From: a virus
Taxonomy: Duplodnaviria > Caudoviricetes
Virus record (IMG/VR): IMGVR_UViG_3300027859_000018
Coordinates: 1 to 55,442 of that record
Strand: one strand, 5' to 3'
DNA length: 55,442 nucleotides
Of this stretch, positions 1 to 55,442 are shown piece by piece (the first letter of the stretch is position 1; the number at the start of each line of letters is the position of its first letter). The notes beneath the pieces are model-generated. The model ran no database searches, had not been told where the DNA came from, and saw nothing but the letters and a program-made list of their open reading frames with translations. The position numbers were made by a program, and so were the translations under genes.

Positions 1-181
1 TAATACAAGTACGTCAACAACAACAACATATAATACCAGTACAACAACTACAACAACATTTGCAACGACTACCGTGTATACTACAACGTTTAATACAGGC
101 TTTAATACATTAACAACTTGGTACAATCCATCAACTAGAGCTTCACAGCCAGGAGATTCTGTGGTACATCCAAGAAGTTAG
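1..181 (+). CDS. 3' end of a Thr-rich repeat protein (probable fibre/surface protein), truncated by the window
   Basis: Frame from position 2 reads NTSTSTTTTYNTSTTTTTTFATTTVYTTTFNTGFNTLTTWYNPSTRASQPGDSVVHPRS, with stop TAG at 179-181. Confidence 0.7.
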   Translation, partial: NTSTSTTTTYNTSTTTTTTFATTTVYTTTFNTGFNTLTTWYNPSTRASQPGDSVVHPRS

Positions 182-197
182 TATTATATAAAAGCAT

Positions 198-209
198 GTA
201 ATTAATATA
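198..209 (+). promoter_or_regulatory. Putative late promoter box (GTAATWAWTA-like)
   Basis: GTAATTAATATA upstream of ATG 234; similar boxes recur before other late genes. Confidence 0.5.
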
Positions 210-233
210 ATATGTCAAATTAAATCAAATTTT

Positions 234-1133
234 ATGGAAATGTTTAACAAAAAAGAGCTCGATAAGAGGATTGGGCACTTAAAAAAAGATAGAAAGCTAT
301 ATAACCTTGAAGATGTTGAAGGTTATGTGCTTAGAAAATGTAGCGAAGTAGGGCTAAAAGCTAGTTATGATGTATTAGCAGATGAAATGCCTTATTTCAA
401 AACAATGGCATATACAGAATATGCTGGATGTTTTTATTTACAACCATTAAACTTTTTAATGAGAAATACTCAGTTGAGCGATGCATGGCATGATACAAGT
501 AAACAAAAAATAAATGATTATGCTTCGTGGTTTGTAAAAAGAGTTGTAGATAATAAGTCTAATAAATATGAGGATAGGGACGAAAGTTCTATAAATACTT
601 ATAAACCTAAAGATTATTTGGTAGTTTTACCAGGTTCTAATAAAGTAAGAGAAAACGTATGTTTAAATAGATTAAAACATATTGCTCATTTACATGGTGA
701 TAATGTATATTTTAAACCTCACCCAATAACAACACATCAAATTATTGGTGAATTAAAAGATTTTTTTGGTGAACATAATGTATTACCAAGAGATATAAAT
801 ATGTATTATTATATGCAAAAAGCTAAAGGTGTATATACAACGCATATAAGTGAAAGTTGTATATATTCTATTGTTTTAGGTAAAGATACTTCACCTATAG
901 ACGTATGGAATAATATACAAAGAGGATCTTTTTATACTATAAATAATTATTTATTTTATCATCAAAAAAATGCAAAAGACTTTATAAACAAATCTTTTTC
1001 AAATTATAAATCAGGTATTATAAATCCTGAGCTTGATAAAAACTGGAAAGAAAAAGTTGACAAGTACTTTCAATATATAATGTGGAAAAGAGAACAATAT
1101 AAGGGTTGGTTTGTAGAACAACCACCAAAATAA
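234..1133 (+). CDS. Putative GT-B glycosyltransferase, KpsS/KpsC (capsule synthesis)-like
   Basis: VYFKPHP motif followed by VYTTHISESCIYSIVLGK, resembling the K-x-HP ... V-x-T-x-x-S ... GK pattern of that family. Confidence 0.5.
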   Translation: MEMFNKKELDKRIGHLKKDRKLYNLEDVEGYVLRKCSEVGLKASYDVLADEMPYFKTMAYTEYAGCFYLQPLNFLMRNTQLSDAWHDTSKQKINDYASWFVKRVVDNKSNKYEDRDESSINTYKPKDYLVVLPGSNKVRENVCLNRLKHIAHLHGDNVYFKPHPITTHQIIGELKDFFGEHNVLPRDINMYYYMQKAKGVYTTHISESCIYSIVLGKDTSPIDVWNNIQRGSFYTINNYLFYHQKNAKDFINKSFSNYKSGIINPELDKNWKEKVDKYFQYIMWKREQYKGWFVEQPPK

Positions 1134-1151
1134 TAAATTAAATTAAATATC

Positions 1152-1421
1152 ATGGGAAAAACTTATAAAAAATCAGCACCTAAAGCTAAAGTAGCAACTG
1201 AATTAACTAAAGAAGAATTAGAAATTTTACAAACTATAATTCAAAAGTTAAACAATGGATCAGCACAAATAGGTAGCTTAGAAATACAAAAAGCCAGTTT
1301 ATTAAATAGCGTTAGATTAGTTCAACAAGATTTAGCTAATTTTCAAGACGGTATGAAAGAAAAGTATGGAAATGTAAAAATTAATATGCAAACTGGAAAA
1401 TTTGAATCAAATATAGAATAA
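1152..1421 (+). CDS. Coiled-coil hypothetical protein
   Basis: 89-aa ORF with heptad-like LQTIIQKL...LVQQDL and an A-rich start. Confidence 0.7.
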   Translation: MGKTYKKSAPKAKVATELTKEELEILQTIIQKLNNGSAQIGSLEIQKASLLNSVRLVQQDLANFQDGMKEKYGNVKINMQTGKFESNIE

Positions 1422-1423
1422 TC

Positions 1424-1645
1424 ATGTCGTCTCTAGTAAGAAAAATAAGTATAGGAAGAGATTATAAAAATGATGCAATGCACTATGCTGTAGGCCAAGA
1501 AGTTTATGGAAATCATATAATACATAGTATTATAGAGTCTGAAGATAAATTTTCAATATTTATTAAAAAAAATAGTGAAGTATTACCTTGGAAAGATTTT
1601 AATAAAAATATGGCTATAGCTGTTGAATATAATTTAGAATATTAA
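1424..1645 (+). CDS. Hypothetical protein
   Basis: 73-aa ORF tightly packed with neighbours; TAATG overlap with the next gene. Confidence 0.75.
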   Translation: MSSLVRKISIGRDYKNDAMHYAVGQEVYGNHIIHSIIESEDKFSIFIKKNSEVLPWKDFNKNMAIAVEYNLEY

Positions 1646-2235
1646 TGCAAAGTATATATAATTTTATAATTAAACCTAAGAATAAAAGATATAATAATAC
1701 AAAAAAAATTGGTGATAAAGAATTATTAGTTAATTCTGAAATATCTGATCACAGATATATAAGCCGTAATGGTATAGTTTTATCTAAACCTATATTAGAG
1801 CATGGAGAAATACAAAAGGGAGATGAAGTTATTGTTCATCATAATGTATTTAGGAGATGGTATGATATTAGGGGCAATGAACAAAATAGTAAAAGCTATT
1901 ATAAAGATAATAAATATTTTATAACGCTAGATCAAATATTTTTATATAAAAGAAATAATAAATGGCATGCGCCAAAAGGTTATTGTTTTGTTAAACCTAT
2001 AAAATCTAATGATATATTATTAAATGAAAAAGAAATACCGTTAAGAGGTATTATAAAATATGTTGATAAACAACTTGATAATATTAATAAAGAAGATTTA
2101 GTAGGTTTTACACCTGATAGCGAATATGAATTTATTGTTGATGGTGAAAGATTATATAGAGTACCAACTAATTCAATATCTATTAAATATGAACGTCAAG
2201 GAAACGAAGAAGAATATAATCCAAGCTGGGCATGA
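1645..2235 (+). CDS. GroES-fold-like protein (probable tandem domains)
   Basis: Two segments with GroES-like strands: FIIKP...GIVLS...IQKGDEVIV and CFVKP...GIIKY...INKEDLVGF...IVDGERLY. Confidence 0.5.
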   Translation: MQSIYNFIIKPKNKRYNNTKKIGDKELLVNSEISDHRYISRNGIVLSKPILEHGEIQKGDEVIVHHNVFRRWYDIRGNEQNSKSYYKDNKYFITLDQIFLYKRNNKWHAPKGYCFVKPIKSNDILLNEKEIPLRGIIKYVDKQLDNINKEDLVGFTPDSEYEFIVDGERLYRVPTNSISIKYERQGNEEEYNPSWA

Positions 2236-2461
2236 TGCAGTTAAAGAACTTATCAAAGTTGCTAAAGAGCCTATAGTTGAAACTGAAGATGATATATCAG
2301 CAGATAGATTAAAAAATGCAGCGGCTACAAAAAAGCTAGCTATATTTGATGCTTTTGAAATATTAAATCGTATTGAAGAAGAAAAAGCATTATTAGAAAA
2401 TAAACCATTAGAACAAAAAGAAAATGTTTTTAAAGGTTTTGCTGAAAAAAGATCTAAATAA
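2189..2461 (+). CDS. Putative terminase small subunit (likely start MNVKE at 2189)
   Basis: Helical 90-aa ORF coupled (TAATG) to the terminase large subunit; function inferred from position only. Confidence 0.5.
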   Translation: MNVKETKKNIIQAGHDAVKELIKVAKEPIVETEDDISADRLKNAAATKKLAIFDAFEILNRIEEEKALLENKPLEQKENVFKGFAEKRSK

Positions 2462-4671
2462 TGTATAAGCAAACTTTATATAAGGTTATAGAGCCTATAA
2501 AAATAAATACAATTAAAAGATTAAATAAATCTAAAAAGTGGGAATATGGATATAATAAAGAACACGATATTATCATTATATCAAAAACTGGTCAAATTGG
2601 CGAAATATATGAAATCCAAAATTTACGTATTGCTTTACCTAAACCCAAAAGCATATGTAAAAAGCATAATAAGTGGATTGCAAAAGAGTACCCAAAAGAA
2701 CTTCAAAAAGTAAAAACTATATTTGATTGGAAAGAGTTGCCACAAGATTTTAAAAATAAATGGCACGAATATATTGAAGATGAGTTTACTAAAAGAGAAC
2801 AAGGTTATTGGTTCTGCAATAAAGGTGTTGATACTTACATTACTGGTACTCACTACATGTACTTGCAGTGGACTAAAATTGACGTTGGCAAACCAGAGTT
2901 TAGGGAAGCAAACAGACTTTTCTTCATTTTCTGGGAAGCTTGCAAAGCTGACGATAGATCCTACGGAATGTGTTACCTCAAAAATAGGCGTTCTGGATTT
3001 TCATTTATGGCATCCAGCGAGGCAGTTAATTTGGCAACAATATCCTCTGACTCTAGGTACGGTATATTATCAAAGTCCGGTGCTGATGCTAAAAAGATGT
3101 TCACAGATAAAGTGGTACCCATATCGGTCAATTACCCCTTCTTTTTTAAACCAATACAAGACGGTATGGATCGTCCCAAAACCGAGTTGGCCTATCGTGT
3201 ACCAGCAAGTAAATTTACCAGACGTAAGATACTCGCGAACGAAAGGACCGAGGAGCTCGAAGGTTTGGACACCACAATCGACTGGAAAAATACCGGAGAT
3301 AACTCGTATGACGGGGAGAAATTATCCCTCCTTGTCCACGATGAAGCAGGAAAGTGGGAGAGGCCAGACAATATCCTCAACAACTGGAGGGTCACGAAAA
3401 CCACGTTAAGATTAGGGTCTAGAGTTATTGGTAAATGTATGATGGGTTCAACAAGTAACTCATTAGATAAAGGTGGCGAAAACTTTAAAAAACTATATGA
3501 TGATTCAGACGTTACAAAAAGAAACCGCAATGGACAGACTCGCTCGGGATTATATAGTTTGTTCATACCTATGGAATGGAACTACGAAGGATTCATTGAT
3601 TCTTATGGAATACCTGTATTCGACAGCCCGAAAGAAAAGACAGAAGATGTACATGGAACACTTATTGATGTCGGGGTCATTGCCCATTGGGAAAACGAAG
3701 TTGAAGGTTTAAAGGGAGACGCTGACGCTTTAAATGAATTTTATAGACAGTTCCCGCGTACTGAAGAACATGCTTTCAGAGACGAAACTAAAAATAGTAT
3801 ATTTAATCTAGCTAAAATATATGAACAAGTTGATTTTAATGAAGAAATAAAATTAACTTCAAATTATAGCACAGGTGATTTTCAATGGGAAAATGGTATT
3901 AAAGATACAAAAGTAAAATTTGTACCAAACCCCAAAGGAAGATTTAATATAAGCTGGGTACCTTCTGTAGAATTACAAAATAAATATATAACAAAAAATG
4001 GTATTAAACATCCAGGTAATGAACATATTGGAGCTTTTGGCTGTGATAGTTATGATATATCCGGAACTACAGATGGACAAGGGTCTAAAGGGGCTTTACA
4101 CGGTCTTACAAAATTTAGCATGGAAGATGCGCCGGCTAATAAGTTTTTTTTAGAATATATAGCTAGGCCTCAAACAGCTGAAATATTTTTTGAAGATATA
4201 TTAATGGCATTACATTTTTATGGTATGCCAATACTTGCAGAAAATAATAAACCAAGATTATTATATTATTTAAAAAGAAGAGGGTATAGAAAATACTCTA
4301 TGAATAGACCAGATAAAATCTGGAATAAATTATCTATAGCAGAAAAAGAAATAGGTGGAATACCTAATTCAAGCGAAGATATAAAACAAGCTCATGCAGC
4401 TGCAATTGAAAGTTATATAAATACATACGTGGGACAATTACCGTCAGGAGATTATGGAGACATGTATTTTAATAATACTTTAAATGATTGGGCAAAGTTT
4501 GACATAAATAAAAGAACTAAATTTGATGCAGCAATTAGTTCTGGTTTAGCTATAATGGCGTGTAACAGACATTTATATGCGCCAAGAATTAAAAAAGAAT
4601 ATAACAGTACAGTTAATTTTAGTTTTGCTAAATATAACAACAAAGGAAACATTTCAAAAATAATACAATAA
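2461..4671 (+). CDS. terL: Terminase large subunit
   Basis: Walker A-like KNRRSGFS, Walker B LLVHDEAGK, coupling motif GST, C-terminal RNase H-like nuclease (AFGCDSYD...FDAAIS). Confidence 0.92.
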   Translation: MYKQTLYKVIEPIKINTIKRLNKSKKWEYGYNKEHDIIIISKTGQIGEIYEIQNLRIALPKPKSICKKHNKWIAKEYPKELQKVKTIFDWKELPQDFKNKWHEYIEDEFTKREQGYWFCNKGVDTYITGTHYMYLQWTKIDVGKPEFREANRLFFIFWEACKADDRSYGMCYLKNRRSGFSFMASSEAVNLATISSDSRYGILSKSGADAKKMFTDKVVPISVNYPFFFKPIQDGMDRPKTELAYRVPASKFTRRKILANERTEELEGLDTTIDWKNTGDNSYDGEKLSLLVHDEAGKWERPDNILNNWRVTKTTLRLGSRVIGKCMMGSTSNSLDKGGENFKKLYDDSDVTKRNRNGQTRSGLYSLFIPMEWNYEGFIDSYGIPVFDSPKEKTEDVHGTLIDVGVIAHWENEVEGLKGDADALNEFYRQFPRTEEHAFRDETKNSIFNLAKIYEQVDFNEEIKLTSNYSTGDFQWENGIKDTKVKFVPNPKGRFNISWVPSVELQNKYITKNGIKHPGNEHIGAFGCDSYDISGTTDGQGSKGALHGLTKFSMEDAPANKFFLEYIARPQTAEIFFEDILMALHFYGMPILAENNKPRLLYYLKRRGYRKYSMNRPDKIWNKLSIAEKEIGGIPNSSEDIKQAHAAAIESYINTYVGQLPSGDYGDMYFNNTLNDWAKFDINKRTKFDAAISSGLAIMACNRHLYAPRIKKEYNSTVNFSFAKYNNKGNISKIIQ

Positions 4672-7092
4672 ATGAAAGTAGCAACTAAAGGTATTTTTCC
4701 AAGTCAGGCAGTGCCAGACATTGAGAAAGCAGATCCTAAGTATGGATTACAAGTTGGTAAAGCTATAGAGGACGAATGGTTTAAAAAAGACTCAGGAAGT
4801 ACCCGTTACTTTGCAAACAGAGACCAATTCCATAGATTAAAACTATATGCAAGAGGCGAACAAAGTGTTCAAAAATATAAAAATGAATTATCAATTAATG
4901 GTGATTTATCATATCTTAATTTAGATTGGAAGCCTGTACCTATTATACCTAAGTTTGTAGATATAGTTGTTAATGGTATTGCAGAAAGAGCTTATGATTT
5001 AAAAGCATATTCTATAGATAAAACAGCTAATGAAAAAAGAACCAAGTATATGGAGGATATACTAAGGGATATGCGTACAAAAGAATTTAATGAACAAGCT
5101 AAACAATTATTAGGCGTAGATACTAGAGTTACAAAAATTGAAACTAAAGATCTTCCTGAAAATAATGACGAGCTAGCTTTGCATATGCAATTAAACTATA
5201 AACAGGCTGTTGAAATAGCTGAAGAAGAGGCTATAAGTAATGTATTTGATGTAAATAATTATGATTTATTAAAGAAAAGATTAGATTATGATATTGTAAC
5301 GTTAGGTATGGCTTGTGTTAAAAATAGTTTTAATACAGCAGAAGGAATAAAATTAGATTATGTTGATCCTTCTGATTTAGTATATTCATATACAGAGTCA
5401 CCATATTTTGATGATATATATTATGTAGGTGAAGTAAGAAAAGTTAGTATAACTCAATTAAAAAAAGAGTTTCCTCAGTTAACAAAAGAGGATATAAAAA
5501 AGCTGGAGGATTACGGCACTAATCATAAAATGTATAATAGAGCTTATGTTAATTCAGATTCTAATGATAAAAGCATGGTTCATATATTATATTTTGAATA
5601 TAAAACTTTTGAAAATCAGGTTTATAAAGTAAAACGAACTGCATCAGGAGCTGAAAAATCTATAGAAAAAACGGATGAGTTCAATCCGCCTAAAGATTCT
5701 AGAGCTAGATTTGAAAAAGTACAAAGATCTATAGAGTGTTTATATTGTGGTGTTAAAATAGTTGGACAAGATAAAATTTTAAAATGGAGTAAAGCTGTTA
5801 ATATGACTCGACCTAAGTCTGATATTACTAAGGTTAAAATGAGTTATAATATAGTAGCACCAAGAATATATAAAGGTAAGCCAGAATCTTTAGTTAGCAG
5901 AATGACATCATTCGCAGACATGATTCAAATAACGCATTTAAAATTACAGCAAGTTCTTTCAAGAATGGTACCAGACGGCGTATTCTTAGATGCGGACGGC
6001 ATTGCGGAAGTAGATTTAGGTAATGGAACAAATTATAATCCACAAGAGGCATTAAATATGTACTTCCAAACCGGTAGTGTTATTGGTAGATCAATGACAC
6101 AAGACGGTGATTTTAATAACGCTAAAGTGCCTATACAAGAATTAAGAGCGGGTAGTGGCAGCGGTAAACTATCAAGCTTAATACAGTCTTATAATTATTA
6201 TTTACAAATGATGAGAGATGTTACTGGGCTTAATGAAGCAAGAGATGGTAGTATGCCTGATGGGCAAGCTTTAGTAGGTTTACAAAAACTTGCAGCTGCA
6301 AATAGCAACACCGCAACAAGACATATATTGCAAGCTGGTTTATATTTAACTTTAAAAACAGCTGAATGTATATCACTAAGAATATCTGATGTTTTAGAAT
6401 ATTCTAATACATCAAATGCTTTATTTGAAACTTTAGGTAAATTTAACGCAGGTACCTTAAAAGAATTACATTCTTTACATTTACATGACTTTGGTATATT
6501 TTTAGAATTAGCACCTGACGATACTGAAAAACAATTATTAGAAAATAATATACAAATGGCATTGCAACAAAAGCAAATTGAGCTAGACGATGCTATCGAT
6601 ATTAGAGAAATTAAAAATTTAAAATTAGCAAATCAATTGTTAAAGCTAAGAAGAAAGAAAAAGTTTCAGCAAGATAGACAAATTCAATTACAAAATATTC
6701 AAGCAAATTCTCAGTCTAATGCACAAGCTGCACAAGTAGCTGCACAAGCTGAAATGCAAAAACAACAAGGATTAGCACAAACTAAAGTACAAATTGCTGA
6801 AGCGCAAAACCAATTTGATATAGCAAAAATGGAAAGAGAAGCTGCAATTAAGAAAGAATTAATGGAACATGAATTTATGTTAAATATGCGACTTAAAGAA
6901 GTTGAATCAAATGTAATTAATAATAAAGAAAAGTATAAAGAAGATCGTAAAGATAAAAGAACAAAAATACAAGCTACTCAACAAAGTGAGTTGATTGACC
7001 AGAGAAAATCTGGTAAACCACCAAAAAACTTTGAATCTGCAGGATTTGATAACTTAGGTGGATTTGGTTTAGAACAATTTGAACCAAGATAA
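4672..7092 (+). CDS. Portal protein
   Basis: 806 aa directly after terL; IIPKFVDIVVNG motif; long Gln-rich C-terminal coiled-coil typical of podovirus portals. Confidence 0.88.
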   Translation: MKVATKGIFPSQAVPDIEKADPKYGLQVGKAIEDEWFKKDSGSTRYFANRDQFHRLKLYARGEQSVQKYKNELSINGDLSYLNLDWKPVPIIPKFVDIVVNGIAERAYDLKAYSIDKTANEKRTKYMEDILRDMRTKEFNEQAKQLLGVDTRVTKIETKDLPENNDELALHMQLNYKQAVEIAEEEAISNVFDVNNYDLLKKRLDYDIVTLGMACVKNSFNTAEGIKLDYVDPSDLVYSYTESPYFDDIYYVGEVRKVSITQLKKEFPQLTKEDIKKLEDYGTNHKMYNRAYVNSDSNDKSMVHILYFEYKTFENQVYKVKRTASGAEKSIEKTDEFNPPKDSRARFEKVQRSIECLYCGVKIVGQDKILKWSKAVNMTRPKSDITKVKMSYNIVAPRIYKGKPESLVSRMTSFADMIQITHLKLQQVLSRMVPDGVFLDADGIAEVDLGNGTNYNPQEALNMYFQTGSVIGRSMTQDGDFNNAKVPIQELRAGSGSGKLSSLIQSYNYYLQMMRDVTGLNEARDGSMPDGQALVGLQKLAAANSNTATRHILQAGLYLTLKTAECISLRISDVLEYSNTSNALFETLGKFNAGTLKELHSLHLHDFGIFLELAPDDTEKQLLENNIQMALQQKQIELDDAIDIREIKNLKLANQLLKLRRKKKFQQDRQIQLQNIQANSQSNAQAAQVAAQAEMQKQQGLAQTKVQIAEAQNQFDIAKMEREAAIKKELMEHEFMLNMRLKEVESNVINNKEKYKEDRKDKRTKIQATQQSELIDQRKSGKPPKNFESAGFDNLGGFGLEQFEPR

Positions 7093-7122
7093 CATTTTTT
7101 AACAATTATATAATATTATATT

Positions 7123-8379
7123 ATGGCAGAAGAATTAAAAGCACAAGCTGTAGAAGCGGAAGAACCGAAGTCTGTAGCTGAGCAAGAAAAAGAGGTATTA
7201 CAAAACGCCGGTGTAACCGTTGAAGAAGACGGTATGTACAAAGTAAATGTAGACGAAGTTAACAAATCAAAACAAGAACAAGATGCCGTTCAAGAACAAG
7301 AAACAGAGGATGGCGTGCTACGCGGAAGCAGCGAGAATGAAGAAACTGGGGAAGAAGCCGAAGTGGAACTGCAAGGAGTACGCGAAGAAGAAAAAATAGA
7401 AGAATTACCGATAATAGAAGAAATAACCGATGAAACCAATGAAACAAATACAACTGACGAGGCAGGAGTGGATGGAGGCCCTGAAGCTACCGACACCGCA
7501 TCGGAACAAGAAGAAGTATTATCGGAAGAAGAAACACAGGAATCTAAATTAGATTTACCAGAAAACGTAGAAGATCTGGTAAAATTTATGAATGAAACTG
7601 GTGGGACATTAGAAGATTATGTAAGATTAAATGCAGATTATTCTGATGTTGATGATAATACACTACTTATAGAGTATTATAAGCAAACAAAACCTCATCT
7701 ATCTTATGATGAAATACAATTTTTATTAGAAGATAAATTTTCAATTGATGAAGATTTAGACGATGAGAGAACACAAAAAAGAAAAAATTTAGCTCTGAAA
7801 GAAGAGGTTGCAGGTGCAAAAAGCTTTTTGGAAAACCTGAAAAAGGATTATTATAAAGAAGTCAAGTTGGGTTCTAATTTACTTCCTGATCAGCAAAAAG
7901 CAATTGAATTTTTCAACCGCTACAATGATGAGCAAAAATCGGCAGAACAATTACTGGCTAAGCAAACATCACATTTTACTAAAGAAACAAATAACGTTTT
8001 TAACAAAGATTTTAAAGGTTTTAATTTCAATGTTGACGATAAAAAATATCGTTTCAATATAAAAGATGTAAATAAAGAAAAAGAATCGCAAACTTTATCA
8101 AATGTTTTTGATAAATACGTTGATAAGAATAATCTTCTTAAAAACTCAGGTGATTTTCATAAAGCTTTATTTGCGGCTAAAAATCCTGACGCAATAGCTA
8201 ACCACTTTTACCAACAAGGTAAATCTGACGCAATCAAACAATTATCTAAAGAGGCTAAGAACATTAATATGGATCCTAGAAAAACTGCAGATGGTTATGT
8301 TGAAAGCGGTGGTTTAAAAGTTAGAGCAATAACAGGAGATAGTAATTCTAAGCTAAAACTAAAACTTAAAAATTACTAA
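7123..8379 (+). CDS. Capsid scaffolding protein
   Basis: Highly acidic N-half and helical C-half; lies between portal and capsid genes. Confidence 0.7.
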   Translation: MAEELKAQAVEAEEPKSVAEQEKEVLQNAGVTVEEDGMYKVNVDEVNKSKQEQDAVQEQETEDGVLRGSSENEETGEEAEVELQGVREEEKIEELPIIEEITDETNETNTTDEAGVDGGPEATDTASEQEEVLSEEETQESKLDLPENVEDLVKFMNETGGTLEDYVRLNADYSDVDDNTLLIEYYKQTKPHLSYDEIQFLLEDKFSIDEDLDDERTQKRKNLALKEEVAGAKSFLENLKKDYYKEVKLGSNLLPDQQKAIEFFNRYNDEQKSAEQLLAKQTSHFTKETNNVFNKDFKGFNFNVDDKKYRFNIKDVNKEKESQTLSNVFDKYVDKNNLLKNSGDFHKALFAAKNPDAIANHFYQQGKSDAIKQLSKEAKNINMDPRKTADGYVESGGLKVRAITGDSNSKLKLKLKNY

Positions 8380-8398
8380 ACTTTAAAATTTAAAAATT

Positions 8399-9850
8399 AT
8401 GGCAAACGCAACTTTTAGTTCGTTACCTACTGATATTACTCCTAATGCGAGTAAAGCAGTATTAGCGGACAATTATTTGAACTTCCATGGTTCAGGTGGT
8501 GCAAACTGGTCACAGCAGTATTTACCTGAATTATATGCTCAAGAAGTTGAAAGATACGGAAACCGTTCAGTTTCTTCTTTCTTGAGAATGGTAGGTGCAG
8601 AAATGCCTATGGCTTCTGATCAAGTTATTTGGTCTGAGCAAGGTAGATTGCATTTAGCATACGAAAACGCAGAAGTAGTTAATGATGGTACTATTACTGT
8701 ATCAGCGGGACACGCTGTTAGAGTAGGACAAACAATTGTACTATCTGACTTACAAACTTCACCAACTATTATTAAATGTTATGTATCAGAAGTAGGTTCT
8801 TCTACTACATTAAAAGTATTACCTTATGTAGGTGGTGCTTCAGTTGGTGCAGTTTCAGGATTTGACACAAAAGATGATAACTCGGCTAACAAGTGTTCAT
8901 TCTTTGTTTATGGTTCTGAATTTATTAAAGGATCAGGCCCTATGGCAGGATCAGTTACTCCAAACTTTTCAGTATTATCTAACAAACCAATTATCTTAAA
9001 AGACAGATTTGAAATCTCTGGTTCTGACACAGCTCAGATCGGATGGGTTGAAGTATCTGGTGAAACAGGTGTTGGCGGTTACTTATGGTACTTAAAAGCT
9101 GAAGGTGACACGAGAATGAGATTTGAAGATTATTTAGAAATGTCTATGATTGAAGCTGTTAAAGGAGACTCTAACAACGCTATTGATGAAGCTGCGGCTT
9201 ATGTCAGTGTAACAGGTCATGGTATTGCTAATGGCGACGCTATTGGATCTGAAGGTCTTTTCTCAGCTATTGAATCAAGAGGTATCGTAGCAGCTGACGC
9301 ATTTGACGCAGCAGGCGACGTTATTTCTGACTTTGACTTAATTCTAAAAAATCTAGATAAGCAAGGTGCTATTGAAGAAAATATGTTATTCTTAAATAGA
9401 GATGCTAATCTAATTTTAGATGATGGTCTTGCAAATGTATCTGCTGGTTCAGCTGGTGGTACTGCATTTGGAGTATTTGAAAATTCTGAAGACATGGCGT
9501 TAAACCTTGGATTTAGAGGATTCAGAAGAGGATCTTATGATTTCTATAAGACTGACTGGAAATATATGAACAACCCATCAGCTAGAGGATTATTCAGTGA
9601 TATTAAAGGGGTATTAGTACCTGCTGGAACATCATCTGTATACGATCAGCAATTAGGGCAAAACATTAGAAGACCTTTCTTACACGTAAGATATAGAGCT
9701 TCTCAGGCAGACGATAGAAGAATGAAATCTTGGATTACTGGCTCAGTCGGTGGGGCAACAGCATCAGGAGATGACGTAATGCAAATTAATTACTTATCAG
9801 AAAGATGTTTAGTTGTACAAGCGGCTAACAACTTTGTATTATTTAAATAA
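8399..9850 (+). CDS. Major capsid protein
   Basis: 483 aa, position after scaffold, biased codon use, followed by a strong hairpin. Confidence 0.85.
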   Translation: MANATFSSLPTDITPNASKAVLADNYLNFHGSGGANWSQQYLPELYAQEVERYGNRSVSSFLRMVGAEMPMASDQVIWSEQGRLHLAYENAEVVNDGTITVSAGHAVRVGQTIVLSDLQTSPTIIKCYVSEVGSSTTLKVLPYVGGASVGAVSGFDTKDDNSANKCSFFVYGSEFIKGSGPMAGSVTPNFSVLSNKPIILKDRFEISGSDTAQIGWVEVSGETGVGGYLWYLKAEGDTRMRFEDYLEMSMIEAVKGDSNNAIDEAAAYVSVTGHGIANGDAIGSEGLFSAIESRGIVAADAFDAAGDVISDFDLILKNLDKQGAIEENMLFLNRDANLILDDGLANVSAGSAGGTAFGVFENSEDMALNLGFRGFRRGSYDFYKTDWKYMNNPSARGLFSDIKGVLVPAGTSSVYDQQLGQNIRRPFLHVRYRASQADDRRMKSWITGSVGGATASGDDVMQINYLSERCLVVQAANNFVLFK

Positions 9851-9864
9851 TAGTACATAATATT

Positions 9865-9900
9865 ATAAGGTAACGGGTGCTTCGGCACCCAGACCCTTAT
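9865..9900 (+). terminator. Stem-loop after the capsid gene (terminator or mRNA stabiliser)
   Basis: GGGTGC-TTCG-GCACCC (9875-9890; cUUCGg tetraloop) extended by ATAAGG/CCTTAT; no immediate U-tract. Confidence 0.65.
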
Positions 9901-9930
9901 ATTAGTTTAAAATTTTTATTATATTATATC

Positions 9931-10695
9931 ATGGAAAAAACAAAAAAAGAAAAACCTGTTGTGGCTAAAGCGCCAAAATGGGAATATAAAGATAGACAAT
10001 ATTTTTTAAAAGGCGATAAAGAGCCTGTTGTATATATACTTAAATCAAAAAACATTATGTGGTTTGATGAAGAACTTGGTTATGAAAGAGCTATAACATA
10101 TACAACAAATCAAAAAACACCTTTTGTAGATGAATTCAAAGGTGAAGCAAGATTAGAACACATTATATTTTATGATGGCGTTTTAAATGTACCTAAGGAA
10201 AAACCTGTATTACAACAAATATTATCAGTATATCATAAAGATAAAGATAATGTGTATGAAGAGTTTAATCCTGAAGCAGTTGCTAAAGATGAATTAGAAC
10301 AAATAAATGTAGAGTTTGAAGCTATGCAAGCAGCTATGTCAATGGATATAGACCAAGTTGAAGCTATAGTTAGAACAGAAAGAGGTTCTACGGTGTCTAA
10401 GATGAGCACTAAGGAGTTAAAAAGAGATTTATTCTTAATGGCTAAGGAACAACCTGAATTGTTCTTAGAATTAGCGAATGATGACAGCATTAACATAAGA
10501 AACTTAGGTATAAAAGCTGTAGAAATGGGTATATTAGGATTATCTCCTGATCAAAGAACATTTACTGCAGGTAAAAACAAAAGAAAACTATTTACTGTAC
10601 CGTTTGATGAAAACCCATATTCTGCTTTGGTGGCATGGTTTAAAACAGACGAAGGTATTGAAGTTTATAAAACAGTAGAGAAAAAACTTAAATAG
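9931..10695 (+). CDS. Structural-region protein of unknown function (likely start MEKTKK at 9931)
   Basis: The ORF-track start lies inside the hairpin; ATG 9931 has an A/T-rich leader. Confidence 0.75.
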   Translation: MEKTKKEKPVVAKAPKWEYKDRQYFLKGDKEPVVYILKSKNIMWFDEELGYERAITYTTNQKTPFVDEFKGEARLEHIIFYDGVLNVPKEKPVLQQILSVYHKDKDNVYEEFNPEAVAKDELEQINVEFEAMQAAMSMDIDQVEAIVRTERGSTVSKMSTKELKRDLFLMAKEQPELFLELANDDSINIRNLGIKAVEMGILGLSPDQRTFTAGKNKRKLFTVPFDENPYSALVAWFKTDEGIEVYKTVEKKLK

Positions 10696-10701
10696 TTTGT
10701 T

Positions 10702-10740
10702 TATAGTGGTTAGGCCGCTATAAGCGGCTTAATCATTATA
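10702..10740 (+). other. 18-bp RNA hairpin (processing/terminator candidate)
   Basis: TATAGTGGTTAGGCCGCT-ATA-AGCGGCTTAATCATTATA is fully paired as + strand RNA using three G-U pairs. Confidence 0.7.
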
Positions 10741-10752
10741 TAAATAAATATT

Positions 10753-11466
10753 ATGGCAATATCAGTTGATAAAGTATATAAAACAGTATTATCAATACTA
10801 AATAAAGAATCAAGAGGATTCTTAACGCCTGACGAATTTGAAAAAATTGGCATTCAGGTTCAACTTGATATACTAGAAAAAAACTTTCACGATTATAACC
10901 GTGCTGTTGTAAAACACCATAGAGGCATGGCTGTGAATGATTATGGTAATATACCAGAAAAAATTGAACAAAAAATAGATCCGTTTTTTAAACAAGCAGA
11001 TATTACATTAACAAATGGTATCGGAACATTACCAACAGATTTATTTAAAACAATAAATATTAGTATAACTAATAGAACTATTCAGCTAGAAAAAGTTGAA
11101 AAAAGTAAATTATCGTATTTACTATCTTCCCCTTTAACTAAACCAACAAAATCTTTTCCTGTGTATTATCAGAGAGCAACAGATATTATTGTTGAACCAG
11201 CATTATCAGACGGTAGTTGGACATTAGGTAATTTACTTATTGAATATATAAAAATACCTGATGAAATAAATTGGAACCACACTGTAAACCCTACAACAGG
11301 AGCATTAACGGCTAATGATCCTATGACAGATTTTACATTACATGAATCAGATAGAGTTGATTTAGTATTAGGTATATTAAAATATGCAGGAGTAATAATA
11401 TCTGATCCATCAGTAGTTCAAGCAGTAAGTGCAGAAGAAGGAAAACAAATACAATTAGAAAATTAA
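10753..11466 (+). CDS. Head-tail adaptor / tail ring protein
   Basis: 237 aa; position; helical N-terminus and LPTD...YIKIP pattern seen in podovirus ring proteins. Confidence 0.6.
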   Translation: MAISVDKVYKTVLSILNKESRGFLTPDEFEKIGIQVQLDILEKNFHDYNRAVVKHHRGMAVNDYGNIPEKIEQKIDPFFKQADITLTNGIGTLPTDLFKTINISITNRTIQLEKVEKSKLSYLLSSPLTKPTKSFPVYYQRATDIIVEPALSDGSWTLGNLLIEYIKIPDEINWNHTVNPTTGALTANDPMTDFTLHESDRVDLVLGILKYAGVIISDPSVVQAVSAEEGKQIQLEN

Positions 11467-11471
11467 TATAA

Positions 11472-12569
11472 ATGGGACTTATAACACAAACACATTTTCA
11501 GTACTATAATAATAGTCAACAGTTTATAGCTACATCAAATCAAACAGCTTTTACTGTAAATTTTGATCCTCTGCCTACAGCAGAATCTGAATTTATTGTG
11601 TTAGTTAATGGGCAAGAAGTTGATGATAATCTATATACATATAGTAGCCCAACTGTAACATTTAGTAGCGGAAGAACAGCAGGTGATGTTGTTTTAGTAA
11701 CTCTTACAAAAAGAAAACACGGTAATTATAGGTATATATCTTTGATTGATATAATTAATAACTATATGATGATATATGTTGGAGATGGAAAGTTAATACC
11801 TACATGTAAAAGAACAGAAGTATTATTTCACGCTAAAAGAGGAATACAAGAATTTGCTTATGATATATCAAGAATTGAAAAAATACAAGAAATTGAAGTA
11901 AATCCTTCTTTAAGTGTGCCAATGCCACAAGACTATGTTCACTATGTTAGATTATCTAGCATAGACGCGGCAGGTGTAGAGCACATTATATATCCTGCTA
12001 AATATACATCAGTTCCTTCTCAATCAATATTACAAGATGATGATTATAATTATCTTTATGATGACGATAACACATTATTAACGGGATTTCCTGTAACACA
12101 AGATAAATTTAATTCATTTGATCACACTAATTTGTCAGGCGACTTAGCTGATCAAAACCTTAATTATAATGCAGATAGATCTGCTGAAAGAATATTTAAT
12201 TATGGTGAAAGATTCGGCTTAGATCCTGAGCTATCACAAAAAAATGGAGTATTTATTGTTGATGAATTAAATGGTAAATTTACATTTAGCAGCGAGTTAT
12301 CTGGTAAACTTATTACTATAAAATATATATCTGATGGCTTAGGAACAGATGATGAAATGAAAGTTCATAAGTATGCAGAAGACGCAATATATAAATATAT
12401 AACTTATGCTTTAGCAAGCGGAAGAGCAAACTTTCCTGAATATATTATAAATAGATTTAGAAAAGAAAGAAGAGCGGCTATGAGAAATGCTAAAATAAGA
12501 TTGTCTAGTTACAAAATAGGTGAGCTAGAACAAGTTATGAGAGGCAAGTCTAAACGAATTAAAAATTAA
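11472..12569 (+). CDS. Second tail ring / structural protein with N-terminal beta-sandwich
   Basis: MPQDYVHYVRL and IKYISDG motifs of ring-type proteins; N-terminal VLVNGQEV...YTY domain. Confidence 0.55.
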   Translation: MGLITQTHFQYYNNSQQFIATSNQTAFTVNFDPLPTAESEFIVLVNGQEVDDNLYTYSSPTVTFSSGRTAGDVVLVTLTKRKHGNYRYISLIDIINNYMMIYVGDGKLIPTCKRTEVLFHAKRGIQEFAYDISRIEKIQEIEVNPSLSVPMPQDYVHYVRLSSIDAAGVEHIIYPAKYTSVPSQSILQDDDYNYLYDDDNTLLTGFPVTQDKFNSFDHTNLSGDLADQNLNYNADRSAERIFNYGERFGLDPELSQKNGVFIVDELNGKFTFSSELSGKLITIKYISDGLGTDDEMKVHKYAEDAIYKYITYALASGRANFPEYIINRFRKERRAAMRNAKIRLSSYKIGELEQVMRGKSKRIKN

Positions 12570-12572
12570 TAA

Positions 12573-15500
12573 ATGCCAGAAATAAAAAGTAGTTTTCTTC
12601 AAGGTAAAATGAATAAAGACCTTGATGATAGAATATTACCTAAAGGACAATATAGAGACGCAGAAAATATTAAAATAGCAAAGTCTGATAGTAGCAATGT
12701 TGGAGCAGCTCAAAATATTAAAGGCAACACTATACAATATACTACTTCTTTAGGCTTACCAACAAGCGCAATTGTAAATTTAAACGATGAAGTATTTCCG
12801 CTATGGGACACTATAGGGTATTATGCAAATTCACAAACAGGTGATGTATTTTGGTTTGTTACTTCATTTGCTGGCCCAGCTAGTGATAATGTTTTAGATC
12901 ATAAAGCTGCTACAGATGTTGTTGTGGGAACTAATGATGTAACTCATGATGATGATACAACAGGGCATAGATTAGTTGAAATAGCTAATGCTTCAAATCA
13001 TGATATACAAGTTGGTATGCAAGTAACTGGAACAGGTGTTGCATCAAATAGTTATGTACAATCAATATCTACAACTAGTAATGTATCAACAATAAGATTA
13101 AATAAAGCTCAATCTGCACAAACAGTATTAGATGGTGTTGCATTAACCTTTTCTCACACTTGTAGAATATATAAAATAAACACTATAGAAGGCACCAGTC
13201 CTACTGCAATTATTGATAATAAAAAATTAAACTTTTCTAAAAATCATCATATACATCATGTTAATCAGTTAAGTAATTTATTATTTTGGACTGATAATTA
13301 TAATCAGCCTAGAAGAATAAATATTGAAACAACATCATATCCTGATGATGATTTCTTTGAAGATAGAATTAGTGTAGCTCAGGTAGCACCGTATGCAGCG
13401 CCGAAAGTAAGAATGACAAAAGTATCTGCATCTACAGTTCCTAGCTTACACATAAGAGATAAGTTTGTTAAATTTGGTTATAGATATGTATATGCTAATA
13501 ATGAAGTTTCTTTAATATCACCTTTTACACAAACATGTTTTTTACCTGGAAAAAATAAAAATATAAATAACGGTAGCTTTAAAGACGGAGACGCGGGTAT
13601 TCTTAGCTTAACCGAGCGTGCACAAGTTCAAAAAACTACAGTAGTTGATATGATGCAGAATATGGTAAACAGAGTTCGTTTATTTATAGATTTACCAACT
13701 GATCAATCAAAAGATAATGTAGCTTCAGCTGATGCTGGTAATACCGGTACTGTAGCGGTAGATGCTCATTTAGTTGGCGCTGCACAATCAAATCAAACTA
13801 TAAATTCTATATCTGCGCCATCAGGTAGTGCGGCAGGCGTAATTGATAACACAACAACACTGCTTACTGAAAGAGGTGATAAATATACTGTTCATTCTAT
13901 AACTGAAAACAGTAACTTAGCATTAGATTCAACCATTAAATTTAATGAAGAAATACCTGCTGAACATGCAATACTTCATGGTGAAAAACTATACTTTTTT
14001 AAAAGCATTTCTAATTATACAAATCCATTAAATATAAAAAGAGTTGAAATAGTATATGCAGAATCAAACAGCCCAGCTGTTAAAGTTGTAGAAACTATAA
14101 AAATACCTACAGGAACAGCTTCTTTAAATGCAATAATAAAACATAGAGTTGATCCAGGAACAGATACAAAAGGTAAATTAAGATATGGTATAGAATATGT
14201 ATATGACTCATCAAAGCCTATTAAAACATTACCAGAACAAGATATAACAAGAGTTTCAGATATAGTTCCTTTAAAAGCAAAAGCGCAAGAAGTTTCTGGT
14301 AATAGAATTATATATGGTAATTTTAAAATAAATAGACCTATAACAAATCTTGTAAATAACAAAGATGAAATTAGTGTAACTAATAGAGATCAAACCAGGT
14401 ATAATACACAATATTTATTACATTCTGTCAAACAAGCTAGAGAATATTCTGCAGGATTAGTATTGTCTGATAAATACGGAAGACAATCTACAGTGTTTTT
14501 ACCTACATCAAATACAACTTTTGTAACACCTAAAGGTGGAACAGCTATAACACCATTTACAGGCGGTGCATATAATAATGCTAACAGGTGGAACGGAACA
14601 GCTTTAAATATAGATTTTGGCGCTACAATTACTGATGTGTATGACTCGGCTACTAATCCTTATGGTTGGTATTCATATAAAGTTGTTGTAAAACAAGCTC
14701 AACAAGAATATGACAATGTTTATGTTCCGTCTTTAATAGATGATTTTCCAACAAGCGATAAAAGTTCATGGGTTACTTTATTTGGAGATAATGTTAACAA
14801 AGTGCCTAGAGATATATTAGACGATAGTTTAGATAATACTATTGCAAGTTCTAAAACAAAATTATTACCTAAAATATTAAATGTTGATGCTACTGGTATT
14901 GCAACTGGTTTATTAGGCAATGGTCATAAACAACAAAATACAACTGATTTTGTTGAAATAATTGCAATAGGAGAGGCTCAGCAGTTTGGTACAGGTACTG
15001 GAACAGTTGCAGAAAACAGTGCGCTTGTTAATAAAGATAGAAACCCTATAGTTGCAGAATTACCAGACGGTTTTGGTGGCGGATCAGGACCTAGCACGTC
15101 TAAATTATGTGTATTAGAAACTGACCCTTTTATTTCTGCTTTAGATATATACTTTGAAACATCTACAGCAGGATTAATAAGTGATTTAAATGAAAACATA
15201 CAAGCTTCATTAGGTTCAACACCTAATAATATAAGTTTAACCGCAAATACATTTGCTGAAAATATTGCAGCAAATACTAATATAGCAACATTAGGTTATA
15301 CAGATACAAATAATAATTCACCATCAGGCGAAACATACACATTAGAATCTGTAGAAGACGGAGGTAACGTTGATAGAATTAATGAATTTCAATTAGTTGG
15401 AGATGTATTAAAAACAGCGTCAGGTTCTGCTCACGTAGGCCATGAGTTTAGGAATAGACCAGAAGACACGTTTACGTTTGAATTTAAAGTAACTGACAGT

Positions 15501-16130
15501 GGGGGAAATTCTATTACACAATTTAAAACTATAACATTAACAAATGTTGCGCCAACAATAATACCAACTACAATAAACGTAGATGTTCCAGATAATACAA
15601 CAACTGGTAATTTAATAACAACATTTACAGGTAGCAATGGTTGCGGTAAAACAGGTTCAGCATTACAAAACGGACTATCATTTAGTATAGTAAGCGGTAA
15701 TGGCCAAGGCGATTTTGGTATTACTAGTAGTACAGGTGAAGTTCATGCAACAGAAGATAGTTGGACAGCTGGGGCAACATACTCATTAGGTATTAGAGTT
15801 ACGGACGCGGGTGGATTATCGGCAGATGCAACTTTAAATATTACAATTACAGCTTCTACTGTAACAAGATTTTACAGATCACCTGGTAATACATCTCAGT
15901 CCGGCGCATGTAGTGATGCAGCACAACAACAAGCTTATCACGATGGTTTAGGAGATTTACCAAGTAACGGTGATAAAGTATATACTAATAATACAGGTAC
16001 AACATTATTTAACGGACAAAACGCATATTATGTTGCAAGTACAGATCCTGCAATGGCTGGCGAAGCTGGGTATAATATAAGAATTAATTCAAGCGGTGTA
16101 GTAAGTAATCCTACATTGTGTTCCGAATAA
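12573..16130 (+). CDS. Tail nozzle/stabilisation protein (N-part) with C-terminal cadherin-like domains
   Basis: GKMNKDLDDR...YRDAEN N-terminus, LFWTDNYNQPRRIN, RIIYGNF; cadherin-like NVAPT...FSIVSGN...F-x-I...TG-x-V...VTD-x-GGLS near the end. Confidence 0.7.
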   Translation: MPEIKSSFLQGKMNKDLDDRILPKGQYRDAENIKIAKSDSSNVGAAQNIKGNTIQYTTSLGLPTSAIVNLNDEVFPLWDTIGYYANSQTGDVFWFVTSFAGPASDNVLDHKAATDVVVGTNDVTHDDDTTGHRLVEIANASNHDIQVGMQVTGTGVASNSYVQSISTTSNVSTIRLNKAQSAQTVLDGVALTFSHTCRIYKINTIEGTSPTAIIDNKKLNFSKNHHIHHVNQLSNLLFWTDNYNQPRRINIETTSYPDDDFFEDRISVAQVAPYAAPKVRMTKVSASTVPSLHIRDKFVKFGYRYVYANNEVSLISPFTQTCFLPGKNKNINNGSFKDGDAGILSLTERAQVQKTTVVDMMQNMVNRVRLFIDLPTDQSKDNVASADAGNTGTVAVDAHLVGAAQSNQTINSISAPSGSAAGVIDNTTTLLTERGDKYTVHSITENSNLALDSTIKFNEEIPAEHAILHGEKLYFFKSISNYTNPLNIKRVEIVYAESNSPAVKVVETIKIPTGTASLNAIIKHRVDPGTDTKGKLRYGIEYVYDSSKPIKTLPEQDITRVSDIVPLKAKAQEVSGNRIIYGNFKINRPITNLVNNKDEISVTNRDQTRYNTQYLLHSVKQAREYSAGLVLSDKYGRQSTVFLPTSNTTFVTPKGGTAITPFTGGAYNNANRWNGTALNIDFGATITDVYDSATNPYGWYSYKVVVKQAQQEYDNVYVPSLIDDFPTSDKSSWVTLFGDNVNKVPRDILDDSLDNTIASSKTKLLPKILNVDATGIATGLLGNGHKQQNTTDFVEIIAIGEAQQFGTGTGTVAENSALVNKDRNPIVAELPDGFGGGSGPSTSKLCVLETDPFISALDIYFETSTAGLISDLNENIQASLGSTPNNISLTANTFAENIAANTNIATLGYTDTNNNSPSGETYTLESVEDGGNVDRINEFQLVGDVLKTASGSAHVGHEFRNRPEDTFTFEFKVTDSGGNSITQFKTITLTNVAPTIIPTTINVDVPDNTTTGNLITTFTGSNGCGKTGSALQNGLSFSIVSGNGQGDFGITSSTGEVHATEDSWTAGATYSLGIRVTDAGGLSADATLNITITASTVTRFYRSPGNTSQSGACSDAAQQQAYHDGLGDLPSNGDKVYTNNTGTTLFNGQNAYYVASTDPAMAGEAGYNIRINSSGVVSNPTLCSE

Positions 16131-16135
16131 AACAC

Positions 16136-16147
16136 GTAATAATAAAA
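16136..16147 (+). promoter_or_regulatory. Putative late promoter box
   Basis: GTAATAATAAAA immediately before ATG 16149. Confidence 0.45.
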
Positions 16148-16148
16148 T

Positions 16149-17393
16149 ATGGCAGATTATTCTTTAAAAGTAGATTTTTTTAACACTTTTATACTTAGAT
16201 TTGAAGATGAAAATGAATTATTTGTTGAAGAATCAAGAATAAAAGGAGGGTTTAATGAACCTTTTGTTAGCAATGGGCCAAAAGCACATTTAGTTGATGA
16301 AAACTATGCTGAAAACAGAAGAGAAAACGCTTTAATATATTCTGGTATATATAATTCACGAACAGATGTAAATCAAACAAATGTATTTAATGCTGCAGAA
16401 AAAATAACAAGAGCTATTGATCCACAAAATGGAAGTATACAAAAGCTACATGCTGAAGACACTAATTTAAATATATTTCAAGAAGATAAAGTAAGCTATG
16501 CCCTTATAGATAAAGATGCAATATTTACAGCTGAAGGTGGAAGATTAACAGCTTCAGGTGCGCAAGTTATTGGCCAAATAGTTCCTTATAGCGGGAAATA
16601 TGGTATAAGTAAAAACCCCGAAAGTTTTGCTTTTAAAGGTAATAGAAAATATTTTGCAGATAAAAATAGAGGGGCAATATTAAGGCTATCAAGAGATGGT
16701 ATTACAGAAATATCTGCAGCTGGTATGCGTGATTATTTTAAAGATAATTTAAAACTAGCTAGCAAAGTTGTAGGTTCTTATGATGATAGCTGTGATCAAT
16801 ATTCAATATCTTTGCAGGGTGACAGTTTGTCAGGGGGGTATGACACATTGACATTTGATGAAATGTCAAAAGGTTGGCCAAGCTTCTATTCATATAAGCC
16901 AGATTTTGGATTTAGTATGAATAAAGAGTATTATACATTAAATAATAATGATATATGGAAACATTATAGCAATACTGCATATAATAGTTTTTATGGAGTA
17001 CCATATAGCTCAACTATTAAATTTTTAGCAAACGATAATCCTTCTTTAGTTAAAAACTTTTTAGCTATAAATTATGAAGGCGATGCTAATTGGAAAATGA
17101 AATCAGCCACAACTGATTTAAACATGGAAGCTTTTAGAGTATATGGTAATAATGATAATACAGATGTTGCAGGAGTTAGCCTAACAGGAGATATACTGCC
17201 TAAATTTATTAAAAAAGAAAACAAATATTATGCACAACTAATGAATAAAAATCCAGGTACTGGTGAAGGGCAAGTTATAGGCGTTGCAATATCAGGTATA
17301 ACAGGATTTTTTAGCACAGTTGAAATGACAAATGGTTCTGATTTAGAAATAGAATTATTTAATGTATCGCATACTATTGCAAAATCAAGTTAA
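16149..17393 (+). CDS. Tail nozzle/stabilisation protein (C-part, beta-rich)
   Basis: GSIQKL, YGISKNPESFA, YF-x-D-x-x-RG-x-x-LRLS-x-DG-x-TEIS motifs typical of the C-terminal half of such proteins. Confidence 0.65.
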   Translation: MADYSLKVDFFNTFILRFEDENELFVEESRIKGGFNEPFVSNGPKAHLVDENYAENRRENALIYSGIYNSRTDVNQTNVFNAAEKITRAIDPQNGSIQKLHAEDTNLNIFQEDKVSYALIDKDAIFTAEGGRLTASGAQVIGQIVPYSGKYGISKNPESFAFKGNRKYFADKNRGAILRLSRDGITEISAAGMRDYFKDNLKLASKVVGSYDDSCDQYSISLQGDSLSGGYDTLTFDEMSKGWPSFYSYKPDFGFSMNKEYYTLNNNDIWKHYSNTAYNSFYGVPYSSTIKFLANDNPSLVKNFLAINYEGDANWKMKSATTDLNMEAFRVYGNNDNTDVAGVSLTGDILPKFIKKENKYYAQLMNKNPGTGEGQVIGVAISGITGFFSTVEMTNGSDLEIELFNVSHTIAKSS

Positions 17394-17394
17394 A

Positions 17395-17793
17395 ATGGAA
17401 TTTAATATACGCAGACTCGATAAAGAGTTAGATTATGAAATGCTATCACAATGGTGGAAAGCATGGAAATGGCCTCCGGTAGCAAAAGATTTTTTGCCAG
17501 ACACGGGGTTTATAGTTGAAAAAAACGATATAAGTATAGTTGCTGGATTTGTTTATATGACGAATTCTAAGGCAGCTTTATTTGAATGGGTTATATCTAA
17601 CCCAGAATATAGAGAAAGTGACAGAAAAGACGCGATAGAGCTGTTAATTCAAGCCGTAGAGCGCGTTTTAAAAGACCAAGGAATAAAATACGTATTTTCA
17701 ATAGGTAGAACTAGAAGTTTAATAGAAACACATAAAAAATTAGGATGGAATGTTGATGAAAAACCATCACACGAATTAGTAAAAAATTTATAA
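17395..17793 (+). CDS. GNAT-fold protein (T7 gp13-like position; likely start MEFNIR)
   Basis: GFIVE...VAGFVY...EWVISNPEYR...KKLGW acetyltransferase-like pattern. Confidence 0.6.
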   Translation: MEFNIRRLDKELDYEMLSQWWKAWKWPPVAKDFLPDTGFIVEKNDISIVAGFVYMTNSKAALFEWVISNPEYRESDRKDAIELLIQAVERVLKDQGIKYVFSIGRTRSLIETHKKLGWNVDEKPSHELVKNL

Positions 17794-17796
17794 AAT

Positions 17797-18456
17797 ATGG
17801 CAATAGCAACAGCAACAGCAATTATAGGCGGTATAGGTTTAGCTGCACAAGGAATTGGCGCAATTAGTGCAGGCAAAAGAAGAAGAGATGCTAGAGACGC
17901 AGCTACTAGAGCCCAAAATAGAGTAGCTGCAGAAGAAAGAAAAAGGCAAACAATTACAAACCCTTTTGCTGGTGTACAAGATTTGTCAGGTATGATTAAT
18001 AATCCATTTTCTAATTTACAGGTTTCTACCCAAGCCGCAGAAATGCAAGCAGATGAGGCTGATGTATCTTTAGCTAATACATTAGATACATTAAGAGCAA
18101 CAGGAGCTGGATCTGCAGGTGCAACAGCTTTAGCGCAAGCAGCTTTAAGAAGTAAACAGGGTGTATCTGCAACAATAGGACAACAAGAAGCAGCTAATTC
18201 AAGATTAAGAGCACAAGGCGAACAAAGAGCCCAACAAATGAGAATGGCTGAAGCGCAAAGATTACAACAAGCTGACGTACAAGGGCGACAATTTATGTTC
18301 CAAACAAGAGAAAATAGAGAAATGCAAAAGCTAAATAGATTAGCTGGTTTAGCTACACAAGCACAAGTTAATGCGCAATCAGCTGCAGCACAAGAAACCG
18401 CAGCATTTGGTGCTTTAGGGGGAAGTTTAATGGGCTTAGCCGGCGAATTAGCATAA
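17797..18456 (+). CDS. Internal virion (ejection) protein, Ala/Gln/Gly-rich
   Basis: Hydrophobic Gly/Ala termini and coiled-coil core; T7 gp14-like position. Confidence 0.65.
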   Translation: MAIATATAIIGGIGLAAQGIGAISAGKRRRDARDAATRAQNRVAAEERKRQTITNPFAGVQDLSGMINNPFSNLQVSTQAAEMQADEADVSLANTLDTLRATGAGSAGATALAQAALRSKQGVSATIGQQEAANSRLRAQGEQRAQQMRMAEAQRLQQADVQGRQFMFQTRENREMQKLNRLAGLATQAQVNAQSAAAQETAAFGALGGSLMGLAGELA

Positions 18457-18469
18457 TAATAAAATAACT

Positions 18470-20392
18470 ATGGGAGCATACGATAATCCAAAAATAATAC
18501 AACCACCTAACTATGTAGAGATATTTATGAAGAGCTTTGCTACCAGCCAAGCTTTAGTTAAAAGTGGATTTTCAGAAAAAAGAAAAAAAGAAAAAGAAAA
18601 AGAAGGGAAACTAGATAAAGCATATGATGATACTTCAAAATTTAGACGACTAGGAGGATCTATAAATGCTGGTGATTTAACAGTTAATGTTAGAAGACAA
18701 GCAAATGAATTAGCAGATGGCTTCAACGCTAATGAGCTTGCTTATATAGATGAAAAAATTGATAGAGCTACTTATAATGCTAATAAAGATAATTACTATG
18801 GTAAATTACAATCTATGGTTGATATTGGAGGTGAATTAAGTAAAATTGATATTGAAAAAATAGATGTTAGCCGCTATCAACCTGATGGAGGTAAAACATT
18901 AGGACTAGTTGAGGCTTGGAATAATCAAGCTATTGATGTAGATTTTAATGGTGAAGTGCCTATTTTATTTTATTCAGACCCTCAGGATAACAGGGTTAAT
19001 GTAACATTAGGTGCACTAAAAGATTTAAAGCCAGATGATCTTGGTATAAATACAGTTTTTAAAATTGAAAAAGAAGATAAAAAAGCTTTTGTAGACACTA
19101 CATCACATGTTGATATAAAAGGTAATTTTAATGGCGCTACATACACTTTACCTGATGGTGAAGGTAGAACAGTGCAAATAAAAGCATATGAACAAGGTAA
19201 TTATGCAAATGCGGACGAAGTTAGAGCAGCAAATAGAGTATATGAAGAAAACGCATTAAATGGAGTAAAAATTAACGTAAATCAATTTTATGAAGGACTT
19301 GATAATGATCAAAAAGGTTCATTATTTTCAGATTTAGCATGGGCAAGTTTTACTGAAGGTAAATCAACGGGTAATAAATTTAGACCCGGAATGAAAGAAA
19401 GATTTGATGAATTATTAAATAACCCTGACTTAGGCTTAAGTGATGAAGATAAAAAATATATAGAAAAACAAATTTTAGAAGGAACATATAGTGGCTCAGA
19501 TGAACAAATATCTGGTATGGATGTACTTTCTCAAAATGTGTTATCTAATCAAGCATTTGATAATAACTTTGTAAAAGTGCCACAAGAAGGTGTTAAACAG
19601 CTAAGTCAAGATGAAATGGATAGACAAAGAATACGAGATGAAGCAGCTGAAACAAGTTTAAAAATAAATAAAGAAAAATTAGAGGATGAAGGCGACGGCG
19701 AAGCAACGGATCTTCTTGATTATTTTTCACAAGATACAGGTTCATTAGGATTTGGTAGTAAAGATACAAAAGCTAAAAATGCTACTAGAGTTGTAAATAG
19801 TATGGTAAACAATGGCTTCTTTAATGCTAATGGTAACTTTAAAACTACAGGTGAAATTATTAGAACTATAAGAGAAACTCAAGACCAATCTGTTTTTGGA
19901 TATGATGTTACTGATGAACGACAATTTAAAAACTTTAGAACAGCAGGTGAAATTAATGATATAATACCTGTAATGAAAAAAGCTGTTGAAAGCACAAAAG
20001 GTGGAGAGCCATTAACTGATCAGGATATGTCAGCTTTAAATGATTTTGGTTTTAGTCAAACTGATTTTAATAATATTCAGTCTAGAAAAAATATGGCTAA
20101 ATTTGTAAAACATTTTGAAAAATTTGGAATTGATGGAACAAACGCTCTATTTAATAAGCCTGATGTAAATTCATATTTTGAATTTGATGAAGCAAATAGA
20201 GGAGGATTTACAACTAATAACACTCCTGGAAAAGATGATTATTATAAAGATGGCGGAAATGCATCAACTACAGCTATTTTACAAGCTTTACCACTTACAA
20301 TTACCAGCAATTTATCAAGAGAAACAGTTGGTGAAATAGTTAAAGAAGCTTATAGTAAAACAGGTTTATACAAATATTTAAAATTTAATTAA
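18470..20392 (+). CDS. Internal virion (ejection) protein
   Basis: 640 aa between the small and giant ejection-type genes. Confidence 0.55.
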   Translation: MGAYDNPKIIQPPNYVEIFMKSFATSQALVKSGFSEKRKKEKEKEGKLDKAYDDTSKFRRLGGSINAGDLTVNVRRQANELADGFNANELAYIDEKIDRATYNANKDNYYGKLQSMVDIGGELSKIDIEKIDVSRYQPDGGKTLGLVEAWNNQAIDVDFNGEVPILFYSDPQDNRVNVTLGALKDLKPDDLGINTVFKIEKEDKKAFVDTTSHVDIKGNFNGATYTLPDGEGRTVQIKAYEQGNYANADEVRAANRVYEENALNGVKINVNQFYEGLDNDQKGSLFSDLAWASFTEGKSTGNKFRPGMKERFDELLNNPDLGLSDEDKKYIEKQILEGTYSGSDEQISGMDVLSQNVLSNQAFDNNFVKVPQEGVKQLSQDEMDRQRIRDEAAETSLKINKEKLEDEGDGEATDLLDYFSQDTGSLGFGSKDTKAKNATRVVNSMVNNGFFNANGNFKTTGEIIRTIRETQDQSVFGYDVTDERQFKNFRTAGEINDIIPVMKKAVESTKGGEPLTDQDMSALNDFGFSQTDFNNIQSRKNMAKFVKHFEKFGIDGTNALFNKPDVNSYFEFDEANRGGFTTNNTPGKDDYYKDGGNASTTAILQALPLTITSNLSRETVGEIVKEAYSKTGLYKYLKFN

Positions 20393-20394
20393 TA

Positions 20395-23300
20395 ATGGAA
20401 GTATTTATTTACTCTATTGACGGGGAAGAAGTCAAAGTATCAAAAGCTGGTCAGGACGCTTTTCTTAACAAATATCCTGACGCAGTACTTGTAAGAACAG
20501 AACAGCCTGAAGATACAAATTTTCAGCCAGGCACCACGAATGTGGGTGTAACGGAGGTGCCTGCACAAATTCGAACACCCGATACGGGATTCAGGCCGGC
20601 AGATATTTCTTCGGAATCACAAGAAGATAAATATGCGTTTGAAGAACCTTTTCAAGGTACATTTTTTGGCGATGTAGTATTAGACTTTTTTGGCGATATA
20701 GGTAGAGCAGTTGAATCAGGTGCAGCAGCAGGTATGAGTGTTGACGAAGCATTTGATATATATAGACAAGGCGCTAGCGTATCTGACGAACAATTAGAGG
20801 CTTTTATTGCAGCTGACAAACGTATACAATCTAAAGGCATGTCAGATGAAATGTTGCAATATCAAAAAGAATATGAAAAAGCAGGCGGTGGTATATTAGG
20901 TTTTTTAATTGCAAATGCAAAAACAAGAGGGCAAGTATTACCTCAAATTATAGCTAGTTCTATAGCAACAATGGCAACATCTTTAGAATCAGGCGAGGTT
21001 AGAACAGCAGCAGCGGCTGGAGCAGGAACAGGTGCTTTAATTGGTAGTGCAGCAACACCTATAGGTACTGTTACAGGTGCAGTAGGTGGCGGTGTAGCCG
21101 GTTTAGTTGGCGCAATGGAAACTAGCTTAACTCTTTCAGAGCTATTAAAAGAACAATTAGGTGATCAAGAGTTTAATAAAGAAAATATTAGAAAAATATT
21201 AGAAGACCCTGAAAAACTTCGTGATTTAAAAAATAAATCAGTTGGTAGAGGTATTGCTATTGGCGCAGTTGAAGGTATAACATTAGGCATATCAAGAGGT
21301 ATGGCAACTTCTGCTATAAAAGCAGGTACAAGTACTAGCGCAATTGCAAGAAGAGCCGCTCTTATTGAAGGTGTGGGGGGCTCAACTGGTGAAGTAGCAG
21401 GTAGAATTGCAGCTGGTCAAGAAATGGACACATCTGATATATTATTTGAAGGTGTTGCAGAATTAAAAGGTGTAGTTAATATATCTGATATTGTAAATCA
21501 AAAAAGTTATAAAATAAATGGCGAAGTAAGAAAGAAAAAAGAAGTATTAGATTTTCTTTCAACAGCAAAACCTGAAGAAATAGCAGGAGCTGATATTGAT
21601 GTAACAAATGATGCAAATTTGAAGGCAGTAGTTGACGCTAAACAAACTAATGTTAGCATGTTAGCTAAATTTCAAAAAGCAGGAGTTACCGACGCTGGTG
21701 ATAGAATGAAATTAGTAGGTTTAGAAAAGCAAAGATTACAATATGTAGGAGCAAGTACTAAAACCGAAAAAAATATGTTATCAGATATTGATGCTGATAT
21801 AAATGAAATAACTAGTAAATATACCAAAAGAGGTCCTAAAACAGCTGAAACAAAAGCAAATATTGCAGAGGCTGAAGCAGTTGAAAAAGCGGCAGGTGAA
21901 AGAAGTGTTAAGAAAACAATAAGATTTGCTGAAACAGAAGGTAAAAGAGTTGGATTAGAAACTAAAGTTGCTGATGATAGCACATCATTCCAAGCTTTAC
22001 TCAAAAAAGATGGCATAAAACTGTCTAATGCTGATATTAAAAGTATAGATAGAGTTGGTGGATATATAAAAGATAATAAAATATATATAAATAAAGAAGC
22101 TGCTGCTAAAACGGGTCAAGTTAATGTTGGTGGACACGAAGTATTACATGGTATCATTGCTTCTGCTGATATTAAAAACATAAACAAGTTAGTTGTAGAT
22201 TTTAAAAATACACTAGATGCTGATACCTTAGCGCAGTTAGAAAATAACATGCGTAACAGACAATATGGTTATAATGAAAAAGGCGAGTTAATTGACCAAG
22301 ATACTTATGATCAAGAGTATTTAACTAATTTTTCTGATATGATCGAAGATGGTAGCATTAAATTTAATGAAAATATATTTACTAAATTACAAGATGCTAT
22401 TGTTGACTTTTTAAAGATTTTTGGATATGAAAATATAAACTTTAAAGATGGCAAAGGAGTTTATAATTTTATGAAAGAATATTCAAAAAATATAAAAGAA
22501 GGTAAACTATCTAAAGCTGTATTAAGTCAAGTTAAAGGAGACACTAAAGTAGAAGGTGCAATGTCTGTTTCACCTACAGCTGTAGCTAAAATAAATGAAA
22601 TATATCAAAATGCTACAAATAAAGAACAAGCTGGTTATGATATAGCATTTGACAATGAAGAAATAAACTATAGAGGTATGGCTGAAAACTATTTAAACGA
22701 GTTTTTAGCTAATCCAAATTTATCCAAAGAACAAAAAGCTATAATAACAAGAAATAGACCTGATATTGTAGCTCAAATGTTATATGATAAAATACCATCA
22801 CAACTAAAAGGATCAAAGTTAAGAAACGTAGTAGGTATGGTATTAGACTTTGAATCTAAAAAACAAAAATATAATAATTTAGCTGCATATATAAATACAT
22901 TTTTTAAGAAAAGAGGATTAGAATCTATTAATTATTATTTAAAAGATGCTGGTTTAAAAAATATTGAAACTGAAGATGGTAGTTTAAGAAAAGATATAAA
23001 AAATATTACATCAGATGTATTAAATGAATCTGGGCCAAGACAAGGGCAAAATATAAGAAAGAAAAAAGACAGAGAAGATAAGCCTTTTGAAAGAAAAATA
23101 AATTTAACTGAATTAGCAAACGATATATTAAAAGAACCAGAGGTAGTATTACAAAAAATAACAGAAACTATTGTTAAAGAATTAAAATTAACAGCAAAGA
23201 AAACTGGTATTAAAAAAGGATTTGCAACAGTTGTTAAAGTAAAGAAAGATGGTACAAAAATTACAGCTTTAGACGTATTTGTAGAAAAACAATTAAGACC

Positions 23301-26300
23301 TTTAGTTGTAGAAGCTTTAGGCAAAATAACATCTGAAAAAATACCAGGCGAAACAAAAAGAAGAGCTGTAATACCTGCATCATATTCAACAATTATTGAA
23401 ACTAAATTTAATGAAATAGCAGATGCTATGTCTTTATCTGATATAAAGAAAAGATATAATAAATTATTTAAGGTAACTGAAATAGGTAGAGAAAAAACTG
23501 CCGAAGGTAATCCTGTATTTACTATAGGTAAACCAGTTAAAGCTGAGTTTATAAAATATTTTACTGATACTAATGTGGCTATGACTACTTTAGTTGAAAG
23601 ACAAAAAATGTTAGGTGAAATAATAGTAAAAGCTATAGCATCGAAAACGTTAAAAGAATATAATTCAACTGATAGTTTAATTGAACTTGCTAAAATAGCT
23701 AATTTAAATCCTGCAGAAGGAGCAAAAGCAATAACAGAATTACAATTAGAAAATGAAATTAATGATGTAGCTAAACAATTAAACACATATGAAGGTGAAA
23801 AAATGTTACAAGATACTAGATTGTTTTCAATTGCACCTACAGCAACAGAAAAAGTAAATATTACTAAAGCTTATGCGGCGTTACAAAAAGCAAATGGAGA
23901 TATAACTAATAAAAACTATTTAGAAGTTATAAATAATTTACCCGTAGTTGTGCAAGAATTTGTTGAAGATTTGTACGAAAAAAGAGGTAAAATTAAAGGC
24001 GATAGAATAGGCGGGCCTATATACGAATCAATATTAGCAGATTTAGTAAAAAAAGAAAGTAATATAGAAGTTACTGCTGAAGGCGGCTTTACATCTGGTC
24101 CTGATTTACAATTAAAAGTTCCAGGCGCAATAATACCTATTGAAATAAAAGCTGACCCTACAGCTGATTTTGGTAGTGTATCAGCTGCTTATAATACAGA
24201 AAGCGGAGAATTTACTTTTGTAAAAAATAAAGAAACAATTAAATTAAAAGATTTACCTGACGGTGAAATATTAAAAAAAGTTTTTAAAGATAATTTACCT
24301 TGGCTTGAAAAAAGAATAGCTGCTGCAGAAGAATCATTAGGAATTGAAATAAAAAACTTTCCTGAAGACTTTAATAAAGCAATGACAGATGAATTTGGCT
24401 CAGTTTCATCAAAAAATACAGTAGCAGAAAATAAAAAAATTAAAGACGCTAAAAAAGCATGGGTTAAAGAAAATTGGAAATCCATGGGAGAATTAAGTCT
24501 TCCCGGTCCAAAAAATCAAAACAATGCGGCTGTTATAAAATTTTATAATGATAAAAATGTACATTATATACAAATAGGAGGTAAAGGTTTATATAAATTA
24601 GGTAAAGATAAATATAAATTAGGGGCGAGTGAATTAAAAGCTACATTTAGATACCCTGTAAGATTAAAGCCTAACGGCAGAATGGGATTCAATTGGCAGG
24701 TAGCACCTAAAATGGAGGAAGTTAGTAAAGTTCCGAATTCTGATATAAGTTTAGAAAATACTAAAGATATAAAAGTTATAGAACAAAATCTAAACAAAAA
24801 TAAAGGTTTTTTAAGTAGAGCTGCAAAAATTGATAAAACAGGTAAAACAACATTAGATAAGGCGTTTAACGATATACTTGAAGAAAAAACAGGTATTGCA
24901 TCGGATAAAGTGTATAGCAAAGAAAGAGCTAGAGTAGCAGGTAAGAAAAATAAAAAGATGAGTTTTTATATTCCGCCAAGCGCTGAAGATTTTACAGGGT
25001 TAATGTATAAATTATTATCTAAAGGTAAATTAGGCAATGCGCAAATGGCGTGGATTAAAAAACATATATTAAATCCTTATGCTAAAGCAATGGATCAAAT
25101 AGCTAGCGAAAGAGTTGAGTTATTTGAAAGATTTAGAGCACTAAAAAAAGAAATATCAGCAGTACCTAAAAAATTAAAGAAAAAACTACCAGGAACAGAC
25201 GATACATATGAAACAGCGGTTAGAGTTTATATGTGGGATAAGCAAGGTATGGAAATACCAGGCTTAACTAAAAAAGAAATAAAAGAATTTGTTAGCATAG
25301 TAAAAAAAGACAAAGAGTTAAAAGCGTTTGGAGATGAACTTATAACTATATTTCCTGGTGCTTATCCACAAGCTCAAAATTTTTGGCTATCAGGCAATAT
25401 AACTACAGATTTTTTAAATGGTTTAAATACAACTAGAAGAGCTGAAATATTATCTGAATGGCAAGCAAATGTAGATGAAATATTTTCTGAAAAGAATTTA
25501 AATAAATTAGAATCACAGTTTGGTGATAACTATAGAAGTGCTTTAGAAAATATATTGGGCAGAATGAAAACAGGTACGAATAGACCTATAACTGATAATA
25601 AAAACTTAAATAGATTTTATGATTGGGTTAATGGTTCAGTTGGTGTTGTAATGTTCTTAAACATGCGTTCTGCTGTACTACAAACCATATCTATGGTTAA
25701 CTATATAAACTGGAATGATAATAATATATTAGCAGCTGCAGGTGCTTTTGCTAATCAAAAACAATATTGGGCAGATTTTAAAACTATTTGGAATTCTGAT
25801 TTTTTAAGAAATAGACGAGGGCAGTTACAGTTAAATGTAAGTGAAACAGAAATAGCTGACATGGCTGATAAAGGCGGCGTAAGAGGTGTTGTAAATTATT
25901 TATTAAAATTAGGATATACGCCAACAAGAGTAGCAGATAGTTTTGCAATTGCATCAGGTGGTGCGTCTATGTATAGAAATAGAATGAAAAGCTATATGAA
26001 AGAAGGTTTTTCACAAGAAGAAGCAGAAATACAAGCTTTCAGAGATTTTCAAGAATTAACAGAAGAAGCACAGCAATCATCAAGACCTGATAGAATATCA
26101 AAACAACAAGCAAGCACAACAGGTAGATTATTTTTAGCATGGGCTAATACCCCTATGCAGTACGGTAGATTAATAAAAAGAGCTGCACAAGATTTAATAG
26201 CTGGTAGAGGAGATAGAAATACTAATATATCTAAAATTGCACACTATAGCTTTTTACAAAATATAGTATTTAACTTTATGCAAAAAGGTGCGTTTGCGCT

Positions 26301-26847
26301 AGCATTTGCACAAGAAGAAGATGACGAAAAGAAAAGAGATAAATATGGGCAAGTAGGTGAAAGTATGGTTGACAGTATAGTAAGAGGGTCAGGTGTACAA
26401 GGAACATTACTTATAGCTGCTAAATCACTTATAAAAGACGTTGTAAAAGAAAGTAAAAAAGGCAGACCTGACTACGAAGGAAGCTTATGGAAACTATTAG
26501 AAGGAATGCCGCCATTAGATGCTAAAATGGATAGAGCTAGAGATATTGCATATGCTTTCCAATATGAAAAAGAAGAAATGATAGAAGAAGGATTAACATT
26601 AGGTAGCCCAGGTTTAGAGGCTATAGCAAGTGGAATATCTTTCGCAACTAACGTGCCTGTTGATAGAGGTTTGAGAAAAATGGAAAATATACAAGCAGCT
26701 TTAGATGAACAAACAGATACTTGGGCTAGAATAGCTTTATTGTTAGGTTGGAATGAATGGTCTTTAGGGTTAATAGAGGATGAAACAGCGCCAACAAAAG
26801 GCAGAAAGCCAATAAAGAAAAGAAAAGCAATACCAAAAAGAAAATAA
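20395..26847 (+). CDS. Giant internal virion protein, polyvalent (zincin HExxH plus PD-(D/E)xK-like segment)
   Basis: 2150 aa; Gly/Ala-rich hydrophobic segments, GGHEVLHG, YE...GPDL...IPIEIK, helical C-terminal region. Confidence 0.7.
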   Translation: MEVFIYSIDGEEVKVSKAGQDAFLNKYPDAVLVRTEQPEDTNFQPGTTNVGVTEVPAQIRTPDTGFRPADISSESQEDKYAFEEPFQGTFFGDVVLDFFGDIGRAVESGAAAGMSVDEAFDIYRQGASVSDEQLEAFIAADKRIQSKGMSDEMLQYQKEYEKAGGGILGFLIANAKTRGQVLPQIIASSIATMATSLESGEVRTAAAAGAGTGALIGSAATPIGTVTGAVGGGVAGLVGAMETSLTLSELLKEQLGDQEFNKENIRKILEDPEKLRDLKNKSVGRGIAIGAVEGITLGISRGMATSAIKAGTSTSAIARRAALIEGVGGSTGEVAGRIAAGQEMDTSDILFEGVAELKGVVNISDIVNQKSYKINGEVRKKKEVLDFLSTAKPEEIAGADIDVTNDANLKAVVDAKQTNVSMLAKFQKAGVTDAGDRMKLVGLEKQRLQYVGASTKTEKNMLSDIDADINEITSKYTKRGPKTAETKANIAEAEAVEKAAGERSVKKTIRFAETEGKRVGLETKVADDSTSFQALLKKDGIKLSNADIKSIDRVGGYIKDNKIYINKEAAAKTGQVNVGGHEVLHGIIASADIKNINKLVVDFKNTLDADTLAQLENNMRNRQYGYNEKGELIDQDTYDQEYLTNFSDMIEDGSIKFNENIFTKLQDAIVDFLKIFGYENINFKDGKGVYNFMKEYSKNIKEGKLSKAVLSQVKGDTKVEGAMSVSPTAVAKINEIYQNATNKEQAGYDIAFDNEEINYRGMAENYLNEFLANPNLSKEQKAIITRNRPDIVAQMLYDKIPSQLKGSKLRNVVGMVLDFESKKQKYNNLAAYINTFFKKRGLESINYYLKDAGLKNIETEDGSLRKDIKNITSDVLNESGPRQGQNIRKKKDREDKPFERKINLTELANDILKEPEVVLQKITETIVKELKLTAKKTGIKKGFATVVKVKKDGTKITALDVFVEKQLRPLVVEALGKITSEKIPGETKRRAVIPASYSTIIETKFNEIADAMSLSDIKKRYNKLFKVTEIGREKTAEGNPVFTIGKPVKAEFIKYFTDTNVAMTTLVERQKMLGEIIVKAIASKTLKEYNSTDSLIELAKIANLNPAEGAKAITELQLENEINDVAKQLNTYEGEKMLQDTRLFSIAPTATEKVNITKAYAALQKANGDITNKNYLEVINNLPVVVQEFVEDLYEKRGKIKGDRIGGPIYESILADLVKKESNIEVTAEGGFTSGPDLQLKVPGAIIPIEIKADPTADFGSVSAAYNTESGEFTFVKNKETIKLKDLPDGEILKKVFKDNLPWLEKRIAAAEESLGIEIKNFPEDFNKAMTDEFGSVSSKNTVAENKKIKDAKKAWVKENWKSMGELSLPGPKNQNNAAVIKFYNDKNVHYIQIGGKGLYKLGKDKYKLGASELKATFRYPVRLKPNGRMGFNWQVAPKMEEVSKVPNSDISLENTKDIKVIEQNLNKNKGFLSRAAKIDKTGKTTLDKAFNDILEEKTGIASDKVYSKERARVAGKKNKKMSFYIPPSAEDFTGLMYKLLSKGKLGNAQMAWIKKHILNPYAKAMDQIASERVELFERFRALKKEISAVPKKLKKKLPGTDDTYETAVRVYMWDKQGMEIPGLTKKEIKEFVSIVKKDKELKAFGDELITIFPGAYPQAQNFWLSGNITTDFLNGLNTTRRAEILSEWQANVDEIFSEKNLNKLESQFGDNYRSALENILGRMKTGTNRPITDNKNLNRFYDWVNGSVGVVMFLNMRSAVLQTISMVNYINWNDNNILAAAGAFANQKQYWADFKTIWNSDFLRNRRGQLQLNVSETEIADMADKGGVRGVVNYLLKLGYTPTRVADSFAIASGGASMYRNRMKSYMKEGFSQEEAEIQAFRDFQELTEEAQQSSRPDRISKQQASTTGRLFLAWANTPMQYGRLIKRAAQDLIAGRGDRNTNISKIAHYSFLQNIVFNFMQKGAFALAFAQEEDDEKKRDKYGQVGESMVDSIVRGSGVQGTLLIAAKSLIKDVVKESKKGRPDYEGSLWKLLEGMPPLDAKMDRARDIAYAFQYEKEEMIEEGLTLGSPGLEAIASGISFATNVPVDRGLRKMENIQAALDEQTDTWARIALLLGWNEWSLGLIEDETAPTKGRKPIKKRKAIPKRK

Positions 26848-26849
26848 TT

Positions 26850-26951
26850 ATGCCATATGTAAGTGCAGCTCAACGTAAAGCAGTTTGGGCATCAAAAAAC
26901 GAACAAAAAGAAAAAGCAAAAAGAAAAAGAAAACGTAAAAAAAGAAAATAG
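26850..26951 (+). CDS. 33-aa very basic peptide
   Basis: MPYVSAAQRKAVWASKNEQKEKAKRKRKRKKRK; fills the gap with 2-nt spacers. Confidence 0.6.
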   Translation: MPYVSAAQRKAVWASKNEQKEKAKRKRKRKKRK

Positions 26952-26953
26952 GT

Positions 26954-27091
26954 ATGGGCAAAAAAGACGCATGTTATTATAAAGTAAAATCAAGATATAA
27001 AGTGTTTCCTTCTGCATACGCTAGCGGAGCGTTATCAAAGTGCAGGAAGGTTGGCGCTAAAAACTGGGGTAATAAATCATCAAAAAAATAA
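26954..27091 (+). CDS. 45-aa basic peptide with PSAYASG motif
   Basis: MGKKDACYYKVKSRYKVFPSAYASGALSKCRKVGAKNWGNKSSKK. Confidence 0.7.
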   Translation: MGKKDACYYKVKSRYKVFPSAYASGALSKCRKVGAKNWGNKSSKK

Positions 27092-27094
27092 AAA

Positions 27095-27262
27095 ATGGAA
27101 CACAATAAAAAAGAAGAAAAAGAGTTTAAGCCACATATGATGTATTGTGGTGAAAAAGGAAAGCCTTTTAAAGCAAATACATATAAAGAGCATTTAGCTT
27201 TAAAGAAAAAAGGATGTGGGCATAGTAAGAAAGAAGTTCTTAAAATGTCTCATAAAAAATAA
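27095..27262 (+). CDS. 55-aa basic His/Cys-containing peptide
   Basis: MEHNKKEEKEFKPHMMYCGEKGKPFKANTYKEHLALKKKGCGHSKKEVLKMSHKK; tightly packed. Confidence 0.65.
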   Translation: MEHNKKEEKEFKPHMMYCGEKGKPFKANTYKEHLALKKKGCGHSKKEVLKMSHKK

Positions 27263-27264
27263 TA

Positions 27265-27543
27265 ATGGCGGTAAGAAAAACTAAAAAAGGTTTACAGCTT
27301 AAGCGTTGGTTTAAAGAAAAATGGGTTGATGTAAGAACTGGCAAACCTTGCGGTAGACGTAAAGGTGAAAAAAGAGGTACGCCTTATTGTAGACCAAGTA
27401 AAAGAGTATCAAGTAAAACACCAAAAACAGCAAGTGAAATGTCTGCGTCTGAAAAAGCAGCTAAGATAAGAGAGAAGAAAAGGCTTGGACAACCAGCAGG
27501 TAAGCCAAGAAGAGTAAAAAATGTTAAAAGAAGAAAAAAATAG
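27265..27543 (+). CDS. Basic protein with LKRWFKEKW...CGR...PYCRP motif (DUF5872-like)
   Basis: Motif recalled from marine phage and giant-virus basic proteins. Confidence 0.7.
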   Translation: MAVRKTKKGLQLKRWFKEKWVDVRTGKPCGRRKGEKRGTPYCRPSKRVSSKTPKTASEMSASEKAAKIREKKRLGQPAGKPRRVKNVKRRKK

Positions 27544-27556
27544 GTAATTAATTATA
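27544..27556 (+). promoter_or_regulatory. Putative late promoter box
   Basis: GTAATTAATTATA before ATG 27563. Confidence 0.5.
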
Positions 27557-27562
27557 GTATAT

Positions 27563-27865
27563 ATGGCAACAGAAATCTCAGAAAATACTCAATTAAAATT
27601 AGACCTCAAAACGATAGGAATTATTGTGTTTGGAGCAATATCGCTCGCGAGCATGTATTTTGTTATGGCTGCTGATATAGAAGAGGCTAAACAATTACCA
27701 AAAGCGCCTGTTAGCGAAGTTGAATTCAAATATAAAGACGAAATGATTCGTAAAACAATTGAATTAACTCAGAAAGACGTAGAGGCAATAAAATCTGATG
27801 TAGAGTCTATGAAAATAACATTAGAAAAATTAGATGAAAGACTTTACGAAATATCTCGTAACTAA
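27563..27865 (+). CDS. Single-TM coiled-coil membrane protein (paralog A1)
   Basis: TM segment IGIIVFGAISLASMYFVM, then coiled coil; clear paralog of 29523-29828. Confidence 0.75.
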   Translation: MATEISENTQLKLDLKTIGIIVFGAISLASMYFVMAADIEEAKQLPKAPVSEVEFKYKDEMIRKTIELTQKDVEAIKSDVESMKITLEKLDERLYEISRN

Positions 27866-28251
27866 TGAAAAAGAAACAAATCGGACCTATTAAAAAAACG
27901 CTAGGTTTAATAGATATTATATTACTTATTTTTATGATGATTATTGTAAGTCAAGTTACATATTCTCAATATAAAGATGGTATATCAGTTGTACAATTTA
28001 GCGCAGACTTTGTAAAACAAAATGAAATATCATTAAAACAATTTGATGATCATAATACTCATTTGTTTTATTTAAGTAAACACAGCGAACATTTTACAAA
28101 AGAAGAAATAATATATATACCAACAGTTATATTATTTCATAATGGTGAGCAAATATTAAAAATTGAATCAGGTGTTACGTTAAAGCTACCTGAAAACACT
28201 ACAGATAAAATAGAAAACGCTATTGACGAAATTTTAGAAAACACATTTTAA
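27865..28251 (+). CDS. Exported thioredoxin-fold-like protein lacking CxxC (B1)
   Basis: Signal-like hydrophobic N-terminus; VVQFSADF and IPTVILFHNG resemble Trx beta1 and the cis-Pro loop; no Cys. Confidence 0.55.
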   Translation: MKKKQIGPIKKTLGLIDIILLIFMMIIVSQVTYSQYKDGISVVQFSADFVKQNEISLKQFDDHNTHLFYLSKHSEHFTKEEIIYIPTVILFHNGEQILKIESGVTLKLPENTTDKIENAIDEILENTF

Positions 28252-28252
28252 C

Positions 28253-29518
28253 ATGAAAAAACTATTATTAGCACTTTGTTTATTAATTTCATTTAACTTA
28301 AACTCACAAGTTATTAGCAACGATACTATATTAGAAAATAAACTTGTAAAAAAATATAAAACAAAAAACTTTTTTAAAGAGTTATATAAAGACTTTTTAA
28401 AATATGGTACATTTTATGTAGCAGGTGATGCAGCAAATGCTTATGAACAAACATATAAAGATTACTTTGTAGAAAGACCAGCAGATGGTGACTTATATAG
28501 TATACCAAGAGTAATTGATGTAACTAACTATTATCCAATGGATTACAGAGTTGGTTTAGGGTTTAGAAAATTAGCTAGATTTGGTTATGAAGTAAAAGCT
28601 AAAGATTATTATGACGGTACAGAAAATAATAAAGCTTTATCTGCGCCAACTGCAGCTGTAAAAGGATTAGAATATTTATTACATTACGAAAAAGAACGTG
28701 AACGAGGAGAAGAGTTTTTTAATTCTAGATTCTTTATAAGACATACAGGTAAATATCATATTGTAAAGTTAGAACAAAGAGAACAAGGTAATGTTAATTT
28801 TAAATATCAATCAGCTGAAGTAAGAGCAAGATTACCTATAGGAAAAAAATTTAGTATATCTGCGGGAGCGATATACCGTACACATGAACAACCATATGGT
28901 TATAATCCAATTGAAATATGGTTAAATGAAATTGAAGAGTGGACTAATCCTCAAACAGGTGAGGTTATAGAATATCCTGCTAATCCATGGTATAGTCTTG
29001 GATATGTATATGGATATAGTGATCATTATACAAGTTATACAAACATTGAAACAGGCGAGGTAATGTATGATTGGATATGGAAAAATGCTAACGACCAAAT
29101 AGTTGCATATAGTGATTTAGACTTTCGTAATAGTATATTTGGCGGTTTAATGAATTTATATAACCAAGAACAATGGGCTTTAATAGATGCTTTTGGCGAA
29201 GTAGCGCCTATAGTTGGATTTGATTTTTATCACTATAGAAAGAATTTTTGGTTACATGCTTATGGTAATTACATTTTGCCTTTCCACGAATACGTACAAG
29301 GCGACGTAAATGTAAGCTACCTTAACAGAAACAACTGGGGTAAAGGAGGATTAAGAAAAGATTCAGAGTTACAACAGTGGGACGATTACCAGGCTGGTAT
29401 AATATTTGGCTGGAAATTAAGCAAAACAATAGGAATATTTGCTGAAGCAGAATATACTAAATTTTGGGATTCTGAAATTTATAATTCTTCAGTAGGCATA
29501 AACTTTACATTTAGATAA
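28253..29518 (+). CDS. Putative outer-membrane beta-barrel protein
   Basis: Sec signal MKKLLLALCLLISFNLNS; alternating aromatic/Gly amphipathic strands; C-terminal VGINFTFR beta-signal-like end. Confidence 0.6.
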   Translation: MKKLLLALCLLISFNLNSQVISNDTILENKLVKKYKTKNFFKELYKDFLKYGTFYVAGDAANAYEQTYKDYFVERPADGDLYSIPRVIDVTNYYPMDYRVGLGFRKLARFGYEVKAKDYYDGTENNKALSAPTAAVKGLEYLLHYEKERERGEEFFNSRFFIRHTGKYHIVKLEQREQGNVNFKYQSAEVRARLPIGKKFSISAGAIYRTHEQPYGYNPIEIWLNEIEEWTNPQTGEVIEYPANPWYSLGYVYGYSDHYTSYTNIETGEVMYDWIWKNANDQIVAYSDLDFRNSIFGGLMNLYNQEQWALIDAFGEVAPIVGFDFYHYRKNFWLHAYGNYILPFHEYVQGDVNVSYLNRNNWGKGGLRKDSELQQWDDYQAGIIFGWKLSKTIGIFAEAEYTKFWDSEIYNSSVGINFTFR

Positions 29519-29522
29519 AAAT

Positions 29523-29828
29523 ATGGCAACACAAATCGGAGAAGATACTCAAGTGCAACTTGACCTTAAAACGATCGGGATGATCGTTGGCGGAGTTATA
29601 GCTTTAGCAAGTATGTGGTTTACTTTACAGGGTGATATTAAAGAATTACAAAATCAACAAAACCCTGAAGAATTTGTTAAAAAGATGGAATTTCAACTAA
29701 AAGACGAATTAATTCGTACGACAATTATACAAATTGAAAAGTCTACTACTGACCTAAAAGAAGATATACAAGAAAACAAAGAACAAATAGAAAAAAACAC
29801 AGATAAAATTTACGAACTATCAAGATGA
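29523..29828 (+). CDS. Single-TM coiled-coil membrane protein (paralog A2)
   Basis: MATQIGEDTQVQLDLKTIGMIV...YELSR versus MATEISENTQLKLDLKTIGIIV...YEISRN. Confidence 0.75.
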   Translation: MATQIGEDTQVQLDLKTIGMIVGGVIALASMWFTLQGDIKELQNQQNPEEFVKKMEFQLKDELIRTTIIQIEKSTTDLKEDIQENKEQIEKNTDKIYELSR

Positions 29829-30157
29829 AAAATTTAATTACAATTATATTATTAATGTTTGCGTTTATATCAAACGCACAAGATATAACTTTACTTCATA
29901 TTAACGCAAAATGGAATACCTCTAATGATTATAATTTAAGAGGCATTCGTCACGCAAAAGTATTAATGGTTAATTTAGAAGATCAAAGTGCAGAATTAAA
30001 ATCACAAATTAAAGCAGTACCTACTATAGTAATAATAGGTAAAGATGGTAAACCTAAAGGCCAATGGCAAGCGGATTTATCATTTAAGTTAACCGTACCA
30101 AAAGAAGAAATACAAGATAGAATCAATATACTTCTTTTTGGTGATAGTAAAAATTAA
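29825..30157 (+). CDS. Exported thioredoxin-fold-like protein lacking CxxC (B2)
   Basis: Signal peptide ending SNA-Q; LLHINAKWN and IKAVPTIVII; no Cys. Confidence 0.6.
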   Translation: MKNLITIILLMFAFISNAQDITLLHINAKWNTSNDYNLRGIRHAKVLMVNLEDQSAELKSQIKAVPTIVIIGKDGKPKGQWQADLSFKLTVPKEEIQDRINILLFGDSKN

Positions 30158-30168
30158 AATATAAAATT

Positions 30169-30204
30169 ATGTGCCCATTTTGTCCAATTTGCATTTGTAA
30201 ATGA
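30169..30204 (+). CDS. 11-aa Cys-rich micropeptide MCPFCPICICK
   Basis: ATG after A-rich leader TAAAATATAAAATT; its TGA overlaps the endolysin ATG (ATGA). Confidence 0.5.
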   Translation: MCPFCPICICK

Positions 30205-30662
30205 AAAAAATAAGTAAACACGTTAGCTATAAAGAAGGTGTGTATAGCAATACAGCGACGAGATTAGGTTTAGAAAATAAACCTACTGACGAACATTTAG
30301 CTAATATGGAATTATTAGCAGAAAAGATTTTTGAACCATTACGTCAATACGTTAATGGACCAATAAAAATAAACTCATTTTATCGTGGACCTGAATTAAA
30401 TAAAGCGATCGGTGGATCAAGTAAATCACAACATTGTAATGGCCAAGCTATTGATATTGATGATACCTATGGCTATGCTTCTAATGCAGCAATGTATGAT
30501 TATGTTAAAGCTAATTTAAATTTTGATCAGATGATATGGGAATTCGGTACGGATCAAAACCCAGATTGGGTTCATATATCGTATGTAAATGAAGAAGCTA
30601 ATAGAAACAGATGTCTAAAAGCATATCGTGAAGACGGTAAAACTAAATATAAAGTAATATAG
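30201..30662 (+). CDS. Endolysin, peptidase M15 family
   Basis: SFYR...N...GG...SQHCNGQAIDI...WVHISY zinc-peptidase signature. Confidence 0.88.
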   Translation: MKKISKHVSYKEGVYSNTATRLGLENKPTDEHLANMELLAEKIFEPLRQYVNGPIKINSFYRGPELNKAIGGSSKSQHCNGQAIDIDDTYGYASNAAMYDYVKANLNFDQMIWEFGTDQNPDWVHISYVNEEANRNRCLKAYREDGKTKYKVI

Positions 30663-30663
30663 T

Positions 30664-31470
30664 TTATTGTTGAGATCTTGGTACAATAGTTGACTTAGGA
30701 TTAAATTTAGGCGCAGTAACTACTATAGTTTCACCTTTCATCCATCCCGTGTATTTAATATTTTCTTTTTTTAAGTTACTTAGCAAATGCCATTTAACTA
30801 ATCCTCTTCTTTGTAAAAAAGAAACATAATTCATTTCAAGCTCAGAATCATGAGCAGATTTATCCCAAACATATACAGGCAAATGCCAGCTATGCGGTCT
30901 ACAATTACTAGCTACTTTCTTTTTACTTATAGAATTAGCGTTTAATTGTTTATTAAAAAAATCAAAACCTATTAAGTCAATACTTTTATAGGTTTTTATT
31001 TTATCTATAAACCAAATTAAAGTTATAAAACCTGCGCTTGGTCTTTCAGTAGAAGTGTCTAATATATCTTTACCAAATTCTTTCCAAATTCGTATTAATT
31101 CTTCATCAGAATACATTTGAGTATATTCAGGAAAATCTTTTGGCAATCTATCTTCTAATATCCAATCTTTTAATTTTATATTACCTCTGCTTCTATTGAC
31201 TAATATTTTAGTATTTTTAAACTTACCTGTTTTAAATTCTTTTTTTAAACTATTAAATGATGGTGCTCTAAATTGGCCTGTAACCCAAATATCACATTTA
31301 GTACCAATAGATTTTTCTTGCAAAGGATTAGCTTTAATAGCTCTTCCAAATCTAACTACAATATCATAGCTATCTATAAAATCACCTTTTTGGTGTTCCA
31401 TTATTTCAACAGAGTTACCTATAAATATAATTCTTTTATCTTTTACAAACTCTCGTATACTTTCCACCAT
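30664..31470 (-). CDS. GT29 (sialyltransferase-like) glycosyltransferase
   Basis: Sialylmotif L-like IFIGNS...FIDSYDIVVRF...GTK, S-like PSAGF...LIGFDF, VS-like HDSELE. Confidence 0.7.
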   Translation of the reverse strand: MVESIREFVKDKRIIFIGNSVEIMEHQKGDFIDSYDIVVRFGRAIKANPLQEKSIGTKCDIWVTGQFRAPSFNSLKKEFKTGKFKNTKILVNRSRGNIKLKDWILEDRLPKDFPEYTQMYSDEELIRIWKEFGKDILDTSTERPSAGFITLIWFIDKIKTYKSIDLIGFDFFNKQLNANSISKKKVASNCRPHSWHLPVYVWDKSAHDSELEMNYVSFLQRRGLVKWHLLSNLKKENIKYTGWMKGETIVVTAPKFNPKSTIVPRSQQ

Positions 31471-32084
31471 GCTATTGAATCTTCAGAATTTTTATATTTA
31501 TCAAACCAAGGCCCTCCATTTGTATAATGTAAAGCTCTTGCATTATTACATTTGTAATGCCCTACTAAACAATTATATTCCATAGGTATTTCACCTATAC
31601 TATAAGCCCATCGTAATTCATGTAACAATGAAGGTGTCGCTTTATCTAAATAAGCTTTTTCTAAATGTTGTAATTTATTACAATTAAATATCATAAGAGA
31701 GCTCCAGTTTTTTCTTGGATATGTTTTATTTTCAACACCATCCATTTTATTACCTGTTGCTTTATATGTAGGGTGTTTAACAACAGCCACATCATTATCA
31801 CCTAAATAATCTAATAATTCTAATGGATTACATCTCCATAAAAAATCATTATCACAGAACATAGCTATACCTTTATAGTTGCATAGTAAAGGTACATAAA
31901 ACCTAGTAAATGAAAATTCTGTAGATTCACCTGGTATATCTTCTCTACCGTATATACCTTGCTCCTTTAATTTAAATTTATCTAAATAGTTTATATTTAA
32001 TTTACTATTAAAATTTAACATAGATTGTTTGCAAACTTCTGTAGCTTGCGGATATTTACTATCGTGTCCTATAAATATTCTCAT
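31443..32084 (-). CDS. GT-A (GT8/CDI-like) glycosyltransferase
   Basis: IFIGHD, STEFSFTRF, DxD motif FCDNDF, YPRKNWSS, HYTNGGPW. Confidence 0.8.
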   Translation of the reverse strand: MRIFIGHDSKYPQATEVCKQSMLNFNSKLNINYLDKFKLKEQGIYGREDIPGESTEFSFTRFYVPLLCNYKGIAMFCDNDFLWRCNPLELLDYLGDNDVAVVKHPTYKATGNKMDGVENKTYPRKNWSSLMIFNCNKLQHLEKAYLDKATPSLLHELRWAYSIGEIPMEYNCLVGHYKCNNARALHYTNGGPWFDKYKNSEDSIAWWKVYESL

Positions 32085-32425
32085 ACTTTCTTACCTGATG
32101 TTCTTCTATTAATATCGTCGTGATTAAATTCAGCCCAGTATAATTCAAACGCAACGCCATCTTCTAATCCTTCAAACTGATGGAATTTACCAGGTTTAAC
32201 CATAGTAAAATCACCGGCTTCAAGTATTGTCTCGTCAATTAAACCTTGGTCGTCTTGCCAAACTCTTATTATCATCTTACCAGACTCAACAAAAAATCCG
32301 TTCCATTTAAATTTATGTTCATGTTCTGAACATTTAAATCCTTTATTATATTCTATTCTATGAAATTCTAATACACCATTTTTGTGTACCATTTCTGTTT
32401 TACCCCAAATTTTTCCTGCTTTCAT
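32081..32425 (-). CDS. Cupin domain protein (sugar isomerase/epimerase-like)
   Basis: CSEHEHKFKWNGFFVESG and GDFTMVKPGKFHQF cupin motifs. Confidence 0.8.
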   Translation of the reverse strand: MKAGKIWGKTEMVHKNGVLEFHRIEYNKGFKCSEHEHKFKWNGFFVESGKMIIRVWQDDQGLIDETILEAGDFTMVKPGKFHQFEGLEDGVAFELYWAEFNHDDINRRTSGKKV

Positions 32426-33225
32426 TATTTACTTTCTTTAAAATACGGTTTAGACCAAGTTTTCTTTTGCATTTTTCTATGCGGTCTTATTTTAGGTTCA
32501 GGTAAAGCATCTGGAACCCAGTTATAGTTTTTTCTTCTTTTATTTTCTTTATCAGAAGTTATTTTAAAATTATCTAATGTTTGATTTTTCTTATTATAAA
32601 AATGCGCACTTATAAGCATTCTTGGCCCTATAGTTTCAACTTTATGATATTGATATGTAGGTATATATAATAAATCGCCTTCATCTAAAACAAATTCATC
32701 TAATATAGTTTTAGGTTCCATAGGTTTAAACTCTTTATACATAGTCCATTTAGTTCTTCCTTCTGTGTGAAATAAAAAGTTTTCTGTACTATCTGCATGA
32801 ACAGGAAATGATTTTGAGTTTGCTTGCGGTGAAGCATATACATTACAACAACCATTACCAAAATATTTTTCTAATGCAAAACAAACATCAACTAATTCTT
32901 GTTTTTCATATTCCATCAAAGCTAACACAAATGTTTTACCATCTTTCCATAACTTATATATTTCGTCTTTAGTTAGCATAGGTAATCTTAATGTACCTTT
33001 TTTAACCTTATCTAAACACCATCTTGTGTTTTTATTATCATAGTTTAATATTTGTAAACTTTTTACATCAGGTACTCTATTTAAATAATTATTTAAATCT
33101 TTAAATGTATATAAATTATTAAATTTATTTCTACGTATTACTAAATGTTTTTTGCCCCAATACTCTTTAAAAAATGTATTTACATCTATAGGGCTTAGTA
33201 TTTCTTTTAATGTTATTTTATCCAT
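32425..33225 (-). CDS. JmjC / cupin-4 (YcfD/ROXA-like) 2OG-Fe(II) hydroxylase
   Basis: FFKEYWGKK N-terminus; NVYASP...FPVHADS (HxD); EG-x-x-x-W; LDEGDLLYIP...YH (distal His). Confidence 0.82.
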   Translation of the reverse strand: MDKITLKEILSPIDVNTFFKEYWGKKHLVIRRNKFNNLYTFKDLNNYLNRVPDVKSLQILNYDNKNTRWCLDKVKKGTLRLPMLTKDEIYKLWKDGKTFVLALMEYEKQELVDVCFALEKYFGNGCCNVYASPQANSKSFPVHADSTENFLFHTEGRTKWTMYKEFKPMEPKTILDEFVLDEGDLLYIPTYQYHKVETIGPRMLISAHFYNKKNQTLDNFKITSDKENKRRKNYNWVPDALPEPKIRPHRKMQKKTWSKPYFKESK

Positions 33226-34939
33226 CGCATGCTAAACAATTTTCATCCATAGCTTGATCAGCAATATCGCCTCTAAGTACAGATTCGGTTCTCATATAAT
33301 ATAATGTTTTAATTCCTTTTTTCCAAGCAGCCATATGAACTTTATTAAGCCATTTAGGTGTAGCTTCACTTGGAAAAGCTAAGTTTAATGAAACAGATTG
33401 ATCGATATATTGTTGACGTATTCCTGCTTGATTAACTAATTCTAATTGATTTATTTCCTTAAAAGTTTTAAATATTTCTTTTACGGATATATCGTGAGGT
33501 CCATGCGTAACGTTGTCTAATTGTTTTAAACCTTGTATAGAACCTCCGTCTTTTAATATTTGATTCCATATTCTTTCGTTGTCTATCTTATTTTTTCTTA
33601 AGATTTTTTTAAGAGTCGGATTTTTACGGATGAAAGTACCTTTTGCACTTTGCTCTGTGAATACATTAGCTGCCCACGGCTCAATACCTGGGCTAACGTT
33701 TCCACTAAGCTTAGAGTTAGAGACAGTAGGAGCAATAGCGCGTAAGTGGGTATTACGTAAACCAGTACCGACACACCAAAGAGGTTCTCCAAAAATTTCA
33801 GCCATAGCTCGTGAAGCTCGTTCAGACTCGATTTTAATTTGTGAAAATATTTTTCTTGTTTCATATGTTGCTAATAATCCTTCAAATGGTAAACCTTTTT
33901 CCTGCAAATATGTATGCCAGCCAAGCACACCTAATCCTAATGCTCTACCTTTTTCAGCAGATCTAACAGAATTATGGAAGCCAACTTTACCTTTTGACTT
34001 TTGTATAAATTCTTCTAACACGCCATCTAAAAACCAAGTGGCGTCATATATTAAGTTTGTTCCTTTCCATTCATCGTACTTGGCTAAGTTTAACGATGAT
34101 AAACAACAAACAAACGAATGTGATTCATCAGTGTGTAATGTAATCTCACTACATATGTTTGTCATATGCACTTTTAATCCGTGCTTTTTGTAAGCTGTTG
34201 GGTTACTCTTGTTTGTATTTCCCTTAAATAAGATATAAGGTTCTCCAGTTGCTTTACGTTTTTGAAGTAGCTTACCCCATAGCCTCCTTGCTTCTTGATC
34301 TCCGTTATCAAGTCTTCGCATGAACTTGTCGCCGACCACAGCGCACTGGTGTAAGTTGAGCGATTGACGATTAATGTCTCCTTTAGGTTCACGTATTTCC
34401 AACCACTCTTCAAAGTCGGGGTGATCAATATTAATATTAACGCTTGCTGCTCCTCTTCGGACAGATCCTTGATTCGTGGCAAGTATAGTGCTATCGTAGA
34501 TTTTACAAAACGGCACAGTTCCATCAGATGTTCCATTTCCAGTTATGTTTGCACCAGCGGGTCTAATCATATTAAGTCCGATACCAACTCCACCGCCGTG
34601 CTTAGCGAGTAGCATCATCTCCAAGTTCTTCATACCAATATCGTATATGCTGTCTGCAACATCGATACCAAAGCATGATATAGGCAATCCTCGATCTGTG
34701 CCTGTATTAGATAGCACAGGAGAAGCTAAACATAACCAACCCTTCCATATGTATTCAAAAAAAGTTTCAGTTAGTTCTGGGCGATTTAAACGCTTCGCTA
34801 CAGTTGTGCATACACGCATATAAGCATCTTTTGGTGATTCACCATTAACTAAATAGCCTCCAGCTATTGTTTTCTTATATACATCTGTATCACCCCATGA
34901 AGGATAATCAATATTTTTTTTCCAATCGTTATTCCACAT
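33218..34939 (-). CDS. nrdA: Ribonucleotide reductase class I alpha subunit (short, no ATP cone)
   Basis: LPISCF, GGGVG, TNICSEI, AIAPT, KTLYY, C-terminal CLAC. Confidence 0.95.
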   Translation of the reverse strand: MWNNDWKKNIDYPSWGDTDVYKKTIAGGYLVNGESPKDAYMRVCTTVAKRLNRPELTETFFEYIWKGWLCLASPVLSNTGTDRGLPISCFGIDVADSIYDIGMKNLEMMLLAKHGGGVGIGLNMIRPAGANITGNGTSDGTVPFCKIYDSTILATNQGSVRRGAASVNINIDHPDFEEWLEIREPKGDINRQSLNLHQCAVVGDKFMRRLDNGDQEARRLWGKLLQKRKATGEPYILFKGNTNKSNPTAYKKHGLKVHMTNICSEITLHTDESHSFVCCLSSLNLAKYDEWKGTNLIYDATWFLDGVLEEFIQKSKGKVGFHNSVRSAEKGRALGLGVLGWHTYLQEKGLPFEGLLATYETRKIFSQIKIESERASRAMAEIFGEPLWCVGTGLRNTHLRAIAPTVSNSKLSGNVSPGIEPWAANVFTEQSAKGTFIRKNPTLKKILRKNKIDNERIWNQILKDGGSIQGLKQLDNVTHGPHDISVKEIFKTFKEINQLELVNQAGIRQQYIDQSVSLNLAFPSEATPKWLNKVHMAAWKKGIKTLYYMRTESVLRGDIADQAMDENCLACDG

Positions 34940-35196
34940 TATAAACTACTTATTAAATGTTTTATCCACGCAAATAAACCGTTAAGGTTTAATGCTACTA
35001 AGTTCCATTGTTTTCTTGACCCTGTTTGTATCATTACACAAATAAAGCCTATTATGTATAACCAAGGTTCTAGTGTCCATTGAGCGGCAACTAAAAGTCC
35101 GGCACCCATATATCCAATACGGGTAGCCATTCTTTCAAATGGTCCAAGTTGTCTTCTTCTTTCAACAAGAAACCTTTTATATTTATTTATTACCAT
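34939..35196 (-). CDS. Small membrane protein between nrdB and nrdA
   Basis: 85 aa with 2-3 hydrophobic segments; overlaps both neighbours. Confidence 0.65.
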   Translation of the reverse strand: MVINKYKRFLVERRRQLGPFERMATRIGYMGAGLLVAAQWTLEPWLYIIGFICVMIQTGSRKQWNLVALNLNGLFAWIKHLISSL

Positions 35197-36176
35197 ATGT
35201 CTTCAAAGTCTTCTCCTTCGTTTGCTTTACTATAATCAGTTGGCCTAACCGCGAAAAAATCAGTATGGGTATGGCCCCCGGTAAGATGATCAAACCAAGA
35301 CATATTTTCAATACATTTGGGGTCGTAAAACGTGAAGTCCCATTGTTTATACTTTTTAGTTGTGTAACCCAACTCCGCAAGTTTGTCACCAACTCTTTTC
35401 TTAATAAAGTGTACCAAGTCATATTTTTTCATTCCATCTATATCACCCATCTCAAATATCTTATTAATATAAGACATTTCAGCATTGTGCATTGTTAAAG
35501 CTGCTTCAAATATATGTGGTTCACATTCCTTTTTTAATCCTGGTATTTGCGAACACATATGTCTAAACAGTTGGCAGCCCATCTTACTGTGTAGACTTTC
35601 ATCTCTTACAGACCATTTCATCTGCTGCCCGATACCCTTAAGTAGATTCCGCATTTGAAAAGAATAAAGAACTGCAAAAGCACTATATAAAGATACTCCT
35701 TCTGCGAAAGCAGAGAAAACAGCCAATGACTTTCCAATACCCACGGGATCGTTGCCATCATATGCAACGAGATTGTCAAAACGAGCAGCCGTAGCTGGTT
35801 CATGTAAGAACGCCTCGTAATCCTCCAGTCCAAGTGTTTCATTTAAATAACTATAAGCTACAGCATGTATTGTTTCTTGTGAGCCGAACATCATAGCCAT
35901 TTGCTGTATCTCATGTTTAGGAAACCATGACACGACTTTCTGTGTCCAATAATCAGACACTGCACATTCTGTTTGTGCAAAACCTAATAGTATATTACCT
36001 ACTAAGTTTTTTTCCTCTGGAGTTAATTTTTCATTCCAGTCTTTTACATCACCACTCATTGGTATTTCAGTATGTAACCAAAATGCTTGAGCTTGTTTTA
36101 ACCAACCCTCAGTATAATACTCAGGGTATTCAAAAGGTTTATAAGGTATTCTTTCTGTAAATATAGGTGCTTTCAT
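35190..36176 (-). CDS. nrdB: Ribonucleotide reductase class I beta subunit
   Basis: AFWL, QETIHAVAYS, AEG, RDESLH, DFF...TDY. Confidence 0.95.
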   Translation of the reverse strand: MKAPIFTERIPYKPFEYPEYYTEGWLKQAQAFWLHTEIPMSGDVKDWNEKLTPEEKNLVGNILLGFAQTECAVSDYWTQKVVSWFPKHEIQQMAMMFGSQETIHAVAYSYLNETLGLEDYEAFLHEPATAARFDNLVAYDGNDPVGIGKSLAVFSAFAEGVSLYSAFAVLYSFQMRNLLKGIGQQMKWSVRDESLHSKMGCQLFRHMCSQIPGLKKECEPHIFEAALTMHNAEMSYINKIFEMGDIDGMKKYDLVHFIKKRVGDKLAELGYTTKKYKQWDFTFYDPKCIENMSWFDHLTGGHTHTDFFAVRPTDYSKANEGEDFEDIW

Positions 36177-36177
36177 A

Positions 36178-36336
36178 TTAATTTTTCCATTCTATGGCAA
36201 GGTCGAAAAAAGGTATATAAAATACCACTTGTGACCAAACAGGTCCTTCATATGTTCTTACACCGAATAATAATCCAGGGTACATACCAAGTGCCATTGA
36301 CCAACTATCTTCCTTGTCCTTTGTATTTTTTGACAT
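36178..36336 (-). CDS. 52-aa hypothetical protein
   Basis: MSKNTKDKEDSWSMALGMYPGLLFGVRTYEGPVWSQVVFYIPFFDLAIEWKN. Confidence 0.6.
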   Translation of the reverse strand: MSKNTKDKEDSWSMALGMYPGLLFGVRTYEGPVWSQVVFYIPFFDLAIEWKN

Positions 36337-36442
36337 AATTTTTACTTGATTTTACATTACTTGATTTTGACTTAGCATGAATGCCAGGTCTTTTCTTTTT
36401 TGCTTTTCTTATATATTGATATATATTTATTTTTTTAGCCAT
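36305..36442 (-). CDS. 45-aa basic peptide (KRPGxHxK...YKGQG)
   Basis: MAKKINIYQYIRKAKKKRPGIHAKSKSSNVKSSKNYVKKYKGQGR. Confidence 0.65.
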   Translation of the reverse strand: MAKKINIYQYIRKAKKKRPGIHAKSKSSNVKSSKNYVKKYKGQGR

Positions 36443-36608
36443 AACACTTTACATTATATTTATCATGTATATATTCTAAGTCCTTCCACTTTAAATACCC
36501 ACGTGTACTAATGCTCCATTTTATAAACGTATCAATTTTACGTTCTTTATACTTTCGTCTAGCTAAATGCTTGGCTGACTCTCTAGTATTTCTATTACCT
36601 TGTCGCAT
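36435..36608 (-). CDS. 57-aa hypothetical protein
   Basis: MRQGNRNTRESAKHLARRKYKERKIDTFIKWSISTRGYLKWKDLEYIHDKYNVKCYG fills the gap. Confidence 0.5.
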   Translation of the reverse strand: MRQGNRNTRESAKHLARRKYKERKIDTFIKWSISTRGYLKWKDLEYIHDKYNVKCYG

Positions 36609-37024
36609 TCTTTTTGATTTTGTGGTTTAAATAAAGTATAGTTTGGAAACTGTTGTGTTACCAATCTTTTAAATAATTTCCATCTCATTGGAAATGATTC
36701 ATTAGGTCTACCTTTTGTTTCTATAATAAAGTCTTTGCCAATAAAATCTGGCGTATACTTTATAGGTAATACTCTTTTACTACCTCTATTTTTGAATAAG
36801 CCTTTGCTGTTGGCTTGTCTTTCATAAGCTTCATTGTCAAAATGAAAACCATTTAATAACACAAATGTTTCACCCTCGTATTTAGCTTTTATACCTGCTT
36901 TTTTTAAAGCACAATACATATACTTTTCTAATCCAGAAGCAAAAGTGATACCATCGTATTCAACTTTTTTTGAAACAACAGGTCCTCTTTTTTTTCTTCT
37001 ATAATATCTCTTCTTCATTAACAT
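36563..37024 (-). CDS. T7 endonuclease I-like Holliday junction resolvase
   Basis: FASGLE...YE...YTPDF...IIETKG. Confidence 0.8.
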   Translation of the reverse strand: MLMKKRYYRRKKRGPVVSKKVEYDGITFASGLEKYMYCALKKAGIKAKYEGETFVLLNGFHFDNEAYERQANSKGLFKNRGSKRVLPIKYTPDFIGKDFIIETKGRPNESFPMRWKLFKRLVTQQFPNYTLFKPQNQKECDKVIEILESQPSI

Positions 37025-37283
37025 CGATGTTAGATATATTATTATTGAATTCTTCTTCGCTGACCATATATCTTTTTAGCATAGCTTCTTCTATCTCATC
37101 AGATAAAACAGCTTTAACTTTTTCAATATAATTTACAGCATCCATTAATTCTTCTTGTATATGTGTTAGCCATTTATCTAATGACTGTTCATCGTCGTGT
37201 AACGTTACGCCATACTTTTTATAGCCTACGTCTGAGCGTTGCTTAATCTTATTAATAACTCGCTCGATTATTTTATCTCTCAT
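36999..37283 (-). CDS. All-alpha NTP pyrophosphohydrolase-like protein
   Basis: R-x-x-x-G-x-x-KYG...W...H-x-QEELMDA-x-NY. Confidence 0.6.
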   Translation of the reverse strand: MRDKIIERVINKIKQRSDVGYKKYGVTLHDDEQSLDKWLTHIQEELMDAVNYIEKVKAVLSDEIEEAMLKRYMVSEEEFNNNISNIDVNEEEIL

Positions 37284-38046
37284 CTTTTACAAATGTTCCG
37301 TTAATCATTTTACCTTGTCTGTCTGATATTTGATTATATGCAGACGCAATACATGTTTCAACTTTAACGTTACGTTGTTCTGCTAAATTAGTTAATACAA
37401 CTATCATATCACCTATAGCATCAACAATCTCAGCTTGGTCATCTTTTAATAATGCCTTTGCTAATTCTCCAGATTCTTCCTGAAGTTTTACGTATTGAGT
37501 TTTTACATCACCGTTCTCATATATACCTCGTACTTGAGCCCAGTTTCTAATTGAATCGAATATACTTTGTTGAGACTCTATGTGTTTTACTAAACTTTCT
37601 AAGCTATTAGCATTATTGAAAAATTCAATCATTGCTTTATTATACACATAACATCTATTTTTGTTATACATTGATTCATGAGCATTATCTACAATCCAAT
37701 GAGCTAACTCCATATCTAATGATACTTTGCCAAACTCAGTTTTCCAGTTCATTCCTAGACTATCCATTAGTCTACCTTTTAATTTATTAAGAGGTACCGG
37801 AAATGTTGTAGTTTGCTCGGTTACGTTTATTTTCATTTTAAATAAATTTTTATATAATTTGTTATCTTGCTTATATCCATAAGACTTTTGAAGTTCTAGT
37901 TCCTTCTCAGATATATAATCAATATCTTCAGAAGATTCTAAAACTTCATATTCACCAGGTTTATAACCCTGCGTTTGCGTAACCCTTTTATTAAGATTAC
38001 GTGTAACACCAATTTTTTTACCCGGAATGTGATATAAATGATACAT
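37273..38046 (-). CDS. MazG-like pyrophosphatase with N-terminal GIY-YIG-like extension
   Basis: C-terminal KLQEESGELA...DAIGD...VL; N-terminal YHLYHIPGKKIGVT-x-N-L-x-x-R. Confidence 0.7.
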   Translation of the reverse strand: MYHLYHIPGKKIGVTRNLNKRVTQTQGYKPGEYEVLESSEDIDYISEKELELQKSYGYKQDNKLYKNLFKMKINVTEQTTTFPVPLNKLKGRLMDSLGMNWKTEFGKVSLDMELAHWIVDNAHESMYNKNRCYVYNKAMIEFFNNANSLESLVKHIESQQSIFDSIRNWAQVRGIYENGDVKTQYVKLQEESGELAKALLKDDQAEIVDAIGDMIVVLTNLAEQRNVKVETCIASAYNQISDRQGKMINGTFVKDER

Positions 38047-38915
38047 TATTTTCCAACATTTAATTTTGCCTTAATAGCAGGCAAAGGGTTATAATTAATT
38101 AATTCAAATTGTTTTTTCTTAGGTATTTCTAATCCAGGATTACTTCTGTGACCGCCTTTAAATATAATACCATCTCCATGTATTTTTAGCTTTGGTAATT
38201 CTATATGATCTGTTTTTCTATAAACATAAGTACTTGCGGCATCTAAATGATTTAAATATAAATGACAATCTCCAAGCTGACCTATTAATTTACCTGGTGT
38301 ATATTCAGTGTTAACACATAGTAATTCTAGTAATATACCGTACATTGCAATATCATATGGTAAACCTAAAAACACATCAGCTGAACGTTGAATCCACATT
38401 AAGTCCATTGTATTATTAGTATTAACATTAACTTGTACTGCATAATGACACGGTGGTAATACCATATTTTTTAATTTATCAGCTCTCCACGCATTTATAA
38501 TATGCCTCCTTGAATAAGGATCAATAATTACGCCGTAAATTAAATTCATTAATTGGTCATAACCATTAAAGTCGCGCCATTGTGCACCATATACTGGTCC
38601 TAGCTTTCCGTCTTTACGACCTGACCTTTTGTAATCATCATCCCAATAATGAACACCATTCTCGTGTAAATAACCTAAGTCTGTTCTACCATTTAATATC
38701 CACAATAATTCAGTAATAGCATGATTAAAATACATCTTCTTACCAACTAATAATGGAAATCCTAAAGACATATCGTGTTCAATTTGTCTACCAAATAAAG
38801 ACTTAGTGCCTATACCTGTTCTATCTTTTTTCTCAGGAGCAGACTGCAATAGGTTTGCTAATAAAGCTCTATAACTATTTTCTATATTTGTCATAATAAT
38901 ATTTTTGATATTCAC
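38046..38915 (-). CDS. thyA: Thymidylate synthase
   Basis: DRTGIGT, ELLW, GPVYG-x-QWR, LPPCH, QRSADVFLGLPYD, GDCHLY-x-NH. Confidence 0.95.
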   Translation of the reverse strand: MNIKNIIMTNIENSYRALLANLLQSAPEKKDRTGIGTKSLFGRQIEHDMSLGFPLLVGKKMYFNHAITELLWILNGRTDLGYLHENGVHYWDDDYKRSGRKDGKLGPVYGAQWRDFNGYDQLMNLIYGVIIDPYSRRHIINAWRADKLKNMVLPPCHYAVQVNVNTNNTMDLMWIQRSADVFLGLPYDIAMYGILLELLCVNTEYTPGKLIGQLGDCHLYLNHLDAASTYVYRKTDHIELPKLKIHGDGIIFKGGHRSNPGLEIPKKKQFELINYNPLPAIKAKLNVGK

Positions 38916-39159
38916 TTATTTTTTTCCATATTTCGCCAGGACCAAATGGCTCTGGACTTGTACCTAATTTTTTTCTATTAGGATATACCCCTTGTTCTAT
39001 ATCTATATACCATAAGCTTTCACCCCATTTAGCTTGCCTAGGAGTTATTATCATATTATTTGCTATACACCAACGTAAAGCTTCATCATCACCTGTATTA
39101 CGATGATAGCTACCCATATGATTTTTACTTTTTTTATATCTAGGCATTACGCTTCCCAA
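38875..39159 (-). CDS. Hypothetical protein
   Basis: ORF packed between helicase and thyA. Confidence 0.65.
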   Translation of the reverse strand: MGSVMPRYKKSKNHMGSYHRNTGDDEALRWCIANNMIITPRQAKWGESLWYIDIEQGVYPNRKKLGTSPEPFGPGEIWKKISEYQKYYYDKYRK

Positions 39160-40874
39160 GGCATTGGTTCATCTTCACCCACAGCGGCAACATAATGCGG
39201 TATAAAACAACCTGAGCGTGGTTCCCACGTAAAGTGTGCTTCAGCGCCATTTTCACCAAGATTTTGAAACTTAACTTTTAAAACTTTTGCTTTAACCGTT
39301 TTGTTTTCATAATCTCTATGAACTAATATACCGTGATAACTTGCATCATACCATTCGCCGCCACCCTTTATGTTATACATATTAGGCTCTTCAATTTTAC
39401 CATCGCTGCCTTTATACATTTTAGTTGGATGCGCAACTATAAATACTAATACATCAAACTTCTTTGCAAACGTTTCAATCTTAGTAAGATATTCCATTGT
39501 ATATCTATTTACATCTTCAGTCTTAGCATCTATATCTCTAATCTTATTAAATGGGTCTATAACTAAGCATTTGATACCTTTACGTTTAACTAATTCTGCA
39601 CCTTTACGTAATACTGTTTCAAGAGTATAACGTTCCATGTCAATAAAGAAAAAGTTATCGTTAACGTGTTCTGCTACCTGTTTCCATTTAGCTGTACCAA
39701 TATCTGATTTACTTGGCATATCCTGCCATACTTTACGCATTAACTTATGAGCGTGTAAAAATGTAGGAGCATTTTCAGGTGAAGCAAATGCTGTTTTCCA
39801 ACCGTAATTACTATTATAGCCTACAACCATTTGATCAACAAAATCAGACTTACCGCTACTAGGTATGCCAGTAACAGTGATGAACTGACCAGTGTATGTA
39901 CTGAATATGTTGTCAAAATTTTCGAGACCGACTTGAAAACCTTTTTTGAAACCGTGTTGTACAAAGTCTGTAACTTCATGTTCTATGTCTTTAAAAGTTG
40001 TAACATTTTCAAGAGGAACAGGTCTACATTCTTTTATTGTATTAATTAACGCATCTTTACCATATTTAAGTAAATACTCATTAGCGTCTTTACAATCTAC
40101 AAAATTAGTTAAGTAACAAACTTCTGCTCCTAGCCTTCGTATTAATTCATTTTGTAATGCAACACCAGCATCATCTTGATCAACTGCTAATATTATTTTT
40201 TCTTTATCTTCAAAATAATCTATACAGTTATCTAAATAATCTAAATTGTTATGATTTAATGTAGCTCCGTTTGGTACAGATATTACATTAGTTATTCCAG
40301 CTTCATGATATGCTAACGCATCCATTTCACCTTCAACAATAACACATGTATCATAACCTACAATGCTATTGATATTATAAAAGACTTTCTCAGCACCTTT
40401 ATATAATTTAAAGTTCTTTCGTCCGTCTCTGTATTTAATATTGATAAGCTCATCACCTATCATATAGTTGAACTTAATTGTATTTTCAACCTTGCCAGTT
40501 TGTGGCATGAATTCTGGTCCTTCTGATACATTCATTTCTTCTAATGTATCTTTGAAGATGCCTCGCTGTTCAAACCATTCAATTACTTTACTACCTATTG
40601 CTTTATGTGTTTTAGTAGAAAAATCTGGTTTAACGTATTCTCTATCTCCGCCGCCTTTGCGTTGATAAGTATGTAATTGAAATGTTGAGTCACAGTTGTG
40701 GCAAGTACCAAGACCACGATCCCAATCATAGCTAGCGCATTTTGCTTTTCTATTTTCAGGTTTACGGTTATGTGAACACAGGGGACAAATCCCCTGCGTT
40801 GCACCAACCTTCAAATCGTGCTGGTTAAACTGGTCGATTAAAAATCCATTAATCTCCGTATTGTTTACTTGCAT
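39147..40874 (-). CDS. Primase-helicase (T7 gp4/Twinkle-like)
   Basis: Zn finger CPLC...CHNC, TOPRIM VEGEMD and D-x-D, Walker A GIPSSGKS, VAHP. Confidence 0.92.
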   Translation of the reverse strand: MQVNNTEINGFLIDQFNQHDLKVGATQGICPLCSHNRKPENRKAKCASYDWDRGLGTCHNCDSTFQLHTYQRKGGGDREYVKPDFSTKTHKAIGSKVIEWFEQRGIFKDTLEEMNVSEGPEFMPQTGKVENTIKFNYMIGDELINIKYRDGRKNFKLYKGAEKVFYNINSIVGYDTCVIVEGEMDALAYHEAGITNVISVPNGATLNHNNLDYLDNCIDYFEDKEKIILAVDQDDAGVALQNELIRRLGAEVCYLTNFVDCKDANEYLLKYGKDALINTIKECRPVPLENVTTFKDIEHEVTDFVQHGFKKGFQVGLENFDNIFSTYTGQFITVTGIPSSGKSDFVDQMVVGYNSNYGWKTAFASPENAPTFLHAHKLMRKVWQDMPSKSDIGTAKWKQVAEHVNDNFFFIDMERYTLETVLRKGAELVKRKGIKCLVIDPFNKIRDIDAKTEDVNRYTMEYLTKIETFAKKFDVLVFIVAHPTKMYKGSDGKIEEPNMYNIKGGGEWYDASYHGILVHRDYENKTVKAKVLKVKFQNLGENGAEAHFTWEPRSGCFIPHYVAAVGEDEPMPWEA

Positions 40875-40884
40875 TGATTTCTAT

Positions 40885-41199
40885 TTAAAATGGTAAATCA
40901 TCAACTGGTTGAACCGCTGCAGGCTGTGCTGCTACGGCTGGTTGATCTTCTCTCGGAGCAACGTTAACGTTATCTCCATTAGTCCATACAACTTGAACAT
41001 TACCTAAATAAACTTTAGCAGTTTTAGAATCTCTTTCCTCTTTTGTTTGTGAAACAACAACAGGACCTTGATTACCAAACTGATCAACTTCATCATTTAA
41101 TGTTAAAGTTATCGGTAAGTATTTACCTTTCTTACCTTCGATAATTTTATCTTTAGGTATCATGTTAAGGTTAATACTAGTTTTAATAATACTTGCCAT
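40885..41199 (-). CDS. Single-stranded DNA-binding protein
   Basis: OB-like core, YLGN, acidic tail ending DDLPF. Confidence 0.7.
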   Translation of the reverse strand: MASIIKTSINLNMIPKDKIIEGKKGKYLPITLTLNDEVDQFGNQGPVVVSQTKEERDSKTAKVYLGNVQVVWTNGDNVNVAPREDQPAVAAQPAAVQPVDDLPF

Positions 41200-41200
41200 A

Positions 41201-41368
41201 TTAATATGTTTGTAATTGATTAAACATTCTAGTCAACTGAGTTTTATTAGCACCCGTTGCTCTTCTCAAGTTATCTACAGCTTTTACATGTGATTGATTA
41301 CCGTAAAAGTTGTTAGTACTTGTTGTCATTCCTGTAATTGTACAGGTTCTTGTTCTTGTTCTTGCCAT
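41201..41368 (-). CDS. 55-aa hypothetical protein
   Basis: MARTRTRTCTITGMTTSTNNFYGNQSHVKAVDNLRRATGANKTQLTRMFNQLQTY. Confidence 0.6.
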   Translation of the reverse strand: MARTRTRTCTITGMTTSTNNFYGNQSHVKAVDNLRRATGANKTQLTRMFNQLQTY

Positions 41369-41375
41369 AATAAAA

Positions 41376-42107
41376 TTAAAGTGTTAAATTAATAAAATAT
41401 TGCGAAGGTTCGAAACCTTCAGTTTTGTAGAATAAATCGTAAGCTTCTACTGCTCTTTTAACCTTGTCTTTACCTGACTCATAAAAATCAGGCGAACAAT
41501 CTACAACTGCTATTTGATGAGTATTTTTATCAATAGCAATAAATACAAATTCATAACCAAATAATTTACTATAAATATATGCTTGAGAATCGTAATTCCA
41601 ACGGTACGCAGATCGCTTGAAAGAATTAATATCTGAGGTAGTCTTCAAGTCAATCACAAGTTTATCATCGTGATTTACTATATCAGCTTTACCTTTCCAC
41701 ATTGTTCCTTCAAGCTCTGCAATACCTGGCTTCTCATACTCAACATCAATGCCGCGAATAAGTTCACGACATATATCATTTTTTAATAATTTATCAGTCA
41801 TCAATTCTATCTGGTCAACTTCATGTTGTAATAAACATAGTTCACCACCAGACATTTCTTTATAAGCCTTAGTGTTCCTAGTTGACGAAGGTATTACTCG
41901 GTATTTCTTCAACTTATTTGGTTCAAGTATAGCGGTGTGAAAATATCCGCCAACAAGAAACGCTGGGCTAGGCTTAGATTGTTCTCCAAGCGCTAAAGGG
42001 TTGGTTAGCAAAGTTTTTATGTCGCTATTACTAAGATATTGTTTACCAAAGTCTCCGTAATAGTGCTCATCATTTCTAAGCTTTTCAATAACCTTTTCTT
42101 TTTTCAT
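41376..42107 (-). CDS. RecE/exonuclease VIII-like PD-(D/E)xK nuclease
   Basis: LSNSDIK, G-x-x-FH-x-x-ILEP, KGKAD...IDLKTT, Y-x-x-QA-x-x-Y. Confidence 0.82.
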   Translation of the reverse strand: MKKEKVIEKLRNDEHYYGDFGKQYLSNSDIKTLLTNPLALGEQSKPSPAFLVGGYFHTAILEPNKLKKYRVIPSSTRNTKAYKEMSGGELCLLQHEVDQIELMTDKLLKNDICRELIRGIDVEYEKPGIAELEGTMWKGKADIVNHDDKLVIDLKTTSDINSFKRSAYRWNYDSQAYIYSKLFGYEFVFIAIDKNTHQIAVVDCSPDFYESGKDKVKRAVEAYDLFYKTEGFEPSQYFINLTL

Positions 42108-42137
42108 TATCCGTATTGGTTCGTATTAGGCTTGTAA
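42106..42137 (-). promoter_or_regulatory. Tripartite motif copy (TTAC-N6-AAYACGA-N8-GGATAAT)
   Basis: Exact spacing shared with eight other copies; overlaps the annotated ATG of the nuclease gene. Confidence 0.55.
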
Positions 42138-42668
42138 TAATTTATCTTCTTGTGCAGAAGTCAAATCATATTTAGCTTTGATAGCTTCTATTTTACCACC
42201 TGCTTTTATATAATCAATTGCTTTTTGAACGTCAGCAAGTTTTTGTTTTGAAACAACTTTACTTACTGATGCCTTACCATGATTATTTGTAGCGTCGCTA
42301 TCTTGTGTATCATCTATTAATAATAGATTGCCTAACGCATATTTCTTAGCATAGCTCGACGCACTACCAAACTGTTGTGGTGTTTGCATACCTTTTTGAT
42401 TAAGGTCTACACCCACTATTGCGACAGCAGATATTTCCATACCTTTTTCATCAATCAACTTTGCAGTTGTTTTAATTATAGGCATAGGGTCAGTAGCAAT
42501 TAATTTTTCATTAATTGTAACCGCAACTCCAATCTCTAATAGATAGGGTTTAATTGCTTCGAGAATGTCTTCGGCACTGCGAAAGTAATATTTGCCGAAT
42601 GAATTAAATCTACTCTTCTTCGATTTAAATTTTGTTTGAATGGTTGCTAACTTCTGGTTTATGGTCAT
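42126..42668 (-). CDS. ERF-family single-strand annealing protein
   Basis: FNSFGKY-x-FRS-x-EDI...KP...Q-x-x-GSASSYA-x-KYAL-x-x-L-x-x-IDD-x-x-D-x-D. Confidence 0.88.
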   Translation of the reverse strand: MTINQKLATIQTKFKSKKSRFNSFGKYYFRSAEDILEAIKPYLLEIGVAVTINEKLIATDPMPIIKTTAKLIDEKGMEISAVAIVGVDLNQKGMQTPQQFGSASSYAKKYALGNLLLIDDTQDSDATNNHGKASVSKVVSKQKLADVQKAIDYIKAGGKIEAIKAKYDLTSAQEDKLLQA

Positions 42669-42670
42669 AA

Positions 42671-42684
42671 TAATATAATTACAT
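42671..42684 (-). promoter_or_regulatory. Putative late/middle promoter box
   Basis: Reverse complement ATGTAATTATATTA just before the ERF start and right after the sigma gene. Confidence 0.45.
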
Positions 42685-42722
42685 ATTTTTAATTAAACTT
42701 AAACGGTTATATTCACCGTAAC

Positions 42723-43487
42723 TTAAAGGTAATCAAGCACTTGCGAGCTATCTACATTGTCTATTAATACTTGTATTGCATCACGTTTTATCTGTGAAAT
42801 ACGTACGTGAGCAGTGTTAACATTAATATCTAATTTAGCCGCAACTTCATTAGCCGAATGCTTATCACAGTCAAGTCCAAAGCTTAACCTAAGCACTTCA
42901 TATTGTTGTATGTTTAAATACTTTTTCATTAACTGTAATAAATAAGCATTTAATAAACCTATATTATATGGTTCTGACTTATCTACAACTTGATAAGCCA
43001 TATTTTCATTTTGATTAGGGTTAGCATCAATACTAGAAAATACACTATTAAAAAACATTGCAACCATTTTTTCATCTTTTGGATTGCGTCTTATTTCATT
43101 TAGCTTATGTTCTGGTATGCGTATGTCGCCTCTGTTAATATCTACGGCTCTACGTATCGCGCCCTTTATTCTTTTTGATATAAATGATTTTAAAGTTTTT
43201 TCTTGGTCATCAGACTTCTTTAATGTGTCTCGGTCTAATTTATTAACAGCAGCACATAATCCTAAATTACCTTCCTGTAATAAATCATTTATACTTAATA
43301 CACCTGACGCTTGGTCTGAGGTGGATTGTTTTCTCGCTAGTGTTTCAACAAGCGGTAAAAAGTTAATAGTTATTTCTTCGTCATTTAAAAATGTATAATC
43401 TCCATCAACTGGTTTTCTAACTTTTTCCAGTTTAGCTTTTACATCTTCTTTATATCTAACGTAGTTAGCTATGTTATACTTTCTCAT
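42723..43487 (-). CDS. Phage-encoded sigma70-family factor
   Basis: Region 2 DLLQEGNLGL-x-x-AV...RI-x-x-AI, IRIP-x-H, region 4 VL-x-L-x-FGL...EVA...RISQI. Confidence 0.85.
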   Translation of the reverse strand: MRKYNIANYVRYKEDVKAKLEKVRKPVDGDYTFLNDEEITINFLPLVETLARKQSTSDQASGVLSINDLLQEGNLGLCAAVNKLDRDTLKKSDDQEKTLKSFISKRIKGAIRRAVDINRGDIRIPEHKLNEIRRNPKDEKMVAMFFNSVFSSIDANPNQNENMAYQVVDKSEPYNIGLLNAYLLQLMKKYLNIQQYEVLRLSFGLDCDKHSANEVAAKLDINVNTAHVRISQIKRDAIQVLIDNVDSSQVLDYL

Positions 43488-44094
43488 TTAGTATTTGTTT
43501 TTCTTTTTTTAAATCTACACACATATTTCTATGCACTGTTCGTGTAGTGCAGTTCAATGCTAAAGCAATATTACTTATAGTAATCTTATTACCCCAATTA
43601 TTTATATCAAGCATTGCACCGTAAATAGCTTCTTTAGTAATTTTTTTTCCTCTTCCTATTAATTTGCCTACAATACTTAGCTTTTCACTTAAAGTTAAAT
43701 GCCATGATTTAGGTTTAAATATAACTTTACGTATTCTATTACGAGGTGGAGTATCACCAACACCTAATACTTCTTTTATCATGCTGTGCAACACTTTACT
43801 TTTAATAAAGAAAGTTACAAAGCCATTATCTTTATCAGCTAAGAAATGACATATAGCTGCAAATTCTACGTCTAGTAAATTATCATTTAAATATCTTAAA
43901 ACTAACATGTGCCATTTAAGAGATTTATATGTAGTAATCTTTGCTTTACTTCTAAATAAACTATAACATTCATATGTACCTTCTGCGTAGTAATCATATA
44001 GATCAGTACTTTCGGTTGGCACATCTGTGATAGGATTTCTAGCATATATAACTCTTCTATCATGCAGCCACTTTAAATTTCTTTCTTGTGACAT
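43474..44094 (-). CDS. Protein with C-terminal HTH (putative replication initiator or regulator)
   Basis: C-terminal ITISNIALALNCTTRTVHRNM HTH; helical middle domain. Confidence 0.6.
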   Translation of the reverse strand: MSQERNLKWLHDRRVIYARNPITDVPTESTDLYDYYAEGTYECYSLFRSKAKITTYKSLKWHMLVLRYLNDNLLDVEFAAICHFLADKDNGFVTFFIKSKVLHSMIKEVLGVGDTPPRNRIRKVIFKPKSWHLTLSEKLSIVGKLIGRGKKITKEAIYGAMLDINNWGNKITISNIALALNCTTRTVHRNMCVDLKKEKQILNEKV

Positions 44095-44132
44095 TTGCTT
44101 ATTACTAAATATTATTTTTTAGCTTTTGTCGC
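44088..44132. promoter_or_regulatory. Dyad site GTGACA-N33-TGTCGC, copy 1
   Basis: Overlaps the start codon of the HTH gene; shares TGACATTT and TAGCTTTTGTC with 49820-49864. Confidence 0.6.
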
Positions 44133-44222
44133 TCTTCGCTTTCTAAGCTTATTTATTTTATCTCTTAAACCAAACAGGTTCACCTGTATTTGATGCTTTA
44201 TATGTTTTCTTATTTTGCTCAT
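44112..44222 (-). CDS. 36-aa basic peptide
   Basis: MSKIRKHIKHQIQVNLFGLRDKINKLRKRRATKAKK. Confidence 0.5.
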   Translation of the reverse strand: MSKIRKHIKHQIQVNLFGLRDKINKLRKRRATKAKK

Positions 44223-44223
44223 A

Positions 44224-44403
44224 TTAAGGTCCTTCTATTATCATATCAATTTCTGTGCCGGAATAACAATCTTTTTCAGGCCAATTCAGCCATCTATTAG
44301 TTATTTCAATATGTTCATCAGTCGGTAAGCCTACCGCCCATATCATAGTAGCTATAGAGCTAGTGCACGCTACGGTAGCCAGAATAATACCGGTCCATAA
44401 CAT
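44224..44403 (-). CDS. Small membrane protein (likely start MLWTGII)
   Basis: Hydrophobic N-terminus; upstream part of the ORF-track call overlaps the previous gene. Confidence 0.5.
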   Translation of the reverse strand: MLWTGIILATVACTSSIATMIWAVGLPTDEHIEITNRWLNWPEKDCYSGTEIDMIIEGP

Positions 44404-44875
44404 CTGTCGGAACTGTTTTAAAAGTGTATGGTATTTCATTTTTATTACAAATTTTTCGTTTATCAATAATATAATATCGCCAATAACCGTGTATAGCATT
44501 AGACCGTTTGAACTCGTCTGGCATACACTGCGGCGGTTGTTTATATTCTATAGTTGGCATACCCTCAGGGTGCCTCATCAATGGCTCAGCACATTTAGTA
44601 ATTGTTAAATGTATTTTGCCATATCGTTTAGTATATTCATTACCTAAAGCTAACATATGTTCGTATAGCCAATAGTAATGGTGTGTATTTTCTCTAACCC
44701 AAATACTTGACGGATGATTTAAATGTGCAGTCTTATAAGGGACATTTTCATTTCCATAATATCTATGCGCAGTACAAAGCATCTGAGCTGATTCTAAAAT
44801 CATTTTTACTTTATGCTTATCGTATACATAGCTAGCTGCTAAGTGTGGGTCTTCGTGTAAATAAAATATATTCAT
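44360..44875 (-). CDS. Pyrimidine-dimer DNA glycosylase (DenV)-like protein
   Basis: MNIFYL...DKH-x-VKMILESAQML-x-TAH...H-x-NHP...EY-x-x-RYGK-x-H...PQCMP. Confidence 0.72.
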   Translation of the reverse strand: MNIFYLHEDPHLAASYVYDKHKVKMILESAQMLCTAHRYYGNENVPYKTAHLNHPSSIWVRENTHHYYWLYEHMLALGNEYTKRYGKIHLTITKCAEPLMRHPEGMPTIEYKQPPQCMPDEFKRSNAIHGYWRYYIIDKRKICNKNEIPYTFKTVPTDVMDRYYSGYRSVH

Positions 44876-44961
44876 TCTTCGTTAATTAAATAAGTTGCCA
44901 TTAATAACATAATTAATGCAAATACTGCTAATACTATTGTAGCTTCTAATTCTACACTCAT
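44872..44961 (-). CDS. 29-aa single-TM peptide
   Basis: MSVELEATIVLAVFALIMLLMATYLINEE with ATGA overlaps at both ends. Confidence 0.55.
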   Translation of the reverse strand: MSVELEATIVLAVFALIMLLMATYLINEE

Positions 44962-45239
44962 AATTTCTTTTTTAAATAATCAATTCTTTTTTTAATTACT
45001 CCAGCATGTTCATACTCTTCAGTTTCTTCATACTTTTTCATTACTATTTCTAATTGCTTTATTTCATCTCTTATTACATCTGTAGATGAAGTAAAAGTTA
45101 AATGTGAAAATCTATCTTCTTTAACTTCCTTTTGTCGCAAGACATCAGCTCCGTAAGTAGCTGTTTCAGGATTAATAAATTCGTCATATAAATCTTCTTT
45201 TATACGATTATACAACGCTTGATATTCTTCTTCACTCAT
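44958..45239 (-). CDS. Hypothetical protein with C-terminal UVR-like coiled coil (likely start MSEEE)
   Basis: EEYEHAGVIKKRI resembles the UvrB/C motif; the upstream Met lies inside a promoter-motif copy. Confidence 0.6.
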   Translation of the reverse strand: MSEEEYQALYNRIKEDLYDEFINPETATYGADVLRQKEVKEDRFSHLTFTSSTDVIRDEIKQLEIVMKKYEETEEYEHAGVIKKRIDYLKKKL

Positions 45240-45245
45240 ATTTAT

Positions 45246-45277
45246 ATTATCCATATTGATTCGTATTTAGCTTGTAA
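45246..45277 (-). promoter_or_regulatory. Tripartite motif copy
   Basis: ATTATCC-atattgat-TCGTATT-tagctt-GTAA on + strand. Confidence 0.75.
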
Positions 45278-45737
45278 AATTAGGGTCTTCACATTTCATT
45301 AATCTAGTTTTACCATTAGCAAAGTCTGTATAATCCATATCTTCTGTGTACTTTTCAAGTATTTGCTCGGGTGTCATAACAAATACACACTGCTCTGTAT
45401 ATCTGTCGTGACAAGCAATCATAGTTTTATCTCTATCACCAGCCCATATAATATATGTATATTGATGGTCTATATTGTCTACGTCTGCATATAAATAGCA
45501 ACTGTCGTAGTAATGGTCGTGCACTAGCTTAGCCGCCATTGCTGAACCATCTTGTCTGTTATTTACTTTTAACCAGTTTGCTAATTGTACTGCTTGCCAT
45601 TCCGGATAACCATCATGGTGTAAATACATATGCACATAACTGTGTTTAGTAACGTCTTCAGGTGATATAGATAATCCTTTGCCTTCACCTCTTGCATGTC
45701 GTCTATCAACGACCATTGTTAAGTTTCTTGTTGCCAT
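45267..45737 (-). CDS. Phage protein with Y-x-H-x-DGYPE motif (likely start MATR)
   Basis: MATR...YLHHDGYPE...YTY pattern of a widespread uncharacterised phage family. Confidence 0.7.
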   Translation of the reverse strand: MATRNLTMVVDRRHARGEGKGLSISPEDVTKHSYVHMYLHHDGYPEWQAVQLANWLKVNNRQDGSAMAAKLVHDHYYDSCYLYADVDNIDHQYTYIIWAGDRDKTMIACHDRYTEQCVFVMTPEQILEKYTEDMDYTDFANGKTRLMKCEDPNFTS

Positions 45738-45738
45738 A

Positions 45739-46191
45739 TTATTCTTCGTATTCGTGACCGTCGTCAACTAATTCATCAATTTTATCTTGATGTAAATCGT
45801 CATATACATCAGACCACCATTGTTCTAATTCAAGGGTGAAGTCATGTTCCATATCATCCCATAGATGAGGTTCAATCCATATATTTCCACCCTGTATCAT
45901 ATGTTCAACAGCTTGCTCAGACCATGCTTGATAGTCTTCATAATAATAACCGTCTTGACATACGTAAGGTTTTTCATCTTGAGTACACCAGTATATATCG
46001 TAACCATCACATGTTGATTCACTATATATTTTTAAGTCATGCTTGTTATCAAGCCAATCACTGGTGTTATCCATATGACCACCATATTCTGAGCCAATAT
46101 ATTCTATAATCCAGTTGGCGTCTGGTTCTTGCATAATGCCGTCTTCGTTTAGTTTTTCAACGACATCATCGTAATTTAATTTTTCACTCAT
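45739..46191 (-). CDS. Highly acidic hypothetical protein
   Basis: Asp/Glu/aromatic-rich 150 aa. Confidence 0.7.
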   Translation of the reverse strand: MSEKLNYDDVVEKLNEDGIMQEPDANWIIEYIGSEYGGHMDNTSDWLDNKHDLKIYSESTCDGYDIYWCTQDEKPYVCQDGYYYEDYQAWSEQAVEHMIQGGNIWIEPHLWDDMEHDFTLELEQWWSDVYDDLHQDKIDELVDDGHEYEE

Positions 46192-46448
46192 AATTTATAA
46201 TTTAATTTAATTCCGTCTTTTTCGATTAAGCTTAATAAATATTTGTAAAGCTCACGCTCTTGTCTACAACCAGCTAACACTTGCTCGTGTAACTCTCTGG
46301 GTATGAAGGGGTTATAGCTTTCATTTTTTAAGTCTAGTTCTTGTTCAGCAATTTTTCTGTCAAGACCTTTAATCGTTGCCCACATTTTTGTGTGTGCTTT
46401 TTCTTTTATTATATCACTTGTTTTCATCAATTCTATTATCCGTTCCAT
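46188..46448 (-). CDS. Hypothetical protein (true start possibly MKTSD)
   Basis: ORF; its 5' part overlaps a promoter-motif copy. Confidence 0.6.
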   Translation of the reverse strand: MERIIELMKTSDIIKEKAHTKMWATIKGLDRKIAEQELDLKNESYNPFIPRELHEQVLAGCRQERELYKYLLSLIEKDGIKLNYKL

Positions 46449-46466
46449 ATCGTTTTTAGTCTGTAA
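46435..46466 (-). promoter_or_regulatory. Tripartite motif copy
   Basis: ATTATCC-gttccata-TCGTTTT-tagtct-GTAA. Confidence 0.7.
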
Positions 46467-46617
46467 TAATTTCAGGATTATCAGTTGCCATCCATTCTAT
46501 ATTACTAAGTGAATGACCTTGCGAAGAAATGTAATCTTCTTCGTTCATACTTATACTCCTCATGTCGTATCTATAGACTTGGCCGTCTATAAAATCTAAT
46601 ACAAATATATATTTCAT
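46456..46617 (-). CDS. 53-aa hypothetical protein (start MKYIFV)
   Basis: The longer ORF-track start runs through the tRNA; ATG 46617 has an A-rich leader. Confidence 0.65.
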   Translation of the reverse strand: MKYIFVLDFIDGQVYRYDMRSISMNEEDYISSQGHSLSNIEWMATDNPEIITD

Positions 46618-46631
46618 AATTTTAATTTTAG

Positions 46632-46703
<72 letters not shown>

Positions 46704-47097
46704 ATATTTAGACCCTGCGGAATTTTACCGCGACCACGTTTGAACCACGTTGCTAAACTTACTGGTCTGTGTAACAAACAAACACAATATTATGAGTGAG
46801 GCGGACAGGACTGGAATGTTAGAGATGCCCCGCGCCTAGCGGGAACGACTTACACTCTTTTATCTGTTTATCCTGTCTTTCTTACCGTCATCGAGCCTCT
46901 CTTTGCAACCCCGTCGGGTACTACACGCCAACGACCACGCATTTGTGGGTACGACGTCGAGCCTTTAATCTGGTCTTCCAACCTTAAACCTCACTCCGCA
47001 ATTCGAGTCGCTCATAGCTTCACGTAACACATCCCACACTCTTTCAGTGGTTCGAAACATACTTCGCTAGCGGTGCGCTTCTATTGCAATTCGTTCA
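46704..47097 (-). ncRNA. Candidate large structured ncRNA (core 46794-46996)
   Basis: ORF-free, GC-rich, promoter-motif copy directly upstream, nested complementary segments (GAGTGAGG/CCTCACTC, GACAGGA/TCCTGTC, CCCGC/GCGGG, CCAC/GTGG). Confidence 0.7.
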
Positions 47098-47102
47098 TAT
47101 AT

Positions 47103-47134
47103 ATTATCCGTTATACTTCGTATTTAGTTTGTGA
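47103..47134 (-). promoter_or_regulatory. Tripartite motif copy upstream of the ncRNA-tRNA unit
   Basis: ATTATCC-gttatact-TCGTATT-tagttt-GTGA. Confidence 0.75.
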
Positions 47135-47298
47135 ACAACTCGCTGGCGGATATGATGTATAGCATCGGTGAAATCGTCGCCGTCTAGCTTATCTACAATC
47201 GTATCATCTACCGCCCATGCAATATTGTGGTCTATTAGCTCATCTAATACTTCTACCACACAATCTGCGATATGTTCTAACTCTTTCATTTTACTCAT
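47104..47298 (-). CDS. Hypothetical early protein
   Basis: 64-aa ORF coupled to the upstream gene. Confidence 0.65.
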   Translation of the reverse strand: MSKMKELEHIADCVVEVLDELIDHNIAWAVDDTIVDKLDGDDFTDAIHHIRQRVVHKLNTKYNG

Positions 47299-47518
47299 CT
47301 TTATTTGTGTATATTGGTTTATTTATTTTTCTTACTATAATTTCCATAGTCCATGACCCATCTTCTTGTATACCAAGTATTTCAAATTTACCTGTATTCA
47401 TTACTTTAGTAATTTTACCTCCAATATCCGATCGAAACGGTATAGTTACAATTTCGCATTCTTCAGTTATTGGCTTTACTAAATCATTTGGGCTTCTCAT
47501 AAATGTAAATGTTCTCAT
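47291..47518 (-). CDS. Hypothetical early protein (likely start MRTFTF)
   Basis: ATGA overlap with the upstream gene at 47515-47518. Confidence 0.6.
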   Translation of the reverse strand: MRTFTFMRSPNDLVKPITEECEIVTIPFRSDIGGKITKVMNTGKFEILGIQEDGSWTMEIIVRKINKPIYTNKDE

Positions 47519-47736
47519 AATGTTTCGTATTCTTTTAATTCGTCTTGTATTGTTAATTTTAATTCTTTCGCAACATAGTTTATATGTTTCGTAGTAGTAA
47601 CAGAAGAGGACATACCGTGTACTCTCCATTTTACTTTATATAATTTATCACCGTCTATTTCGGCTACTAAAGTATCATAGGAATATACATTATTACCTAT
47701 TACTTTTAAATTCATTTTATATCTTTCTAATCTCAT
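47515..47736 (-). CDS. Small early phage protein (VYSY-x-T-x-VA...S-x-TT-x-KHINY)
   Basis: Recognisable motif of an uncharacterised phage family. Confidence 0.7.
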   Translation of the reverse strand: MRLERYKMNLKVIGNNVYSYDTLVAEIDGDKLYKVKWRVHGMSSSVTTTKHINYVAKELKLTIQDELKEYETL

Positions 47737-47746
47737 AGTATATAGT

Positions 47747-47917
47747 TTAATAGCAAATGTCGCACGGTATATGTACGTTGTTTACTTGTCCAGTTATTAA
47801 TAAAAATAGCATATAACCTATTCCTGTAAATGCCATTGTTCCTAGCGAGATAATAAATGCATGAATCATTACGTTACCTATTTTTGCTAATGTTAAGTGT
47901 TTAAATATTTGTTTCAT
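47747..47917 (-). CDS. 56-aa membrane peptide, paralog of 50450-50620
   Basis: MKQIFKHLTLAKIGNVMIHAFIISLGTMAFTGIGYMLFLLITGQVNNVHIPCDICY. Confidence 0.65.
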   Translation of the reverse strand: MKQIFKHLTLAKIGNVMIHAFIISLGTMAFTGIGYMLFLLITGQVNNVHIPCDICY

Positions 47918-48104
47918 CTTTTTCTATTCTTTTTACCAATCCTCTGATTGCGTTAATAAAATCGTCTGCGTTATCTTCTTTTCTTCTTTGATAATTGCTA
48001 TAGTTTAATGTACCGTTAGCTCTCATCTCGGTGAACACAGCTTCACCTTGTTCGTATTGGGTTAAAGCTTGCGCTAGTTCCAGTATTATATTTATTTTTG
48101 TCAT
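47901..48104 (-). CDS. Hypothetical early protein
   Basis: 67-aa ORF with ATGA coupling. Confidence 0.65.
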   Translation of the reverse strand: MTKINIILELAQALTQYEQGEAVFTEMRANGTLNYSNYQRRKEDNADDFINAIRGLVKRIEKDETNI

Positions 48105-48325
48105 CTTATATTAAATGCTTTATGTGCGTTATATTTAGCGTATTCAGCAACACCCATTCGGAATTGCCATTCTCTTCTTCTATAGTTGATGTCAGTGCAC
48201 CACTTTTTCCAAGCTATAGTTCTGGTTGATTCACCATACTTTTTCTCAAACTCAATTACTTGATTAAGTTTGTCAGCAATTTTTTCTGCTGGATAATCTT
48301 TATATTCTTTATTCATCATATTCAA
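48101..48325 (-). CDS. Hypothetical early protein
   Basis: 74-aa ORF, WKKWC-x-D-x-x-YR-x-x-EW. Confidence 0.65.
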   Translation of the reverse strand: MNMMNKEYKDYPAEKIADKLNQVIEFEKKYGESTRTIAWKKWCTDINYRRREWQFRMGVAEYAKYNAHKAFNIR

Positions 48326-48407
48326 ATTCTGTGTGTTCTTTACAATCAGAGCATAGACCTGTGTTATATAGTTCTGTAGCTCCGCAACATTCGCTTACTC
48401 TATTCAT
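48309..48407 (-). CDS. 32-aa zinc-ribbon-like peptide
   Basis: MNRVSECCGATELYNTGLCSDCKEHTEFEYDE. Confidence 0.6.
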   Translation of the reverse strand: MNRVSECCGATELYNTGLCSDCKEHTEFEYDE

Positions 48408-48630
48408 CTTTTAATATATTAGTTCCATAAAGCATGGAGTTAATACCTAAGTCAGCTTTATTAATATTAGTAAATAATATTAAATCTTTTATAGTTGAAA
48501 TCTTTAATTCAGACCATAATACTTTAGACATTAGTGTGTATTTGATTGTACTTACACTGTCGTATTGTTTAGAGCTTTTATCTAGTTGCTCTTTGATTGT
48601 TGGTTTTAATTGTTCGTAAATGTTTGTCAT
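48400..48630 (-). CDS. Hypothetical early protein
   Basis: 76-aa ORF directly downstream of a promoter-motif copy. Confidence 0.7.
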   Translation of the reverse strand: MTNIYEQLKPTIKEQLDKSSKQYDSVSTIKYTLMSKVLWSELKISTIKDLILFTNINKADLGINSMLYGTNILKDE

Positions 48631-48647
48631 AATTATTATTTTATTTT

Positions 48648-48679
48648 ATTATCCGTTTTAATTCGTATTTAACACGTAA
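48648..48679 (-). promoter_or_regulatory. Tripartite motif copy
   Basis: ATTATCC-gttttaat-TCGTATT-taacac-GTAA. Confidence 0.75.
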
Positions 48680-48843
48680 AATCGTTTTGTAAATACTTTC
48701 TTTTGAGGTAGCTTATACCTTCTATTCCCCATACCTTTACACTCACCGTATATTTTAAGTACTTCAGTATGTCTGAATCTTCTTTGTTTCTTTTTGTCTT
48801 CTACATATTGCAGAAGCTCTCTCATATTAGTTGGTGCCTTCAT
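48658..48843 (-). CDS. Basic hypothetical early protein
   Basis: 61-aa ORF. Confidence 0.6.
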   Translation of the reverse strand: MKAPTNMRELLQYVEDKKKQRRFRHTEVLKIYGECKGMGNRRYKLPQKKVFTKRFYVLNTN

Positions 48844-48964
48844 AAAATTCTATCATTTGGTTACACTTTTCAAGTGAATCTATGCTCACCCATTCGTCTA
48901 TATCTTCAACGTATATCATACCGTTGACTACATCGTTTACTAGTTTATATTTATCGTATCTCAT
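48827..48964 (-). CDS. 45-aa hypothetical early protein
   Basis: MRYDKYKLVNDVVNGMIYVEDIDEWVSIDSLEKCNQMIEFYEGTN. Confidence 0.55.
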   Translation of the reverse strand: MRYDKYKLVNDVVNGMIYVEDIDEWVSIDSLEKCNQMIEFYEGTN

Positions 48965-48984
48965 AATTATATTTTTTTTATTAG

Positions 48985-49207
48985 TTAAAATGGTAAAATA
49001 GTTTTTTCTATATAGGTTAAACCTTTGAATTTAAACCAGTGACTTTTTCCATATTTATATTGGTCAATGCCATCTTCATCTTTTCCAAGGTGAATTTGTT
49101 TAAAGCCGAAGCTAGGTGGCAAAGTGCCTATAAAATAACCTTGGTAAGTTATATTATTTAGTTTGATTTGATTTGAGTTTTTTAAGGATTTTTATAGTGT
49201 TTGTCAT
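48985..49207 (-). pseudogene. Early gene interrupted by a one-base frameshift in an A6 run
   Basis: Removing one A from CTTAAAAAACTC gives a continuous 73-aa ORF ending ...WFKFKGLTYIEKTILPF. Confidence 0.6.
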
Positions 49208-49223
49208 AACTTTAATTTATTTT

Positions 49224-49255
49224 ATTATCCATTTAGTTTCGTATTTAGTTTGTAA
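49224..49255 (-). promoter_or_regulatory. Tripartite motif copy
   Basis: ATTATCC-atttagtt-TCGTATT-tagttt-GTAA. Confidence 0.75.
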
Positions 49256-49257
49256 TT

Positions 49258-49551
49258 TTATTCAAAGTAATCTTTATAATTTTCAAGTAAGCTTTCCATA
49301 TATTCTTTATCTTCCATTTCTTCACTACTTAGTTGGTGGCCTTTAATAAACTTTACAACTTTTAGTAATTCCTTTAATAACTCTACACTAGTATATTTTA
49401 ATTTTTCGTCAAACCAATCTTGATTTACTATATTTTTATCTAGTACATAGTCAAATATTTTATTTTCATTATTTATATTTTCTTCAGTTCCCCAATACTC
49501 TACATTAGTATGGTTTTTAATTTCTTCTTTTATTAAGTTTATTATTTTCAT
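49258..49551 (-). CDS. Hypothetical early protein
   Basis: 97-aa ORF. Confidence 0.65.
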   Translation of the reverse strand: MKIINLIKEEIKNHTNVEYWGTEENINNENKIFDYVLDKNIVNQDWFDEKLKYTSVELLKELLKVVKFIKGHQLSSEEMEDKEYMESLLENYKDYFE

Positions 49552-49555
49552 AGTA

Positions 49556-49681
49556 TTATTTATTAATAGTTATTTTCATTTGAAAGGGATTTGGGTATTC
49601 AATTTCTACATTGAAATCTTCGACTTGAGTATTTAAAGTTTCTAAGTCTTTTAATTGTTGAATTAGTTTTTTAAGTGTCAT
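49556..49681 (-). CDS. 41-aa hypothetical early protein
   Basis: MTLKKLIQQLKDLETLNTQVEDFNVEIEYPNPFQMKITINK downstream of a promoter-motif copy. Confidence 0.6.
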   Translation of the reverse strand: MTLKKLIQQLKDLETLNTQVEDFNVEIEYPNPFQMKITINK

Positions 49682-49706
49682 TTTATTATTTTTTAATTAC
49701 ACTTAT

Positions 49707-49738
49707 ATTATCCAAATATCTTCGTAATTCGTTTGTAA
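49707..49738 (-). promoter_or_regulatory. Tripartite motif copy
   Basis: ATTATCC-aaatatct-TCGTAAT-tcgttt-GTAA. Confidence 0.75.
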
Positions 49739-49819
49739 ATAAAAGTATACACTTTGTTTGTATAGTGAAATTTGTTTAATAGTATTATACTTAAACTTGT
49801 AGTGAGTGAAGTAGTTAGT

Positions 49820-49864
49820 GTGACATTTACTACATAATATAGTATAATAGGTAGCTTTTGTCAC
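49820..49864. promoter_or_regulatory. Dyad site GTGACA-N33-TGTCAC, copy 2
   Basis: Perfect inverted half-sites with an AT-rich spacer in non-coding DNA. Confidence 0.6.
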
Positions 49865-49870
49865 TATATT

Positions 49871-49926
49871 TACCGACTGTCATTACGTCATGTTAATAAA
49901 TATGTATGACAATACGACATACGGTA
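49871..49926. repeat. Imperfect 21-bp inverted repeat built from YGTCAT-like units
   Basis: TACCGACTGTCATTACGTCAT ... ATGACAATACGACATACGGTA. Confidence 0.55.
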
Positions 49927-49945
49927 AGATTTCCGGCGCAGTTTT

Positions 49946-49975
49946 TGCTATACGCAATGCTATACATTGCTATAC
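49946..49975. repeat. Three direct TGCTATAC repeats
   Basis: Copies at 49946, 49958 and 49968. Confidence 0.8.
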
Positions 49976-50087
49976 ACCGAATCCCTCCGGTGCCGAGTGA
50001 TGCTTTCCGCATATCTTGCCTTTGGGATTGGATCTGAGGGGCTGGGATTCCGGCTTACCAATTTAGTGCGTTCCCTCAGGTTAGACC

Positions 50088-50399
50088 TTACTTCTTTTTA
50101 GCAAGGTCGACTCTTTCAATAACACATTCTCTAGTGTTGCTTGGCATGTCAGTTGACTGAGACCAGTAGCCTCTCTTTAGCCAGCAAGGCATGATGTTTA
50201 ACTTAGGTAGCATTATCTTTAATACTTCGTCGTGGTTATAAGTTATCTTTTGATTCTTATTGTTAGTGAAGGTTATTACTTGACCTCTACCATACCATGA
50301 CTTTCTTACTACAAAGTTCTTTCTTGTTATTGGTGGAAAGATTTCTTTTAATTCTTTCTTACTTAGTTTTGCGATTGCTTCTGTTAATTTAGTATTCAT
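50088..50399 (-). CDS. Early phage protein of unknown function
   Basis: 103-aa ORF directly after a promoter-motif copy. Confidence 0.75.
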   Translation of the reverse strand: MNTKLTEAIAKLSKKELKEIFPPITRKNFVVRKSWYGRGQVITFTNNKNQKITYNHDEVLKIMLPKLNIMPCWLKRGYWSQSTDMPSNTRECVIERVDLAKKK

Positions 50400-50427
50400 A
50401 TTATTATTATTTATTTGTTACACTTAT

Positions 50428-50459
50428 ATTATCCAACATACTACGTGTTTCATCCGTAA
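50428..50459 (-). promoter_or_regulatory. Tripartite motif copy
   Basis: ATTATCC-aacatact-ACGTGTT-tcatcc-GTAA. Confidence 0.72.
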
Positions 50460-50620
50460 ATTCCGAACGTTGCATTATCGATTACACTCGGGTCCATGAT
50501 TATCTTACTGATTATACCGACCAGGCCGATGATTGCTAAACCGGTTAGGCTGACAACCCACGCATGCAGGATTAAACTTATTACTTTATCTAGTGTGATG
50601 TGGTTAAATATTCTTTTCAT
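50450..50620 (-). CDS. 56-aa membrane peptide, first gene of the early arm
   Basis: MKRIFNHITLDKVISLILHAWVVSLTGLAIIGLVGIISKIIMDPSVIDNATFGIYG. Confidence 0.65.
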   Translation of the reverse strand: MKRIFNHITLDKVISLILHAWVVSLTGLAIIGLVGIISKIIMDPSVIDNATFGIYG

Positions 50621-50654
50621 TGTATCTTATATTTTATTAGTTACTTACACATAT

Positions 50655-50686
50655 ATTATCCAGTAGTGGCCGTGTTACGTACGTAA
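50655..50686 (-). promoter_or_regulatory. Tripartite motif copy (outermost)
   Basis: ATTATCC-agtagtgg-CCGTGTT-acgtac-GTAA. Confidence 0.72.
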
Positions 50687-50863
50687 AAGCCAAAACTTTC
50701 TGGATAAAATCCGCAAAAGCAGGGGTCCCCGGGTCAAACCGAAAAAACTTTACAAACGTAATACACCTGTAAAACGGGGGCATAGCCCATTAGTTCTTTA
50801 TTTGTAACAACTTTTTTACGCGCATCATATAATAAATAATGTTATTATTTATTTATATATATA

Positions 50864-50906
50864 TGACATAAGGTATAATTATATAATAGTAAGTAGCTAG
50901 CGTCAC
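50864..50906. promoter_or_regulatory. Dyad site TGACA-N32-CGTCAC, copy 3
   Basis: TGACAT...TATAATAG...TAGCT-ag-CGTCAC, similar to copy 2, upstream of the late arm. Confidence 0.5.
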
Positions 50907-50930
50907 ATTATTAAAATATTTGATTTCTAA

Positions 50931-50942
50931 GTAATAATATTA
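50931..50942 (+). promoter_or_regulatory. Putative late promoter box
   Basis: GTAATAATATTA before ATG 50945. Confidence 0.45.
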
Positions 50943-50944
50943 AT

Positions 50945-51178
50945 ATGGCACAAAAACTAAGTAAAAGAGCAAAAGCCGCTAAAGCAGCGAGAGATAAGAA
51001 ATATGCAATGAGCGCTGATCGTAAAAAGAAAAAAGCTGAAAACCAAAGAAAAAGGCGTGCGGCTAAGAAAAAAGGTAAGAATCTAAAAGGCAAGGACTAT
51101 GATCACAAGACAGGAAGATTCACATCGATAAAGAAAAACAGAGGTAACCGAGGCAAAGGTACTAAAAAAGAAAAATAA
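50945..51178 (+). CDS. Very basic protein with degenerate HNH-like motif
   Basis: KGKDYDH...KKNRG; Lys/Arg-rich. Confidence 0.65.
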   Translation: MAQKLSKRAKAAKAARDKKYAMSADRKKKKAENQRKRRAAKKKGKNLKGKDYDHKTGRFTSIKKNRGNRGKGTKKEK

Positions 51179-51179
51179 T

Positions 51180-51653
51180 ATGGCTAGAATACAAACTTAT
51201 GCTAAAGATAACACTCTTTCTGACAAAGATAAGGTTATAGGATCAAATTTTACCTCTACATTAAACGGTAAAGATCAATTTACTACAAGAAACTTTACAA
51301 TGAAAGAGCTTAGAGGCTTTATAGGCTTCGATGCTAACCTATTAACAGCTACAGAAACTAATAATGTGCACACATGCGACATAAGTTTAGGAAATAACTT
51401 TCAAATTATAGCTAATAACAACCTAACATCTATAACTTTTACAGTAACTAGCTCAGATGTTGGGAAATCGGGCACAATTGTACTAGTAAATCATGCAAAT
51501 GGCACAACATACAACCAATTACCCTCAATTTTCTTAACACCAGATAATTCAAACATTAATTTTGTTACAACTGGTAACGCAATATCAATAATTTCTTATT
51601 TTATTTTTAAAGAAGACAAAATACTTACTAATTACGTAGGTAATTATGCTTAA
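51180..51653 (+). CDS. Putative virion structural protein
   Basis: MARI-x-TY-x-x-D...DKVIGS N-terminus and beta-rich C-terminal domain. Confidence 0.55.
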   Translation: MARIQTYAKDNTLSDKDKVIGSNFTSTLNGKDQFTTRNFTMKELRGFIGFDANLLTATETNNVHTCDISLGNNFQIIANNNLTSITFTVTSSDVGKSGTIVLVNHANGTTYNQLPSIFLTPDNSNINFVTTGNAISIISYFIFKEDKILTNYVGNYA

Positions 51654-51659
51654 AACCAC

Positions 51660-51674
51660 GTAATTATTATAATA
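51660..51674 (+). promoter_or_regulatory. Putative late promoter box
   Basis: GTAATTATTATAATA before ATG 51687. Confidence 0.5.
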
Positions 51675-51686
51675 ACCAAAACCAAT

Positions 51687-51995
51687 ATGACATTTTATTA
51701 CAAAACCTATTCCTGGGCGAATAATAGTAACCAAGGAATATCCGAAGAAACCAAAAAATCATGGGAATTTTTCGCAGACAAAAAAAATTGGAGAATTGTA
51801 CAACTACCAAACGGATTTTACCAAACAGAATGCAAAAACTTAGATGCAAAAGGTAATCCAACCGATACTTGGACAGATATAACCAGAAGAGAAACCATTG
51901 AATCAGCAGAAGCTGCAATCGATGGAAGCATTGAACATTACAATAAAAAGCTAGAATTTTCAAAAGGGCCTAAAGTTGTAAAAACATTTGAATAA
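51687..51995 (+). CDS. Hypothetical protein upstream of groEL
   Basis: 102-aa ORF, NWRIVQLPNGFYQTE...TRRET. Confidence 0.75.
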   Translation: MTFYYKTYSWANNSNQGISEETKKSWEFFADKKNWRIVQLPNGFYQTECKNLDAKGNPTDTWTDITRRETIESAEAAIDGSIEHYNKKLEFSKGPKVVKTFE

Positions 51996-52019
51996 TAACC
52001 ACTAAAATAATTTAATATA

Positions 52020-53585
52020 ATGGAATTTAATAATCCAAGTGAGATTGTAAAGAATCTATCTTTTGGGATAGATGCAAGAGAAAAAGTGATGGCTGGCGTA
52101 GAAAAATTAACAAATGCTGTTAAGTCTACGCTTGGCGCATCCGGAAAATGCGTTATATATGAAGACGCAATGGGAAGACCGGTGATAACAAAAGACGGTG
52201 TAACGGTAGCTGAATCCGTAGTCTTATATGATCCGGTCGAAAATATGGGTGCAACCTTAATTAAAGAAGCTGCTAAAAATACAGTAAAAGAAGCGGGTGA
52301 TGGTACAACTACAGCAACAGTAATTGCTCATAGTTTATTAACACTAGCTAATAATAAAAAATATGCAGCTACAATAAGACCCATTAAAGAAGGTATTTTA
52401 TCTGCAAAAGATAAAGTAATTAAATATTTAGATAATGCAGCTATCAAAGTTGAAGGTAGCATGTTAGAAAACGTTAGCGCAATTAGTTGCAATAACGATA
52501 AAGCTCTTGGTAAAATAATATCGCAAGCTTATAGTAAAGTAGGAAAAGATGGGGTAGTCCTAATGGAAGAGTCCGAGACCGCAGATACCCATGTTGATTT
52601 TGTCGAAGGCACACAAATTGAGTGCGGACTTAAATCGCCACATTTTATGACAGACAAGGATAAAAGGAAAGCAGTGCTAGATAATCCGTACGTACTGATA
52701 GTATCTTCGCTTATACCTAATATCCGTAAAATACAAAATGTATTGGAGTTTGTTATTAGAAAGAAAAGGAGTTTACTTATAGTTGCGGGCGTTGAACAAC
52801 AACCTATGGCGGCTTTACTTGCTAATAAAGTAAAAGGTAATATAAAAGTAAATATTATAGACCTGCCGGGTTTTGGCCCAACAAAACAAGACACTGTAGA
52901 AGATCTTGCGATATTAACAGGAGCAAAAGTAATAGACGAAGAGTTAGGAGATGATTTAGATTTAATTGATCCAGATGTATTAGGTGAAGTTAAACAAGCT
53001 GTAACTGATGAAAAAAATACAGTTATACAAGTTATAGAAAGAGGTAATGATTTAGAAGAAAGAATTAAATCTGTAGAAAAGAAAATTAAAAAAGAAAAAA
53101 ATCCTTACTTAAAAAAGAAAATACAACAAAGATTAGCAATATTAAACGGAGAAGTTGCTATTATTAAAGTTGGTGCAGACTCTAAAGTTGAAATGAAAGA
53201 AAAGAAAGATAGGGTCGAAGATGCAATATATGCAACAAAAGCTGCATTACAAGAAGGTATAGTGCCAGGAGGTGGTGTTGCTTTACTAGATGCTTCATAT
53301 GCTATCATTCCTGAAAATGACGGCGAGGCTGTTTTGCTAGAAGCTATCAAAGCACCATATGCAACTATAATTGATAATGCTGCATTAGCACATTATGAAT
53401 CAGGAAAAATTGGTATAGGTATTGATGTTGTAGCTAATCAGCAAGTAAATATGATAGATGCTGGAATTATAGATCCAGTACTTGTAACTAAAACAGCTTT
53501 AAAAAATGCAGTTAGTGTTGTTAATACAATATTTTCTGCAGATTGTGTAATTAATAATGTAAGAGTTCAAAATGAAAGCAATTAA
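52020..53585 (+). CDS. groEL: Phage chaperonin GroEL
   Basis: ITKDGVTVA, AGDGTTTAT, EGIVPGGG, GIIDP; lacks the GGM tail. Confidence 0.96.
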   Translation: MEFNNPSEIVKNLSFGIDAREKVMAGVEKLTNAVKSTLGASGKCVIYEDAMGRPVITKDGVTVAESVVLYDPVENMGATLIKEAAKNTVKEAGDGTTTATVIAHSLLTLANNKKYAATIRPIKEGILSAKDKVIKYLDNAAIKVEGSMLENVSAISCNNDKALGKIISQAYSKVGKDGVVLMEESETADTHVDFVEGTQIECGLKSPHFMTDKDKRKAVLDNPYVLIVSSLIPNIRKIQNVLEFVIRKKRSLLIVAGVEQQPMAALLANKVKGNIKVNIIDLPGFGPTKQDTVEDLAILTGAKVIDEELGDDLDLIDPDVLGEVKQAVTDEKNTVIQVIERGNDLEERIKSVEKKIKKEKNPYLKKKIQQRLAILNGEVAIIKVGADSKVEMKEKKDRVEDAIYATKAALQEGIVPGGGVALLDASYAIIPENDGEAVLLEAIKAPYATIIDNAALAHYESGKIGIGIDVVANQQVNMIDAGIIDPVLVTKTALKNAVSVVNTIFSADCVINNVRVQNESN

Positions 53586-53829
53586 TTACTTTGTTGTTAT
53601 AGAAAAAATAAAAGAAGCGCCGAAGAAAGTAGGTGGCTTAGAGCTTACCGAAGATCAAAATAAAGAACTTAGGTATTTAAAAGCAAAAGTTATTTCTGCC
53701 GGTTCATTAGCAGAAGGTGTAAAAGATGGAGATATAATACATTATGATAAACATGCTGGTCATGGAATTGATTGGAAAGATAAAATGTATTATGTAATAT
53801 CTATTCGAGATGTTGTTTTAGTTGAATGA
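53572..53829 (+). CDS. groES: Co-chaperonin GroES
   Basis: VGGLEL mobile loop, VISAG, VKDGD-x-I-x-Y, 85 aa. Confidence 0.85.
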   Translation: MKAINYFVVIEKIKEAPKKVGGLELTEDQNKELRYLKAKVISAGSLAEGVKDGDIIHYDKHAGHGIDWKDKMYYVISIRDVVLVE

Positions 53830-54266
53830 GAATAGAAGCAAACGACATAAGAGAATTAAATTTATTAAAATATTATAGGCTCATTCGTAAATGGGCCTGT
53901 AAAACTTATGGGCTAAAGGATGCTGATTTAGAACTTTTAGTCTATTTAGATTGCAAATCGCGATTTACACGTAATGAATTTATAAGTGGTGCATATACTT
54001 ATTCATGGGATAAAAATAGATGGGAACGTTTAAGAAAAGCCGGATGGATAGATGTATGGCGTCACAGAAATAGAACAACTATAAAATACAGTATATACAA
54101 AACCTCATTTAAATGTAGTCAACTTATATCTCGTATATACAGAATAATGCTCGGTCAAGAAGACTTACCTACAAGCGAGCGTAGTGTATTTTATGGTAAT
54201 AAATCATATACTGATAAAGTTTATAATAAAGCTATAGATGATATGATAAAAGATAAAGATCGATAA
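53826..54266 (+). CDS. Winged-helix DNA-binding protein
   Basis: YGL-x-x-ADLELL-x-YL...L-x-x-x-GWI...Y-x-x-S-x-K, a MarR-like pattern. Confidence 0.6.
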   Translation: MRIEANDIRELNLLKYYRLIRKWACKTYGLKDADLELLVYLDCKSRFTRNEFISGAYTYSWDKNRWERLRKAGWIDVWRHRNRTTIKYSIYKTSFKCSQLISRIYRIMLGQEDLPTSERSVFYGNKSYTDKVYNKAIDDMIKDKDR

Positions 54267-54631
54267 TGGGCTACAAAATGAAAAGCAATATACATTCATT
54301 GTTAGGTATTAACAAAGAGTTATCAACCTATAGCGTGCCTGTTTTTGAAAAAAATTTAGGTGAAACATGGGGAGTAGCTAATAATGATAGAACAATTTTT
54401 GTTAATTCAAAATTATCCAAAGCAAATAAAAAACATGCAGCTGAGCATGAACATTTACATGTTATGCAAATGCGTATGGGGTTGGTTGATTATGATAACG
54501 AAAATGTTTATTTTAGAAATACTTTGTTTGAGCCATTAAAAAAGTATGCTAGAAAAGGTATGCAAGCAGGTAAAACTACTTTACCATGGGAAAAACAAGT
54601 TTATAACATAACTAAAAAATATGCCAAGTAA
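54266..54631 (+). CDS. Small zincin metallopeptidase-like protein
   Basis: G-x-A...TIFVN...EHEHLH-x-x-Q...PWE. Confidence 0.65.
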   Translation: MGYKMKSNIHSLLGINKELSTYSVPVFEKNLGETWGVANNDRTIFVNSKLSKANKKHAAEHEHLHVMQMRMGLVDYDNENVYFRNTLFEPLKKYARKGMQAGKTTLPWEKQVYNITKKYAK

Positions 54632-54914
54632 AAACGCACCATCAAAGAAAAAATCTCTAGGTTATTACAATCCAGTAAAAAACAAAAAGAAAGAAGGAGC
54701 TGCAGCTGGTGGTGGAATGACCAAAAAAGGTGTAGCTAAATATAGAAGGGATAATCCTGGTAGTAAGCTAAAAACAGCCGTTACTAAATGTGACGTTAAA
54801 GTTGGCACTAAAGCATATAAAAGACAAAAAGCATTCTGCAGTAGATCTAGAAGCTGGAAGGGCGAAAGAGGTAAAGCCGCTAGAAGAAGATGGTGTTGCA
54901 GTAGGCATAGATAA
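54621..54914 (+). CDS. Basic protein (KG...YR...NPGS-x-L...R-x-K-x-FC-x-R...W-x-C)
   Basis: Motif of a widespread small basic phage family. Confidence 0.7.
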   Translation: MPSKNAPSKKKSLGYYNPVKNKKKEGAAAGGGMTKKGVAKYRRDNPGSKLKTAVTKCDVKVGTKAYKRQKAFCSRSRSWKGERGKAARRRWCCSRHR

Positions 54915-54924
54915 ATTTAATATT

Positions 54925-55095
54925 ATGTATAGATCAAATCCAAAGGGTCTAGGAGACTCAATAGAAAATTTTACAACAAAAACCGGAATAAAAAAGATGG
55001 TAGACGTAGTTTCTGAAGGTTTAAATATACCTTGCGGCTGTGAAGGTCGAAGAAAAGCTATGAACGCTTTATTCCCTTACAGAAACAAAAACTAA
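54925..55095 (+). CDS. 56-aa protein, GLGD...CGC-x-x-R family (likely start MYRSN)
   Basis: KGLGDSI...TGIK...CGCEGRR...N-x-LFPY. Confidence 0.7.
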   Translation: MYRSNPKGLGDSIENFTTKTGIKKMVDVVSEGLNIPCGCEGRRKAMNALFPYRNKN

Positions 55096-55109
55096 AAAAA
55101 ATTAAAAAA

Positions 55110-55442
55110 ATGGCAAAAGTTAATACAAATAAATTAAACCCAGGTCAGAAAAAAATGGTAGAAGCTATAGCAAAAGAACAAGGTGCTCTAGCAATGGCTG
55201 GTAGCAAAGGCATATACAATATGAAACCTGGACACTCAAGTAGCAAACCAATGAGTGAAATTAACATGAGTAATAAAGATGCACTTATGATGAGTGCATT
55301 GCTTCATAAAGCAGATCCACCAGGACACGTACACGGTAGTACTGAAGTACCTACGGTTACTGTCGAAAAATCTTCTTCTTCTACAAATGTTAATGAAAAA
55401 AGTTCAAGCAGTAGTAGTGGTGGTGGAAGTGGTGTAAGTTAT
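55110..55442 (+). CDS. 5' part of a Ser/Gly-rich protein, truncated by the window
   Basis: MAKVNTNKLNPGQKK...SSSSSSGGGSGVSY is open to the window end. Confidence 0.65.
   Translation, partial: MAKVNTNKLNPGQKKMVEAIAKEQGALAMAGSKGIYNMKPGHSSSKPMSEINMSNKDALMMSALLHKADPPGHVHGSTEVPTVTVEKSSSSTNVNEKSSSSSSGGGSGVSY

What the first reader, a model, noticed from the sequence alone, without database searches (positions are those of the whole stretch)
46704..47134. Candidate new large structured RNA with its own promoter motif, upstream of tRNA-fMet
Seen: a promoter-motif copy (47103-47134) is followed by ~390 nt with no plausible ORF and visibly higher GC than the genome. A 203-nt core is closed by GAGUGAGG/CCUCACUC (46989-46996 with 46794-46801). 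It contains GACAGGA/UCCUGUC (46871-46877 with 46804-46810), hairpins CCCGC/GCGGG and CCAC/GUGG, a repeated AGGCUCGA (46891, 46957), and a possible pseudoknot between loop UGGAA (46976-46980) and UUCCA (46812-46816). The 5' domain is bracketed by a repeated CGAAUUGC and has CACU-GAAAG-AGUG and CGCUAGCG elements. Known: large phage ncRNAs such as GOLLD and ROOL often sit beside tRNA genes. I see no tmRNA, RNase P or intron hallmarks. From memory only, the size and the AGGUUU-x-x-GGUUG-x-AAG start loosely recall the raiA motif RNA. Inference: an undescribed or highly diverged structural or catalytic RNA, released by tRNA processing. This is the best novelty candidate in the window.
Basis: partly seen in the sequence, partly recalled or inferred. 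Interest (0 to 1): 0.87.

Follow-up and report, generated by a model that had tools for sequence, protein, structure and literature searches.

The report
Nested RNA modules beside phage tRNA
The GC-rich, gene-free stretch before this marine phage's initiator-type tRNA is not one big RNA but a row of small, separately folding RNA modules that related phages shuffle and plug into one another, and none of them matches a described RNA family.

Summary
Window 46704-47103 (- strand) is the only ORF-free gap of 11 with high GC (0.48 against 0.32). It follows a phage promoter-like motif found 6 times against 0.03 expected and precedes tRNA-Met. Rfam 15 matches only the tRNA.

The interpretation needs changing. 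Each module has conserved junctions, variable tips and helices that covary:
- A: 41 distinct sequences, score 0.192 against 0.072 shuffled, 0/500.
- E: 8 of 15 pairs with compensatory changes.
- C: 5 of 15 pairs.

The modules occur alone, in other orders, or nested in each other's hairpin tips. A is present in only 4 of 24 protein-defined relatives. It also stands alone in phages whose proteins are 30-64% identical.

Contigs from four marine RNA libraries carry E-A and A-C.

Function is unknown. The likeliest reading is a tRNA-linked operon of stable, trans-acting RNAs. These are new RNA families with an unusual nested architecture.

The parts
47100..47127 (-). Phage promoter-like motif CTAAATACGAA-N7-GGATAATATA directly upstream of the RNA array. 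It overlaps the stop codon of the 64-aa ORF 47104-47298.
   Evidence: 6 copies, all on the - strand between 45.2 and 49.7 kb, against 0.03 expected. The same motif recurs in relatives' loci.
46998..47087 (-). Module E. An irregular hairpin with outer helix GCAAU/AUUGC, conserved internal-loop strands GCGCACCGCUA and AUGAGCGACUCGA, and a swappable tip (sub-module U, about 47066-47020).
   Evidence: 13 distinct sequences: 15 pairs, 8 with changes on both sides, 97.9% of cells paired, score 0.544 against 0.192 shuffled, 0/500. E is top-level in 11 zones and nested in A in 2. Tip U also occurs inside module M in L206 and in L007.
46794..46996 (-). It has closing helix P1, junction UUUAAGGUUGGAAG, variable arm VR1, AGAAA, helix P3 (GACAGGAU/GUCCUGUC) whose loop holds AUAAACAGA, variable arm VR2 and CAUUCCAG, and a candidate pseudoknot UGGAA/UUCCA.
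   Evidence: 58 instances, 41 distinct. 96.7% of cells paired, score 0.192 against 0.072 shuffled, 0/500, slid controls 0.007-0.046. Minimal forms are 90-98 nt. Model R1 scores the window copy 75.9 bits, E 1.8e-15.
46989..46996 (-). P1 5' strand (GAGUGAGG), pairing with 46794-46801.
   Evidence: 6 of 8 pairs show changes on both sides. Variants are GUGAGG/CCUCAC, GUAGGG/CCCUAC, GAGAGG/CCUCUC and AGGAGG/CCUCCU.
46976..46980 (-). UGGAA, candidate pseudoknot partner of UUCCA at 46812-46816.
   Evidence: Both are invariant in 41 of 41 sequences. My filters required them, so this is consistent with pairing but not tested.
46888..46969 (-). Sub-module I (AUUAAAGGC ... GGCUCGAUGA), nested in A's arm VR1. 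It carries sub-module J and a CCCG/CGGG hairpin.
   Evidence: I lies inside A in 5 zones, inside B in 1 and outside both in 5, some of those inside the tRNA-like element.
46925..46957 (-). Sub-module J (ACGUCGUACCCAC..GUGGUCGUUGGCGU), nested in I.
   Evidence: 14 distinct VR1 sequences: 11 pairs, 2 with changes on both sides, for example CCAC/GUGG to CCGC/GCGG. J lies directly in A in 14 zones and in I in 4.
46870..46877 (-). P3 5' strand (GACAGGAU), pairing with 46804-46811.
   Evidence: One pair switches between G-C (20), U-G (14) and U-A (1), with 6 cells unpaired. The other pairs are invariant, partly because the search pattern fixed them.
46821..46859 (-). Sub-module K in A's arm VR2 (AAGAGUGUAAGUC [variable tip CCCGC/GCGGG] GCAUCUCU).
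   Evidence: 15 of the 17 distinct K-type VR2 sequences were aligned: the AGAG/CUCU stem is kept, with A-U to G-C in 2. Tips differ in length and sequence. K lies in A in 20 of 21 zones.
46768..46786 (-). Small spacer hairpin UGUG-UUUGUUUGUUA-CACA between A and C.
   Evidence: Read from the sequence. A similar GUGUUUGUUACAC precedes module B in L003 and L004. No covariation test was made.
46711..46767 (-). Module C. A closing helix GACC/GGUC, the single strand AGUAAGUUUAGCA, a variable hairpin, and a conserved hairpin GCGG-UAAAAUU-CCGC.
   Evidence: 5 distinct sequences: 15 pairs, 5 with changes on both sides, 100% of cells paired, 0/500 shuffles reach the score. C occurs without A in L003, L005 and L337.
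46631..46703 (-). tRNA-Met (CAT) with initiator-type features, the last RNA of the array. The next ORF starts at 46617.
   Evidence: ARAGORN. Rfam tRNA 64.6 bits, with the 1:72 pair flagged non-standard.

Best explanation
What it is. The 390-nt gap is a tRNA-linked 'stable-RNA operon' of an uncultivated marine podophage. By terminase likeness the phage belongs with phages of Flavobacteriia.

Transcription probably starts at the phage promoter-like motif (47127-47100). The transcript then carries, in order:
- module E, with tip module U;
- module A, a pseudoknotted multi-helix core with I, J and K plugged into its two variable arms;
- a spacer hairpin;
- module C;
- an initiator-type tRNA-Met.

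Each module folds on its own and belongs to its own sequence family. Related phages carry different subsets, in different orders. Hairpin-type modules (B, E, I, O, R, F, M) are often inserted into the tip of another module's hairpin, so that both folds survive.

Shown here:
- the structure of E, A and C, by covariation;
- the independence and nesting of the modules;
- the strand;
- the absence of any Rfam match;
- presence in RNA libraries.

Inferred, not shown:
- The top-level modules are cut apart at the AU-rich spacers by the host enzymes that mature tRNA precursors.
- They persist as stable RNAs and act in trans as binding platforms or decoys for host or phage factors during early infection.
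- Their fast turnover between close relatives is what one sees at phage host-takeover and counter-defence loci.

My odds:
- about 0.85 that this is an array of autonomous structured-RNA modules;
- about 0.25 for the trans-acting scaffold or decoy role specifically.
For: Composition and setting:
- It is the only GC-rich ORF-free gap of 11.
- A promoter-like motif lies directly upstream, 6 copies against 0.03 expected.
- The tRNA lies directly downstream on the same strand.

Structure:
- A: 41 distinct sequences, 96.7% of cells paired, 60 cells changed on both sides against 20.8 in shuffles, 0/500.
- E: 8 of 15 pairs compensatory.
- C: 5 of 15 pairs compensatory.
- J and K show modest covariation.
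- U-G and G-U pairs are kept (41 of 41 at one P3 pair). On the other strand these would be mismatches.
- The single-sequence minimum-energy fold recovers P1, P3, the K stem and E's helices.

Independence:
- Model R1 finds A in 4 of 24 protein-retrieved distinct relatives.
- Zones without A exist, such as B-C-D-tRNA in L003.
- A stands alone after a protein gene and before a terminator-like hairpin with a U run in L075 and L096.
- Those phages share only 30-64% protein identity with the window, yet A's junctions are nearly identical.

Nesting counts:
- B: 17 top-level, 5 in A.
- E: 11 top-level, 2 in A.
- I: 5 in A, 1 in B.
- F: in B and in D.
- O: in A and in B.
- Triple nesting F-in-B-in-A occurs in L077.
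- Minimal tips are GAAA-type loops, such as GCC-GAAA-GGC.

Not coding: the variable arms differ by lengths that are not multiples of three (13, 14, 23, 30, 42, 43 ... nt).

RNA libraries:
- A 260-nt contig (X1, 3 differences) spans the E-A border.
- A 291-nt contig (X4) spans A, the hairpin and C.
- 16 of the 24 listed runs are on record as RNA.

tRNA link: 21 of 41 distinct A copies sit within about 15 nt of a tRNA-Met (6) or a tRNA-like element (15).
Against: - No RNA ends, processing sites or abundance could be measured. The RNA-library data are contigs, which show neither strand nor ends, and such libraries can hold DNA.
- The single-sequence fold is not better than shuffles (z -0.54).
- Most A sequences were fetched with an exact 17-18-nt pattern and filtered on flanking motifs. 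The invariance of P3, the junctions and the pseudoknot is therefore partly built in.
- C rests on 5 sequences.
- E's window copy has a tip seen in only 2 other loci.
- The shuffle control can be beaten by related sequences without any structure, as the tool itself notes. The slid controls argue against that here.
- No partner protein, target or defence system is identified. The C loop has no antisense match in the window beyond chance (5 matches against 4.26 expected).
- The small 62-aa ORF that precedes the array in most relatives is missing in the window.
Confidence: 0.6

Rival explanations
1. One large 'ornate' RNA of the GOLLD/ROOL kind. On this view the whole 390 nt, perhaps with the tRNA, works as a single molecule, and the modules are merely its exchangeable peripheral domains. 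It might assemble into multimers as GOLLD and ROOL do.
For: - It has the same setting as GOLLD and ROOL: phage-encoded and beside tRNAs. GOLLD env-38 is marine and lies next to a Met-tRNA, GOLLD has a variable half, and tRNAs can lie within it (passages of 10.1101/2024.12.08.627333).
- RNA-library contigs bridge E-A and A-C.
- GAAA-type tips are frequent. By recalled knowledge such tips often make tertiary contacts.
Against: - No part is common to all relatives. A is in 4 of 24, C in 6 zones and E in 13.
- A stands alone between a gene and a terminator-like hairpin in L075 and L096.
- Module order changes between relatives.
- There is no GOLLD or ROOL match even at E up to 10.
Confidence: 0.15
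2. Cis-acting parts of the tRNA precursor. On this view they are leader structures that protect, fold or process the transcript. Module A could be a self-cleaving ribozyme or a block to exonucleases that sets the ends of the tRNA or of neighbouring RNAs.
For: - 21 of 41 distinct A copies lie within about 15 nt upstream of a tRNA-Met or a tRNA-like element.
- A has a three-helix junction with a candidate pseudoknot and about 40 invariant unpaired or junction nucleotides. That degree of conservation is typical of ribozymes and ligand binders.
- By recall, other phages use ribozymes next to tRNAs.
Against: - 19 of 41 A copies are followed by something else: other modules, a promoter motif, a terminator-like hairpin or a gene.
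- In the window A is separated from the tRNA by a hairpin and module C.
- No known self-cleaving class matches.
- Bacterial RNase P needs no such leader (established knowledge).
Confidence: 0.12
3. Selfish miniature mobile elements. On this view hairpin-shaped DNA or RNA parasites insert into hairpin tips and spread between co-infecting phages, with no use to the phage.
For: - The distribution among close relatives is patchy.
- Insertions are nested up to three deep.
- Module sequences are near-identical in phages with 30-64% protein identity.
Against: - There is one copy per genome and one locus. The zone matches only itself in the window.
- The modules sit in one tRNA-linked zone rather than being scattered.
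- Compensatory changes show selection on the RNA fold.
- No transposase or homing enzyme was found among the 12 neighbouring ORFs scanned against Pfam.
- None of 120 genome contigs pattern hits was a true copy.
Confidence: 0.08
4. Not an RNA gene at all. It could be a DNA-level element such as an origin or a recombination site, a set of tiny peptide genes, or a chance GC island.
For: - The single-sequence fold is not significant.
- Small frames of 27-55 aa exist.
Against: - Covariation that keeps G-U pairs on one strand only.
- Arm lengths that break any reading frame.
- The 31-aa frame spans the E-A border, which most relatives lack.
- Conservation reaches across distant phages.
Confidence: 0.03

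Closest known systems
GOLLD and ROOL RNAs (large ornate phage and prophage RNAs near tRNA islands)
   Same: - They are phage-encoded, next to tRNA genes, richly structured with pseudoknots, and of unknown function.
- GOLLD has a conserved part and a variable part, and can hold tRNAs (passages read in 10.1101/2024.12.08.627333).
   Different: - There is no sequence or structure match in Rfam 15, even at E up to 10.
- The size differs: the minimal unit here is 90 nt, while many GOLLD members exceed 800 nt.
- There is no universal core here. The units are autonomous, re-ordered and nested.
- Multimer formation was not tested.
Phage T4 RNA C and RNA D (small stable RNAs of unknown function)
   Same: - They are non-tRNA stable RNAs made by a phage, with function still unknown (passages of PMC9697503).
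- That they are encoded in the T4 tRNA gene cluster and matured with the tRNAs is recalled, not read here.
   Different: - T4 has two fixed RNAs, not a shuffled and nested set.
- T4 RNAC and RNAD are classed as late RNAs, whereas this array lies among early-type promoter motifs.
- No sequence comparison was made.
tmRNA, and tRNA-like domains in general
   Same: - In relatives, though not in the window, a tRNA-like element has a 7-bp acceptor stem, a T arm, G3:U70 and A73. The place of the anticodon arm is taken by a variable, module-bearing arm.
- By recall this is the same topology as tmRNA's tRNA-like domain with its insert.
   Different: - ARAGORN and Rfam call no tmRNA in the window, and in none of the relatives' loci that were scanned (27 loci; 13 loci).
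- There is no tag reading frame.
- The elements are 66-123 nt long.
- The window's own array ends in a normal cloverleaf tRNA-Met.
tRNA-linked small RNAs released by tRNA-processing enzymes, such as the tRNA-miRNA units of murine gammaherpesvirus 68 (recalled)
   Same: Structured non-tRNA hairpins are transcribed in one unit with a tRNA or tRNA-like element, so that tRNA enzymes can free them.
   Different: - That is a eukaryotic virus using RNA polymerase III and tRNase Z.
- The order differs: there the hairpins follow the tRNA, here they precede it.
- Processing here is only inferred.
Candidate structured RNAs predicted in IMG/VR (10,006 csRNAs, PMC10690425)
   Same: They use the same data source (IMG/VR phage contigs) and the same kind of evidence (covariation). 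They include tRNA-like candidates (passages read).
   Different: The passages read name no Bacteroidota or Flavobacteria motif and no modular or nested motifs: 0 occurrences of these words.

Membership tests
GOLLD RNA | Match to the Rfam covariance model (conserved 3' domain) | tested here: not met
   No match at gathering score in the whole window or in 13 relatives' loci. None at E up to 10 in 46500-47400 or around a minimal module A.
ROOL RNA | Match to the Rfam covariance model | tested here: not met
   Same searches, no match.
raiA motif RNA | Match to the Rfam covariance model | tested here: not met
No match.
tmRNA | tRNA-like domain formed by the two ends, plus a tag reading frame and pseudoknots | tested here: not met
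   ARAGORN finds one tRNA and no tmRNA, and Rfam finds none. The window has no acceptor or T-arm pair other than the tRNA itself.
RNase P RNA, group I and II introns, 6S RNA, HEARO/omega RNA | Match to the Rfam models; for omega RNA also a neighbouring nuclease gene | tested here: not met
   No Rfam match. Neighbouring ORFs have no nuclease or reverse-transcriptase domain of that kind.
Known self-cleaving ribozyme classes (hammerhead, twister, twister-sister, pistol, hatchet, HDV-like) | Match to the class model | tested here: not met
   No match at E up to 10.
Self-cleaving ribozyme (any class, new ones included) | Site-specific self-cleavage | not testable with these tools
   This needs an in-vitro cleavage assay.
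Structured non-coding RNA (generic) | Helices kept by compensatory changes in independent sequences | tested here: met
   - A: 7 of 21 pairs with double changes, 0/500 shuffles reach the score.
- E: 8 of 15 pairs.
- C: 5 of 15 pairs.
Structured non-coding RNA (generic) | Transcribed, with defined ends | tested here: inconclusive
   Contigs from 4 RNA libraries of 4 studies carry parts of the zone. Contigs show neither strand nor ends, and DNA carry-over is possible.
tRNA-operon stable RNA (T4 RNA C/D type) | Encoded in one transcription unit with tRNA | tested here: met
   The order on one strand is promoter-like motif, modules, tRNA, with no terminator-like site found in 46000-47600.
tRNA-operon stable RNA (T4 RNA C/D type) | Released by tRNA-processing nucleases as a stable species | not testable with these tools
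   This needs Northern blots or end mapping.

The most novel reading that the evidence does not exclude
These phages may carry a combinatorial 'construction kit' of at least 15 autonomous RNA module families that plug into each other's hairpin tips.

At its centre would be module A, a 90-nt pseudoknotted core with about 40 invariant nucleotides kept across phages whose proteins are only 30-64% identical. Such a core could be a new ribozyme, a new ligand- or protein-binding fold, or a self-assembling RNA.

Together with an alanine-type tRNA-like mini-RNA in relatives, the kit would be a fast-evolving RNA arsenal for host takeover or counter-defence. That would be an RNA counterpart of the protein anti-defence islands of phages.
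Probability: 0.2. Interest if true: 0.85.

Novelty: new variant of a known kind. Interest (0 to 1): 0.68.

Why it matters
Phage non-coding RNAs next to tRNA genes (GOLLD, ROOL, T4 RNA C and D) are a long-standing puzzle. They are conserved and abundant, and their function is unknown.

This locus adds several new RNA families, and the way they are built is itself informative:
- The same small folds are re-used as free units or as plug-ins inside other folds. Natural variation has therefore already marked the module borders, the minimal forms (90 nt for A) and the dispensable tips. That makes design of probing, binding, cleavage and cryo-EM experiments straightforward.
- The rapid gain and loss of modules among close relatives, in an early-gene region, points to a role at the phage-host interface.
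- If the modules are decoys or scaffolds, they would widen the known counter-defence repertoire from proteins to structured RNAs in marine Bacteroidota phages, an ecologically large group.

If they turn out to be selfish elements, they would be an unusual case of parasites that live inside RNA hairpins.

Tried and rejected
Searches and tests that led nowhere:

- **Rfam.** Four searches gave only tRNAs: the whole window at gathering score, 46500-47400 at E up to 10, 13 relatives' loci, and a minimal module A at E up to 10. The best other hit was 24 bits against a gathering score of 178, which is noise.
- **Single-sequence folding.** Neither strand folds significantly better than shuffles.
- **Phage records.** blastn of the zone against 50,697 records matched only the tRNA part. 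The 166-aa neighbour protein has no match there, so no cultured relative is in hand. The nearest record by terminase (MW202828.1, 61%) was opened for its first 30 kb but not followed further.
- **First exact 26-nt pattern in viral contigs.** 0 hits.
- **Genome-contig scan with the module-A pattern.** Absence from bacterial genomes is not shown.
- **BLAST of the zone against 401 genomes of the family of one Flavobacteriaceae-named locus.** Only 20-32-nt matches at E of 7e-4 or worse per genome, which I take as chance.
- **Antisense target for C's conserved single strand in the window.** 5 matches against 4.26 expected.
- **Pfam and PHROGs on neighbouring ORFs.** No RNA enzyme, nuclease or ligase was found that would point to a partner.
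- **Sigma-70-type promoter and terminator scan.** Promoter-like sites were at chance level (7 against 6.0 expected), and there were no terminators.
- **RNA-library cover.** In the four runs laid, the flanking genes (45200-46603 and 47072-48700) had no cover apart from one short unrelated piece. Depth at the tRNA bin comes largely from other organisms' tRNAs.
- **The 'goes back 221' joint** (47065 to 46845). It appears in contigs of two studies, with 30 nt repeated at both ends in one of them. I considered a circular RNA or a tandem repeat. I think it more likely that strains share modules: tip U also follows a K-like segment in L007, which would close a cycle in the assembly graph. This is not settled.
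- **Hammerhead-like reading** of CUGACGAG...GAAAC in a relative's sub-module I. Rejected by eye, because no stem II can form.
- **K-turn reading of E's internal loop.** Rejected, because there are no tandem G-A pairs.
- **Literature.** Searches found no description of these modules. The supplements of PMC10690425, which list 8,495 IMG/VR candidate RNAs, could not be seen and may hold some of them.
Full report
**1. What is at the coordinates**

Read on the - strand, the window has the following in order:
- a 64-aa ORF ending at 47104;
- a gap of about 400 nt;
- a tRNA-Met (CAT) at 46703-46631;
- a small ORF whose ATG lies at 46617.

The gap has no frame longer than 37 aa on the tRNA strand. Its GC content is 0.46-0.53 against 0.28-0.33 around it. 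Of the 11 ORF-free gaps of 120 nt or more in the window, it is the only one above GC 0.36: 414 nt at GC 0.48, against a genome mean of 0.319.

The motif CTAAATACGAA-N7-GGATAATATA lies at 47127-47100. It occurs 6 times, always on the - strand, between 45.2 and 49.7 kb, where 0.03 would be expected. Its function as a promoter is inferred.

On its own the sequence does not fold better than shuffled versions (z = -0.54 on the - strand, -0.13 on the + strand). Nothing can be concluded from the fold alone.

**2. Known families**

Rfam 15 finds only the tRNA in each of these searches:
- the whole window at gathering scores;
- 46500-47400 at E up to 10;
- 13 relatives' loci;
- around a minimal copy of the core, where the best other hit was 24 bits against a gathering score of 178.

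ARAGORN finds no tmRNA. raiA, GOLLD, ROOL, tmRNA, RNase P, introns, 6S and the known self-cleaving classes are therefore not met as memberships.

**3. The phage and its relatives**

The window is an IMG/VR virus record, estimated 86% complete. Its genes include a large terminase, ribonucleotide reductase, primase-helicase and GroEL. The terminase is 45% identical to those of the Flavobacterium phages listed (vB_FspP_elemo); Cellulophaga phages are also among the 87 matching records, and the best match is an uncultured record at 61%.

No phage record in the collection carries the gap's sequence or the 166-aa neighbour protein. With that protein I fetched 26 related loci from IMG/VR, and 4 more with the next protein. 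18 of the 27 loci scanned have a tRNA-Met at the matching place. Many show raised GC for 200-400 nt upstream of it.

**4. The key finding: a mosaic, not one RNA**

blastn of the gap against the relatives gave only patches, and different patches in different relatives. Reading the upstream regions side by side shows recurring units with conserved ends and variable middles.

The window holds three top-level units:
- **E**, 47087-46998.
- **C**, 46767-46711, preceded by a small spacer hairpin.

Relatives hold other sets. Examples are B-C-D-tRNA (L003), F-A-G-tRNA (L013) and B-E-tRNA (L004).

A covariance model of A's core finds A in the window and in 4 of 24 distinct protein-retrieved relatives, and in none of the others at E up to 1. 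There is thus no core common to all.

**5. More copies of A**

I searched for A's central motif in three collections:
- IMG/VR gave 66 rows, 10 of them new with A's flanks.

Together these yield 58 copies of A, 41 of them distinct.

Some copies stand quite alone. In L075 and L096, A follows the stop codon of a protein gene and is followed by a terminator-like hairpin with a U run. These phages share only about 30% (primase-helicase) to 64% protein identity with the window. Even so, A's junction sequences are almost unchanged.

**6. Structure of A**

On the 41 distinct sequences (alignment A4) I counted P1, P3 and the candidate pseudoknot:
- 96.7% of cells form standard pairs, against 89.5% in shuffles.
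- 60 cells have changes on both sides, against 20.8 in shuffles.
- The covariation score is 0.192 against 0.072, reached by 0 of 500 shuffles.
- With partners slid by 1-3 columns, pairing falls to 31-48% and the score to 0.007-0.046.

P1 carries most of the signal. 6 of its 8 pairs changed on both sides, with variants GUGAGG/CCUCAC, GUAGGG/CCCUAC, GAGAGG/CCUCUC and AGGAGG/CCUCCU.

P3 has one covarying pair: G-C in 20 sequences, U-G in 14, U-A in 1, and unpaired in 6.

The pseudoknot UGGAA/UUCCA is invariant in 41 of 41. This says nothing either way, and my filters required both words. The search pattern also fixed part of P3.

The kept U-G and G-U pairs fit only the tRNA strand.

The two variable arms range widely:
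- VR1 runs from a bare GCC-GAAA-GGC hairpin (13 nt) to 178 nt.
- VR2 runs from 6 nt to 105 nt.

The minimal A is therefore about 90 nt. Arm lengths are not multiples of three, so this is not coding sequence.

**7. Structure of E and C**

- **E** (13 distinct sequences): 15 pairs, 8 with changes on both sides, 97.9% of cells paired, score 0.544 against 0.192, 0/500 shuffles. Its outer helix changes completely between copies (GCAAU/AUUGC in the window, CAACC/GGUUG, AGUC/GACU and UUAC/GUAA elsewhere), while the internal-loop strands stay fixed.
- **C** (5 distinct sequences): 15 pairs, 5 with changes on both sides, 100% of cells paired. This sample is small.
- Inside A, sub-modules J and K show a few compensatory changes.

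The single-sequence minimum-energy fold of the window already contains P1, P3, the K stem and E's helices.

**8. Nesting**

A motif-based parse of all loci gives these counts:

| Module | Top-level | Nested |
|---|---|---|
| A | 44 zones | never |
| B | 17 | 5 in A |
| E | 11 | 2 in A |
| I | 5 | 5 in A, 1 in B |
| J | 0 | 14 in A, 4 in I |
| K | 1 | 20 in A |
| F | 3 | 1 in B, 1 in D |
| O | 3 | 2 in B, 1 in A |
| M | 9 | 1 in B |
| R | 4 | 5 in A |

Further points:
- L077 has F inside B inside A.
- The window reads E(U) A(I(J) K) hairpin C tRNA.
- Tip U of the window's E recurs inside M in L206 and in L007.
- The parse uses simple motifs and may miss or mis-assign diverged copies.

**9. RNA libraries**

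24 runs were listed as holding part of the stretch, 16 of them on record as RNA. I laid the contigs of four marine RNA libraries from four studies on 45200-48700:
- A 260-nt contig with 3 differences covers 46794-47053, spanning the E-A border.
- A 291-nt contig covers 46713-46994, spanning A, the hairpin and C.

Contigs show neither strand nor ends, and DNA may be present in such libraries. This shows presence in RNA libraries, not proven transcription.

Two contigs from two studies join 47065 back to 46845. I cannot explain this with certainty (see Tried and rejected).

**10. What it most likely is and does**

Shown:
- a one-strand array of separately folding RNA modules between a repeated promoter-like motif and an initiator-type tRNA;
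- modules that are shuffled and nested among relatives;
- modules that match no Rfam 15 family.

Inferred:
- co-transcription with the tRNA;
- cutting at the AU-rich spacers by the host's tRNA-maturing nucleases;
- action in trans as stable binding platforms or decoys.

The arguments for a trans-acting, host-directed role are indirect:
- the early-region setting;
- very strong conservation of unpaired junction nucleotides across distant phages;
- fast turnover of the set between close relatives;
- frequent pairing with a tRNA or tRNA-like element (21 of 41 distinct A copies).

I give 0.85 to the architecture and about 0.25 to this role.

The rivals are:
- a single ornate RNA (0.15), weakened by the lack of any common core;
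- a cis-acting leader or ribozyme (0.12);
- selfish hairpin elements (0.08), weakened by the single copy per genome and by selection on the fold;
- no RNA gene at all (0.03).

**11. Comparison with the known, and novelty**

The closest in kind are GOLLD and ROOL, which share the setting, and T4 RNA C and D, whose function is still unknown. The differences are the absence of homology, the small autonomous units and the combinatorial nesting.

My literature searches found no description. A catalogue of IMG/VR candidate RNAs (PMC10690425, passages read) may list some of these in supplements that I could not open.

I rate this a new variant of a known kind: phage tRNA-linked structured RNAs, but from new families and with an architecture not described for that kind.

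Noticed in passing
Relatives only, e.g. L002:5062-5163, L077:1390-1477, L090 (- strand), L206:980-1045; none in the window: A tRNA-like element that ARAGORN does not call. It has a 7-bp acceptor stem GGGCGUG/CACGUCC (or GGGAGUG/CACUUCC), a T arm of GGUUCGAAUCC type, and A at position 73. The place of the anticodon arm is taken by a variable arm that can hold modules, and the length is 66-123 nt. 32 of the 48 rows listed have this GGG(C/A)G(U/C)G acceptor with G3:U70 and A73; 2 further rows have G:U with other stems. By recall, G3:U70 with A73 is the alanine identity set and the topology is that of tmRNA's tRNA-like domain. 15 of 41 distinct A copies lie just upstream of it.
   Followed up: partly
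window 45243-45270, 46432-46459, 47100-47127, 48645-48672, 49221-49248, 49704-49731 (all - strand): The repeated motif CTAAATACGAA-N7-GGATAATATA occurs 6 times against 0.03 expected, before small early-region genes. It also occurs in relatives' loci. It is probably a phage-specific promoter class; its 3' part loosely recalls the Bacteroidota -7 element (recalled).
   Followed up: partly
L038:5197-5385 and 60 other loci; absent from the window: A 62-aa cysteine-rich ORF (MKCKC...HKAWRRK) lies between the promoter-like motif and the RNA array in 61 of 225 loci searched. The window lacks it (best tblastn E 1.3), and module E sits in its place. It has no Pfam family. It could be a partner of the RNAs.
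   Followed up: partly
window 46845 joined to 47065, in RNA-library contigs of runs X6 and X11: Two contigs from two studies 'go back 221' bases, joining the K segment of module A to the tip of module E. In X6 the same 30 bases stand at both ends of the contig. This could be a circular or tandem form, or an assembly cycle caused by modules shared between strains.
   Followed up: partly
Relatives' loci, e.g. L003:4940-5158, L013:287-520, L030:4925-5260, L146, L206: At least ten further module families are not present in the window (B, D, F, G, M, N, O, Q, R, S). Each has conserved ends and variable tips. None matched Rfam in the 13 loci scanned.
   Followed up: partly
Module A copies in L013, L038, L102, L108, L133, L144, L146, L156, L166, L203, L206, L209: A 14-nt form of arm VR2 (GAnnnCGUACGnCA) occurs in 12 of 12 distinct copies whose VR1 holds sub-module J directly, and in no other copy. 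It is complementary to parts of J (GUCGUAC, or UGGCGU). This suggests a long-range or alternative pairing.
   Followed up: no
window 46631-46703 (- strand): The tRNA-Met has a non-standard 1:72 pair (A opposite A) and three G-C pairs at the base of the anticodon stem. By recalled rules these mark an initiator tRNA. The relatives' tRNAs share the A1/A72 pattern.
   Followed up: no
window 42723-43487 (- strand): A 254-aa ORF has a weak, below-cut-off match to sigma-70 region 2 (E 7e-4, 19.7 bits against a cut-off of 24). If real, it could be the factor that reads the repeated promoter-like motif.
   Followed up: no
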